NCBI RefSeq assembly: GCF_006345805.1
Contig: NC_042998.1
Span: 195,176,001 to 195,240,000 of the forward strand
Origin: Octopus sinensis
Lineage: Eukaryota
Reading direction: 5' to 3'
DNA length: 64,000 nt
Shown piece by piece: positions 1 to 64,000 of the stretch. Under the pieces are notes generated by a model, which was not told the origin of the DNA, searched no databases, and saw only the letters and a program-made list of their open reading frames with translations. Numbering within the stretch: position 1 is the first letter of the stretch; each line of letters begins with the position of its first letter. The position numbers and the translations under genes were made by a program.

Positions 1-155
1 GCACACCACACCCGTCCAACTTTCCTCTCAGGGCACTTACACTCTGTTGTGTATGCACACTGACATTACACATTTAGCGGAAAATACTAGCATCATTTCT
101 TGCAAGCTTAAGCATGTCCTCAGCAGTCACAGCCCATGTTTCACTGCCATGTAGT
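1..155 (-). mobile_element. RTE-clade LINE fragment (post-RT region)
   Basis: Minus translation LHGSETWAVTAEDMLKLARNDASIFR*MCNVS carries the YGSETW-type motif of RTE ORFs, with an internal stop. Confidence 0.7.
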
Positions 156-683
156 TACCATTTAGCTACCATTGGATGTTGATATTGTGCACACACACTG
201 CTTCCACATTTTCTTCTGTAATGTTGATAGCATGTCAAACTACACACACTGAACTAGCGAGTTCCACCTACATGGGATAGAGGTATGGTGTGCTAAATTG
301 ACATACCTAGTATGGAATAAAGGTGTGGTCTGCTGAATTTTACTCACTCTTCTACCGAATATAGGGGTGATGTACTGCATTATTTATACCCTTCATATAT
401 AGGTAGGATATAGTCTATTGAACTGACTCATCTCTGTATGGGGTAGAAGTGTGGTCCACACAAACTTGCTTCATCCGTTACTGATACTTATTTGAATGTT
501 AAACATTATAAGCAACAGTTTCAGAAAGAAAATTAACATTGTCACACTGAAGGAATTTGAACTCTGTATCAGTTACTTTCTGGACGACTATATTACTGAT
601 TATGCAATAGAACACTTGCACTTTATAAACAGTACCTTTATTGCTGGATACATTACAGAACACCTGTAATATATATCCAGTAA

Positions 684-1620
684 CTGTCTTATTTGATACG
701 TAACAGAACACCCGTGTTGTATAACCAGTAATTACACTACTAATTATACTACAGGATATCTGCACTGCATAAGCAATAACTGCATTACTAGTTACACTAT
801 AGATCAACTGCAATATAAAATCAGTAGCTAGATTAACGATTTCACAATAGAAAACCTGAATTTTATAACCATAACATAGTTGCCAGGTAAGCAATAACTA
901 TATATTTCATGTCCTGTCAGAGAAGCCAGCCAGTCTCTAGACAGTATTTATAGTGTTTAATGTTATTTATAATGTTCAAATCTTCACAGTTAATAATTTC
1001 ATATATATTTTATTGACTCAAAAAGGGGTCAATAAAATATGTAGTAGACTTCAGTGAGATTTGAACTTATAATGTAAAAAGGTAAAATTCCTACGAATTC
1101 ACCAAGCTGGAGTAAACTGTACTTTACATACCCACTGTAAGCTGCCTAGCTAAGATCTAAGCTGCCTGGCTAAGATCTAGGTTAATGGAGCAGAGACCAC
1201 CTGAAACTTAGGAGGGTAACTTTTCAAGGTAACCTTTGAAAGTGAAAATACTAGGATTGATACAATGATAATAGGAGAGGGAGGAGGAGGTTTATAAGAG
1301 AGAGTAACAGAAAAGGAGATCAGATAACTAACCCAAATAGTTATAGCCTGCAAAGGATATATTTCTATCATTCCACACTACAGCCAGACAAAGGGCTGAT
1401 TTTTACAGAAACAGGGTTTAGTCACCTGTCTTATTTGATACGTAGCAGAACACCTGTGTTGTATACTAATTATACTACAGGATATCTGCACTGTATAAGC
1501 AATAACTGCATTACTAGTTACACTATAGATCAACTGCAATATAAGATCAGTAGCTAGATTAACAATTTCACAATAGAAAACCTGCATTTCATAACCATAA
1601 CATAGTTGCCAGGTAAGCAA
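684..1620. repeat. Local direct duplication of about 200 bp (684-895 and 1426-1620)
   Basis: The text ctgtcttatttgatacgt...catagttgccaggtaagcaa occurs twice, nearly identical. This explains the twin ORFs 499..894 and 1378..1620. Confidence 0.9.
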
Positions 1621-2222
1621 CTATACTAGTATGCTACTAGTGTAAACCACCTGCCTCTCATCTTTTTGATTAGTGGCTTCCTGTTAGATTCCATTATCAC
1701 AGCATGCACCACCAGAGTTCTCTCTGATTCCCATTCTGTTAATTCCGGTTTACCTGAAAGTACAATTTTCTCCTTCATACCCTTTGTCCTATACATCAAT
1801 GACATTGCTATTATCTTCAATAACAATCACTCTTTGCAGATGATACACTCTCCTTCATACCTTCCTACACCAGAGCACCATCTGTATGGAACTTAGACAT
1901 CACACATGGAATCAACCTTAACTCTATAAGCAGAAACCTCAACAACATTCTCTAACGGGTTTCTACTAATCTGGTCTCCTTCAACAGTACAAATACGCAA
2001 TCACATATCAACAAAACATTACTACACTTACACTTCATCTAGCCTTAAACACGAGCAGCACATAACTAGAGTCCTTCTAATAATTCAAATGCTAAGTTTT
2101 GAGCAGATCACTCCTGCTAAATTCACATTCTTAATGTAGCAAACACACAGCTCAATGATTAGCTTCTCCCTTCTGGGACAGAGCAAAAACTAACCCTCTC
2201 AAAGTTCAGTTGAAACCAAACT

Positions 2223-2485
2223 ACAGTGGAGAAGGCTAGCCACTGGATTTGGTTAAAAAGAGACGATGAGCGATGGCTAGAAGGATATTGAGCTTTATTT
2301 GATATCCAGTCGATCTAGCAAGCGGGGCCTCATATCAGTGAGGTGGGGGCGGTGCGCATTGATGCCGTCGAGAGGTTGGCCCCGAAACGGCACGCATTCT
2401 CTCTTGATGACCCAATACACTTGCTGGTTTCCGGTATGTGGAGTTTTTGACTGGTAGCACTTGCATGTGCAAGTTGGTTGCAAGA
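2223..2485 (+). mobile_element. 3' end of a HERO-like (restriction-like endonuclease) non-LTR element
   Basis: TVEKASHWIWLKRDDERWLEGY* (2223-2291) resembles the recalled AERASxWLWLKR C-terminus of HERO-type elements. It is followed by a GC-rich 3' UTR. Confidence 0.5.
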
Positions 2486-2582
2486 CATTTGGGATGGTGC
2501 TGCTGCTACGCATAAAATATCACAGTTTATATCCAAAGAAAGGCTGCTCAACTAATTGGTACGAAGTCACTCAAAACAATAC

Positions 2583-2870
2583 TTTTCAGTCATTTGACTA
2601 TGACCATGCTGGAGCACCGCCTTTTTCGAGCAAATCGACCCCAGGACTTATTCTTTGTGTGTCTAGTATTTATTCTATTGGTCTCTTTTGCCGAACCACT
2701 AAGTTACGGGGATGTAAGCACACCACCATCGGTTGTCAAGCAATGTTGGGGGGGACAAACACAGACACACAAACATACACACACACACACATATGACGGA
2801 CTTCTTTCAGTTTCCATCAATCAAATCCACTCTCAAGGCTTTGGTCGGCCCGAGGCTATAGTAGAAAACA
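2583..2870 (-). mobile_element. SINE family A copy (5'-truncated)
   Basis: Reverse complement of the family A body seen at 5007, 13257 and 54121. Confidence 0.85.
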
Positions 2871-3089
2871 ATACTCTCTCCTCCTCTCTCTCTACCTTTT
2901 CTACTCCAGCTGTAATAACTTCTGGGGCTCTGTGCTGGCTGCTCTCACGTCACACTGCTCCGGCATTTCCAGTTTACTTGGTTCTCTTCTTTCGCTCCTC
3001 ACCCATGCATTCAGTCTCTTCAGACCAAATACTAACAGCTGTACTCAATCCTTTCTTCACAGAATATTGACCTATGAAAATTCTCTCTC

Positions 3090-3537
3090 CGGCTTCCGTG
3101 CCAGAGGCACATAAAAAGGGCACCATTCGAGTGTGATCATTACCAGCGTTGCCTTACTGGCACTTGTGCCAGTGCTAGTAGGGTGCCAAGACCATCATCC
3201 GAGCGTGATCGTTGCTAGAGCAACTAACTGGTTCCGTGCCCGCGGCACATAAAAGGGCACCATTCGAGCACTATCGTTACCAACGTCACCTTACTGGCAC
3301 CTGTGCCGGTGGTATGTGTAAAAAGATTCGAGCGAGGTCATTGCCAGTACTGCCTGACTGGCCCCCATGCCAGTGGCACGTAAAAAGCACCCACTACACT
3401 CTCGGAGTGGTTGGCATTAGGAAGGGCATCCAGCTATAGAAACTGGCTGTCTGGTTCGCCAACCCTCAGTCAAAATCGTCCAACCCATGCTAGCATGGAA
3501 AGCGGACGTTAAACGATGATGATGATGATGATGATGA
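3090..3537 (+). mobile_element. Non-autonomous retroposon with internal subrepeats and (GAT)n tail
   Basis: Three copies of a gtgcc..ggcac(a/g)taaaa..gcacc subrepeat, a ggttggcattaggaagggcatccagc motif, and a terminal (GAT)n. Confidence 0.55.
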
Positions 3538-3851
3538 GTAGTCATCAATTTTAGAAAAATTTAAGCAGAATTTTAACAATATCAATCTCAGTATCTTGGA
3601 GGCTTTTGAAGGGCAAAGGCACAGGCTCTTGTGGGATAATTTGCATATAGTGGACTTGTGGGATGTACTGTATAAGTGAACCTGTGGGACAATTTGTACA
3701 AAATCATGAAAGATGGTAGAAAGAGGAATTATGAGACATTTTTGTATTATGCAGGTAGTTGTAGGATATGTTACAAAGAGAAGTGTGGGGTGCTTTAAAA
3801 CAAAGGAAATATGTGACAGAACAATTGGTTTCTAAGACAACAACAGCTTAC

Positions 3852-3903
3852 CTTCAGATGAGGGTGCCTGTTCTTGTGCCTCATACAGCATACTCTTCAT
3901 TAC
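3852..3903 (-). CDS. XPR1: XPR1 second coding exon (52 nt): VMKSMLYEAQEQAPSSE + phase-1 G
   Basis: Acceptor tttacAG and donor GAAG|GTAAGC. It joins the previous exon in phase 0 and matches recalled human AFKDMLYSAQDQAPSVE. I found no third exon in 1-3851, so the gene probably continues left of the window. Confidence 0.92.
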
Positions 3904-4167
3904 CTGTAAAGTGATAAAGAACCAGTTGAATTTCTTATTTGGTAACAACAATATTGAACAAGGAAAACTGAATAATTGGAGATTATTTGGGTGTCAATAA
4001 GAAACTAATTCCCTAAGTTGTCAGGACTGTCTTCGGTCACCAGATTACTATTATTACAGAGTCTAATACACTTAACACTTGGGAAATACTTCTGTCCTCT
4101 CCTCTATGAAGTAGTTGTGTTAACATCTGTTATCAGTTATGGGGAGATGCCATAGCAATAGATATAT

Positions 4168-4397
4168 GTTTCTTTATTACCCACAAGGGGCTAAACACAG
4201 AGGGGACAAACAAGGACAGACAAAGGGATTAAGTCGATTACATCGACCCCAGTGCGAAACTGGTACTTTGTTTATTGACCCCGAAAGGATGAAAGGCAAA
4301 GTCAACCTCAGCGGAATTTGGACTCAGAACGTAACGACAGACGAAATACTGCTAGGCATTTTGCCCGGCGTGCTAACGGTTCTGCCAGCTTGCCGCC
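4168..4397 (-). mobile_element. SINE family B monomer with target-site duplication
   Basis: tRNA-like head with a B-box-like gagt(t/c)caaattcc and the family core ttgcctttcatcctttcggggtc(g/a)at, which resembles the Meta/Sauria-type SINE domain. Flanked by the direct repeat catagcaatagata. Confidence 0.9.
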
Positions 4398-4524
4398 ATA
4401 GCAATAGATAGTTACCAAATGTGTGTGTGTGTGTCAGAGAGAGAGAGAGAGAAGATTATTAGGCTTATAGTTTAAATATGTAAAACAAATAATAAATATC
4501 TTTAAAGTCTTGAAGGTAGTTTAA

Positions 4525-4727
4525 CCCTTTCGTTACCAACCCGGCTGAAACCGCCTCTGGCTCTGTAGTACAAATATCTTGTTTTCATAAGTTTTGAATT
4601 AAAATCTCCCACCAAACTTTAGTCACAATTTATGTTCTCAACACTAGCTTAATGATAACTAAGTTATTTTACTAAATTCTTTGAATGAAACACAGAGCAT
4701 CTCAAAATAAATACGGTAACGAAAGGG
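4525..4727. mobile_element. piggyBac-like MITE
   Basis: TTAA|CCCTTTCGTTACC ... GGTAACGAAAGGG|TTAA: perfect 13-bp TIRs with TTAA duplication. Confidence 0.9.
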
Positions 4728-5006
4728 TTAAGGGTTCATGTTACTCTCTCCACAACCGTCACTCACAATTGTAAATCTGCTTCATTCATTATACTTTACT
4801 CTCTCTCTCATCATCTCACCTCAAATCATAACATCTCTCCAATTCTCCTTCAGTTATAGGAGCACCTTTAGTCTTGCTGGTGTCACAATTAAAAAAATAT
4901 ATCCATCAGTAGAAACCATACCAAAACAGAGGTTAGAGCATGATGCAGTGCTCCAGCTTGTCAGATCCTACCAAGCCAATTAACTGATGAATTTATTTAC
5001 CGATAG

Positions 5007-5421
5007 GTGCAGGAGTGGCTGTTTGGTAAGTAGCTGGTTTACCAGCCACATGGTTCCGGGTTCAGTCTCACTGCGTGGCATCTTGGGCAAGTACCTTCTA
5101 CTATAGCCTCGGGCCGACCAAAGCCTTGTGAATGGATTTGGTAGACGGAAACTGAAAGAAGCCCGTCGTATATATGTATGTTTATATAAATATGTGTGTG
5201 TATGTTTGTGTGTCTGTGTTTGTCCCCCTAGCATTGCTTGACAACCGATGCTGGTGTGTTTACGTCGCTGTCACTTAGCGGTTCGGCAAAAGAGACCGAT
5301 AGAATAAGTACTGGGCTTACAAAGAATAAGTCCCGGGGTTGATTTGCTCGACTAAAGGCAGTGCTCCAGCATGGCTGCAGTCAAATGACTGAAACAAGTA
5401 AAAGAGTAAAGGAGTAAAGAG
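5007..5421 (+). mobile_element. SINE family A full-length copy
   Basis: tRNA-like head (ggagtggctg...ggtaag; gggttcagtc), a cttgggcaagt motif, an internal (TA/TG)n, and a 3' end ccagcatggc...cagtcaaatgactgaaac plus (gtaaaaga)n. Confidence 0.9.
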
Positions 5422-5550
5422 TCATTTCTCTTTGATAATTCAGAAATGCAAATAGTTTTGAGAGTATGATGTGCTGTGAACAAGAAGACTGGTAGAAGTT
5501 AGTTTGAGGTGGAGGTGTTGATGATGATGATGATGAAGTGAGAATCTTAC

Positions 5551-5619
5551 CTCATACTGAATGTATTGCTTCCGCCACTCAGGCGTGATGTGAGCTCCAA
5601 GATGTTCAGCAAACTTCAT
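5551..5619 (-). CDS. XPR1: XPR1 (SPX-EXS phosphate exporter, SLC53A1), first coding exon: [23 protein letters not shown]
   Basis: The translation matches the recalled N-terminus of metazoan XPR1 (human [23 protein letters not shown]). The exon spans 5551-5650 with acceptor atttcAG and donor GAG|GTAAGA. An in-frame TGA lies 6 codons upstream of the ATG. Too short for the ORF track. Confidence 0.95.
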
Positions 5620-5650
5620 GCTGGATAAACTATCTCACAGAGTAAAATAT
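5620..5650 (-). other. XPR1: XPR1 5' UTR part of the ATG-containing exon
   Basis: 31 nt lie between a canonical acceptor (AG at 5652-5651, pyrimidine-rich upstream) and the ATG, implying an upstream non-coding exon. Confidence 0.75.
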
Positions 5651-5719
5651 CTGAAATATATACAATAGAGAGAAAAAATACACTATTATGTAACAACAAC
5701 AAGAACAACAACAATAATA

Positions 5720-5928
5720 ATCCTTTCTACTAAAAGCACATGGCCTGAAATTTGGGGGAGGGGACTAGTCAATTACATCGACCCCAGTGTTTCAATGGTA
5801 CTGTATTTACGGACCCAGAAAGGATGAAAGGCAAAGTTGACCTCAGTGGTATTTTAAACTCAGAATGTAAAGACAGATGAAATGTTACTAAGCATTTTGC
5901 CTGGCATGCTAATGATTCTGCCAACTCA
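5720..5928 (-). mobile_element. Old SINE family B copy with variant tail
   Basis: Family B core with many CpG to TpG/CpA decays. Confidence 0.75.
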
Positions 5929-5959
5929 TTACTACTACTACTACAACAACAACAACAAC

Positions 5960-6537
5960 AAATGCCCTGATGCAGTACCAGGCAGTGGCTCTTGTAGCTT
6001 CTGATCTTAACTAATTAAAAGGGTTATCATGTACATTGTTTTGTCTTGGTATAAAAGATGGGCTACAGCAAATATTCTGCTCAATATTACAGATTTGTTT
6101 GTCAGTTGTTTGACCGTAACCAGTTGAGCATGTCCCTTAGTGGCTGATGATATGTGCATCTCTGATCACCAGCAGAAGTAGTGGGGGAGCATCATAGCTG
6201 TGTGTTGAAAGGAATTCTTAGAGGTTTGGATAATTCACCTTTGGAAACAGGGGTGGTTTGTTCAACATCCTTAAACAATCCTTATTCAGGGACCTTTTGA
6301 GTGGGATGGGCTACTCGACCAGAAGAAAATTCTAGCTGGGCCCCACCTGCAAGGTCATGCGCTGTTTATCTTGATATGAGATCACCATGTTGCACACATA
6401 TGGTTGTGATGTATGTGCCTGGTGTACCCTTATCAGATGGGTAGTCATGATGGGTATACTGGGCTTCGTATATTTTACCCCAGTGTCACTTTGATGGCAT
6501 GCACTGCTCTCTCACTCAATAATAATAATAATAATAA
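5960..6537 (+). repeat. Probable interspersed retroposon remnant between (AAC)n and (AAT)n
   Basis: A block of distinct composition bracketed by trinucleotide tracts and ending in (AAT)n. Single copy in the window, family unassigned. Confidence 0.35.
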
Positions 6538-7176
6538 TCCTTTCTACTACAGGCACAAAGTCCCACCCAAGACCACTCAGACCCATCCTCCCCATACAGA
6601 CACCTAACCCACCCACACCCTCTCCCCACAGGAAAAAAAAAGAAGAAAGGAAACCACAAAATTTACAAGACCCCTCCCTCAGGGAAAAAGGTTACGTGTA
6701 AATGGAGGAGAGAGTGTTGTCACTCAGCGATGGGGAAAATGGTAAACAAAAGACTAGATCAAAGACTAAAGAGGACTCAGGACTCAGAGGTGGTGAGTGG
6801 TGTTACTCAGTGTAGGGTGAGTAGTACACTTTTCATATTCTCATTTCTCAAGTTATCATTCTTGTATCATTATTTTGATATTTTGATTTTAATATTTTTC
6901 ATGTTCCTTTCCATGTGTCTTCATAGCACCATATTTTAATTTTAATTGTTATATGTCCCCACATGTATTGTAGTGTCCCCCTCTATGTAATGCCTTTATG
7001 GCAATTTAAAAGAAATAAAGAAACTTCCTTCCCAGTTACATGGTTCTGGGTTCAGTCCCACGGCAAGGCAGATTGGGCAAGTGTCTTCTATTATAGCCTT
7101 GGGCTGATTGAAGCCTTGTGGATGGATTTGGTAGATGGAAACTGAAAGAAACCCATTGTGTGTGTGTGTGTGTGTA

Positions 7177-7504
7177 CTTCAAACTTGAACTCTTCAAAGC
7201 CACAGTCGAACCAATTCTACTATATGGCTCAGAAACCTGGATGTTATCAAAGAAGCTTGAGAGGCGGTTGGATGGAACCTACACTCGCCTCCTTATGAGA
7301 GCTCAAAATCTCTCGTGGAAGCGTCATCCAACCAAAGTACAAATATATGGGAAACTACCACCTGTGTCATTTCTTGTGAAAGGTAAGAGAGTCCAGTTTG
7401 CTGGACATTGTTGGAGAGCTGAAAAAGAGGTAATTTCTACTCTTCTCCTCTGGAAGCCATCTACTCGCAATACCAGAGGGTGCACACTCTCCTACCCTGA
7501 TGTA
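7177..7504 (+). mobile_element. RTE-group LINE fragment between two SINE A pieces
   Basis: FKATVEPILLYGSETW...LDGTYTRLLMRAQNLSWK...VQFAGHCWR (ORF 7118..7519). SINE A pieces lie at about 7020-7175 and 7505-7818. Confidence 0.85.
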
Positions 7505-7818
7505 AGTGTCTTCTACTAAAGCCTCGGGCCGACCAAAGCCTTGTGAGTGGATTTGGTAGACGGAAACTGAAAGAAGCCCATCGTATATATGTATGTGTGT
7601 GTGTGTGTGTATATGTTTGTGTGTCTGTATTTGTCCCCCCAACATTGCTTGACAACCGATGGTGGTGTGTTTACATCCCCGTAACTTAGTGGTTCGGCAA
7701 AAGAGACCGATAGAATAAATACTAGGCTCACAAAGAATAAGTCCTGGGGTCGATTTGCTCGAATAAAGGCGGTGCTCCAGCATGGCCACAGTCAAATGAC
7801 TGAAACAAGTAAACGAGT
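7505..7818 (+). mobile_element. SINE family A copy (headless)
   Basis: Family A body and 3' tail. Confidence 0.85.
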
Positions 7819-7971
7819 CTGTTTGAAGAATTAAGAAATATTTTTTTTTAATGTCCACTTTCCCAAATGTGCATAGAATTCACTGAGGCAGATTTTTCTC
7901 CAGCTGGACACCCATCCTGTTGCCAGCCACCACCTGTTTCCAGGTTAGGTAATATTTCTCTATGGCTAGAC

Positions 7972-8683
7972 CAGTGGCGGCTTGTAGATAAAATTAGTGG
8001 GGGTGCTGCTTCAGAAAATGTTTAGTTGTTGTTTTAATATTGTATAAAAGGAAACAAACATATAAAAAGAAAATTTTATACATAAACTTGATCGGTTCGC
8101 GTTTTAGCCTTTGCCAGGTAATGTGTTTAATTTGTTCACTGAACACTACTGCAAATTCCCCTTTGTTTTTCAAAAATCCCACCTAAATCACAAAATAAGG
8201 GGGGAAAAATCTGCCCTAATTTTCATATCCTGGCAGTAACACTAGCTGGAAGCAGGATAATAATCTAATTCTACACTTTATCCCATTCAAGAATATAAAC
8301 ACATTTTTAAGCACAACACACACACACACACAGTCAAAAAGAAACACTACCTTTCTCCAGCACATCAGGGGCGGCACTGATGAACGACAGTGCTCTCTTC
8401 CCCTAGTGTGCAGCTTCCTATCTCGGACGTGTGAGCATGTGCACAACAACCAAACACCACGTCGCTGGAACTGTGAATCACACAATTCTATACGAGGACT
8501 TTTGTATTTTTTTTTCATAAACTAGGAGATGGTTACTGATATTAAGCTTAAGGGTTATATACTGTACAAGTATAAAGAAAGAATTAAAGAAAAAAGGACT
8601 CATTATATTGAATGTTATCGATAATATCGAGTGGAAATAGGGGATGCTGCAGTTCCGCAGAGCTTATACACGAGCCACCACTG
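7972..8683. mobile_element. Non-autonomous hAT element
   Basis: Termini CAGTGGCGGCTTGT and ACGAGCCACCACTG form imperfect TIRs. The 8-bp TSD is ggctagac/agctagac. Confidence 0.8.
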
Positions 8684-11324
8684 AGCTAGACATATCTATA
8701 CAGTAGGATGGAAATGAACGAAACCACTTGTATGAGGAAAATACTTCTTTACAACTATCATGTGATGACAAAGAAACACAAACACGTGCACATCTAGTTC
8801 CTCACGCGCACATATATATTCATAAACATACATAAATATATATATATAGGGTGGGCTTCTTTCACTTTCCGTCTAGCAAATCTATTCACAAGGCTTTGAT
8901 TGACCTGAGGCTATACATAAACGTGGTTGACAATTTGAATCAAAAGCGCAATGAACAAAATAAACTTGATGTGTCTAGTTATGTCCCTTTTACGCACTGA
9001 GTTCAAATCAGACTGGGGCTGATTTTGCTTTTCCACTTTCTGGAGTCAAGAATATGAGCATTTGTGTGAATATACTTAATATGTCACCAAAGTTAACACC
9101 AGCAGCTGGCCCTTGAGTTCCTTTGGTAGATTTTACTCTATTGCAAGCATTCAGACCAGGGATTTGGTGTAAGGATAGTTTATGAATTACGGCTTGTTCC
9201 TTACTTTTCTCTTCAATACTCCTGGAGGCCTTACGCGGGAGTACGCACATACACCACACATGCATGTACAACGTCATGAGATCTATACTTCCTCCTCTAA
9301 ATAAACTAAAAAAAAAACGTAATTAAGCATAACTTTGAAGGCAGTATCCCAGAATGGCCACATTTCAACGACTGAAATTAGCAAAAGAATAAGATAGTTG
9401 AACTGTTGTTGAACTGAATGAAAACTATACTATTTAATCATCTTGATGTTGTTATTTAGACACAAATTAGTTCTGATCTAGCAGACCCCATGCTCAAGTA
9501 TAGCTGTGTGGTTACAAATCGTGCATTGTAACCAATTGGTCCCAAGTTCAATCCCACTGCATTGTTTATCAGGGGGATAAATCCTACAACAGGTTCCTTA
9601 TATGAACGGACAGGAATTGTGAAGAAGCTGGTCAAATGCATAAATAATAGCCCTTAAATGACTGCACAGTTTGATAATGATAATTCTCTCTGCTATGGGT
9701 ACACAACCAGAATTTTTAAGGGGAGGGAAGAGTCGATTACATCGACCCCTACTGGTCAACTGGTATCTATTTTACCGACCCCGAAAGCGACATTTGAATA
9801 ATGACTATACCATCTTTTATTCAGACTGTATCTGGGACTACAGTATACAATAGTCTTCCCTTTGTCTTAAGATGACATGGTATGGTTTGAGGGAGATTAG
9901 TTTGCCTTTTTCAAACGTGTTCCAGCCACCATCGCTCCAAAATACATTTATCACTATCACCACATATAACCACTGGCCCACCTCATCACCACCACCAACA
10001 TACAGCCGCCACTACTACTACTACCATTCAAACAACTACCATCATAGCAACATGCAGATATCACAACCACCACCACACCAACGTACATCCATTACTAACG
10101 TCACCAATACTATGATGGTTATTGCCACCATCATCACCACCACCACCACCACTACAACATAAGGGCATTACTATCATCCCCACCACAACGATACAATAAC
10201 CATCACTACAACAACACAGCCACCATCACCAACATCACAACATACAAACACTATCATCACTATTGCTGCAATCACAGTCACTACTACCTCCTCCTCCAAC
10301 ACCATCAGCCACTACAATCATCCATCTAACGACACACTTATTTCTTCTGTTGTTCTACATTCAGATTTAATCAGTACGTATCATGTGCCGATTCACTTTA
10401 CGCAATCTGTAGTGGCCTGGTTACGGGTTACAGTAAGTCCTTGAGAGGGTACCACCAAAATAAGGTTGAGGTGGAGAATTCCACTAAATCCACAGACGAA
10501 ATCTCTAAAAATTCATTAAAACAAAAAAAGCTTTCATCCTTAAGATCTAAATAGTTATTTACTATAAATTGCAAACGTAAGAATTTGTTACTTTAAAGAT
10601 TCGTTATTTTTCTCAGTGCAGACGAACCTCTAACAAGTTCTTATTTCCTTGCTATTTTCTTGCATTAAAAAAGTATATTCACCACCGTTTTTATAAGGAA
10701 ATCATTACCTATAGAATATTTCCTTCTGATGTAGGTATGAAGGAATCGGGGTCTATAGCAGCTGTTTTCTCTAAGGGCATTAGCAAAGTGGAAACAAACG
10801 GCCCAAAGAGAATCGAAACAGGGTCACGGACTTGATGCATCAGTAGCTAACCTATATTCTTTTTATTTAGTGAAATAAGTTGCTTTCAAAGAGCACTGCT
10901 TAGGTAAATAAATTAAATTTCTTTTTGCATAAAGACTAAAGTTTATGCCTCACATAACAACGAACTTAACATACATAGGTACACATAGTACAGTATTTAT
11001 TTCGGAGGGGGTTTGAGATTATGGGACAGGGCTTTCCAAGGGCAAAAGTGAAGCGAAACAGCGAATCGAGGTATATCTCGATTATCCAACAGTTTTCGAA
11101 TCCGCTACGATGCTCTCAACATACATTAAATTAATATGAATATCTTTTGCCACAATACATCCCTGCAGTTTTATAAGGAGGAAGTGGGTCTTCTTGATTG
11201 AATCGAACTCGAAGATATGCGCAAGGTTTATCGAAGTGAATGCGAGTTAGAGGACAAACAAGGACCCAGCAGTAATTGCTGATATCAATATTATTAGTAG
11301 TAGTGGTGGTGTGAATTTAGTGCT

Positions 11325-11495
11325 GTCGTTAGCCCCAAATTAGCCCTGATCGAGCAGACCTATGACCAAAGCCGTTCCAGTCTTGCCTTTTCATATCTAG
11401 GACTATATTATAAAATGTGCCCTTTCTTTCTAAGTTAATAAAGATGTGATTTGAGGGAGATTTCACTGATATTGTCTTACAGGTCGAGCATACTC
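11325..11495 (+). repeat. Old interspersed repeat family D (other copies at about 16200-16370 -, 19700-19880, 28535-28580, 35465-35665, 54620-54720 -)
   Basis: Recurrent motifs ttagcccc..ctgatcgagcagacctatga..ttccag and ttgagggagattt..ctatttctagcaggtcgag in diverged copies. Confidence 0.55.
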
Positions 11496-11863
11496 GCCGG
11501 ATCGTATCTAGTAGGTAGTGGCCATGGAAGGGTATTATTAAAGTTAGTAATTAAATAGTGAAAGGATAAAAACACATCAAAGTAACAACTTAATACGGTG
11601 TTCATTATGACTAATGGTGAGGTCGCCTGGGCGGGGGAATGCATAATTATCAGAGATTATGGTGTACATAGTCACATCGGAAGTGTGCGTAGAGTGCATA
11701 TGTAATATACATTAAGACAATTTATTTGTACGTTTAGAATATATATAGACAATTATATAGACAGGTGTTGAGTATACTTAGAGTGCATATAACATAATAA
11801 CGTATATACACAGGACTGTAGTATGGAAAACGGATTTTTGTGGAAGGGATCTGATCGTATGTG

Positions 11864-11904
<41 letters not shown>

Positions 11905-12401
11905 TGCAAACGTATCAGTATATAATATACACTTCATGCACATATATATATATGCATGAAGTGTATATTATATAGGGATACGTTTGCAGTATATGTGAAG
12001 TGCATGAGTATGGTTTAAGGGAGATTTGGTAGTTATTTCTAGCCGGTAGTGCGATCCCGTAGAGATATCCTCGTTGGTTCGTGTAATTGTGTGTGTGTGT
12101 GTGTGTATACACTTAATTATAGAGATTTGTGTGAGCAGCAAAAAGAACAATAACTTGTAAACATTCCGTGGCAAAAAAAAAAAAACATAAACAATGTTGC
12201 AGATAAATAAATAGATATATATATATGGAGAAACACATAGATATATTGAGACAAAGAGAGATAGGTAGATGTAGGTAGTTATATAAATTAACGTGGTTGA
12301 GTGCGTGCGAAAGAGTAAAAGAGAGAGAAAGTAGGAGCTGAAAAGAGATAAATAGTTCTGCAGAAGATGTAAATAAGAAATAGAACAAATTGGAAACTTA
12401 C

Positions 12402-12700
12402 TAAGGCTTTTTTCATGTGCGCAATTATAAAATACGAAATTAACGTTTCTCGTTGAGACAAAAAGCATCGATATTCTGTAATTATAAAATATATACGGCA
12501 GTGCAGTTATCGGTAGCTATAAACATACGAGGATAACAGAGCTGCAATGGACAACCATATCGTCCCAGCTTCTAAATCCAAGAATCATTTAAGCTTAAAG
12601 CTCGAATGTTTTCACGATTCTGCTAAACGGATGTGACGTAATTGCTACACTCGACTCCCGACCCTCCCATTTTCTCATCATCTTACGTATTGTCCGGTTA
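12402..12700 (-). promoter_or_regulatory. Candidate non-coding first exon/promoter of XPR1
   Basis: A consensus donor GTAAGT starts at 12401 on the minus strand and is followed by a pyrimidine-rich tract. The sequence is unique and retains CpGs, with a CRE-like TGACGTAA at about 12634. Inference only. Confidence 0.35.
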
Positions 12701-13256
12701 CATTATCTCTTATACACTCGTAACACCATCCACTTATAATCTTTCTATTACAGCTTACTTGTCACCAAAGGTCTCTCGCACTTCTCTTCAACTGATACAG
12801 AAATACACTGATGCTTTCTGTTTTCCCTCTCCACGTTAATTCTCTTCAACTCCTTCTTTTAATTCGCTCTCGCTAGCTTTCGTTTTCCAAACTTTCTCTT
12901 TTCTTTCTTTCTTATCCTTCTGCATTATTCTTCATTTCTTTCTCCCTTTTTCTTTTCCTTTCGTTTTACAATTCCCACATCAGTCACTCTCATTATTCCA
13001 AACTCATTAAAGTATTAGGCAATCTTACGAGTATTAATTAATTAATTTTCCCTGCTCGTCAAAACTACACTTTATTGCCTACCAATTAAAGTTCAATTCT
13101 TTCGAAATTTGAACTTAAAATATAAAGGGTCATAACTAAATACGGAAATTTATCCTACCAATACGCTCCCCACTTATTGAAGCGAATAGATTATACTCCA
13201 TATTCATTAAAATGAGTATCTTTGCTCATTGAAATAAATTGACTATTCTATCTTCT

Positions 13257-13434
13257 CAGTGGCTGTGTGGTAAGTAGCTTGCTAACCAACCACATGGTTC
13301 CGGGTTCAGTCCCACTGCCTGGCATCTTGGGCAAGTGTCTTCTGCTATAGCCCCGGGCTGACCAATGTCTTGTGAGTGGATTTGGTAGACGGAAACTGAA
13401 AGAAGCCTGTCGTATATATGTGTATATATATATA

Positions 13435-13482
<48 letters not shown>

Positions 13483-13700
13483 GTGTGTGTGTGTTTGTGT
13501 GTCTGTGTTTGTCCCCCTAGCATTGCTTGACAACCGATGCTGGTGTGTTTACGTCCCCGTCACTTAGCGGTTCGGCAAAAGAGACCGATAGAACAAGTAC
13601 TGGGCTTACAAAGAATAAGTCCCGGGGTCGATTTGCTCGACTAAAGGCGGTGCTCCAGCATGGCCGCAGTCAAATGACTGAAACAAGTAAAAGAGTAAAG
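13257..13700 (+). mobile_element. SINE family A copy
   Basis: Complete body with an expanded internal (TA)n. Confidence 0.9.
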
Positions 13701-14103
13701 ATTATTCATTCAAGTGGGCTCTACTGCTCATCTACTAAACTGAGTATTCTATGCCTGTTATTCATATACTATATTCCCCACTGAAAAAGTGCGTAGGCTC
13801 TATTCCACATTTGATATAGTGAAAAAGATCAATACACATTATTCATTAAAGTGCATATATGATACTCTTAATCAATTAAGAGAATAAACAAAATTCCTTT
13901 CAGTAAAGTGTATAGACCCTTCTTCCCGTCATTGAGCAAAGAATACTATACTCCCGATTCAGTGAATAAGTATACAATATTTTGTACTAAAAATGTGAGT
14001 ATACTAGGTCCCTTACTCCATAACAGAAGTGAACTATACTCCTTACTCGTGAACACGTATGTCACCATATTTCAGTTGAAACCCACGCTCTTTATCTCAA
14101 TTA

Positions 14104-14822
14104 ATTTCGTTTACCGCTACGTTCTGGGTTCAAATTCCGCCGGGGTCGACTTTGCCTTTCATCCTTTCGGGGTCGATAAATTAAGTACCAGTTACGCACC
14201 GGGGTCGATATAATCGACTTAATCCCTTTGTCTGTCCTTGCTTGTCCTCTCTGTGTTTAGCCCCTTGTGGGTAGTAAAGAAATAGGTATTTCGTCTGCCG
14301 GTACGTTCTGAGTTCAAATTCCGCCGAGGTCGACTTTGCCTTTCATCCTTTCGGGGTCGATAAATTAAGTACCAGTGACGCACTGGGGTCGATATAATCG
14401 ACTTAATCCGTTTGTCTGTCCTTGTTTGTCCTCTCTGTGTTTAGCTCTTTGTGGGTAGTAAAGAAATAGGTATTTCGCCCGTCGCTACGTTCAAATTCCG
14501 TCGAGGTCGACTTTGTCTTTCAGCCTTTCGGGGTCGATTAAATAAGTACCAGTTACGCACTGGGTGGGGTCGATATAATCGACTTAATCCGTTTGTCTGT
14601 CCTTGTTTGTCCCTTCTGTGTTTAGCCCCTGGTGGGTAGTAAAGAAATAGATATTTCGTCTGCCGCTACGTTCTGAGTTCAAATGCCACCGAGGTCGACT
14701 TTGCCTTTTATCCTTTCAGGGTCGATAAATTAAAGTACCAGTTGCATACTGGAGTTGACTTAATCGACTGCCCCCCCCCCAAAAAAAAATTTCAGGCCTT
14801 GTGCCTATAGTAGAAAGGATTA
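14104..14822 (+). mobile_element. SINE family B tandem tetramer (headless; last unit has the variant tail)
   Basis: Units restart at about 14104, 14285, 14469 and 14650 through the junction aagaaata|g(g/a)tatttcg. Confidence 0.85.
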
Positions 14823-15545
14823 TTGGCAGAATTGCATGGACGAAAACTAGATTTTTAGATTCAAAGTACTGCTGCATTCCTGTTAAATTCATGCCATTCC
14901 ATTTAATTTAACAACAGATTGGCTTCTTAGGGAACAAAACGTTTTTTTATTTCTTTTTCCAAGAATATCACGAAATTCAACCACTTATAGCTAAATGCCA
15001 GTAAACTTACAGAATCAATAATATAATTAACTTATAACTAAGTATAACTTAGTATAAGTAACTTAATATTTCTTAGTAAAACTATTTCAGTTTAGCACAT
15101 TATTAACATAATCTATTCAGACCAGTTAACTATAACTAGTTTACTATAACTAATTTACAATTACTAGCTTGGTAGAACTCATTATGATAAACTTACTATG
15201 AATTAGCTAAGTATAACTAACGCAATAGAATTAACTCGGTGTAACTTTCTTCGTATAACTAAGCGTAATTAATTCAGTATGATAATCTTACTCTGTCTAA
15301 TTAACTTACTATATATAATTTAGTGTAATTAACTCGGTATAATATACTCACATTCGCTGATTTATTATAACGAATTCAATGTAACTTAATATAAGTAACT
15401 CAAAAGAACTAACTTATTAAATCAATGTAGTTTGCCTAATTAATTCTAAGTTACTATAACTAACTTAATATACTTTATTAAACTAAATCATTATGAATCT
15501 CCCCGCAATCAGTTCAGATGTCAGTAGTTTGTGTTTTGTCATTTA

Positions 15546-16028
15546 CCGTAAATCCTCGAGTAAAATTTTAAAGTCAAAATCCCTAGTGCGTATTATATAC
15601 GAGGTTAAAAATGAAAAATATTTTCTAAGCAATGTCCCAGTCTCTATTTGCTGTCCGGCAATGTTTATTCAGACGCATTTTGTGGTGTCGGGCGCGAAAA
15701 TACCTTAAGCTAAGCCTGAAAGCAATGAAGTCATAAAAGAATCATCCATAACTTGCAGTAAACAACATTTATTAAACATTATTTCTTTATTTTCTGCAAA
15801 CAAAATGCACAAAAAAGCTACACGTTTGCATTATGTTATATATACAATAATAATAAAGGGCGTTACCGTATACAGTTTTACAAACCAAGGACGTTATATA
15901 GACCTCCTTGACTCAAGTTAGAGCAGAGGTGCGTATTATGTACAAGGTTTAGGTTTTTCAGAGGTACAGCCCCCTAAAAATCCCCTGCGTATTATACTCA
16001 AGGACGAACTATACTCGAGAATTTACGG
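15546..16028. mobile_element. pogo/Tc2-like (Tc1-mariner superfamily) non-autonomous element
   Basis: TA|CCGTAAATCCTCGAGTA ... TACTCGAGAATTTACGG|TA: TIRs with TA duplication. A second, truncated copy lies at about 40791-41035. Confidence 0.85.
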
Positions 16029-17572
16029 TAGACGTTATTTCGTAATTATGTAATAATATTTATTTTATTTTATCTAGTTTCAGCTCACGAGCTGTGGCCA
16101 TGCTGGGGCACCGCCATCAGTTGTGATTTATATTAGCAAATTAACAGAAACAGGTAAATATTACAATTGAAAGGGTGAGCTACGTGAAGCGTCAACGTAG
16201 TTACACGATATGCTGGAAACAGCAGTCAAATCTTCCTCAAGGCATCTTACGGAAGGACACTCAAAGTTATGTAACCATTGCTCTATTACACTGTACAAAA
16301 AATTACTGAACAATCGCGGTTGGAATGCATTTAATCGTGGATCAAATTAGGGCTGAGCTTTGATTTAACAACATGTAATCTGTGACTATCATACCGTTTT
16401 AGGGATATGTATGTAGCTACATTATAATACTTGGTTATGGTTGTTTGGTTATGAACTTTATTCTAAATCTGGATTCAGAAGTAAAATATACAAATAGCCG
16501 GTTTTTACCAGGTCAGTGCAATCCCTCATTAACTGTATATTAGCAATGTAGATTTATTTAATCAAGTTCACCTGAATTTTGCAAGGCGCATCAAATTATG
16601 CATTGAAAATGATGGAAATCACTTTGAAAATATTATTTATTAACATTATAATTAAATAAAATTGGTATGTTTTGAAAGTATGTGTTAATTCCCATGTACG
16701 CAGACTTTGTGGACACCCTCTATTATTATGTAAAACAATATTGAATTAGTTTAAACGTACACAAATGCATAAAAATAATTTTTAATTGAATTAGACATTT
16801 GAAAATACTCAGTCTTCTGCATAAAATCCAGGGTGCTAAGTAACCCGAGTAGTCATACAAATACCCTGTAAAATAACAATAATAATACTGCCAAAAAAAC
16901 GTTAATCTCAGGAAAGAATTGATTAATTAATTAATTAATGATATACACTCACAACAGGATAATTCCTTAACTGGTAAATATAGTTTAAGAATATACCTTC
17001 AGCTTGAACCAAACGTAACTGAGTAGAGTGCCAATGTAATATTTTTATCTGTTTCGCTTGATCTTCACAAAGACAACGACACAGATGCAAAACATTTGTA
17101 GAATAAAAAGCGGACAAATCGAAAACTAAATTTAAAGAAATTGCCAAATGTAGTGGACAGACAGGGGAAGGAACTCAATATGACATTGTTCCTTAATAAT
17201 AATAATAATAAAAAAAGAAAGAACGAAGAAAGGCGAATTTAACCTTGTTTCAGGTCAGCTGCGTAAGCATTGTTTGGTTCTAGGTTGACTCGAACGGAGC
17301 TGACCTAGGGTTAAACAACGAAAACTACACCACCAGGTCAACAACCGACTGAAGTTGGATACTGATGGAAAAAATAAACTTAGTCATCAACGAATTGTAT
17401 TGTTTTCCTTTCACCTCCAAGTTGGTCCTACGACGGGGTCATTAGGGATTGTGAGGTCAAACATTTATAGGGAGTGAATGTTTTTGAGCAGGGAGTGTAG
17501 TAGTGGTGTATGTATGCATGTATATATATATATGTATATATATATGTGTATGTATGTATGTATGTATGTATG

Positions 17573-17615
<43 letters not shown>

Positions 17616-17819
17616 ATGTATGTATGTATATATATGTATGTATGTATATGTATGTATGTATATATATATGTATATGTTTGTATATGTATGTATGTATATA
17701 TATATATATGTATGTATATGTATGTATGTATATATATATATATGTATGTATATGTATGTATGTATATATATATGTATATGTATATGTTTGTATATGTATG
17801 TATGTATGTATGTATATAT

Positions 17820-18705
17820 ATGCAGTTTAATGCAGGTAAGTTCCAGGCCCTGCGCTACTGGCACACAAAGGTAAATGACGTGAAGACTGGATACACTGGC
17901 CCAGGAAGAATTGCAATCCCTGAGTCAAAATCAGTGCGTGACCTGGGCATTGACATGAGCAATGATGCATCTTTCCAAATGCATATTGCTAATCTGGTGA
18001 TAAAATGCAGACGGCTAGCTGGATGGATTCTCCGAACTTTCAGAACAAGAGAGAAGGAGACACTGATGGTCCTATGGAAAACATTTGTCCTCAGCCGCTT
18101 GGACTACTGCTCCCAACTTTGGTCACCACACAATATAAAACAAACAGCAGAACTCGAAGCAACTCAGAGAAGCTACACAAAGAAAATCGTCTCAATGCAA
18201 AATGTCAGCTACTGGGAAAGACTGAAGGTATTAAACCTCTTCTCCCTGGAGCGGAGGCGGGAGAGATATGCAGTAATATACATCTGGAAAATCCTGGAGG
18301 GTCTTATCCCAAACTTTGGCATTCAAAGTTACTCCAACCGCAGAACGGGGCGCCGCTGCGTGGTGCCAAGGATTCCAACATCACCATCAAAATACAGGTC
18401 CAGATACTGCAACAGCTTGGGTTTCAGAGGACCACAGCTTTTCAACATCCTCCCTAAATGCCTGAGAGACTTACATGGTGTGGATGTGGGTTTCTTTAAA
18501 ACTAAACTGGATCTCTTCTTGTTGGAAGTCCCAGATGAACCTACCTCACGACAGGAGACGCGGATGCGGGCAGCAGCATCGAACTCCCTTGTTGATCAAG
18601 TGCCACGTATCAGAGGTGGATTCACAAACTAGTGTGGCTCATTCAGCGGTGGTGCCCCAGCATGGCCGCGGCCTTCGGGCTAAAACATTTTTAAGGATTT
18701 TAAGG
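17820..18705 (+). mobile_element. 5'-truncated CR1/L2-group LINE (C-terminal ORF2, open 17820-18632) inside microsatellite
   Basis: MQFNAGKFQ...VRDLGIDMS...LDYCSQLWSP...LFSLERRRERYAVIYIWKIL, with a 3' tail gtgccccagcatggccgc. The N-terminal part of ORF 17478..18632 is only microsatellite. Confidence 0.9.
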
Positions 18706-18732
18706 ATTTATATGTATATATATGTATGTATG

Positions 18733-18765
<33 letters not shown>

Positions 18766-18770
18766 GTATC

Positions 18771-18815
<45 letters not shown>

Positions 18816-18881
18816 ATATATGTATATATATATATATATATACATACATACATACATATATATACATATATATATATATAC

Positions 18882-18925
<44 letters not shown>

Positions 18926-19312
18926 GTATGTATACACATACTTAAACAGGCTGGGTCAAAATTCACGCACAAAATAAGTTCAATGTGCTCCGGAATTGTC
19001 AAAAAATTTGCTTCATTTTTTTAAAAATTTGAATGAAATAAATGAAATAATGACGAAAACACACGTACTTGTACATGATGAACAAGATGAATAATTATAG
19101 TAATTACATAATATAAATAGAATGTCAAATGTTTTGGGGCGTGACTTTTGGTCCACCTTGCACAGAAACACACACGCGCATGCACACGTATGTATTTATG
19201 TGTGTGTGTGTTTCCGTGAAATCTATCTTCTAGTACTGTTGACTGAAACAATGCTGTGTCCCTAAAATAGGATGTTATTGCTGCTGCTGTTTGTTTGTTT
19301 GTTTGTTTGTTT

Positions 19313-19684
19313 GTTGAGCGAAGCGGTCTTCGTCCCAGTGGGAGAAGTCCGAAACACGGTCCTTTGCTACTTTGCTATTCGTAAGACCCGCAGAAGAGAA
19401 AGCAGGTCAGCCCCCGACACCGAGAGCATCGACGGATGGATGAATGCGCATCCAGGCTCAGCGGTTGCGTAGGAAGTCGGGGGACAAGAAACAGGAAGAA
19501 AGAGTGAGAGAAAGTTGGAGCGAAAGAGTACAACAGGGGTCGCCTCCCCACCCCCTGTCGGAGCCTCGTGGAGCTTTAGGTGTTTCCGCTCAATAAACAC
19601 ACACAACGTCCGGTCTGGGAATCGAAACCGCGATCCTCCGACCGCGAGTCCGCTGCCCTAACCACTGGGCCATTGCGCCTCCAC
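19313..19684 (-). mobile_element. SINE family C (tRNA-derived), tail type 1
   Basis: Head gtggaggcgcaatggcccagtggttagggc...ggtttcgattcc (A and B boxes), (AAAC)n tail, and flanking direct repeat tgctgctgctgttt. Confidence 0.9.
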
Positions 19685-20084
19685 TGCTGCTGCTGTTTAG
19701 CATCAGGTTGGGTGTGTTCCAGCAAACCTGTGAGTGAAGATATTCCAGCTGTGATCATTCTGTGCTTTTGAATATCCAGGGCTACAAGTGCCCAGTGTGT
19801 CACCTCACCTGCTTTCTTTTAATTTGACGGGTATAGTTTAAAGGAAGTACTGTTATTTCTAGAAGGTCCGCGAAAGTGTAGTGGTTTCTTTGTCGTCTTG
19901 GTTGCTATTCTCACTTCAGAATGCTTACTAGTCTCTTGATCAGTCAACTTTCGACGTGGCTGAACAACCTATACCAACCTGTCGGGGATTCACAGTACGG
20001 GTTATACTATTCATCCTTTTGATCGCTGAATACAAATCGTGGCTCGCGAGACCCCCGTTTCAGTAATTTTCCAGAGTCGTCATC

Positions 20085-20220
20085 TAAACCTTGTATGGTT
20101 ACCCATTTACAGATAAAGTGGTCTGGAGCAACGTGAAATGAAGTGTTTTACTCAAGAGCGCAACAAACAATCAGTCTGGGAATCGAAACCAAGATCTCGC
20201 GATCGGGAGTGCAACACGCT
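20085..20220 (-). mobile_element. Old tRNA-derived SINE fragment
   Basis: Minus strand ggtttcgattccc (B box) followed by cttgagtaaaacacttcatttcacgttgctccag. Confidence 0.5.
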
Positions 20221-20357
20221 TCTCTTTTATATAATGCCGATGCAGTATATTTTATAGGTCTCTGGTATATATGGCTGACGTTGTAGGATATTTGACGGGA
20301 CTTTCTTTAACATGTCTGTCGTTGCAGAATGTTTGAATGCGTGTTTTACACATGTCT

Positions 20358-20774
20358 TATTTCTTTATTGCCTACAAGGGGTTAAACATAGAGAGGACAA
20401 ACAAGGACAGACAAACGGATTAAGTCGATTATATCGACCCCAGTGTGTAACTGCTACTTAATTTATCGACCTCGAAAGGATCAAAGGCAAAGTCAACCTC
20501 GGCGGAATTTGAACTCAGAACGTAACGGCAGACGAAATACCTATTTCTTTACTACCCACAAGAGGCTAAACACAGAGAGGACAAACAAGGACAGACAAAC
20601 GGATTAAGTCGATTATATTGACCCCCAGTGCGTAACTGGTACTTAATTTATCGACCCCCGAAAGGATGAAAGGCAAAGTCAACCTCGGCGGAATTTGAAC
20701 CCAGAACGTAGTGGCAGACAAAATACCGCTAAGCATTTCGCCCGGCGTGCTAACGTTTCTGCCAGCTCGCCGCC
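20358..20774 (-). mobile_element. SINE family B dimer with TSD
   Basis: Two units under one head, flanked by tgttttacacatgtct and tgttttacacgtatct. Confidence 0.9.
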
Positions 20775-21195
20775 TTGTTTTACACGTATCTGTTAAAACT
20801 GAATATCAACGCAAGATGTTTTAAAGGTCACTGTTATTCATGGTTGCCGATTTAGAATATTTTAAAGTATGCTCCAGTCTCTTTGATATATGGTTATGAT
20901 TGTGGTATGTTTTTTTAAAGGTTCTCTGTTACACATGACTGCTGGCGTGTGTCTAAACTGGCTGTTGATGGGTTTTTAGTAGAGAAAGATAAATTTATAG
21001 TCTAAAATATAAGCCTCAGGTTGTACCTTTAAGCATAATGCTTGGCATGTGAAAAGTAGGGGAAGACTATGCTCATATTAAAGATAACCTTTACCTTTAC
21101 GAAAATCTTAATTACCCGAGAATTAATTGGAGAAATTACAGAGATGTACTTGCATAGCGATTGACTTGATCTGAGATCGTGTGCTGGAACGAAAA

Positions 21196-21398
21196 CAATT
21201 GCAGCGTGGAAGGTGTTTATAAGCCATTTAAGAAACACACAAAAACCGTTAGATGCAGCACAAAGTTTTGTCAGTGAACAGGTCGCGGTTTCAAAGCGAC
21301 GAAAATATTTTGACAAATTAAATTTAAATGTTGAAGTGAATCTAACGGTTTTTGTGTCTTTCTTAAATGGCTTATAAACACCTTCCACGCTGTAATTG
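21196..21398. mobile_element. Palindromic Penelope-derived mini-element (59-bp inverted arms, hammerhead in loop)
   Basis: Arms 21196-21254 and 21340-21398 are reverse complements with about 2 mismatches, and the loop contains a hammerhead motif. Confidence 0.7.
21267..21317 (+). ncRNA. Minimal type I hammerhead ribozyme motif with G3-C8 core variant
   Basis: TTTGTCA-GTGAACA-G-GTCGC-ggtttcaaa-GCGAC-GAAA-ATAT-TT-TGACAAA: 7-bp stem I, 5-bp stem II, palindromic stem III (AATATT). Confidence 0.7.
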
Positions 21399-21689
21399 GA
21401 GAAAATGACAGCAAAAATAACTTTAAATGTAAAAGAAATAAAATATGCTTCTGGATTGCATTTACGGAAATTACATGTCGACTCGGTGCAGGGAAACGTA
21501 CGTGGCTTATATATTGGATGCAATATTTACAGATGAGTTTCATATGGAATATAAAATTTTGTACCAAAGTCCACTTTGAAAGCGCAAGGTCACAGTGCTA
21601 AGTTTTATTTTTAATTGTTACCCGTATTCTTGACGGAATACCAAAACTGAAAAATTTGCAAATTACCAGATTTTTGTAACAAAAGGAAC

Positions 21690-21820
21690 AAATTGCATTT
21701 TCCTGGATTTCCAAAAGCATTCGATTAGGTATAAACACTTAGACCCATGTATTTAAAAATACGAGTATAGTAGAGTGTTTAGATTTTAAAGTGGATTGGT
21801 GATCTTCTCAGTGACAAAAA
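21690..21820 (+). mobile_element. Highly decayed CR1/L2-type RT fragment
   Basis: A CIFLDFxKAFD-like remnant at about 21693-21728 and LKWIGDLLSD at about 21786. Confidence 0.45.
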
Positions 21821-22496
21821 AAATACGGAAGATCTTCCTGCAGGATTGCAGTGTGTAAAATGCCTTGAAGGTTTTTCAGAAGTGAAATACGTCTCGTGCT
21901 GTTGTCGTGGTTAATTGCTGAGGTTAGCAAGAACGACAGTGTAACATGCTAGAGTGATGCGCGAGACAGGAAATTTTCTCCATTCATTACGTGACCAAAC
22001 AGGTCTAACAGAGGTTAAATTAAGTCTAGCATGAGCGCAGAGAGCATGTGAACATCTGACGTGCATCGAGTCGGGAAAAGAGTTGAGCTGGCTCAGACGC
22101 GTTGAAAAACAAAGCAGTAGAGGCATAATAGAGGTGCGTGTGTATATGTGTGTGCAAGGCTGAGGCAGTAATGCTAGTGCATTGACTACAAATACGATGT
22201 ACAGAGTTGAATATGCCAATGATTAAGGCAGTGCTAGTGTATGGGGTAGTAAATGCTTTGAGATGTGCAAGAGCAAAAGTGTGGCATGCTGGCGTGTTGT
22301 AAGGGACAAACAGCTTTCTCTATGTATGTGCGACCGACCTAGGGTCTTACAGAGAGGAGAAGAGAAAAGTGTTGTTGAACTGTTAAGTGAAATTTGGCGA
22401 TCGAGGATCGAATCCACACTGTGCCTGTATGATCCATTATACATACATATATACATACATACATACATACATACATGCATACATTATATATGTATT

Positions 22497-22513
22497 ACAC
22501 ACACACACACACA

Positions 22514-22554
<41 letters not shown>

Positions 22555-22633
22555 CAACAGATAAGATCGAGAGAATCTCAATATAAAAACACTTTGTAGC
22601 GCTCAAATAATTTGAACCTACACACACACACAT

Positions 22634-22684
<51 letters not shown>

Positions 22685-22769
22685 ACACAGTCAACAGATA
22701 AGATCGAGAGATCTCAATATAAAAACACTTTGTAGCGCTCAAATAATTTGAACCTACACACACCACATG

Positions 22770-22836
<67 letters not shown>

Positions 22837-22923
22837 CAACAGATAAGATCGAGAGAATCTCAATATAAAAACACTTTGTAGCGCTCAAATAATTTGAACC
22901 TACACACACACACATGCACACAC

Positions 22924-22964
<41 letters not shown>

Positions 22965-23167
22965 CAACAGATAAGATCGAGAGAATCTCAAATAAAAAAC
23001 ACTTTGTAGCGCTCAAATAATTTGAACCTACCACACACACATGCACACACACGCACACACACACAACACACACACACACACACACAGTCAACAGATAAGA
23101 TCGAGAGAATCTCAATATAAAAACACTTTGTAGCGCTCAAATAATTTGAACCTACACACACACACAT

Positions 23168-23206
<39 letters not shown>

Positions 23207-23443
23207 ACAGTCAACAGATAAGATCGGAGAATCCAATATACAAACACTTTGTAGCGCTCAAATAATTTGACCTACACACACACACATGCACACACACACG
23301 CACACACCCACCCACACACACACACCCACACACACACACACAACACACACACCAGTCAACAGATAAGATCGAGAGAATCTCAATATAAAAACACTTTGTA
23401 GCGCTCAAATAATTTGAACCTACACACACACACATGCACACAC

Positions 23444-23508
<65 letters not shown>

Positions 23509-23604
23509 CAACAGATAAGATCGAGAGAATCTCAATATAAAAACACTTTGTAGCGCTCAAATAATTTGAACCTACACACACACACATGCACACACACACG
23601 CACA

Positions 23605-23643
<39 letters not shown>

Positions 23644-23728
23644 CAACAGATAAGATCGAGAGATCTCAATATAAAAACACTTTGTAGCGCTCACATAATT
23701 GAACCTACACACACACACATGCACACAC

Positions 23729-23777
<49 letters not shown>

Positions 23778-23878
23778 CAACAGATAAGATCGAGAGAATC
23801 TCAATATAAAAACACTTTGTAGCGCTCAAATAATTTGAACCTACACACACACACATGCACACCCACACGCACACCACA

Positions 23879-23913
<35 letters not shown>

Positions 23914-24131
23914 CAACGATAAGATCGAGAGAATCTCAATATAAAAACACTTGTAGCGCTCAAATAATTGAACCTACACACACACACATGCACACACACC
24001 CGCACACACACACACCACCACCACACACACACAACACACACAGTCAACAGATAAGATCGAGAGAATCTCAATATAAAAACACTTTGTAGCGCTCAAATAA
24101 TTTGAACCTACACACACACACATGCACACAC

Positions 24132-24166
<35 letters not shown>

Positions 24167-24290
24167 ACACACACACACAGTCAACAGATAAGATCGAGAG
24201 AATCTCAATATAAAAAACACTTTGTGCGCTCAAATAATTTGAACCTACACACACACACATGCACACACACACGCACACACACACAAACAC

Positions 24291-24330
<40 letters not shown>
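22497..24330. repeat. Minisatellite of 13 conserved ~70-bp blocks separated by variable (CA)n
   Basis: The block cagtcaacagataagatcgagagaatctcaatataaaaacactttgtagcgctcaaataatttgaaccta starts at about 22551, 22688, 22833, 22961, 23085, 23208, 23353, 23505, 23640, 23774, 23910, 24041 and 24178. Confidence 0.95.
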
Positions 24331-24331
<1 letters not shown>

Positions 24332-24967
24332 GCGCGCGCACGCACATATATATCACAAGTAATGGAAAGTCATAACACAAACGTATATCTTCTGGCGGAT
24401 GCTGTCAAAGTTTGCCTCCCCCCAAATAAAGTGGAACACTGCGCCTAAAATGCAAGAACTCCGGAAAACTAAAAAATGGAGGTGATGCACGACTGTTACC
24501 TTTCTATCGAGGCAAATACGCGTATCTTCATATACGAAAAGAAATCAATTGGGAAAAGAGATGTGGACTGTGCTAATGAATAAGTAGAAAAGATTTAGGG
24601 AAGAAAATAGCTTAACACATAAATTTGGAGAATTGATATAAGGAAAGAATGAAGAAAACAACATTGGGATGAATATAATAAGCGATAACATTGTGGTGAT
24701 GGGATTCCCAGCCATGGCACTGAATCTTCACTAGCGACTTAGTTCAATATTTATTTTTGGTTAATCCTTACTACCTTATAGTAACAGACTACTTTATTCA
24801 ACGAGCTTCATATGCAGGGGGAATAACTCTTTACAGCATAATTCGTTTGTATTTGTCGAACTTATGGTTCCTGCTTTTATAAAATGATTACTTTACTCAC
24901 GTTCTACGACAATAACATTACATTTAAAGATATTTAAAAAAAAACAAAAAAAAACAATGTAAATATT

Positions 24968-25146
24968 CAGGCGCAGGCGTGGCTGTGTGGTAAGAAGCTT
25001 ATTCCCCAACTACATGGTTCCAAGTTCAGTCCTTCTGCGTGGCACCTTGGGCAAGTGTCTTCTACTATAGCCTCGGCCTGACCAAAGCCTTGCAACTGGA
25101 TTTGGTAGATGGAAACTGAAAGAAGCCCGTCGTATACATACATACA

Positions 25147-25196
<50 letters not shown>

Positions 25197-25310
25197 TGTA
25201 TGTATGTATACGACGGGCTTCTTTCATTTGGTAGATGGAAACTGAAAGAAGCCCGTCGTATACATACATACATTCATATATATATATATATATATAATAT
25301 ATATATATAT

Positions 25311-25359
<49 letters not shown>

Positions 25360-26180
25360 CATCTAATGTAGGATAAAATTTTTTCGAAAAAAATTTTATC
25401 AATGGCCAGCATATTAAAAAATTATCTTTAAAGGTTAAATATATAAATAACTTATAAAATAAGGGCAAAAGAAAAATTCGAATCTTTATATATATAAGAG
25501 AGGTTGTGTGCTGTCTGTCTCCTACGATTTAGATTCCTAACTACTCCCACATTTTGCGGTGCAGTTTAAACAAAACCGGGTATCTTATAGTCGTTATTCA
25601 TATCGAGCCCTTCTGGGTATTAGCGCGCGTCTACGATGAGTCTACGATTTAAAAAAAATTTACCATCAATTTTTCACATTTTTAATGCATTTTTGGCATA
25701 TATAAGGGAAGTAACTCTCTAAAAATTTATTATTAAATCTCAGAACGTAAAAAGCCACAGTAGCACCCGCCCCCCTTGTGGTTAGCCATATTGAGATGGC
25801 TATTATACTTTACATCTCTAAAAATGCTCATATAGTTATTTCCCTTACAAACCCGAGCAACGCCGGGCGATACTGCTTGTGCCAAATATGCCGAAAATAG
25901 ACATAGTCAATAACCATTATAATTTGTGCGTCTCGAAACAAGCCGTTATTGACTATGTCTATTTTCGGCATATTTGGCATTAGAATTTTTCTTTTGCCCT
26001 TATTTTATAAGTTATATATATATATTTGTGTGTGAGTGTCTGTATTTGTCCTCCAGCCATCGCTTGACAACCGATGCTAGTGTGCTTATGTCCCTGTAAC
26101 TTAGCGGTTCGGCAAAAAAGCTGAGAGAATAACTACTAGGCTTTCAAATAATAAGTTCTAGGGTCGATTTCTTTGACTAA
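24968..26180 (+). mobile_element. SINE family A copy split by nested insertions (head about 24968-25270, tail about 26025-26180)
   Basis: The head and 3' half of family A are separated at the internal microsatellite by a palindromic element and a Helitron. Confidence 0.7.
25483..25879 (+). mobile_element. Non-autonomous Helitron, family H1
   Basis: A|TC 5' end, subterminal hairpin cccgagcaacgccggg, and 3' CTTG (CTAG in the other copies)|T. No TSD. Confidence 0.85.
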
Positions 26181-26199
26181 AAATCTTTCAGCTAAAAAA

Positions 26200-26547
26200 A
26201 AATGTTGAACTTAATTCCTTGCTGACTGCGATCTGCGGGTCTGACTGTAGATTCAGGCGATGCTTCTCAGATTTTGTCTGGATTGATCGGAGAGAATTGA
26301 ATCTAGATTTGCACAAGCACGTTGTTCCGAACAGAATGAGAACACGGTTCTTAGTCATAACCGAAATATTAAATTTACAGATGTAGAATAATAAAATTCT
26401 TTGCGTGCTTTCGAGAGTAAAGATATTTTTAAGAGTTAGATGATAGCGTTAGTCTCGGTTTTAACTAAAGTATTCCCCTTTGTCACATACCTGAAATGCC
26501 ATTCCGCATTACTGGGGAGTGCAAACGCCCAAGGTTTGGAACCGCTG
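26200..26547 (-). mobile_element. hAT (Buster/Charlie-like) remnant with transposase C-terminus
   Basis: Minus translation RVLILFGTTCLCKSRFNSLRSIQTKSEKHRLNLQSDPQIAVSK resembles the hAT dimerisation motif (TTYLCESGFS...KTK.RNRL). Terminus CAGCGGTTCCAAAC at 26547. Confidence 0.65.
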
Positions 26548-26694
26548 TCTGAAAACTAAACCAAAAGGAAACCGGTATGGTTGTATTCGTTTTACATCTT
26601 TCTAGGGTCGATAATACAAGTATTAGTGATTTATTGAGATCAATGTAATCGAATATATATTGTTCCTAAGTTTTGACCAAGGAAATTATTCACT

Positions 26695-26729
<35 letters not shown>

Positions 26730-27325
26730 GTTTACTATCATTGACACTTGTATCACCTTACTGATGTCATTTCTAAATACATTATGTTGAAAAGATGAGA
26801 TAATCAGGGCTTGAACCTTCTTTGATTATAGATCAGCAGAGTCAGCAAACTCTTTTGGAGATGAGTCCGAAAAAAAATTTATATCCTGCAAGGCAAAGTA
26901 AGAAGTCTCTATAGGTGCAAGCGATATATGTAGAAATAATTTATTTTAATTTTTAAAAGTCACTTGTTGTAATGCGGGAATTGTAACACATTTAAAGAAG
27001 TAAAACTCGATGTGTGCCATGCACAACATAGCAAACGGTGAAGAGAGAAAATATTTTTAGTTATACTCAATGGTGGCGCTGTTTCTTTTCTGGTAAATTT
27101 CGTACAAGTCAATTTACCCGCCTGGACAAGTAAACCAAATTTTTTAACTCCCCTTTTTCTAAGAATCGATCATACATGTTAAGTATATTGCAATAATATA
27201 CGAAATGCTGCTACGAAGGGGAAAATAGTTTGTGTTTAAAATCGTTGAAATGTTTCTGTTTAAACACATTTTTTATAAATTGATCTAAATTTTTTTTTAT
27301 GTATTAATATCATACATTGATTTAG

Positions 27326-27542
27326 GGCGGCGAGTTGGCAGAATCATTAGCACGCCAAACAAAATGCTTAGCGGCATTTCATCCGTCTTTACGTTCTGAG
27401 CTCAAGTTCCGTCAAAGTCAACTTTGTTTTCATCCTTTCGGGGTCGATGAAATAAGTACCAGTTGCGTACTGAGATCGATGCAATCGACTATCCACTCCC
27501 TCCAAATTCCAGGCCTTGTGCCTACAGCAGAAAGGAATATTA
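27326..27542 (+). mobile_element. SINE family B copy (variant tail); further fragment at about 27915-28065
   Basis: Head ggcggcgagttggcagaatc and the family B core. Confidence 0.8.
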
Positions 27543-27607
27543 GGCATTGGTTTGAAGGCGGCGAACAGACAGAATCGTTAGCCTGCCGGGAAAAATGTCT
27601 GGCAGCA

Positions 27608-27910
27608 TAATAATAATAATAATAATAATGAAATTATTGTATACAGTGCTCAGGTGCACCACAACTTGTCAAAAGTGCATATAAAGCATATGCAGCAATG
27701 TACAAATGTCTGGAAAGCGAACAGTGTATGAGTCAGATACATGCTTGCGTGTGTATGGAGGGGAGAAAATCAGGTGTAGTGATGGCGAATCTCAGGAAGC
27801 ATGGAAGTTTTGAAGGATGCAGTGCTCCGACAACTAACAACTGATGCCAGCAGTTTGTTCCATGCTTCAGCAACTCTTAGTGTGAAAAAATGTTTCCGAA
27901 AGTCATGGGA
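27608..27910 (-). mobile_element. LINE 3'-end fragment with (ATT)n tail
   Basis: Minus translation [29 protein letters not shown] resembles the WNxLP...FK end of CR1/L2-group ORF2. A second copy lies at about 56857-57065 (+). Confidence 0.7.
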
Positions 27911-29051
27911 GCATATCGCTCGTCTTTATGTTCTGAGTTTAAATTCCGTCGAGGTCGACTTTCCCTTTCGGGATCGATAAAATAAGTACCTGTAGACTTC
28001 TAGGGTCGATATAATCGACTTACTCCCTGCCTGAGCTTGCTGGCCTTGTGCCAAAATTTGAACCAATGTTATGCATTGGTTCATTTGAAATTACGGCTAA
28101 AACCAGACCTTTTTCTCTGTATTGCAATGCTTAATTTTATTATCTGCTAACCAAAGAGAGATACGGGAAGCAACGAATTTTTGTATTCAATCAAATCAGA
28201 GCGTCATATCCACTCCGTTGGATGTACTTTGCCGTCTTGCTGGTCTCCTGGATCAGGATAACAAAAAAGTTAAAATTTGATTTCAGGGGAAATAACTCCC
28301 CAAAATCCCCACCAGAAATATTAAAAATTTTGATAGTAAGCTTGGCCTGTAAGGCCGAATCTCCACCAGAAATATTAAGCCAATCAGTTTTTGTTCAATT
28401 TCAGGTCAATCGCAATCAAATAGATCTATAATTAATAACATTCCATACAAGAGTAACCCATCCCTAACTTTTCCAAACAGTAATATACATTATCCATTGT
28501 ATCCTTTTCTCTTCTGAAATGGTACAGATACAGTGGTGTTTGGAGGAGTTTTGGTTGCTATTTCTAGCAGGTCGAGTGAGTACGTAGTATCTTAACAATA
28601 AACCAGTAAATATAAGATCTTCTGGTTCGAAACTCCATCTCCGCAACAATATTCCAGTAAATATCACAGAAATTACTGTTATTCTCGAATCTTGCGATTT
28701 TTACTGTCGATGTGTGTTGAAGGGAAATAACTCTGACATAAACTTAACGATACATCAAGTAAGGCTAAAATTAGCATATTAAATGTAGTGGGCAATTAGC
28801 ACTTTTTAAAATACCTAATTAGAAATAGTTATGTGATAAGAAAAAATATCCAATTATCTCAATGACTAATATTTTTAAAAATTAATTTTGGTAAAGCCTC
28901 AGTGAGTGTTTTCTGTAATGATATTTCAATCAAATCCAGTTCTTCACTGTACTTTATTTTACAGATTTCAGAAGGAGGAAAAGCAAGACCGACCTCGATA
29001 GAATTTTAACTCAGAACGTATACTAAATTCTACATAACTAACGTTCTAACG

Positions 29052-29381
29052 CAAGGATTCTCAAATCGGAGTACGCGAGGTATCTAAAGACACTGAATTT
29101 TTGAAGTAACCACAGCTATTTACTTTTCATTGATTCACTTTCCGATTATAATACTATTTACTAAATAGTATTTATAAAGAAAAATGTCATCTGGAAGTTT
29201 TCACTTCCACGTATAATAATTAATGACTGATTATGCATTGTCTGTTTTATGATATCCATAAAATAGTATTCACTATTGTGTGACCAACCATTATCAGCTA
29301 CATCCTCCACAATGGGTATGGCAGCATTGCCGTCTTGGAAATGGTGAAGTAGATCAGTAGAAAAAAGTTTGAGAGCCCCTG
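29052..29381. mobile_element. Old hAT-type MITE
   Basis: CAAGGATTCTCAAA ... TTTGAGAGCCCCTG imperfect TIRs. The TSD is only partly conserved. Confidence 0.45.
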
Positions 29382-29931
29382 CTTCAACGATTGTATTTTT
29401 AATCTATATAGTCCTTCGGGTTTAATAAAGTCGGCTCCGGCAGAATTTGGACTCAGAACGTAACAACGGATGAAAAGCTGCTAAGCATTTTGTCCGGCAT
29501 GCAAACGATTCTGCCAGTTTCTTTTCTCTCTTCTCTTTCTCTGAATCTTGAAATAAAATCATGTTCGTATGGCAGCTCCTAGCTTTCTTTCAGTCAGCAG
29601 TCTATGGACATTTCAAGAAAGAAAAAATAAAGTTATAGTCATACAAAATAGTCAAAGGGCAACAACATTACAAAAATGGATAAACATTATTTCATAAATA
29701 ATTATACAGCACATGTTCAAACTAGTATGGGCCATACACCGCTACATGTTCGGAAGAAATATCTGACCTTCATTGCTTTTTAAAAATGAGGTAGTTAAGG
29801 AAAACAAATGGATGTCTTCATTTAATATCGATGTATTCTACACTTCTATCAATGTTATGGTGTTTAACTTTGCTACCAACCAAAGAGACAAGTTATTTTA
29901 GAGGGAAACAACTTTGATAGAATAAGTGTAA

Positions 29932-30310
29932 TCTCTCTCTATATATAAAGCTGAAGTTGTCTGTGTGTGGCAGGTTTGGTAGCCTTCAACTAACACTATC
30001 TCCTCCGAGACCCTGCGGCGCAAGTTGACCAAAATTGAGCGTATGATAGAAGAAGGCTTACTCTTCCTTCTGTAGAAGAAAAAATTCAAATCGGACCATG
30101 TTAAGACCAAAAGTTATTTACATCAAAAAGGTGCTTTTTTTCTATGAAAATCCCTATTTTTTTACGATTTTTTTACTGCTGTGTCGTCATTTTTCGGGGT
30201 ATTTCAACCAGAAAAATGTTCAGAATAACAAGCTACATAATTTTCAAAAATTCCAATTCTAAAGGGTCGAAAAGAAAACAAGCCCGAGCAAAGCTGGGCT
30301 ATACTGCTAG
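29932..30310 (+). mobile_element. Non-autonomous Helitron, family H2
   Basis: A|TC...(TA)n start, hairpin agcccgagcaaagctgggct, and CTAG|T end. Confidence 0.8.
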
Positions 30311-31169
30311 TGTTATTAATTATGAAGACGTTCTCAGTGTGAAAAAAAAATGGCTTTTCATAATATATTTATGGACATCAAAAATTGATGAGCGAAAGGG
30401 AATTTATATAAATTAGACAGGGACCAGAATTATATAATCAAATGGAAGTCTCAATTGAGTCAGTGAGTACTGTGGTTTTTCGAATAGTTACACCTTCAGT
30501 TGAAAGATGTCTGGTTTGCGGAATCAGTAACGAGAATCTACAAAATAGTAACTAGTAACTAACAAAATACAAATCGAAGTTGTAATGGTATTTGGTCGAC
30601 AACTGATGAGGGACTGAGTTGGTCTGTGTCCGCTGGGTGCATGTATTTTCTGTTTTCTTTTTCCGCAAATTCCATTGAAATTCCTCTGTGTCACATTTTC
30701 ATTATATAACGTAATATATAAAAATGTGTAAACCACACCCTACCATGATATTTTATGGAGTTTTTGGAAGAATATATGGGAGGAAAATGTTATGTAATTG
30801 AAAATATTTTATTAATCATATATTGGTAATATTAGTTCTTCATATTAGTTAAATGAAAGACTATTTTTTGATTAATAATAAATGTTTTTTTTTTTAATGT
30901 GGAAGAATATATCTATGTGTGTGAATGAATTTCTACTGCGTTTCACTTTTCATATAACTTATTTTGTATTCAGCCTTGGATAAATTAGGGTTTCACACTT
31001 AATAATCAAACACCGATGGACAGTGAATGGTGGAATTATTAAATCGTCGAACAGTTTTCAATTAAATCTTTTTATATTCCGAGTTTAAATCTCGACAGTT
31101 TCGATTTCGTTATTTAATCTTCTTTAGGTTGATTTATTCGGCCCTCTCTGATTCTCCATTATAAAGTTA

Positions 31170-31566
31170 CTAGCAGTATCGCCCGGTGTTGCTCGGGTTT
31201 GTAAGGGAAATAACTATATAAGCATTTTTAGATATGTAAAGTATAATAGCCATCTCAATATGGTTAACCACAAAGGGAGGGGGTGTTACTGTAGCTTTTT
31301 ACGTTCTGAGATTTAATAATAAATTTTTAGAGAGTTACTTCCCTTATATATGCCAAAAATGCATTAGAATGGGAAAAATTGATGGTAAATTTTTTTTAAA
31401 ATCGTAGACTCATCGTAGACGCGCGCTAATACCCAGAAGGGCTCGATATGAATCACGACTATAAGATACCCGGTTTTGGTTAAACTGCACCGCAAAATGT
31501 GGGAGTAGTTAGGAATCTAAATCGTAGGAGACAGACAGCACACAACCTCACTTTTATATATAAAGA
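31170..31566 (-). mobile_element. Non-autonomous Helitron, family H1
   Basis: Reverse complement of 25483-25879 with an intact CTAG end and an A|T insertion site. Confidence 0.9.
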
Positions 31567-32505
31567 TAACACCTGTATCAGACTAAGAAATTGCTATCCA
31601 AATAACTAACAAAACAAGAAAAAATTTACGGATAAAACTGTTTTACTTCGTGCTTTTCTTAACCTTGGGCCCTCGACTCCTGATGGTGTCGTAAGGACAA
31701 CGTCATGATCTATGACCTATCTTGGACATTCAAGATTTGCAAGACCCCACCCCTCTGCAGGTCTAGTGACGGCCGGTTTCCTTCAGAAACAAAGACAGAG
31801 AATGATAAACTCTTAGTGCTGGAGACAAGAGGCAACTACCTCGAAACTGTGGTCCGTGCGTATCACTTAGGCTTACGAGAGAGGGATGACCTCCCTTTGC
31901 AAATACCATAAGGGCACAGATAGTGTACCTAAAGCCAGCTGGAGACGATGATCTCCTGGGGCTAAAAGCTACAATAACACCCACCCTTTGTGGTTAGCCA
32001 TATTGAGATGGCTATTATACTTTACGTTGTCGAGCGGTTACTGTTTACATCTCGTTCAGAGATTTATTATTGATTTTATTTGTTTATCCTAAAAATATGA
32101 AGGGCAAAATCGACTTCAGTGAGATTTGAGCTGAGAGTGTACAGGAGCCGAAACGAATGGGGAAAGGCATCCTCCTCCTCACCCTAAGGGTTCTTTGTCA
32201 CTCTAATACTCTAACAGTGCAACAATAGAGAGTGTCATTTCGCGGAGGCGGTAGAATTATTGAAGAAGTGTAAATGATTGTATTAGTGCACAGTATTGTA
32301 TATAAACTGTATCCAAACATATTTAAACTGATTCTCACCGAACTGTAGAAGAAATGAGGAGCAGAACAGCGAGAAAAAAGGAATCTGGCATTCGCTAAAC
32401 AAGTTATCTTGCTCACAATATTTCCAAAGAAGCGATAATGCCCCGGCTACAAACTACTGCCATAGATATCTTATAGTATCTCAGGCAAAACTATAGAATG
32501 CTATA

Positions 32506-32539
<34 letters not shown>

Positions 32540-32679
32540 CACACACAAGGTGCAAAAAGAAAACAAAAGCACGGTAAAAAATAACCCAAACCGGGAATAT
32601 TTGATAGACGCTCAGGAAAAATAAATGTCTTTAACGTTTCGAGCATTTTATTTAAAATTCGATATTGGTTCCAGATGTC

Positions 32680-32940
32680 GCCACCAGCTTCTTGAGTCGC
32701 CCCGGAATTGAGTCAACTGATTTCACCAGGAACCCTGGGGGGGATGGAAGACTTATAGCTTCTCGCATTCGCCCTTTTGGTACAGTAAATTTGTTCCTTT
32801 AACCAACCCGCAAAGAAAGAAATCACAGGGTGTTAAGTCGGGACTCCTGGCTGGTCACTCATGCAGACCACGATAACCCATCCATCTTTCGGGGAAGTGG
32901 TCATTCAGCCATTCACGAGCAACCAGAACAATGCGACCAC
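32680..32940 (-). mobile_element. IS630-Tc1-mariner transposase fragment
   Basis: Minus translation AREWLNDHFPERWMG...*PARSPDLTPCDFFLCG carries the WPxRSPDLxPxDFFLWG motif. Confidence 0.8.
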
Positions 32941-33485
32941 AGATTAAATTCTCGTACTACAAAGAACAAATGCAAAAACAAATTGAGAGAAATTTTTGTA
33001 ATTAATAGATAATTTGTATTTTAAAATGTCACATTTTAAACTTGAGTGAAGTCTTGCATATCTTTACTGTTCCACTTACAGATTATATTTGTAATGTCTG
33101 AGGTGTTTGATTTCTTTTTCCTGAAAATTCATGCTTAACCAGACTGTCAGTTAAGCATTTACTCACCAAGTGCACCAATCATTATTGGTATAAAGGTAAA
33201 TTTGTAATCTGAATATTGAAGCTGGAGTTTTTAAAGCAATTGTCCACAGTTATCCTCTTTCTGTTTGATTTTCAAAGAGGAGCTCCGAGTTCACACGCTG
33301 CCGAGGTCGACGGTACCTTTCATAATTTCGGCGTCGGTAGTAAAACAAGTTAATATAATCGACGTTCCCCCTCCCCTCAAAACTACTAGCTTTGTGTCAG
33401 AATTAGACAGAATTATTGTTGTTGCTATTGTTGTTATTAATGTTGCTTTTGTTATTGTCATTGACATCGTTATTACTATTGTTTG

Positions 33486-33766
33486 TCCCCACTTAAACGT
33501 GGATGTTCTGTTAGAACAAACTATACTGCGGTAGAGGCTACGAGAGAAACTCTCACATTGGCTTTTGGTGCATCATTGACGAAACTAAGGAAGGTCGAAA
33601 TCACGTGATCTGGTGGTCTTGGTGCTGGAAATGGCCGGGATTAACCTCTTCGCTATCGATTTAAACCAGAGTGCATTTTGCACTAAAAAGCCAATATGAG
33701 AGTGTCTCTCGTGGTATCCACCGCAGTATAGTTTGTTCTAACAGAACATCGACGTCTAAGTGGGGA
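33486..33766. mobile_element. Palindromic element (~87-bp inverted arms) with decayed hammerhead in loop
   Basis: Arms about 33486-33572 and 33680-33766 are imperfect reverse complements. Confidence 0.75.
33571..33615 (+). ncRNA. Decayed minimal type I hammerhead motif
   Basis: CATCA-TTGACGA-AACT-aagga-AGGTC-GAAA-TCACGTGA-TC-TGGTG: 5-bp stem I, perfect palindromic stem III ATCACGTGAT, C3U change, damaged stem II. Confidence 0.55.
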
Positions 33767-33973
33767 TAAAGATTATCTCTCCATATTAATACTACCTCTG
33801 TCGCTAATGTATATTCTATTGTTGTTGTAACTCTTTGGTATCGGTGTTGTTAATTATTGGTTTTATTATGATTGTTGTTATTGATGTTGCGAATGCTCTT
33901 GATGTTGTTGTTTGTGTGCTGTTGTTGCTACTTATGCTGTTCGAAAACCTACCCCACTTTTTTATTATTTTTT

Positions 33974-34193
33974 TACTCTTTACTCTTTTACTTGTTTCAG
34001 TCATTTCACTGCGGTCATGCTGGAGCACCGCCTTTAGTCGAGCAAATCGACCCCGGGACTTATTCTTTGTAAGCCCAGTACTTATTCTATCGGTCTCTTT
34101 TGCCGAACCGCTAAGTGACGGGGACGTAAACACACCAGCATCGGTTGTCAAGCAATGCTAGGGGGACAAACACAGACACACAAGCACACACAC

Positions 34194-34236
<43 letters not shown>

Positions 34237-34398
34237 TACGACAGGCTTCTTTCAGTTTCCGTCTACCAAATCCTCTCACAAGGCATTGGTCGGCCCGGGG
34301 CTATAGCAGAAGACACTTGCCCAAGATGCCACGCAGTGGGACTGAACCCGGAACCATGTGGTTGGTTAGCAAGCTACTTACCACACAGCCACTCCTGC
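33974..34398 (-). mobile_element. SINE family A full-length copy
   Basis: Reverse complement of 5007-5421. Confidence 0.9.
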
Positions 34399-34606
34399 GC
34401 CCTTTTCTTTTCTTTTCTTTTTTTTTCTCCCCAAAAAGAAAAGCTTTACTTTGTAATTTGTCCCCTCTGTGTTCAGCCCTGTGTGGCTAATAAAGAAACA
34501 TATGCTGTTACCATCATTGTTGTTTTATGTTTGCGGTTATTGCTGTTAATGTCTTTGCATTTGTTGGTGTTGTTGTTATTGTTGTTGTTGCCGTTGTATT
34601 GGCAGA

Positions 34607-34826
34607 ACTGGTTGATCGCCGAGCAAAAAAATATCTTGCGGTATTTCTTCCGAATTTCTGAGTTCAAATTCCGCAGAGGTCGACTTTGCCTTTCATCTTT
34701 TCAGGGTCGATAAAATAAGTACCAGTTACGCACTGGAGTCAATATAATCGACTTAATCCGTTCGTCTGTCCTTGTTTGTCCTCTCTGTGTTTAGCCCCTT
34801 GTGGGTACTAAAGAAATAGGTATTTC
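34607..34826 (+). mobile_element. SINE family B copy ending in the first bases of a second unit
   Basis: Ends ...aagaaata-ggtatttc, followed by unique sequence. Confidence 0.8.
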
Positions 34827-35021
34827 TCTCGACTTGTCACGAACTGATTTCCACTTCCGCGAGAGCAATTTTACTCTTCATCCTTTCGAGATTGATAGAA
34901 TAAAGTACTTGTCAAGAACCTGAAACGACTGCTAGCCTTGTGCTTTGAGAAGAGCAAGTTATCGTTGTTGCTGTTGGTTGTGGTAGTACTGTTACTGGCG
35001 TTGTTGTTAGTTTCTGTTGCT

Positions 35022-35392
35022 GCTGAGCGAACGGTCTTCGTCCCAGAGCTCGCAAGATGGGAGAAGTCCGAAACGTGGTCCTTTGCTATTCGTAAGACCC
35101 GCAGAAGAGAAAGCAGGTCAACCCCCGACACCGAGAGCATCGACGGATGGATGAATGCGCATCCAGGTTCAGCCGTTGCGTAGGAAGTCGGGGACAAGAA
35201 ACAGGAAGAAAGAGTGGGAGAAAGTTGGGACGAAAGAGTACAACAGGGATCACCACCCCCCGCTGCCGGAGCCTCGCAGAGCTTTAGGTGTTTTCGCTCA
35301 ATAAACTCACACAATGCCCGGACCCGGAATCGAAACCGCGTTCTTACGACCGCGAGTCCACTGCCGTAACCACTGGGCCATTGCGCCTCCAC
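35022..35392 (-). mobile_element. SINE family C, tail type 1
   Basis: Colinear with 19313-19684. Confidence 0.9.
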
Positions 35393-36142
35393 TTGTTGAT
35401 GGTGGTCATGGTGAGGGTGTTAGTGTAGTGTTGTCGTTGTTGATATCTTTGCCGGTATGATTGTTGTTTAGCTCCAATTCAGCGCTGATCAAGTAGACAT
35501 TCCAGTCATGGCCATCCTGTCTATTTAAGGCTTATTTAGAACTATCTTCTCTAATAGGTGACCTTCCTATTTATAAGACAGTGCAGTTGGCTTTTGACAG
35601 AGAACTAGCCTACAATTTCCAGCCGGTTGGACGACCCCGTAGATGTTCCCTCGTTGGCTCGTGGCAGAGTATAATGTTCTAGAGTGGTGAAGGTCAAGGT
35701 GAGAAGGATTGCATAAAAAAGTTTAGTGGGTAAAACACAAACGTAAGGACGGCAAAGGAAGATACAGGTGAATCGGTTGGCTTGGGTGGAACGGTACACT
35801 GCTTGCTGGTTCCCAGAAGAAGAATCTGTTGCAAGAGCAGTAAAAGAGAAAGCAAGAGAAGATACAGCTTGTATATGAGTCAATAATTATAGTGCATTGG
35901 TTGGTAAATATTGGAAATTTTTTGAGCATTGACGTCAAAACCTGTCGACTGAAAATCGATATTTGGTCGAGATGTTCTCTATATTGATATACAACGTAAG
36001 AGAGATCATAAAAGTGTGTGTTTTAATTTATCATCAAAGCCAAATAATATTCAAAGTAATTTTCAATCTTTACCACTTAATTGTTATTCGGATTTCTCTC
36101 TTAAACCATTGATAAGAAAAGACGACGTTAAAATATTTTAAA

Positions 36143-36525
36143 CTAGCAGTATCGCCCGGTCTTATATAGCAGTATATAAGCATTTTTAGAGATGTAAAGT
36201 ATAATAGCCATCTCAATATGGCTAACCACAAAGGGGTGGTGTTACTGTAGCTTTTTACGTTCTGAGATTTAATAATACATTTTTAGAGAGTTACTTCCCT
36301 TATATAATAGCAAAAAAAATGCATTAAAAATGGGAAAAAATTATGGTAATTTTTTTTTTTTAATCGTAGACTCATCATAGACGCGCGCTAATACTCAGAA
36401 GGGCTCGATATGAATCACGACTATAAGATACCCGCTTTTAGTTACACTGCACCGCAAAATGTGGGAGTAGTTAGGAATCTAAATCGTAGGAGACAGACAC
36501 ACAACTTCACTTTTATATATAAAGA
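36143..36525 (-). mobile_element. Non-autonomous Helitron, family H1 (deletion in hairpin)
   Basis: Colinear with 31170-31566, with TC and CTAG termini. Confidence 0.85.
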
Positions 36526-36977
36526 TATCATTAAATTCTCAACAGCTGATTTTCAAGCTATTATTTGCAATAAATCTATATCGGAAACAGTATTATCATT
36601 GCGTGTTGTTCGTGTGAAATATCAAAAAATGCACTTTTAGAAGTTTCCCATTCATTATTTGACAAAATTAGTTTTGTGGCTGACTCAACTTCGCAAAAAG
36701 GATCTCGCGTTTTAAATAAGATAAATTTGATGAGTTTACCCATGGAAAATATGCAGAATGAATTTGGAGAGATGCTTAATATGGATGTTTGGTGATTCAT
36801 AAATACAAACGACCTATTTACAAAGAGATATTGTTTTAATATCTAACAAGTTTGTGGTTGTCACCGAGTTTTATCAAGTATCAACATTTGAAGGATGTTT
36901 ATCATGGAATAGTCATTTTTTTAAAAGTACGTGTATGAGTCAAGCATTTTTCCTCATATGAATCATATGAATCATAA

Positions 36978-38288
36978 CACGAGTCAACAAAATAAAACTT
37001 TTATTTTCTGGCATAAAACCTTAGAGCTGTTTTAGACTAATTTTGGGGCACTGATTCCAAAACTGACCTAAGGTTTGTTCTATCACATTACATTTTTGTG
37101 TCATCGGTATATATCTTTATTTACCCGGAGCATATTACAAGTTAACTTTACTCCACTATTTGTTGGAATTTGGGCTGGATTGTCATGCAAATTTGAATAT
37201 ATTCAAGCTGAGTTTTGCTTTAAAGCTCTTCCTCGTCTTTTCAGGTGTTAACTGAACCACTGTGATCTGGTTATGGATACATAAGAAAAAAGAAAGACGT
37301 CCTGCAATGACCCCGATATCTTCTGTTACGTTTGTGGAAACTCCACTCCACAGGCTCAAAGGCGCAACATTAATAACTTTGTCAAGGTGTATCATGCTTA
37401 CTTAAAAGTAACACTTAGAGACAGGATAAAACCTGGGCTCCCTTCAAAGTTTGCAAAACCTTTATTGAAAGTTGGTGTGATCAAGCCCTTCATCAAAGCC
37501 CTTGATCCAAGTCTCGGTGATGAGAAGAAGACAAGAATATTTGATGGACCTCAAATAAGAACACTTCTTGAGGGTCCACATGTTGCTACAACAATGAGTG
37601 CGGTGGAGGCGAGAGCTTGGAATGCCTTCTCTGATGTGGTTCAGAATTTCCTTGGGAACAGGAAAGCTGACAATCATTGAAAGATTATGGAGGAATTGCT
37701 CTTGAGATTGCAAGCTCTTGGATGTAGGATGAGCATTAAATTGCTCTCCTTACACAGTCAGTTGGGTGATTTTACAGAGAACCTGGGTGACGTTAGCGAA
37801 GAACCAGGTGAACACTTTCATCAAGATGCAAAAGTAATGGAAGAACACTGCCAAGGTCGACGAGACTTAAACATAATGGTAGATTATTGCTAGAACTCGA
37901 TGAGAGATATTCAAGAAGAGATTGTCAAAGAAGAGGAAGTTCTTGCTGTAATAAAATGATCAGAATAAATGACCACCATGAATAGAGATTTAGTAATCAC
38001 ATTTTGTTATAACCAAGCTTAATTCTTACTTGTTGAGGTGCATTTAATCTCACATCTTTCTGGTTTGGTTTATTAGATAAAAAAAAAGACATGTTGTCTA
38101 TTAAAAATTACTTATGTTTAATTCCTTCTTTATGAGATTTAAATAGCTGTTTCTAGCAAAATCAGAAGATTTTATACCTCAAAATCCGATGTGGTAGAGA
38201 AAATCTGATGCCGGATTTGGATTCAGCACCCAAAATTAGTTAAAAACCATTGATAAACCTTGTGCCAGAAAATATGTGTTGACCAGTG
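36978..38288 (+). mobile_element. Internally deleted Chapaev3-like (CMC) DNA transposon with transposase pseudogene
   Basis: TAA|CAC...GTG|TAA (3-bp TSD, imperfect TIR). Remnants IFDGPQIR, FLGNRKADNH and MSIKLLSLHSQLGDFTENLGDVSEEPGEHFHQD...MVDYC (ORFs 37387..37680 and 37687..37893). Confidence 0.75.
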
Positions 38289-38875
38289 TAATAAACCTAA
38301 AAGTGACCAACAAAAACTATCCAACATATTGATGAGTGCTTACGTTTAACTTTTAGTCATTCTGTAACTGATTGCGTCTATATTGTTGGAAAACTATTGA
38401 TTCACATTGATTTCTCTAAGATAATATGCAAACACACTTTCTTTGCAATGTATGTATGTATATATCTATGTATGTACGTATGTATGCGTATATGTGACTC
38501 CGTATATGTGAGAGGGTGTGCGTGTGCATACATACATACATACATACATACATACATACATACATACATACATACATACATACATACATACACGCACACA
38601 CATATACACACATTATGTTAACAGCTGTTGAAAATCATACAAATTAACCGTAGAAGTACCAGATATTTTTACTACCCATCTACGTAGGTGTGCAACTTTT
38701 AGGGAAAACCACTTAAAGTATCGCATTATGGAGTCGGTCACTGAGAACAGCTTCACACTTCCTGAAAGTAATGAAAGTCCAATGTGTTAATTTTCATGCT
38801 ACGTGAAATAGCGATGTTACAATTGAATTGGGTGCCAAACAGTTTCTTCGTACTTACAGGATTAAAACCAAAAAA

Positions 38876-39902
38876 GGCGGCGAGCTAGCAGAAACGTTAG
38901 CACGTCGAGCGAATTGCTTAGCGGTATTTCGTCTGCCGTTACGTCCTGAGTTCAAATTCTGCCGAGGTCGACTTTGCCTTTCATCCTTTCGGGGTCGATT
39001 AAATAAGTACCAGTTACGCACTGGGGTCGATGTAATCCTTGTTTGTCCCTTCTGTGTTTAGCCCCTTGTGGTAGTAAAGAAATAGGTATTTCGTCTGCCG
39101 TTATTTGTGAGTTCAAATTCCGCCGAGGTCGACTTTACCTTTCATCCTTTCGGGGTCGATTAATAAGTACCAGTTACGCACTGGGGTCGATGTAATCCTT
39201 GTTTGTCCCTTCTGTGTTTAGCCCCTTGTGGGTAGTAAAGAAATAGGTATTCGTCTGCCGTTACGGTCCTGAGTTCAAATTCAAATTCCGCCGCCGAGGT
39301 CGACTTTACCTTTCATCCTTCGGGGTCGATTAAATAAGTACCAGTTACGCACTGGGGTCGATGTAATCCTTGTTTGTCCCTTCTGTGTTTAGCCCCTTGT
39401 GGGTAGTAAAGAAATAGTATTTCGTCTGCCGTTATGTTGTGAGTTCAAATTCCGCCGAGGTCGACTTTACCTTTCATCCTTTCGGGGTCGATTAAATAAG
39501 TACCAGTTACGCACTGGGGTCGATGTAATCCTTGTTTGTCCCTTCTGTGTTTAGCCCCTTGTGGGTAGTAAAGAAATAGGTATTTCGTCTGCCGTTATGT
39601 TGTGAGTTCAAATTCCGCCGAGGTCGACTTTACCTTTCATCCTTTCGGGGTCGATTAAATAAGTACCAGTTACGCACTGGGGTCGATGTAATCCTTGTTT
39701 GTCCCTTCTGTGTTTAGCCCCTTGTGGGTAGTAAAGAAATAGGTATTTCGTCTGCCGTTACGTCCTGAGTTCAAATTCCGCCGAGGTCGACTTTACCTTT
39801 CATCCTTTCGGGGTCGATAAATTAAGTACCAGTTACGCACTGGGGTCGATATAATCGACTTAATCCGTTTGTCTGTCCTTGTTTGTGGGTAATAAAGAAA
39901 TA
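38876..39902 (+). mobile_element. SINE family B hexamer within one 17-bp TSD
   Basis: One head plus units at about 38923, 39085, 39246, 39417, 39579 and 39742. Flanked by aggattaaaaccaaaaa on both sides. Confidence 0.9.
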
Positions 39903-40344
39903 GGATTAAAACCAAAAATAAGGAAAAACCTACTTTTTATTTTAATATAGGTTGGGAGTTTCTAGCCTAGAATATACTAGCTATGTCGTACTAGATCCGT
40001 AATCAGTGTTGAATGTGGGTCGTAATGAGTTGTGTAGAAGGAAGAAGGCAACAGCTGATCAGGTAAGGATTCATGTCTATAATATTTAATCAACACAAGA
40101 TGTGTTCAGGTCAGTTGTTCTTTTATTCTTCTGAATTATTGTCGGCAAATCAGCTGACATACCTGCGTCACGACACTACTTGGATCTATATCGTTGATTA
40201 TGGGAATGTGAAGTACACGTATGGAGACATTGACATGCACACATACACGTAGACAAGCAAACACACACACACGCATATATATACATAAACACATATATAT
40301 GCGTATACATATATACTTTTTATATACACGTAAATTAGTGTGCA

Positions 40345-40444
40345 TATATATCCGTATATGTTATATATATTATATATATATTATATATATATATATATAT
40401 GTATGTGTATATATATATAATATATGTATGTAAATAATATAATA

Positions 40445-40486
<42 letters not shown>

Positions 40487-40571
40487 ATATATATATATGT
40501 ATATATTATATATGTATTATATATGTGTATATATGTATATATATACGTATATATATATATGTAATATATAG

Positions 40572-40611
<40 letters not shown>

Positions 40612-40633
40612 TATATACATATATATATATATG

Positions 40634-40700
<67 letters not shown>

Positions 40701-40748
40701 TATATATATATATCTATATATATATATATTATATATATATATATATAT

Positions 40749-40779
<31 letters not shown>

Positions 40780-40790
40780 CGGTATATATA
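40345..40790. repeat. (TA)n-rich microsatellite
   Basis: Direct inspection. Confidence 0.95.
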
Positions 40791-41034
40791 TACGTAAATC
40801 CTCGAGTATAATCCGCATTTTTTCCCAAAATTTTAAAGTCAAAATCCCTATTGCGTATTATATACGAGGTTAAAAATGAAAAATATTTTCTAAGCAATGT
40901 CCGAGTCTCTATTTGCTGTCCGGCAATGTTTATTCAGACGCATTTTGTGATGTCAGGCGCGAAAATACCTTAAGCTAAGTCTGAAAGCAATGAAGTCATA
41001 AAAGAATCATCCATAACTTGTAGTAAGCAACATT

Positions 41035-41925
41035 TGCTAAAATAAAAGTACTCAGAATACAGAATAACATGTAACAAAACAATATATTGAAAGAAAGGGC
41101 CTCAAAATAGTAGTGGAGGAACTGAAACAGCGCCTCGTTGCAAAAAAGCAAATATACGACCAATGAATGACGGGTTACCACCAGAACAGGTTATTCAGAG
41201 TAGATCAGAAGAGATTCTATAAAGAAATAAATGGAGGAAGTACAGATGAAAAGTTGATACCAGATAACATTGAAAGTCAAAAGGTTTTGGAGTGACATCT
41301 GGAGCAAAGACAAGGAGCGCAAGAGGGATGGTGAATGGTTGCAAGAACTGAAACAAACAGTAGTCTGTCCAAAACAGGCAGAACTAGTCATTTCAGTTAG
41401 AGAAGTGAAGAAAATCAGCAAAAAAATGAGCAACTGGAAGGCCCGGGACCAGATGGAGTTCAAGGCTACTGGATCAAAAGATTTGTCATGCACGAATAGC
41501 TGCGCGACTCAAAACCTTGTTAAATGCCGATCAAATAACAACAGAGTGGTTAGCATTGGGTAGGACAGTGCTGTACCTGAAAAACATCGGAAAGAGGCAA
41601 TACGGTAGACAATTACAGGCCGATATCCTGTTTGCCACTTATGTAGAAGTTACTGACTGGAATACTCGCAGAGTCGATGTACGAACATTTCGAAAAAAAT
41701 GGAGTCCTGCCACAGGATTGCAAGCTTATGATTGTAAGAAAAGCAAAAGCTGGGTATGTATTCAAAAGCAGGCAACAAAAAGTCAACCATTTGTTATTAT
41801 GGATGAACTCAAACTTTATGGTAAAGATGAAGCCCAAGTCGGTTCCCTCGTTGATACTACGGTGTATACCTTCAATGCTGATATCAGAATGGAGTTCGGA
41901 CTGAGAAAGTATGGTGTGATAGTAT
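41035..41925 (+). mobile_element. R4/Dong-like non-LTR RT pseudogene fragment
   Basis: DQKRFYKEI, FWSDIWS, MSNWKA..PDGVQGYWIK, NYRPISCLPLM, MDELKLYGK (the MDD box) and IRMEFGLRK, with frameshifts and an internal deletion. Confidence 0.8.
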
Positions 41926-41944
41926 TATATATATATATAATATA

Positions 41945-42044
<100 letters not shown>

Positions 42045-42104
42045 ATCATAATATATATATATATTATATATATATATATATATAATATATATATATATTA
42101 TATA

Positions 42105-42106
<2 letters not shown>

Positions 42107-42136
<30 letters not shown>

Positions 42137-43955
42137 CTAGTTTCAGCTTATGAGCTGTGGCCATGCTGGGGCACCGCCATTTGGTGTTGCTACTTGGTTT
42201 CACTTCATGGAGGCTTTCTAGCAACTGCTATTTGGTGCATGAGAGAGTTCGATGCAGCTGCCCTCATCTGCCCCTCCTGCCGTGAAGTTGGTTCATCTGG
42301 GACACCTGACAGGAAGAGATCCAGCTCCATTTTAAAGACATCTGTATCCACCCCATGCAGGACTCTCAGGTTCTTCGGGAGGATATTGAAGAGCTGTGGG
42401 CCTCGGAAGCCCAGGCTATCACAGAATCTTGTCCTACATCTTGATGGCAGGTTAGGAGTCCTAGGCACCACGCAGTGGCGCCCAGTTCTGGCATTTGCGT
42501 AACTCTCGATGCCAAAGTTCAGGACACTTCCCTCCAGGATCTTCCAGATGTATATTATGGCATATCTTTCCCGCCTACGCTCCAGAGAATATAATTTTAA
42601 TCTTCTTTGTGTAGCTTCGTTGGATCGCCTCAAGTTCTGTGATCAACTTGACACTGGATGGTGACCATAGCTGAGAGCAATAGTCAAAGTGGCTTAGGAC
42701 AAGTGTCTTCCAGAGGACCATCATGGTTTCTTGTTCTCTTGTTCTAAAGGTTCTAAGAATCCATCCAGCCAGCCGTCTACATTTCATTGTCAGTTTAGCA
42801 ACATGTACATGAAAGGTCGCGTCATCACTCATGTGAATACCCGGTCACGCACTGATTGTGCCTCTGGGATTGCAATCCCTCGGGTCCAGTGTATTCATTG
42901 GGTATTGCATTCAGTTTTGCATGCTGATAGTATAAAGCTTGAAACTTTCCAGCATTGAACTGCATGCTATTCTTTTCAGCCCACTTGTATATTTCGTCCA
43001 GCTCACATTGCAGGTGTTTAGTGTCCTCAGGGTTCTGTATTGCCTGTGAAACTTTTGTATCATCTGCATAACTTGTGATCGTGGCTCTCTGCCTGGCTGA
43101 GGGCATGTCTGAGAGGGCCATTATGAACAGTAGTGGTCCCAGAACAGTGCCCTGCGGAACACCGCTCACTATTTGTGTGTTAATGGAGGTGGCCCCATTG
43201 GCTACTACCACCTGACTTCTATCCTTCAGAAAGTCATGAAGCCATTCTCCCAGTTTTCCAACTATGTTGAGATCACGCAGTTTGTGACATATCATTCCAT
43301 GATCGACTTTATCAAAGGCCTTTGCAAAGTCGAGATATATCACTTCCACATTTGAGTGGTTGAGCAGCCGTTTCAGCACCCAGTCATAGTGTTGTAGGAG
43401 CTAAGTTAACACGCTTCTCCCTGGTCGGAAACCATGTTGGGTGTCGGGCAGCAAGTCATTCTCTTCAAGGAAGGTGATCAGCTTCCTTCTGACTATTCGT
43501 TCCATGACCTTGCTGATGTGTGAGGTCAGAGAGATAGGTCTATAGTTCTTGGCTTCCGCTCTGCTACCTCCTTTATGAATGGGGCATATTTTACCTTCCT
43601 TCAGTTTTCCTGGAGTTTGCCAGCTGCAAGGAAGCTCTGAAGAGGAACTGCAGTGGTCTTGCTAGGACTCTCTTACATGCTTTTAGGAGGATTGCCGGGA
43701 ATCCATCGGGGCCAGTAGCTGAGTCTGTTTTCATTTCATCTATAGCCTTGGTTACATCGTCTTCCTTTATATCGATGTAATCTATCGTCGCCGCCTCTGA
43801 TTTTATATCTGCAGTGGTAAAAAAGTCAGTTGGATTGGTGATTTGGAGATGCCCAAGGGGTGGAGTGAAAACACTCTTGAATTGCTCATTCAGTATTTCA
43901 CTTACCCTCATTGGTTTTCCTGTAAGTGTGCCATCCTTTTCGAGGAGTGGCCCAC
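42107..43955 (-). mobile_element. 5'-truncated CR1/L2-group LINE with RT domain (frameshifted)
   Basis: ATGPDGFPA, YLDFAKAFDKVDH, SGVPQGTVLGPLLFI, YADDTK, FDYCSQLWSP and SLERRRERY, with a (CAAT)n tail. Same broad family as 17820-18705. Confidence 0.95.
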
Positions 43956-44024
43956 ATACATGCATACATATATATACATATACATACATACACATACATA
44001 TATATATATATATATAATACATAC

Positions 44025-44057
<33 letters not shown>

Positions 44058-44091
44058 ATATATACATACATACATACAACATGCATACACA

Positions 44092-44222
44092 CACATATAT
44101 AGGATCAACTATATACTTTAAACAGAGATACGCTGCACATCTCAATTCTTTTAGCTATGAGAAACAGTAAATCCACAACCCTTTCCAGTCACATACACCA
44201 TCTTAAAAATAGGAATATTCCC
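44092..44222 (+). mobile_element. Penelope-like GIY-YIG fragment (second family)
   Basis: TYIGSTIYFKQRYAAHLNSFSYEK / STTLSSHIHHLKNRNIP resembles the YIG...FK.R...H..SF....ST.LS..I..LK motif of PLE endonucleases. Confidence 0.6.
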
Positions 44223-44224
44223 AA

Positions 44225-45760
44225 TTCCTCCGTCTACGCAGGCCCTACAATGACAACCATGACTTTGAGACTCAGTCTCAACTCATGGCTCGCCACTTCA
44301 TCCTATCCCCTCACCACTATCCACACCGCCCTTGCCAGAGTATGTTCCATGGACCGTGCATCCGCTCTTTCCCATCGCACCTGCCCCGCCGTCATCTGTC
44401 TTCCGTTTCCCCTCACCTACCACCCTACCTCTCCAACGCACCATTCTCCGAGCCTACCGGCGACTCCAGTCCGATCCCTTCACTACGCACATCTTCCTTA
44501 ACTGACCTCTTCCCTCCTTCAAGCGAGCCCACAACCTACGAGACTTCTTGGTCCACAGCTTCTTCCCTAACCCAACCTCCCAACCCGGTTCGTTCTCCTG
44601 CTCCCACCCACGCTGTCGCACTTGCCTTTACCTCTCCAACACCACCCTCCTCACAGGCACCCATCATCGACCCTGTCATATCACTGACTCCTTCACTTGC
44701 ACTTCTATGAACGTCATCTACTGCATCTCCAGCTCTCTTTGTCCTTCTCTATACATCGGTCAAACGGGACGCCGCTTGGCCGACCAGTTCGCGGAACACT
44801 GAGACATCCGTCTCGGCAACGACACCTCAGTCTCGCGCCATTTCCGCTCTACCGGTCACTCTTTACAACATCTGTTTGTGTTCTGATTGTCCTTGCACAG
44901 GGGCAATCTGGAATCCCGTCTTCGCCATGAGCAAGGATTAATCTTCTCTCTTCGCTCCTATAGTCCACATGGGCTCAACTCTCCTTCCTCTTCATCTAAC
45001 CCTCTTCCTCTCTTCCTCTCACACCGACTTCCTCCCACCGACCTCTCCTCTCTTACTCTGACACCTACTTCCTCTCTTCACTCCTACCCACCTTCTCTCC
45101 TTCCACCCTCTCCCTTCATCGTCACCCCTCCCTCGTTACCCCACTCTACACATTCCAACCCCACCATCTCTATAGATCCCATTCCACCCCATCTCATCCC
45201 TTAGACCTCACTCTTGCTTCCCCCACTCTCGCCTCCCCAACACCCCAACACCCCAACACCCCCACACTACACACACTACCACACCACACCACCGCCCCAT
45301 ACACCACTACCACACCATACACCACGATACCACACCATACCACATCACACCACCACACTACACACTAGCACTGACCACTTCCCGGCACCTACACCATCAT
45401 CCACACACCTACACATGCACACACGCACACGTCAATGCCACCAGACCCCTTCCACAGACACATACGCTCTCACATACACACGCATGCGCACCTTCCTTTT
45501 GGGATCACCGCTACTTTTGGGATCTCCTCTTCTTCCAAGCTCTCCTGTGTGACCCCTCTGTCCGGCATTCTCAGTGATAGATCGTAAGCCGCTAAACCTT
45601 TTTCTATGTTCTCTCCCTGTTTATTTTTTGTGTTTGTTTCTGTCGAAAAGCATAGGCTCGAAACGTAAAGGACTTTCTCACTTCCCGAGCGTTAAACTTA
45701 TACATCTGTTTATTGTTTACACACCGTCTTCGCCTTTTGTTTTTCTTGTAAATTCTCACT
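44225..45760 (+). mobile_element. Penelope-like element 3' part (Neptune-type Cys linker, GIY-YIG endonuclease, pLTR)
   Basis: PLTYHP, NLRDFLVHS, CSHPRCRTC, FTCTSMNVIYCISSSLCPSLYIGQTGRRLADQFAEH and EQGLIFSLRSYSPHGLN, followed by a pyrimidine-rich tract and a pLTR-like segment. Confidence 0.9.
45637..45670 (+). ncRNA. Degenerate minimal hammerhead motif in pLTR
   Basis: TTT-CTGTCGA-A-AAGC-atag-GCTC-GAAA-CG-TA-AAG, with an A6U change and a mismatch at the base of stem II. Confidence 0.5.
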
Positions 45761-45866
45761 ATATATATATATATATAGTTAATCCAAACATGAAAACACA
45801 ACAACGCGAGGACGTGGAACAAATATAGTATTATTGGACGCTCAGCAAGGAAGGGAAGACGGAGGG

Positions 45867-45899
45867 TTTAACGTTTCGAGCGGAGCTCTTCATCAGAAA
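45867..45899 (-). ncRNA. Canonical-core minimal type I hammerhead ribozyme motif (Penelope type)
   Basis: Minus strand TTT-CTGATGA-A-GAGC-tcc-GCTC-GAAA-CG-TT-AAA, with palindromic stem III AACGTT. Confidence 0.85.
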
Positions 45900-46038
45900 T
45901 ATAGGAGAAGGAAAGATCCAGAGAAGGGAAGACAGAGGAAAAAAATCGCCAACGGTACACACGAGGTCACATATATATATATATGTACAAATCGATTAGG
46001 GCTCTTCATCATTATCATATATATATATATATATATAT

Positions 46039-46095
<57 letters not shown>

Positions 46096-46419
46096 ATCCA
46101 CACAAGAAAACACAAAAAAAAAAAAAAAAACAAATAATACTATATTTGTTCCACGTCCTCGCGTTGTTGTGTTTTTTTTTTTGCGCTTTCTTGTTTGGAT
46201 TAACTTTTATATATATATATATATAGTAATACTAAGCATAAGGGTTTAGCAACGAGTTGCCTTACCACATACCGAATTTAGAAATAGCAGTCAAAGGGTT
46301 ATAGCTATTTCTTCTACTAAAAGGGATCTCAGTAAAAACCAACCATTGGAAGGCAACACAAACAGGTAAGAGAGAATGAATTGACTGCAATCTATCATAC
46401 ATTTTTTAGTTATCCACGG

Positions 46420-46523
46420 ACGTACGTTTCGAAATCAAGTTTTAAGGAAAGCATAAGAACTAAATATTAAATATTAAATAATAAATAATTCTATCTTACC
46501 GAAACTTCTTTTCTCTTCAGCGT
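46420..46523 (-). ncRNA. Type I hammerhead motif with extended stem II
   Basis: Minus strand ACG-CTGAAGA-GAAAagAAGTTT...AAACTTgaTTTC-GAAA-CG-TA-CGT. Confidence 0.7.
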
Positions 46524-46819
46524 AGAATACTATAATCATAAATGATTATATATTGAATTTTGAGATACCAGAAGGCACCAACTCCACTCAGTATCAGAGC
46601 GAGCTAGAATCCGCAACTGGTATCACCGAATTCAATTTGTGAATGAAACGATTGTGTCAACAGCCCCTTCCCACCCGCTACTTAAATTTTCCTCGAATGA
46701 GGCTTTTACATGCCGAAGACTACTTGGTGTAATTGATAATTTTTCCAAATTAATTAATTTCACCCTTCATTATATTAATTACGGATAACTATATATATAT
46801 ATATTATATATATATATAT

Positions 46820-46854
<35 letters not shown>

Positions 46855-47495
46855 AAATGATGAATAGCCCTAATCAATTTGTGAACCTTAATCGATTTGC
46901 ATCAGCGAATTTTAACCAATTCCAGAGAAATAAGCAGTCTATCTTATACACGGGAAGATATCTTCCTGGATATTCGTACATATTCAAAAGAACCAGCAGC
47001 TACAGAGAAATAGAGCTACTATCTTAGCACCACCACTGGGCACTAGGTTCTTCTGTAACGGAACATATTCTCAATCTGAGGATAGATTCCCTCTCGATCC
47101 TTATTTGGAAAGGGTCATGGGTAGTGTCCCCACGTTGCCCTTGACGAAATCATAAAGAAACATCTTTTTTATAGCTGTCTATATACCCCAGTAAGGGGGT
47201 ATCTAACAGGTGATGAGTTTGCCTGTAAATGATCAATCAGTAACCCATGTCTCCTAGAGGTTAATGTCTTTTCATCGAGCTATAAATTATAACAAGCATA
47301 TGTAAGTGAAGGTCGGGTCTCATGTTCATATTTATATCTGATTAGCTGAATAAATTGTATATTGTTTAGATAGTGTTGTGTTCTAGATAATAAGATCAAG
47401 GATTCTATTGTTACAAAACCCACACACGTACGTACATCCAGCCATCCATCGACTCATACATATATGTAAACATACATATGTACATGTATAATCAG

Positions 47496-47829
47496 TGTAT
47501 GTATGTATGTATGTATGTATGTATGTATGTATGTATGTATGTATGTATGTATGTATGTATGTATTATGTAAGTATGTATGTATGTATGTATGCATGTATG
47601 TATGTATGTATGTATGTTTGTATGTATGTATGTATGTATGTATGTATGTATGTATGTATGTATGTATGTATGTATGTATGTATGTATGTATGTATGTATT
47701 ATGTAAGTATGTATGTATGTATGTATGCATGTATGTATGTATTATGTATGTTTGTATTATGTATGTATGTATGTATGTATGTATTTGTATGTGCTGTATG
47801 GGTATGTTGTATGTATGTATGTATGTATG

Positions 47830-47863
<34 letters not shown>

Positions 47864-48066
47864 GGGATGTATGTATGTATGTATGTATGTATATGTATGT
47901 ATGTATGTATGGTATGTATGTATGTAGGGATGTAGGATGTTGTATGTATGTATGTGTGTATGTATGTATGTATATATGTATGTATGTATGTATGTATGCA
48001 TGTAGGGATGTATGTATGTATGTATGTATGTATGTATGTATGTATGTATGCATGTATGTATGTATG

Positions 48067-48100
<34 letters not shown>

Positions 48101-48254
48101 TGCATGTATGTATGTATGTATATATGTATGTATGCATGTATGTATGTATGTATCTATATATATGTATGTATGTATGTATCTGTATGTATGTATGTATGCA
48201 TGTATGTATGTATGTATGTATGTATGTATGTATGTATGTATGTATGTATGTATG

Positions 48255-48286
<32 letters not shown>

Positions 48287-48292
48287 TGTATG

Positions 48293-48326
<34 letters not shown>

Positions 48327-48368
48327 TGCATGTATGTATTTATGTATGTATGTATGTATGTATGTATG

Positions 48369-48399
<31 letters not shown>

Positions 48400-48545
48400 T
48401 TATGTATGTATGTATGTATGTATGTATGTATTTAAGTATGTATGTATGCATACACGCATGTATGTATGTATGTATGTATGTATGTATGTATGTATGTATG
48501 TATGTATGTATGTATGTATGTATGCATGTATGTATGTATGTACGT
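47496..48545. repeat. ~1-kb (TATG)n microsatellite
   Basis: Direct inspection. It is the source of the MYVC/HTYI ORFs. Confidence 0.98.
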
Positions 48546-48872
48546 ACGCTCGTATCCTTATGTGTGTATACTGACATACATCTATACATGCATGCAAACA
48601 TGCCTATATGCATGCATATTCAGTATGTATGTACTCAGTATATTTATATGTGAGTAAACACACAACAACACACACACGCACTCACTCATAACCCACACAC
48701 ATGCACACAGTTAATATGCACACATAAACGTGTATATATATATATCGTGAAGTAAATTTGCCACTTAAATGTGGCTAACCCCTAGGGGTGGATGCTACTG
48801 TAGTTTGTAGCCCCAGGAGGACACCTCCTCCAGCTGGTTACATTGGATGTGTGTGATTACTGTGGAGTAGAC

Positions 48873-49105
48873 CTATTTCTTTACTACCCACAAGGAGCTA
48901 AACACAGAGAGGACGAACAAGGACAGACAAAGGGATTAAGTCGATTACATCGACCCCAGTGCGTAACTGGTACTTATTTAATCGACCCTGAAAGGATGAA
49001 AGGCAAAGTCAACCTCGGCGGAATTTGAACTCAGAACGTAATGGCAGACGAAATACCGCTAAGCATTTCGCCCAGTGTGCTAACATTTCTGGCAGCTCAC
49101 CGCCT
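48873..49105 (-). mobile_element. SINE family B monomer
   Basis: Complete head-to-tail copy. Confidence 0.9.
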
Positions 49106-49538
49106 TTACTGATAGGGCACAGTAATAATTACTCAACGAAGAGTACTCAACTGAGCTATTCATCTGTCCGAGAATACCTTATTATTTGAAAGTTACATTG
49201 TCGCTTGGGATTCCCAAGTTAACTTACCGCAGATGCGAGTTGAAATGAAGCCAAAAGAACAAAATGAAAAAAAAAAAAACAAACAAAAAACAACAATGCT
49301 TGAAGAAATAAAAGGGTCAGGCAGTAGGGAAAAGAAATGATGAGGTCAAATATGTGGGAGTGGGAATCCCATAAGGTCGTTAGGAATGAAGGAAGTGGAG
49401 CGGAGATAGCAAATAGTTGCTGTCATTAAGGGGAAAGAACGATTGTTATAAATATTTATCTGGGATGGGTAAATGTATTAGTTTCTTAGTGGATAATTAA
49501 CGCTGATACCGTTGACCGCTGGTCTACTTCACAGTAAA

Positions 49539-49959
49539 GGCGGTGAGCTGTGAGAATCGTTAGCACACTGGGCGAAATGCTTAGCGGTATTTCGTCTGCG
49601 TTACGTTCTGAGTTCAAATTCCGCGAGGTCGACTTGCCTTCATCCTTTCGGGGGTCGATAAATAAAGTACCAGTTGCGCACTGGGGTCGATGTAATCGAC
49701 TTAATACCTATGTCTGTCCTTGTTTGTCCCCTCTGTGTTTAGCCCCTTGTGGGTAATAAAGAAATAGGTATTTCGTCTGCCGCTACGTTCTGAGTTCAAA
49801 TTCCGCCGAGGTCGACTCTGCTTTTCATCCTTTCGGGGGTCGATTAAATAAGTACCAGTTACGCACTGGGGTCGATATAATCGACTTAATCCATTTGTCT
49901 GTGTCTGTCCTTGTTTGTCCTCTCTGCGTTTAGCCCCTTGTGGGTAGTAAAGAAATAGG
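49539..49959 (+). mobile_element. SINE family B dimer
   Basis: Head plus two units joined at gaaata|ggtatttcg (about 49766). Confidence 0.9.
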
Positions 49960-50341
49960 TCTACTCCACAGTAATCATACACATTTCAGATAGAATACTA
50001 CTCTACCTTCGTTCTAAAATTACATTAAACCGCTGGACTAACACCGAAGCCATCCAATGGTTTAGTTCCTTAACCCCCTAAAAGCAGATAGAGATTCATT
50101 TAAGTCAGTATAGATCAATACTATTCTAGCGAATCTCCTATCCTACTTAAAAAGGCCCTCATCTTTGCACTAAAGTATTTCTAGGTGCAATCCCATGGTG
50201 ATTCCTGACCAAAGTGAGGGTGGGGATCTTTACAAACGAATGTCTTCATGCTGTAGCCGCACGCTCGGTCATGGCATGGAGGTATTTTTTACGTGTATGC
50301 GCGTACGTGGGTGCGTGTATGCGCGCATATATGCTTAAGTT

Positions 50342-50568
50342 GGCGAGCTGGCAGAAACGTTAGCACGCCGGGCGAAATGCGTAGCCGTATTTCGTCTGTC
50401 GTTACGTTCCGAGTTCAAATTCCGCCTAGGTCAACTTTACCTTTCATCCTTTCGGGGTCGATGAATTAAGTACCACTTATGCACTGGGGTCGATGTAATT
50501 GACTTAATACCTTTGTCTGTCCTTGTTTGTCCCCTCTGTGTTTAGCTCCTTGTGGGTAGTAAAGAAAT
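50342..50568 (+). mobile_element. SINE family B monomer with TSD
   Basis: Flanked by atatatgcttaagtt on both sides. Confidence 0.9.
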
Positions 50569-51375
50569 ATATATGCTTAAGTTGGTACCACGGGTGCGAA
50601 GTCGGTGTGCACGTATGTACATGGATGTGCGAAAGTGTATGTCTACAGTGACGCAGGCCAACGGCCAACAGCACCAGCGCCGACTATCCTCGAGGAAATG
50701 AATATCTTTACCTATCCCAGTTAAATATTTATAACAATCATCCTTTCTTCTTAACGACAGCATCGATTTACTATTTCCCCGCTCCTCTTTCTATTTCCTC
50801 TCTTTTTCTTCATTCCTAACAACCTTATGTGATTCCAACTTCCACATATTTGACCTCATCCTTTGACCTCATCCTTTCCTTCTCTTCTTGACCGTTTTAT
50901 TTCTTCAAGCATTGGTTTCTTTTTATTCTCTTCCTGTTTCATCACTCCTTTCAACTCGCATCTGCGGTGAGTCAACTTGGGAATCCCAAGCGACAATGTA
51001 ATCTTCATATAATTAAGGTATTCTCGGCCTGAGAGATAGCTAAGTTGAGTACTCCTCGTTGAATGATTCTTACATGAGGGGGTTAGCTAGCGAAGAAACT
51101 TATGTAACCCGGATTTTATTCGTTCCACGTCCTCACTTCCGATTTTTATTTGCATTCCATAGCAACTGGAGTTGCTAACCGTAATTAAGCTATACAGAAA
51201 CTTTCAGCTTATCGAATTTCCTCGTTACCTTGATATGGGAAAATGTGTGTTACCTTCCATACCAATAAAGTTTTATTATTTCGGAACGTACATTGTCCAT
51301 TTTTTTGCTTTCCATACATACCACGGACTTCTTGAAGCTTATATACTTCCTACACTTGCTTACCGGGGTCTTATT

Positions 51376-51468
<93 letters not shown>

Positions 51469-51479
51469 TAGGTAGCATC

Positions 51480-51790
51480 AGTATTTAACACACATCGGTT
51501 TTTTATAAATTTCACAATAAAAAATCGTTCAATTTGAATGATACTTCAAATATTTTAATGAACATTGTCTAAATAAACAGAGGAAAATCGAGAAACATTG
51601 TTTTTATGTATTTTTATTGCCAATTTTCGAATTTGACTGTGTGCAAAAGTATTTAACACGATTTGTTAATATTTGCCTTACAGCTTCAGGTCGTTTTCTG
51701 TAGTTTTCAACGAGCTTCTTGCATGAAGATTTTGGTAGTTTCACCCATTCCTCTTTACAGACTTTCTTCAGTTCCTTGATATTGCGGTAC
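51480..51790 (-). mobile_element. Tc1 transposon remnant (transposase C-terminus)
   Basis: NIKELKKVCKEEWVKLPKSSCKKLVENYRKRPEAV (ORF 51604..51861) resembles the Tc1 EEW.KI....C..L...Y.KRL.AV terminus. The motif agtatttaacac is repeated at about 51480 and 51648. Confidence 0.7.
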
Positions 51791-52118
51791 AGGATGTATT
51801 CGAATAACAAACCAGTTGAACATCCAACATCTGGGTCGAGATTGTCAAATTTGACACTCAAAATTAACCACTACACTACGTCACTTGAAAAAATCTTGAA
51901 TGGTGGTTTCTATTAGATATCTATAATCTAAGTTGCGTAAACGATTGACTGACGTGTGTGTTGAAGTATTTGAGAGTCATAAGTTTGAGAATGTTACGTG
52001 AGACTTGGGATTGTAAGTGAAGTAAAATGAAAAGGAATTCATCTTTACTTGAGGTTATCACCGCTAAGGGCATGGTTTTTTATCAGTGTTCTTGTTATCA
52101 ATATCATTACGATTAAAA

Positions 52119-52275
52119 GGCGGCGAGCTGGCAGAAACGTTAGCGCGCCGGGCGAAGTGCTTAGCGGCATTTCGTCTGTCGGTGCGTTCTGAGTTCAAAT
52201 TCCGCCGAGGTCGACATTGCCTTTCATCCTTTCGAGGTCGATAAATTAAGTAGCAGTTGCGTACTGGAGTCGATA
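52119..52275 (+). mobile_element. SINE family B copy (3'-truncated)
   Basis: Head and core of family B. Confidence 0.85.
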
Positions 52276-52364
52276 TTTAAAAACATGCTAAAAAACATGC
52301 CTTCAAACTTCAGTCTCCAACCTTCAGAAGTGTTATCGTTTCACTCAGCTTCTTCTATCATTAA

Positions 52365-52584
52365 CCCTTTAGTATTCAGATTAATCTGTCAAATGTAAAG
52401 CCTGTTTAATTACATTGTTTTAAATTAATTGTACAGCATCTTGTAACTCTGAGATTTTGATGATGTCCCTGTTTATTTTTAGAATGACTTTGTAGGGTAG
52501 GTGTGAGAGGTCAGAGCTGGCTGGTTTGAGCATAAAACAGGAAGACAATTTTGGCCTGATATGGCCGGTTTAAACACTAATGGG
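52365..52584. mobile_element. piggyBac-like MITE (second family)
   Basis: TTAA|CCCTTTAGTATT ... AACACTAATGGG|TTAA. Confidence 0.75.
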
Positions 52585-52683
52585 TTAAATACTTCAATTT
52601 AAGTCCAGCAACACACTCATTTCTCCTCTCCTTTTCTATACCGTGCCCTCTTACGTCCATGCAACACACACTAATCACTATTA

Positions 52684-53072
52684 GTGGAGGCGCAATGGCC
52701 CAGTGGTTAGGGCAGCGGACTCGCGGTCATAGGCTCGCGGTTTCGATTCCCAGACCGGGCGTTGTGAGTGTTTGTTGAGCGAAAACACCTAAAGCTCCAC
52801 GAGGCTCCGGCAGGGGATGGTGGTGATCCCTGCTGTACTCTTTCACTACAACTTTCTCTCACTCTTACTTCCTGTTTCTGTTGTACCTGTATTTCAAAGG
52901 GCCGGCCTTGTCACTCTCTGTGTCACGCTGAATATCCCCGAGAACTACGGTAAGGGCGCACGTGTCTGTGGAGTGCTCAGCCTCTTACACGTTAATTTCA
53001 CAAGCAGGCTGTTCCGTTGATTCGGATCAACCGGAACCCTCATCGTCGTAACCGACGGAGTGCTTCCATCCA
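52684..53072 (+). mobile_element. SINE family C, tail type 2
   Basis: Same tRNA-like head and middle as the copies at 19313 and 35022, but an unrelated 3' half. Flanking repeat aatcactatt. Confidence 0.85.
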
Positions 53073-53348
53073 TCCAATCACTATTCTCACTCCATCATCC
53101 CTCAATCGTCAATCCGGTTCAATCATTTCTTAACACGAGTAATTTTCCTGCAGCCACTAATATACATATACCAAAGAATAACAACATTCACATCAACCTA
53201 ACAGCTTCTGTGGGGCGTGTAAGGCGCATCGGAGAAGCTCTTTCCTGTTCAATGAAACCAAAAAAAAGGGCAGTTGATAGCTAATCGATGAAAGGCAATA
53301 GTGACCCTTGCGAAATTTGTACACAACGCCAAAAATTTGAAACGTAAA

Positions 53349-53758
53349 TCTATATATATATAAACGGCAGTTTGTCTGTCTGTGTGTCTGTGTGGCTGTC
53401 AGGTTGTACCCTCACCCTGACCACGGCTTTAAACCGATTCTGATGAAACTTGACACACACACATAGCCCAATGTCATAATTCAAAACTAACGCAGCGAAA
53501 ATTTTGAAAAGTTCCCCCAGTTCTGAAAAAAATCGATAAATTCGACATGGGGTCGAGAATCTAAGCTTTTTATATGCAACACATTTTCTGTCGGGAGACA
53601 GCTAGGAACATCGTATACATAGAAGTATTCGAGTGAAGAGAAGACATTGCAACCTATACATGCGCCTTCGTTCCCTAGAGGGAAAGAACTAGATTGGGAT
53701 TAGTCGTTGCCTACTAGGGGCTCTTACATACCCGGGCAACGCCGGGCTATGCTGCTAG
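53349..53758 (+). mobile_element. Non-autonomous Helitron, family H3
   Basis: A|TC(TA)n start, hairpin cccgggcaacgccggg, and CTAG|T end. Confidence 0.85.
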
Positions 53759-54120
53759 TACAATAATAAACGTACACTGACGTAAACCGTTTGTGCCAGC
53801 TTATTGATTTTAACGTTGTAAGATAAATAGGAATGATGGTGTTAGAGCGAGGAGCGAGGAAGTGAATGGGATTGAAGAGAAAGGGTAGAAGTGAGACGAT
53901 GAAGAATAAGAGAAATGGAGCAGAAGAAGAAGGAGGAGTGATTGGTCATGGGAAGAGGTAAGAGGGCGAGAAGATGAGAAATTGTGGGAGGAATATGAGG
54001 AGAGGTAAGAGGAGTGTTTTCTTTGTAAATTATATTTTTTGCGCAGTTAAAATTGACTCTTTGATCTCAAGCCAGCAAGGGAGTCCCTTGGTGGTTACTT
54101 GAATAGCTAAAAATAATAGC

Positions 54121-54278
54121 CAGGAGTGGCTGTGTGGTAAGTAGCTTGCTAACCAGCCACATGGTTCCGGGTTCAGTCCCACTGCGTGGCATCTTGGGCA
54201 AGTGTCTTCTGCTATAGCCCCGGGCCAACTAATGCCTTGTGAGTGGATTTGGTAGACGGAAACTGAAAGAAGCCTGTC

Positions 54279-54368
<90 letters not shown>

Positions 54369-54580
54369 TTGTGTGTCTGTGTTTGTCCCCCTAGCATTGC
54401 TTGACAACCGATGCTGGTGTGTTTATGTCCCCGTAACTTAGCGGCTCGGCAAAAGAGACCGATAGAATAAGTACTGGGCTTACAAAGAATAAGTCCCCGG
54501 GTCGATTTGCTCGACTAAAAGGCGGTGCTCCAGCATGGCCGCAGTCGAATGACTGAAACAAGTAAAAGAGCAAAAGAGTA
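54121..54580 (+). mobile_element. SINE family A full-length copy
   Basis: Colinear with 5007-5421. Confidence 0.9.
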
Positions 54581-55118
54581 AACCATACTTAGAATACGTT
54601 GAATAATCATAGTTATGGGTCCTCTGCACACAGGAAAAAAAGAAAAGAATGGTCACGGCTGGAATGCTTTTCATGATAGGTTGGCACGATTAAGATTTAC
54701 CTGGGGCTAAACAACAACAATGTCAGACCAGGTGTGGTCGTGGTTGTTGTGGTAGTGGTAATGGTAGGGGTTGTAGAAATGGCGGTTGAGGCGGTTGTAT
54801 GGGTGCCGGATTAATGGTCGTGGTGATGTATGTGGTAAAGTTGGTGACGGTGGTGGTTATGGTGGTGGTGATGATGTTGGTAGGATTTGAAGGTGGCGAT
54901 GGATATGGTGGCGATGGATATGGTGATGGTGATGGTGATGGTGATGGTGGTGGTGGTGGTGATGGTGGTGGGGTGGTGGTGGTGACGATTGTGATATCGA
55001 TGCCGGTTTTGGCGATAGTTTTGATTACCTCCCGGATTACAATGAATATCTTTTTTACTACAATATATATATAGTCTATGCATGTATGTGTGTGTTTGTG
55101 TGCGCGCGTCCGTCAGGC

Positions 55119-55157
55119 TGTGTGCGTGCTCGTGTGTGTGAGTCTACATGTGTGTGT

Positions 55158-55203
<46 letters not shown>

Positions 55204-55367
55204 TAGTAGAAAATTGGATGGTAATGAAAGCTATCATCATCAACCTCCCCCCCCACGTGTTGTGTCTGTATACATATATACTTATATATGCTATAAAAGC
55301 AGATATAAGTATATGTATGGAGGTATATATATTGTATATATATATATATATATGATATATATATATT

Positions 55368-55417
<50 letters not shown>

Positions 55418-55434
55418 TATATGTATGTATATAG

Positions 55435-55467
<33 letters not shown>

Positions 55468-55680
55468 TATGTATGAATATATATATATATATATCCATAT
55501 ATTATATATATATTATATATATATATATATTAGATATATAATATATATACGCATACATATATATACTCCCATACATATACTTATATCTGCTTTTATAGCA
55601 TATATAAGTATATATGTATACAGACACAACACGTGGAGGGGGAGGGTTGATGATGATAGTTTTCATTACCATCCAAATTT

Positions 55681-55724
<44 letters not shown>

Positions 55725-55790
55725 GCTACTACTACTGCTACTGCACACACACACACACACATGTAGACTCACACACACGAGCACGCACAC
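55119..55790. repeat. Inverted duplication centred on (TA)n (arms about 55119-55330 and 55560-55790)
   Basis: Near-identical reverse-complement arms, including the unique text aaattggatggtaatgaaa..tatcatcatcaacc. Confidence 0.9.
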
Positions 55791-55820
55791 AATTTCTAAA
55801 GTGTCATTCGAAAGTGTCTT

Positions 55821-56298
55821 GTGGTATGAATGAAAAGTTGAGAATGTAATGGTAGTATTTGTGGATAGATGGTGGGGGAGATGTGTGTATTTAGAATGAG
55901 GAGATAGGTCAAAATGAAAACAGGAAGAGAAAATGAGAGTAAGAAAGAAAGAGAGAAAAAAGTGAAAGGGTGAAAGAAGTGAGAAAGGAGTAAGTAATAG
56001 TGGTGGTCAAGATAATGTGATGGAAGGATGGGAGAGAAGGGGGAGAGGGGAAGAGGAGAAGGTAAGGAGGAAGAGTGTGAGAGGTATGAAGGTAAGGAGG
56101 ATGAGTGTGGATGTATAGTAGAGGTGATATGATAGTGATGCATAAAGGGATGGGTAGAGAAAAGGTATGGGTGGAGTGATATCAAAGAGTAGTAGTAGTT
56201 TTATTAGTAAAATTTAAAGTGGAGGAAGAATACAAGGATGTCAAATTTCTATAAATAGACGTATGTGATTGTGTAGGTTAGTGTGATAGGTAGGAATC

Positions 56299-56381
<83 letters not shown>

Positions 56382-56743
56382 TATGTGTGTATGTATGTAC
56401 GCATATGCGCACATGTATATGTACGTCTGTACGCGCGTATGTCATTATACCTTCTTTCTCCCTCTCTGATTCCTACCTATCACACTAACCTACACAATCA
56501 CATACGTCTCTTCCTATCCCTCTCCCACTTCTCTCCCATCCTTCCATCACATTATCTTGACCACCAACTATTACTCCTTTTCTCACTCCTTTCACCCTTT
56601 CACTTTTTTCTCTCTTTCTTTCTTACTCTCATTTTCTCTTCCTGTTTTCCTTTTGACCTATCTCCTCATTCTAAATACACACATCTCCCCCACCATCTAT
56701 CCACAAATACTACCATTACATTCTCAAATTTTCATTCATACCA
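55821..56743. repeat. Second inverted duplication centred on (TA)n (55821-56050 vs 56518-56743; 56257-56301 vs 56465-56509)
   Basis: Near-identical reverse-complement arms. The right arm lacks the equivalent of about 56050-56256. Confidence 0.9.
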
Positions 56744-57891
56744 CATATACACTGGCACTTTTATTCGGTACCTGGACGCCTCCTCTACACACAAACGTAC
56801 GCTCACTCGCACACTCTTCAAGTATTCGCCGCTCATGTTTGGTTCACAACTTCGAATCATCCTTCAAAACTTCCATGCTTCCTGAGATTCGCCAACACTA
56901 CACCTGATTTTCTCCCCTCCATACACACGCAAGCATGTATCTGACTCATACACTGTTCGCTTTCCAGACATTTGTACATTACTGCATATACTCTATACAC
57001 ACTTTCTGACAAGTTGTGGTGCACCTGAGCACTGTATACCAATAATTTCATTATTATTATTATTATACTTCCCACACACTTTTTCCTCTCTTTGACCCTT
57101 ACTCGCTTTTTACCTTGCCAACATCAGTACAAATAAGCCACTACTGCTGCTTACCACCGTTCCCCACCCCACACAAGATCCAACAAGTTTTGTCCCCTTC
57201 ACCATTTTCTTTTCACGTTAAGTACGTAACGTCTAGCTTTTTACCTGTTCATCAAGTTATTTTTTCGTCGTTACCAAACTTTTCTTCCCAATTATCACTT
57301 CTCAGTAGATTATCATACCTTGGACACTCTACCAAATTCTTTGGGCCGCTTATTACTGCTGTGTATTTTTTTCTTTTTACCAATTTCTTCTTCTTTTCAC
57401 AAAATTTATACATTTTTCTTTTTTTCAACTTTTAGCTTAAACCTTTTCTTTTCGTGAAGATCTTGTGTTATGCACTCGTATGTGCAACTATAACACATTC
57501 TACATTGCTTTTGTCACCTCATGCGCTTCACCAACATTTTATTCTCTCACCCTCACACCTGCTCTCACCTCCCCAAATACACACTTTCACTTCACCCACC
57601 AAACGACTACACAGACCAACACACCGCACCTCAACTAACCAACGCTACTATACAACAAAAACTTATGTATGTTTGTGCACATACATACATACATACTTAC
57701 AACAGCTTTTCTTATTGAATGGTGAGAAAGGTTTTTCCCTATTATGTATTTTTTCAATTTCAACTCAAGGTCTCAGAGCAAGTCACTTGCAGGACAAGTA
57801 CCTACTGCAACGAAACATACATACATAGATGCATACATACAAACATATATCCATACTGTCACCCACAAACATACATACATACATACCTACA

Positions 57892-57991
57892 NNNNNNNNN
57901 NNNNNNNNNNNNNNNNNNNNNNNNNNNNNNNNNNNNNNNNNNNNNNNNNNNNNNNNNNNNNNNNNNNNNNNNNNNNNNNNNNNNNNNNNNN
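57892..57991. other. Assembly gap (100 N)
   Basis: Run of n. Confidence 1.
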
Positions 57992-58210
57992 TGCCTCACC
58001 TGTCTCACCTTCTGTGCTCATCTTTTCTGCTATTCTTTTTCTTTAGTTTCCTTCATCATTTCTTTATATCTTTATTATGACTTTTTGAATTTTCTTTCGT
58101 TTTTTTTTTAACTCTTTCAGTCTTCTCTCTTACTTTCTTTCTTTCTTCCATTCTTTCCTTCTATTTCTTCAATCTTTCATCATTCCTTTACGCCTTAATA
58201 TCCCTTTATT

Positions 58211-58257
<47 letters not shown>

Positions 58258-58612
58258 TCCCTCCTTTTATATTAACTCACTCCCTTTATCTTTCTCCAAA
58301 CATACTGACCGACTCCTCCTTCATCCCCCCTCTCTCTGTTTAGTCTCTTTTTCTCTCCTTCCACATTCTATCCTTCTTCGCTCCACCTTCTTTTCACTGT
58401 TTCTCCCCTCCCTCCCTCAACTTACTCCACCCACCACACAGCCTTCTGACACCACGTCTCACCTTTATCCTCGGACGCCCCTCCTTCTTCTTCTTCTCTA
58501 TTACACTCTCTTCCCTTTTCCAATATCTCTCTCTCATCTTTAATCGTTCTTCATTTTCTCCTTCCACCATTCCTCTCGTTTCCTTTCTATTTGTCTAAAC
58601 TTCTTTTCAACA

Positions 58613-58797
58613 CGTTTCAGTCATTTGACTGTGGCCATGCTGGGGCACCGCCTTGAAGAATTTTAGTCAAACGAATCGGCCCCAGCACTTTTTCTTTTTT
58701 TTTCTTTTGAAAACCTGGTATTTATTCTATCGGTCTCTTTTACCAAACCGGTAAGTCACGGGATGTAAACACCTCAACAGCGGTTGGTAAGTGGTGG

Positions 58798-58800
<3 letters not shown>
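58613..58800 (-). mobile_element. SINE family A-related 3' half
   Basis: gtttcagtcatttgactgtggccatgctggggcaccgcc and ttattctatcggtctctttt. Confidence 0.75.
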
Positions 58801-58869
<69 letters not shown>

Positions 58870-58901
58870 ACACACACACAGACACACACACACACAGACC
58901 A

Positions 58902-58971
<70 letters not shown>

Positions 58972-59179
58972 ACACACAGACAGACACACACACACACAGA
59001 CACACAAATATACACGCACAGGTAATCTGTAGCATTCTCTTTTACCCATTTGTATCCTCCCACCTCTCTCTCTCTCCCACGCGCTTTCTATCTACTTCCT
59101 TCCTCTTCTGCCTCCGCCTCTCTTCATACACAATGTGCAAGAAAACATGTAAGCTATAGCAAAAGAAAGAAAAAAAGGC

Positions 59180-59517
59180 AACAAGCAAGAAGGAGGAGGA
59201 GGAGGAGGAGGAGGAGGAGGAGGAAAAGACGCCGATAACGGTGATGAAGAAGAAACGATGAAGGAGAAGGGAATTATGGTAGAGGGGGGGGAGGGGAGGA
59301 GGGGATGGAGGTAATGACGACGACGATGATGATGAGGAGGAGTAGGAGGAGGAGGAGGAGGAAGAGGATAAACAAGAGGAGGAGGGGGTGCAAGAGGAGC
59401 AGGAGGTGCAGGAGGAGCAGGAGCAGGAGGAGCAGGATGACGATGACAAGAAGAAGAAGAAGAAGAAGAAGAGGGGGAAGAAAGAAGAAGAAGAAGAAGA
59501 AGAAGAAGAAGAAGAAG

Positions 59518-59546
<29 letters not shown>
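59180..59546. repeat. (GAG)n/(GAA)n purine-rich microsatellite cluster
   Basis: Direct inspection. Confidence 0.95.
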
Positions 59547-59548
<2 letters not shown>

Positions 59549-59699
59549 CATGTATGACATCCCGAGAAAATTGCATCGGACAGTAAAGCCTGATGGGAAA
59601 TACATTTGGCATCTTATCTGAGCCGTTCCACTTCACTGACCACTAATCACCTCATTCTATTCACAAATAACCAACTTCAACACATTACCGAGACACTCT

Positions 59700-60328
59700 C
59701 AGCACAGACACACACACACACACATACATAAACACACATACACACACTCATACCTACACACATATATGCACACATACACACATACACACACTTATTCCCA
59801 TATATACACACATATACATACACACGCATATATGCATATCCATAGAAACGTAGTCACAAACACACATACACACACACACACAGACACACATACATAGACA
59901 CATATATGCACACATACACACACTTATTCGCATATATATACACATATACATATACACGCATATATATACATATCCATAGAAGCGTATCTCACACACACAC
60001 ATACGCATACACACACATACACATACACATACATACACACACACACACATATATATATATACATATACACATAAATGCATTAACACACACACATACTCAC
60101 ACATTCAGACACATGCATTCATATTCACATATACACATACACCTACACAATTTATACACATACATTAATACATATTCATTCACACACACATACAAACACA
60201 CCACACATATATATATACACACATAAATACATTAACACACACACACATGCATACACACACACATATATATATATATACATATACACATAAATACATTAAC
60301 ACACACACACATACACATTCAGACACAT

Positions 60329-60375
<47 letters not shown>

Positions 60376-60487
60376 CATATATATATACATAAATGCATTA
60401 ACACACACACCTACTCACACATTCAAACACATGCATTCACATTCACATATACACATACACTTATACAATTTATACACGTACATTAAT

Positions 60488-60535
<48 letters not shown>

Positions 60536-60710
60536 ATATACATAAATGCATTAACACACACACACATACACATTCAGACACATGCATTCACATTCACATA
60601 TACACATTCACTTATACAATTTACACACGTACATTAATACATATGCATTCACACACAACACACACACACACACACACACTCACACACACACACACACACA
60701 CACACACAAC
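59700..60710. repeat. Compound CA/TA-rich region with imperfect higher-order repeats
   Basis: ataaatgcattaacacac...cacatgcattca recurs at about 60071, 60388 and 60542. Confidence 0.8.
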
Positions 60711-61097
60711 TACTCAAATACAATGGCATACACACAAATACACAAAAACCATGGATATGAAACTTCATTCCATTCTTAGGCAACCGTAATTGTATACACA
60801 CATCCACAACGAACATAGAAACACAGAGAAAAAAAAATGTATAAACCATTACATATATACACCCATCCAAAGACACGAATAACACTTTAGAGACACACAC
60901 GATGAAACAAACATTAATACATCATTTTACAATTGTATCGCATCTTTCTCTTCATTTTTTTTACTCCAACCCCTTCTTCCAATCTCCTCTCCCTTTCCCC
61001 CCACTTAACCATTCCACCCCCTACATCCCCTTAAGCCACAGATTATTCTCTCTTTATTTCTTCTCCCCTTCCACCTCGCCAACCCCTCCTCATTTCT

Positions 61098-61147
<50 letters not shown>

Positions 61148-61296
61148 GTCTCTGTCTTTCTCTCTCAACCCAAATGTACGCTACATTTAGCAATATTTAA
61201 GGTGAGATAAAGCCAAAACACGCCAAAATCTCCAAATTTTAAGTTTTTATGTTTAATCCATTAATATACATACATACATACATACATACAATATAA

Positions 61297-61364
<68 letters not shown>

Positions 61365-61381
61365 ATGTATGTATATATATA

Positions 61382-61423
<42 letters not shown>

Positions 61424-61824
61424 ATATATATGGTGTGTTGTGTGTATGTATGTATGTATGCAGGTGTGTGTAAATAACACATGTATATATATATACATAT
61501 ATATATTATTAAATATGTATATATTTAATAGTTATCTATGCATACGCGCACACCCATGTATATGTTATACATGCATGTGTATGTATATAAGTTAGAACGC
61601 ATACATATATATATATATTATATATATGTTTGTATGTATGTATGTATGTATGTATGTATGTGTGTGTGAATGTGTGTGTCTGTGTGTGTGACATTATTAA
61701 TAATAACAGCAACAACACTCATAATAAAAAATATTTTTAATGATATTTCTATTTCCGTGAACAGACCATTTTTATACGGACGGGGTGGGGGGAATATATA
61801 TATGTTCATGTATGCATGTATGTT

Positions 61825-61886
<62 letters not shown>

Positions 61887-62042
61887 GGTTTGTGTGTGTG
61901 TGTGTAGGTTTGTGTCGGGGCATGTCTGGAAGGAAAAGTTTGAATGTGATTGATACTTAAAATTTCGCACCCTATCCTATTGACAAACTACATACATATA
62001 TATATATATATAAAAGCATGCATGCACACACACACACACACA

Positions 62043-62079
<37 letters not shown>

Positions 62080-62179
62080 ACACACCACACACACCAATAT
62101 TCATACAAAAAAAAAAGTAAGAACCACACACAACAAGATATACAGAAGTGAATACATATATACACTATAAATTTACATA

Positions 62180-62256
<77 letters not shown>

Positions 62257-62699
62257 ATATATATACATATATACATATATACATATATACTATATATATA
62301 CACATATATATATATATATATACGCATTGATACAATGATAAATCAGGCAATTTTTTTAATCTCTAAAATTCATTAAATAATATTATGTAGTATGTTAACT
62401 AATTTAAAGAAAATTTTGGCGACAGAATTGCAAAGAAAGAAATGGGGAAGCGTATAGAGCTGGAATGAAGGTGGCGTGAGCGGTTCCATTGTTGCAGTGA
62501 AGAAGATAGGGACAAATAAATGGCTTTTATTTTATTGTTCTTTAGAAGCTGAAGAAAATAAAAATTGATGGGAAAAAAAACAACGTAATAATGAAAACAA
62601 TAGCAAAAGGAAAAATAATAATTCCAGTATTTTCCAATATGAGACGAAATATGTTTAGTAAAAAAAAACTGATAGTTGTGTTAGAAATATAATGTGTGT

Positions 62700-63100
62700 G
62701 TGTGTGTGTGGTAAGAAAATGCTTCCCAACCAAATGGTTCCGTGTTCAGTCCCAGTGCGTGGCAAGAAGCTAGTGTCTTTCTACTATAGCCCCAGGCCGA
62801 CCTAGGCCTTGTGGACAGGAATGTATTTCTTTACTACCCACAAGGGGCTAAACACAAAGGGGACAGACAAACGGATTAAGTCGATTACATCGACCCCAGT
62901 GCGTAACTGGTACTTAATTTATCGACCCCGAAAGGATGAAAGGCAAAGTCGACCTCGGCGGAATTTGAACTCAGAACGTAACGGCAGAAGAAATACGGCT
63001 ACGCAATTCGTCCAACGTGCTAACGTTTCTGCCAGCTCACCAGGTATGGTCGACGGAAACTGAAAGAAATCTGTCATACACACACACACACACACACACA
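62700..63100 (+). mobile_element. SINE A copy interrupted by a SINE B copy (62824-63042, minus)
   Basis: The family A head runs to ggccttgtgga and resumes at tggtcgacggaaactgaaagaa after the B copy. Confidence 0.8.
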
Positions 63101-63177
63101 CTTTTGTAATGCAACATATGGATTCATAGAATCCTGTGGCAAAGACAAAAAGCGCCTCTAGTGGATCCAGCAACCAT

Positions 63178-63408
63178 ACCTATTTCTTTATTACCCACAA
63201 GGGGCTAAACATAGAGGGGACAAACAAGGACAGACATAGGTATTAAGTCGATTATATCGACTCTCAGTGCGTAACAGGAACTTAATTTATCGACCCCGAA
63301 AGGATGAAAGGCAAAGTCGACCTCGGCGGAATTTGAACTCACAACGTAACGGCAGACGAAGTACCGCAAAGCATTTCGCCCGGTGTGCTAACGCTTCTGC
63401 TAGCTCGC
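63178..63408 (-). mobile_element. SINE family B monomer
   Basis: Family B head-to-tail copy. Confidence 0.9.
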
Positions 63409-63910
63409 ATAGTAATCCAATACGGAGGAGTATAATGTAAAGTTCTATGCAGCTGAAATCCAGGAAATCCAATCTATGAAGGTATCTCATGAGGAGTGTA
63501 TAGACCAGAGGTTCTCAGTGTGGGTCACACAACTCTGAGGGGGCGCTAAGCTTTAGGGGACGGTGAGGTAACATAATTAATATACTAAATTTTACTTATA
63601 GTAGTAATTACATTATACGTGATGACGGACAGAATCAACGAATATTGAAAAGGTTACAAGTTGCAACGAAAATTTTAGTAAAAAATAAGGAGTGGAAATC
63701 AGACCGGTGAGTGTGTTAAATCAAAAAGGCACTAAAAGAGAATGACTCTCCCCAGACACAACAAAATATGCTTCAACGCACGAATTCACACAAAGAATCT
63801 TGCAAACTACATACAAAAACTAGTAATGGTTCTTAAGATAAAATGGAATCTCATCAGGCACACGGAAGTCATTAACTTGTAATGTATAAAAGACAAATAT
63901 TTTTTATAAT

Positions 63911-64000
63911 AGGCGTAGGAGTGGCTGTGTGGTAAGTAGCTTGCTTACCAATCACATGGTTCCGGGTTCAGTCCCACTGGGTGGCACCTTGGGCAAGTGT
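63911..64000 (+). mobile_element. SINE family A head (runs off window)
   Basis: ggagtggctgtgtggtaagtagcttgc...gggttcagtcccactg...cttgggcaagtgt. Confidence 0.9.

What the first reader, a model, noticed from the sequence alone, without database searches (positions are those of the whole stretch)
21267..21317. Hammerhead with a compensated G3-C8 swap in the catalytic core
Seen: the core reads GUGAACA instead of CUGANGA, while stems I (7 bp) and II (5 bp), GAAA and the palindromic stem III (AAUAUU) are intact. Known: C3 pairs with G8 in the active hammerhead fold, so changing both to G3-C8 preserves the pair, and such variants are uncommon in nature. Inference: a double compensatory change suggests selection for activity rather than decay. 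Standard CUGANGA searches would miss this family. The predicted cleavage triplet is UUU (after 21310), probably as a dimer.
Basis: partly seen in the sequence, partly recalled or inferred. Interest (0 to 1): 0.75.

Follow-up and report, generated by a model that had tools for sequence, protein, structure and literature searches.

The report
Penelope retrotransposon hammerhead with swapped core
This is a hammerhead-shaped RNA motif at the start of a Penelope-type jumping gene with thousands of copies in this genome, in which two paired core letters have swapped places compared with its sister family; it likely still cuts itself, though slowly, and cutting is untested.

Summary
The motif is real: stem I 7 bp, G3-U-G-A-A-C8-A9, stem II 5 bp, GAAA, palindrome AAUAUU, U17. 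The motif is the hammerhead in the 205-nt pseudo-LTR of a Penelope-like retrotransposon family (RT plus C-terminal GIY-YIG). The window holds a short inverted insertion with a 12-bp target duplication and one hammerhead only. G3-C8 is the family state: 4,945 of 5,405 pattern matches, C3-G8 in 0. The sister family in the same genome has C3-G8. Across 7 related lineages the 3-8 pair is always Watson-Crick, in three types (C-G, U-A, G-C), so the swap is a true compensated change, likely derived. Against strong catalysis: the sister family has A9C, other relatives vary at other core sites, and only 1 of 100 inserted arms stops at the cut site, so the copied RNA was uncleaved. I found no natural G3-C8 in the papers I could search, but several key papers were not held, and earlier scan notes report it elsewhere. 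Verdict: new variant of a known kind; cleavage untested.

The parts
21124..21135 (+). Left copy of a 12-bp target-site duplication
   Evidence: (D2); direct repeats of 7-15 nt flank 43 of 91 two-armed insertions, against a mean of 8.9 (max 17) for shuffled flank pairs
21136..21254 (-). Inverted, 5'-truncated arm of the pseudo-LTR (unit positions about 86-205), carrying the long 3' end (tail); no hammerhead
21251..21398 (+). Sense arm of the pseudo-LTR (unit 1-146, short 3' end), starting at the inferred transcription start; joined to the inverted arm through a 4-nt microhomology at 21251-21254
21267..21273 (+). Hammerhead stem I, 5' strand (pairs with 21311-21317)
21274..21280 (+). Core G3 U4 G5 A6 A7 C8 A9 (swapped 3-8 pair)
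   Evidence: family state
21281..21281 (+). Extra unpaired G between A9 and G10.1
   Evidence: G at this place in 6 of the 7 lineages parsed; an extra base here is described for PLE hammerheads (PMC4209133)
21282..21300 (+). Stem II (5 bp, G10.1-C11.1) with a variable 9-nt loop
21301..21310 (+). G12 A13 A14 A15.1, 6-nt palindrome (21304-21309) that would form stem III only in a dimer, and U17; predicted cut after 21310
21311..21317 (+). Hammerhead stem I, 3' strand
21367..21398 (+). First codons of the element's RT-endonuclease ORF (start codon inside the pseudo-LTR), cut off at the short 3' end
   Evidence: in L158, L164 and L318 the unit runs in frame into the ORF
21393..21404 (+). Right copy of the target-site duplication, overlapping the arm end by microhomology

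Best explanation
The motif is the hammerhead in the pseudo-LTR of a Penelope-like retrotransposon family whose source elements carry G3-C8 in place of C3-G8, and it is likely a slow ribozyme that would cut after U17 only as a dimer or with help from the element's protein. Shown: the 205-nt unit lies about 1 kb behind the RT-GIY-YIG ORF and also runs in frame into the ORF start; full-length copies have two direct pseudo-LTRs 4.36 kb apart; insertions have one long and one short 3' end in inverted arms with target duplications. Inferred: a capped RNA starts about 16 nt before stem I; the element's protein nicks both target strands and starts reverse transcription inside the first 90 nt of the ORF at two sites; copying back to the cap gives thousands of short pseudo-LTR-only insertions such as this one. 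Inferred: the swap arose once on the branch to this family and was kept because the 3-8 pair is needed for the hammerhead fold; cutting is rare before reverse transcription and would serve to trim tandem or read-through RNA rather than to make the insertion template.
For: Element anatomy: (L318: pseudo-LTR 3043-3246, ORF, pseudo-LTR 7404-7549, both G3-C8). 82 of 91 two-armed insertions pair a long with a short 3' end, as described for PLE tails (PMC11167929; PMC8557442). Family state; 149 of 174 arms not chosen by their core are G3-C8, none C3-G8. Sister family B (56% amino-acid identity; grouped with A at SH-aLRT 100, quick tree) has C3 in 97 and G8 in 100 of the first 100 of 2,767 matches. 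3-8 pair Watson-Crick in 7 of 7 parsed lineages: G-C (A), C-G (B, L217, L219, L223), U-A (L218, L220), with stems I and II changing in pairs. Stems I and II form with probability 0.64-1.0 inside the whole pseudo-LTR RNA. Engineered C3G/G8C partly restores cleavage in a PLE hammerhead that cuts only with its protein (PMC11167929); the G:C swap was the only double change that rescued this core in a complete pairwise screen (PMC9901934, passages). Cap signature: G precedes the terminal AG in 43 of 62 short arms, where the element has C (3 of 62).
Against: No cleavage data. Of 100 arms (chosen by a 3' motif) that reach the cut site region, 1 stops at unit 58-62 (upper 95% bound 4.7%; other 5-nt bins 0-4%), and both such arms seen are explained by stem I microhomology. 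Family B has C9 in 96 of 100 listed copies and an imperfect palindrome, yet made 2,767 matches; L218 has C9, L223 G5A, L217 U15.1-A16.1; no hammerhead could be parsed behind L221 and L224, and only a degenerate one in L222. The active dimer is computed 2.2 kcal/mol less stable than two monomers. The extra base is G, while the published consensus has H there (PMC4209133 supplement). Core conservation between subfamilies is not above the rest of the unit (p=0.47). The tree is a quick, midpoint-rooted one and the fork joining A+B to the C3-G8 outgroups is unresolved.
Confidence: 0.6

Rival explanations
1. The hammerhead fold is kept as a structure (binding site for the element's protein, 5' leader or promoter element), and cutting is lost or irrelevant in this clade; the 3-8 pair covaries because the fold, not the chemistry, needs it.
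For: Templates were uncleaved; family B spread with A9C; G5A and U15.1-A16.1 in relatives; hammerhead mutants did not affect insertion in vitro and no RNA reads ended at the cut site for the anole element (PMC11167929); Naiad PLEs spread without hammerheads (PMC8557442).
Against: Family A keeps every other catalytic position (U4, G5, A6, A9, G12, A13, A14, A15.1-U16.1, H17) and a perfect palindrome in its majority sequence. The 3-8 pair is described for the active fold (PMC9901934), so keeping it points to that fold.
Confidence: 0.3
2. The swap is chance: two separate changes in a decayed hammerhead of one source element that happened to be complementary and hitch-hiked.
For: One lineage only has G3-C8; unpaired G3-G8 copies are common (179 of 5,405); core not more conserved than the rest of the unit.
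Against: 3-8 is Watson-Crick in 7 of 7 lineages with three pair types; in A these two are the only core changes; G3-G8 copies are scattered over all subfamilies and in 5 of 6 two-armed cases only one arm has G8, so they are not a source lineage.
Confidence: 0.07
3. It is a stand-alone non-autonomous element (retrozyme, SINE or MITE-like hairpin) that replicates through hammerhead-cut circles.
For: Most copies are 150-350 nt without ORF; only 37 candidates matched the ORF's 5' part; a few head-to-tail arrays of the short unit exist (L174, L178).
Against: The unit is the pseudo-LTR and ORF start of a full element; ends do not map to the cut site; arms are inverted with unequal ends, not tandem monomers.
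Confidence: 0.03

Closest known systems
Minimal type I hammerheads of metazoan Penelope-like elements (Cervera and de la Pena 2014, PMC4209133; read: main text parts 1-2 of 4, supplement file 2 part 2 of 3 plus a term search; file 1 not searchable)
   Same: In the pseudo-LTR; extra base between 9 and 10.1; G10.1-C11.1; palindromic 15-16 region for dimers; U17 common; thousands of dispersed single copies, some in opposite-strand pairs.
   Different: G3-C8 core. The paper reports C3-G8 and U3-A8; no G3 core among the supplement rows seen. Stem I is longer (7 bp against 4-5), the extra base is G (consensus H).
Poseidon element of the anole, PAc (Frangieh et al. 2024, PMC11167929; read: parts 1-2 of 4)
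   Same: Two internal RT start sites in the first part of the ORF giving the tail; both strands nicked and extended; AT-rich targets; unprocessed RNA is the template.
   Different: PAc has natural C3-G8 (C3G/G8C only as an engineered partial rescue); its ORF starts at stem II, here about 55 nt behind the cut site; this element has the CX2-5CxxC linker that Poseidon lacks.
Neptune/Nematis-type EN+ PLEs (Craig et al. 2021, PMC8557442; passages)
   Same: C-terminal GIY-YIG with CX2-5CxxC linker, pseudo-LTRs, inverted 5'-truncated arm, tail at one end, insertion at (TA)n.
   Different: Tail is about 55 nt (30-40 described); clade not assigned here for lack of reference sequences.
Natural hammerhead core variants (Perreault et al. 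2011, PMC3088659; abstract, passages, section parts 2-3 of 7)
   Same: Covariation of the 3-8 pair; a U15.1-A16.1 variant like that in L217.
   Different: Only U3-A8 is named as natural covariation in the text read; supplements not read.

Membership tests
EN+ Penelope-like element (Neptune/Nematis type) | Single ORF with RT and C-terminal GIY-YIG endonuclease | tested here: met
   722-aa frame in L095 and 1,042-aa frame in L127 with DKSG, DVVSLYP, YVDD, YQIKC...YIGET; homologues carry PF00078, PF01541, PF26215; profile hits RTs weakly in PDB. A Pfam scan of the single protein gave 0 families.
EN+ Penelope-like element (Neptune/Nematis type) | CX2-5CxxC linker before the endonuclease | tested here: met
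   residues 593-600 of the L095 frame
EN+ Penelope-like element (Neptune/Nematis type) | Pseudo-LTRs in direct orientation around the ORF, with a hammerhead | tested here: met
   L318 and L319
EN+ Penelope-like element (Neptune/Nematis type) | Inverted 5'-truncated arm and a tail at one end only | tested here: met
   82 of 91 two-armed insertions long+short; window copy
EN+ Penelope-like element (Neptune/Nematis type) | Placement in Neptune versus Nematis by RT tree with named references | not tested
   No named reference sequences were at hand; tree holds unnamed homologues only
Type I minimal (dimer-type) hammerhead ribozyme | Stems I and II around the core, G10.1-C11.1, G12-A13-A14, A15.1-U16.1, H17 | tested here: met
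Type I minimal (dimer-type) hammerhead ribozyme | Literal CUGANGA consensus | tested here: not met
   G3 and C8; C3-G8 in 0 of 5,405; no Rfam hammerhead match at E<=10
Type I minimal (dimer-type) hammerhead ribozyme | Watson-Crick pair between positions 3 and 8 | tested here: met
   G-C here; C-G and U-A in relatives, 7 of 7 lineages
Type I minimal (dimer-type) hammerhead ribozyme | Palindrome able to form stem III in a dimer | tested here: inconclusive
   Perfect 6-nt A/U palindrome, but the active dimer is computed at -25.4 against -27.6 kcal/mol for two monomers
Type I minimal (dimer-type) hammerhead ribozyme | Self-cleavage 3' of N17 | not testable with these tools
   Indirect test negative: no pile-up of insertion 5' ends at the site; only assembled contigs were offered, which cannot show RNA ends
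Non-LTR retrozyme | Head-to-tail monomers of about 170-400 nt without link to an ORF | tested here: not met
   Unit is part of the coding element; copies are mostly single or inverted

The most novel reading that the evidence does not exclude
A high-copy animal retrotransposon lineage crossed the fitness valley of the hammerhead core and fixed G3-C8, a pair so far described only as a laboratory rescue. Its clade samples three Watson-Crick types at 3-8 and also A9C and U15.1-A16.1, while thousands of insertions record that the template RNA was capped and uncut. Penelope hammerheads in this clade would then be selected to reach the catalytic fold but to cut late or rarely, as a protein-gated switch, and a large share of such ribozymes is hidden from CUGANGA searches.
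Probability: 0.35. Interest if true: 0.7.

Novelty: new variant of a known kind. Interest (0 to 1): 0.47.

Why it matters
What Penelope hammerheads do is an open question (PMC8557442). Here two sister families in one genome differ by a clean C3-G8 / G3-C8 swap, and their relatives add U3-A8, which gives natural constructs for asking whether cutting or only the fold is selected. It is also comparative support, from nature, for the 3-8 pair in its rarest orientation, and it shows that consensus searches can miss a family with more than 5,000 copies. The element class, its insertion pattern and the tolerance of the swap in vitro are already known, which limits the surprise.

Tried and rejected
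Rfam: no hammerhead family among the 150 of 227 matches listed for the whole window or the 20 matches on 21200-21400; the miRNA matches reflect the 73-bp inverted arms. Intron reading of the sequence before the unit (it looks like a branch point and acceptor; 805 matches): no spliced junction among 148 short arms, so a transcription start with a copied cap G is preferred; a micro-exon is not excluded. The 2.5-3.2 kb array on C2 proved to be a segmental duplication, not a tandem element. U17 as a co-adaptation to G3: rejected as specific, since C3-G8 relatives L217 and L219 have U17 too and it is common in the published alignment. G3-G8 as a surviving intermediate lineage: not supported. Relatives in viral and prokaryote contigs: none confirmed among 600 and 78 stretches. 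Sequencing runs: no RNA holder listed; contigs of coded organisms A, C and D show the same core string in loose-end consensus rows; one search lists no rows before 21284 and says nothing about the core. MAFFT could not align the distant hammerheads by structure, so they were parsed by position and no covariance model was built. Papers not held: Przybilski and Hammann 2007, Lunse et al. 2017, Nelson and Uhlenbeck 2008, Hammann et al. 2012. Scan notes by sequence and by genome: nothing.

Full report
Observation. Stems I (7 bp) and II (5 bp) are the predicted fold (z -2.33). A relaxed scan of both window strands gave this hit and one weak one. Rfam has no hammerhead among 20 matches at E<=10 on 21200-21400.

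Context. The motif sits at the apex of a 73-bp inverted repeat, and a 12-bp direct repeat flanks the whole. A DNA search of the own genome (G000, 2.7 Gb) found 1,464 candidates, 40 scored. The copies define a 205-nt unit; the window holds unit 1-146 forward and about 86-205 inverted. Among 91 two-armed insertions, 82 pair a long (>=196) with a short (140-156) 3' end, and 43 have 7-15 nt direct repeats at the outer junctions, against a mean of 8.9 for shuffled flanks. This is the tail-and-inversion pattern described for Penelope-like elements (PMC8557442 passages; PMC11167929 parts 1-2).

Parent element. 805 matches carry a shared upstream sequence, which leads over about 1 kb to the end of an ORF with RT and GIY-YIG motifs and a CX2-5CxxC linker. 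Long open frames exist (722-1,042 aa). The unit also runs in frame into the ORF start. L318 has pseudo-LTR, ORF (one frameshift) and pseudo-LTR, both hammerheads G3-C8 and 4,361 nt apart; L319 has one G3-C8 and one G3-G8. The nearest named protein is from Octopus vulgaris and groups with the sister family. A Pfam scan of the single protein gave nothing.

State of the core. A 21-nt pattern with free positions 3 and 8 has 5,405 exact matches (reversed control 0): G3-C8 4,945, C3-G8 0, G3-G8 179, non-G3 169. These count only copies exact at the other 19 bases. In 174 arms not chosen by their core, 149 are G3-C8, 15 G3-G8 (several from duplicated loci; 2 of 81 in the purely 3'-chosen set) and none C3-G8. 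Subfamilies differ at 5 of 9 loop II sites and at 1 of 42 core and stem sites, and that one keeps pairing as a wobble (p=0.0003). The rest of the unit differs at 11 of 154 sites (p=0.47 against the core) (sites picked by eye).

Is it compensated? A sister family B (56% identity; 2,767 matches) has a homologous hammerhead behind its ORF, with C3 in 97 and G8 in 100 of the first 100 listed, but C9 in 96. A metagenome scan gave 11 loci; 8 were long enough to inspect, and 5 gave a parsable motif behind the ORF: L219 C3-G8, L217 C3-G8 with U15.1-A16.1, L218 U3-A8 with C9, L220 U3-A8, L223 C3-G8 with G5A. L222 is degenerate, and none was seen in L221 and L224. So 7 of 7 parsed lineages keep a Watson-Crick 3-8 pair, in three types, and stems I and II change in pairs. 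In a quick 37-row protein tree A and B are sisters (SH-aLRT 100); L217 and L219 are among the nearest rows, across an unresolved fork. By parsimony G3-C8 is derived in A (inference).

Does it cut? For: all other catalytic positions are kept; the stems form inside the whole pseudo-LTR RNA with probability 0.64-1.0; C3G/G8C partly restores cleavage of the anole PLE hammerhead, which cuts only with its protein (PMC11167929); the G:C swap was the only rescuing double change of this core in a pairwise screen (PMC9901934 passages); a review gives a 10^5-fold loss for G8C with partial rescue by C3G (PMC8495972 passage). Against: the active dimer is computed 2.2 kcal/mol above two monomers; relatives tolerate other core changes; and insertions record uncut templates. 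Of 124 arms chosen by a 3' motif, 54 end at unit 1-3 or extend further upstream; of 100 that reach the cut region, 1 stops at 58-62, no more than other bins. A G precedes the terminal AG in 43 of 62 short arms, where the element has C, which I read as a copied cap (the link of an extra 5' G to caps is recalled knowledge). This shows that the copied RNA was not cut; it does not show that no RNA is cut, since cut RNA may not be copied. It agrees with the finding that unprocessed RNA is the template for PAc.

Unexplained. G8 is about six-fold above the C-to-G background (3.5% against 0.55%, 30 of 5,490). It occurs in all subfamilies, and in 5 of 6 two-armed insertions with a G8 only one arm has it, although arms usually agree at subfamily sites. 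It seems to arise per arm, by RT error or a DNA hotspot.

Literature. Natural U3-A8 is reported (PMC3088659; PMC4209133). I found no natural G3-C8 in searches, in the part of the Cervera supplement read, or in passages of PMC7229834, PMC6765202, PMC3884650, PMC3376415 and PMC13282606 and parts 1-2 of bioRxiv 10.64898/2026.07.22.740005. Four key papers were not held, two-letter terms cannot be searched, and unseen supplements of these papers may list such cores. Earlier unchecked scan notes report G3-C8 in phages and in two other Penelope-type tails, so the variant recurs and is not unique.

Verdict. Membership in the EN+ Penelope-like elements is near certain. The G3-C8 core is a real, family-wide, compensated variant. 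Activity is a little more likely than not, and probably weak. New variant of a known kind; interest 0.47.

Noticed in passing
window 45864-45902 (-): A second minimal hammerhead with the ordinary C3-G8 core, from another repeat family; a similar copy lies in L134.
   Followed up: partly
L074, L110, L120: Three similar type I hammerheads with a U3-A8 core and a longer palindromic stem III, so this genome holds C3-G8, U3-A8 and G3-C8 families side by side.
   Followed up: no
L138 about 5890-5935; 2,767 matches in G000: Sister family B has C in place of the conserved A9 in 96 of 100 listed copies and an imperfect palindrome, yet it spread widely; L218 has C9 too.
   Followed up: partly
window 21279 equivalent, genome-wide: C8-to-G change about six-fold above background, mostly in one arm of an insertion; cause unknown.
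   Followed up: partly
window 21250-21253 equivalent: Untemplated G before the 5' end in 43 of 62 short arms, read as a copied cap; the start lies in a stretch that looks like both an initiator and a splice acceptor.
   Followed up: partly
L217 about 4965-5015: Relative with U15.1-A16.1 in place of A15.1-U16.1 inside a perfect palindrome.
   Followed up: no
window 14104-14769, 20358-20727, 38923-39856: Tandem copies of a 163-184 nt dispersed repeat; 22497-24326 is a 134-nt satellite built on (AC)n.
   Followed up: no
window 11900-11993 and 25117-25226: Near-perfect hairpins centred on (TA)n that draw miRNA models below their gathering scores.
   Followed up: no
L174, L178, L180 (C12295, C30): Head-to-tail arrays of the short pseudo-LTR arm, which would place several hammerheads within about 150-200 nt of each other and allow dimers in cis.
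   Followed up: no
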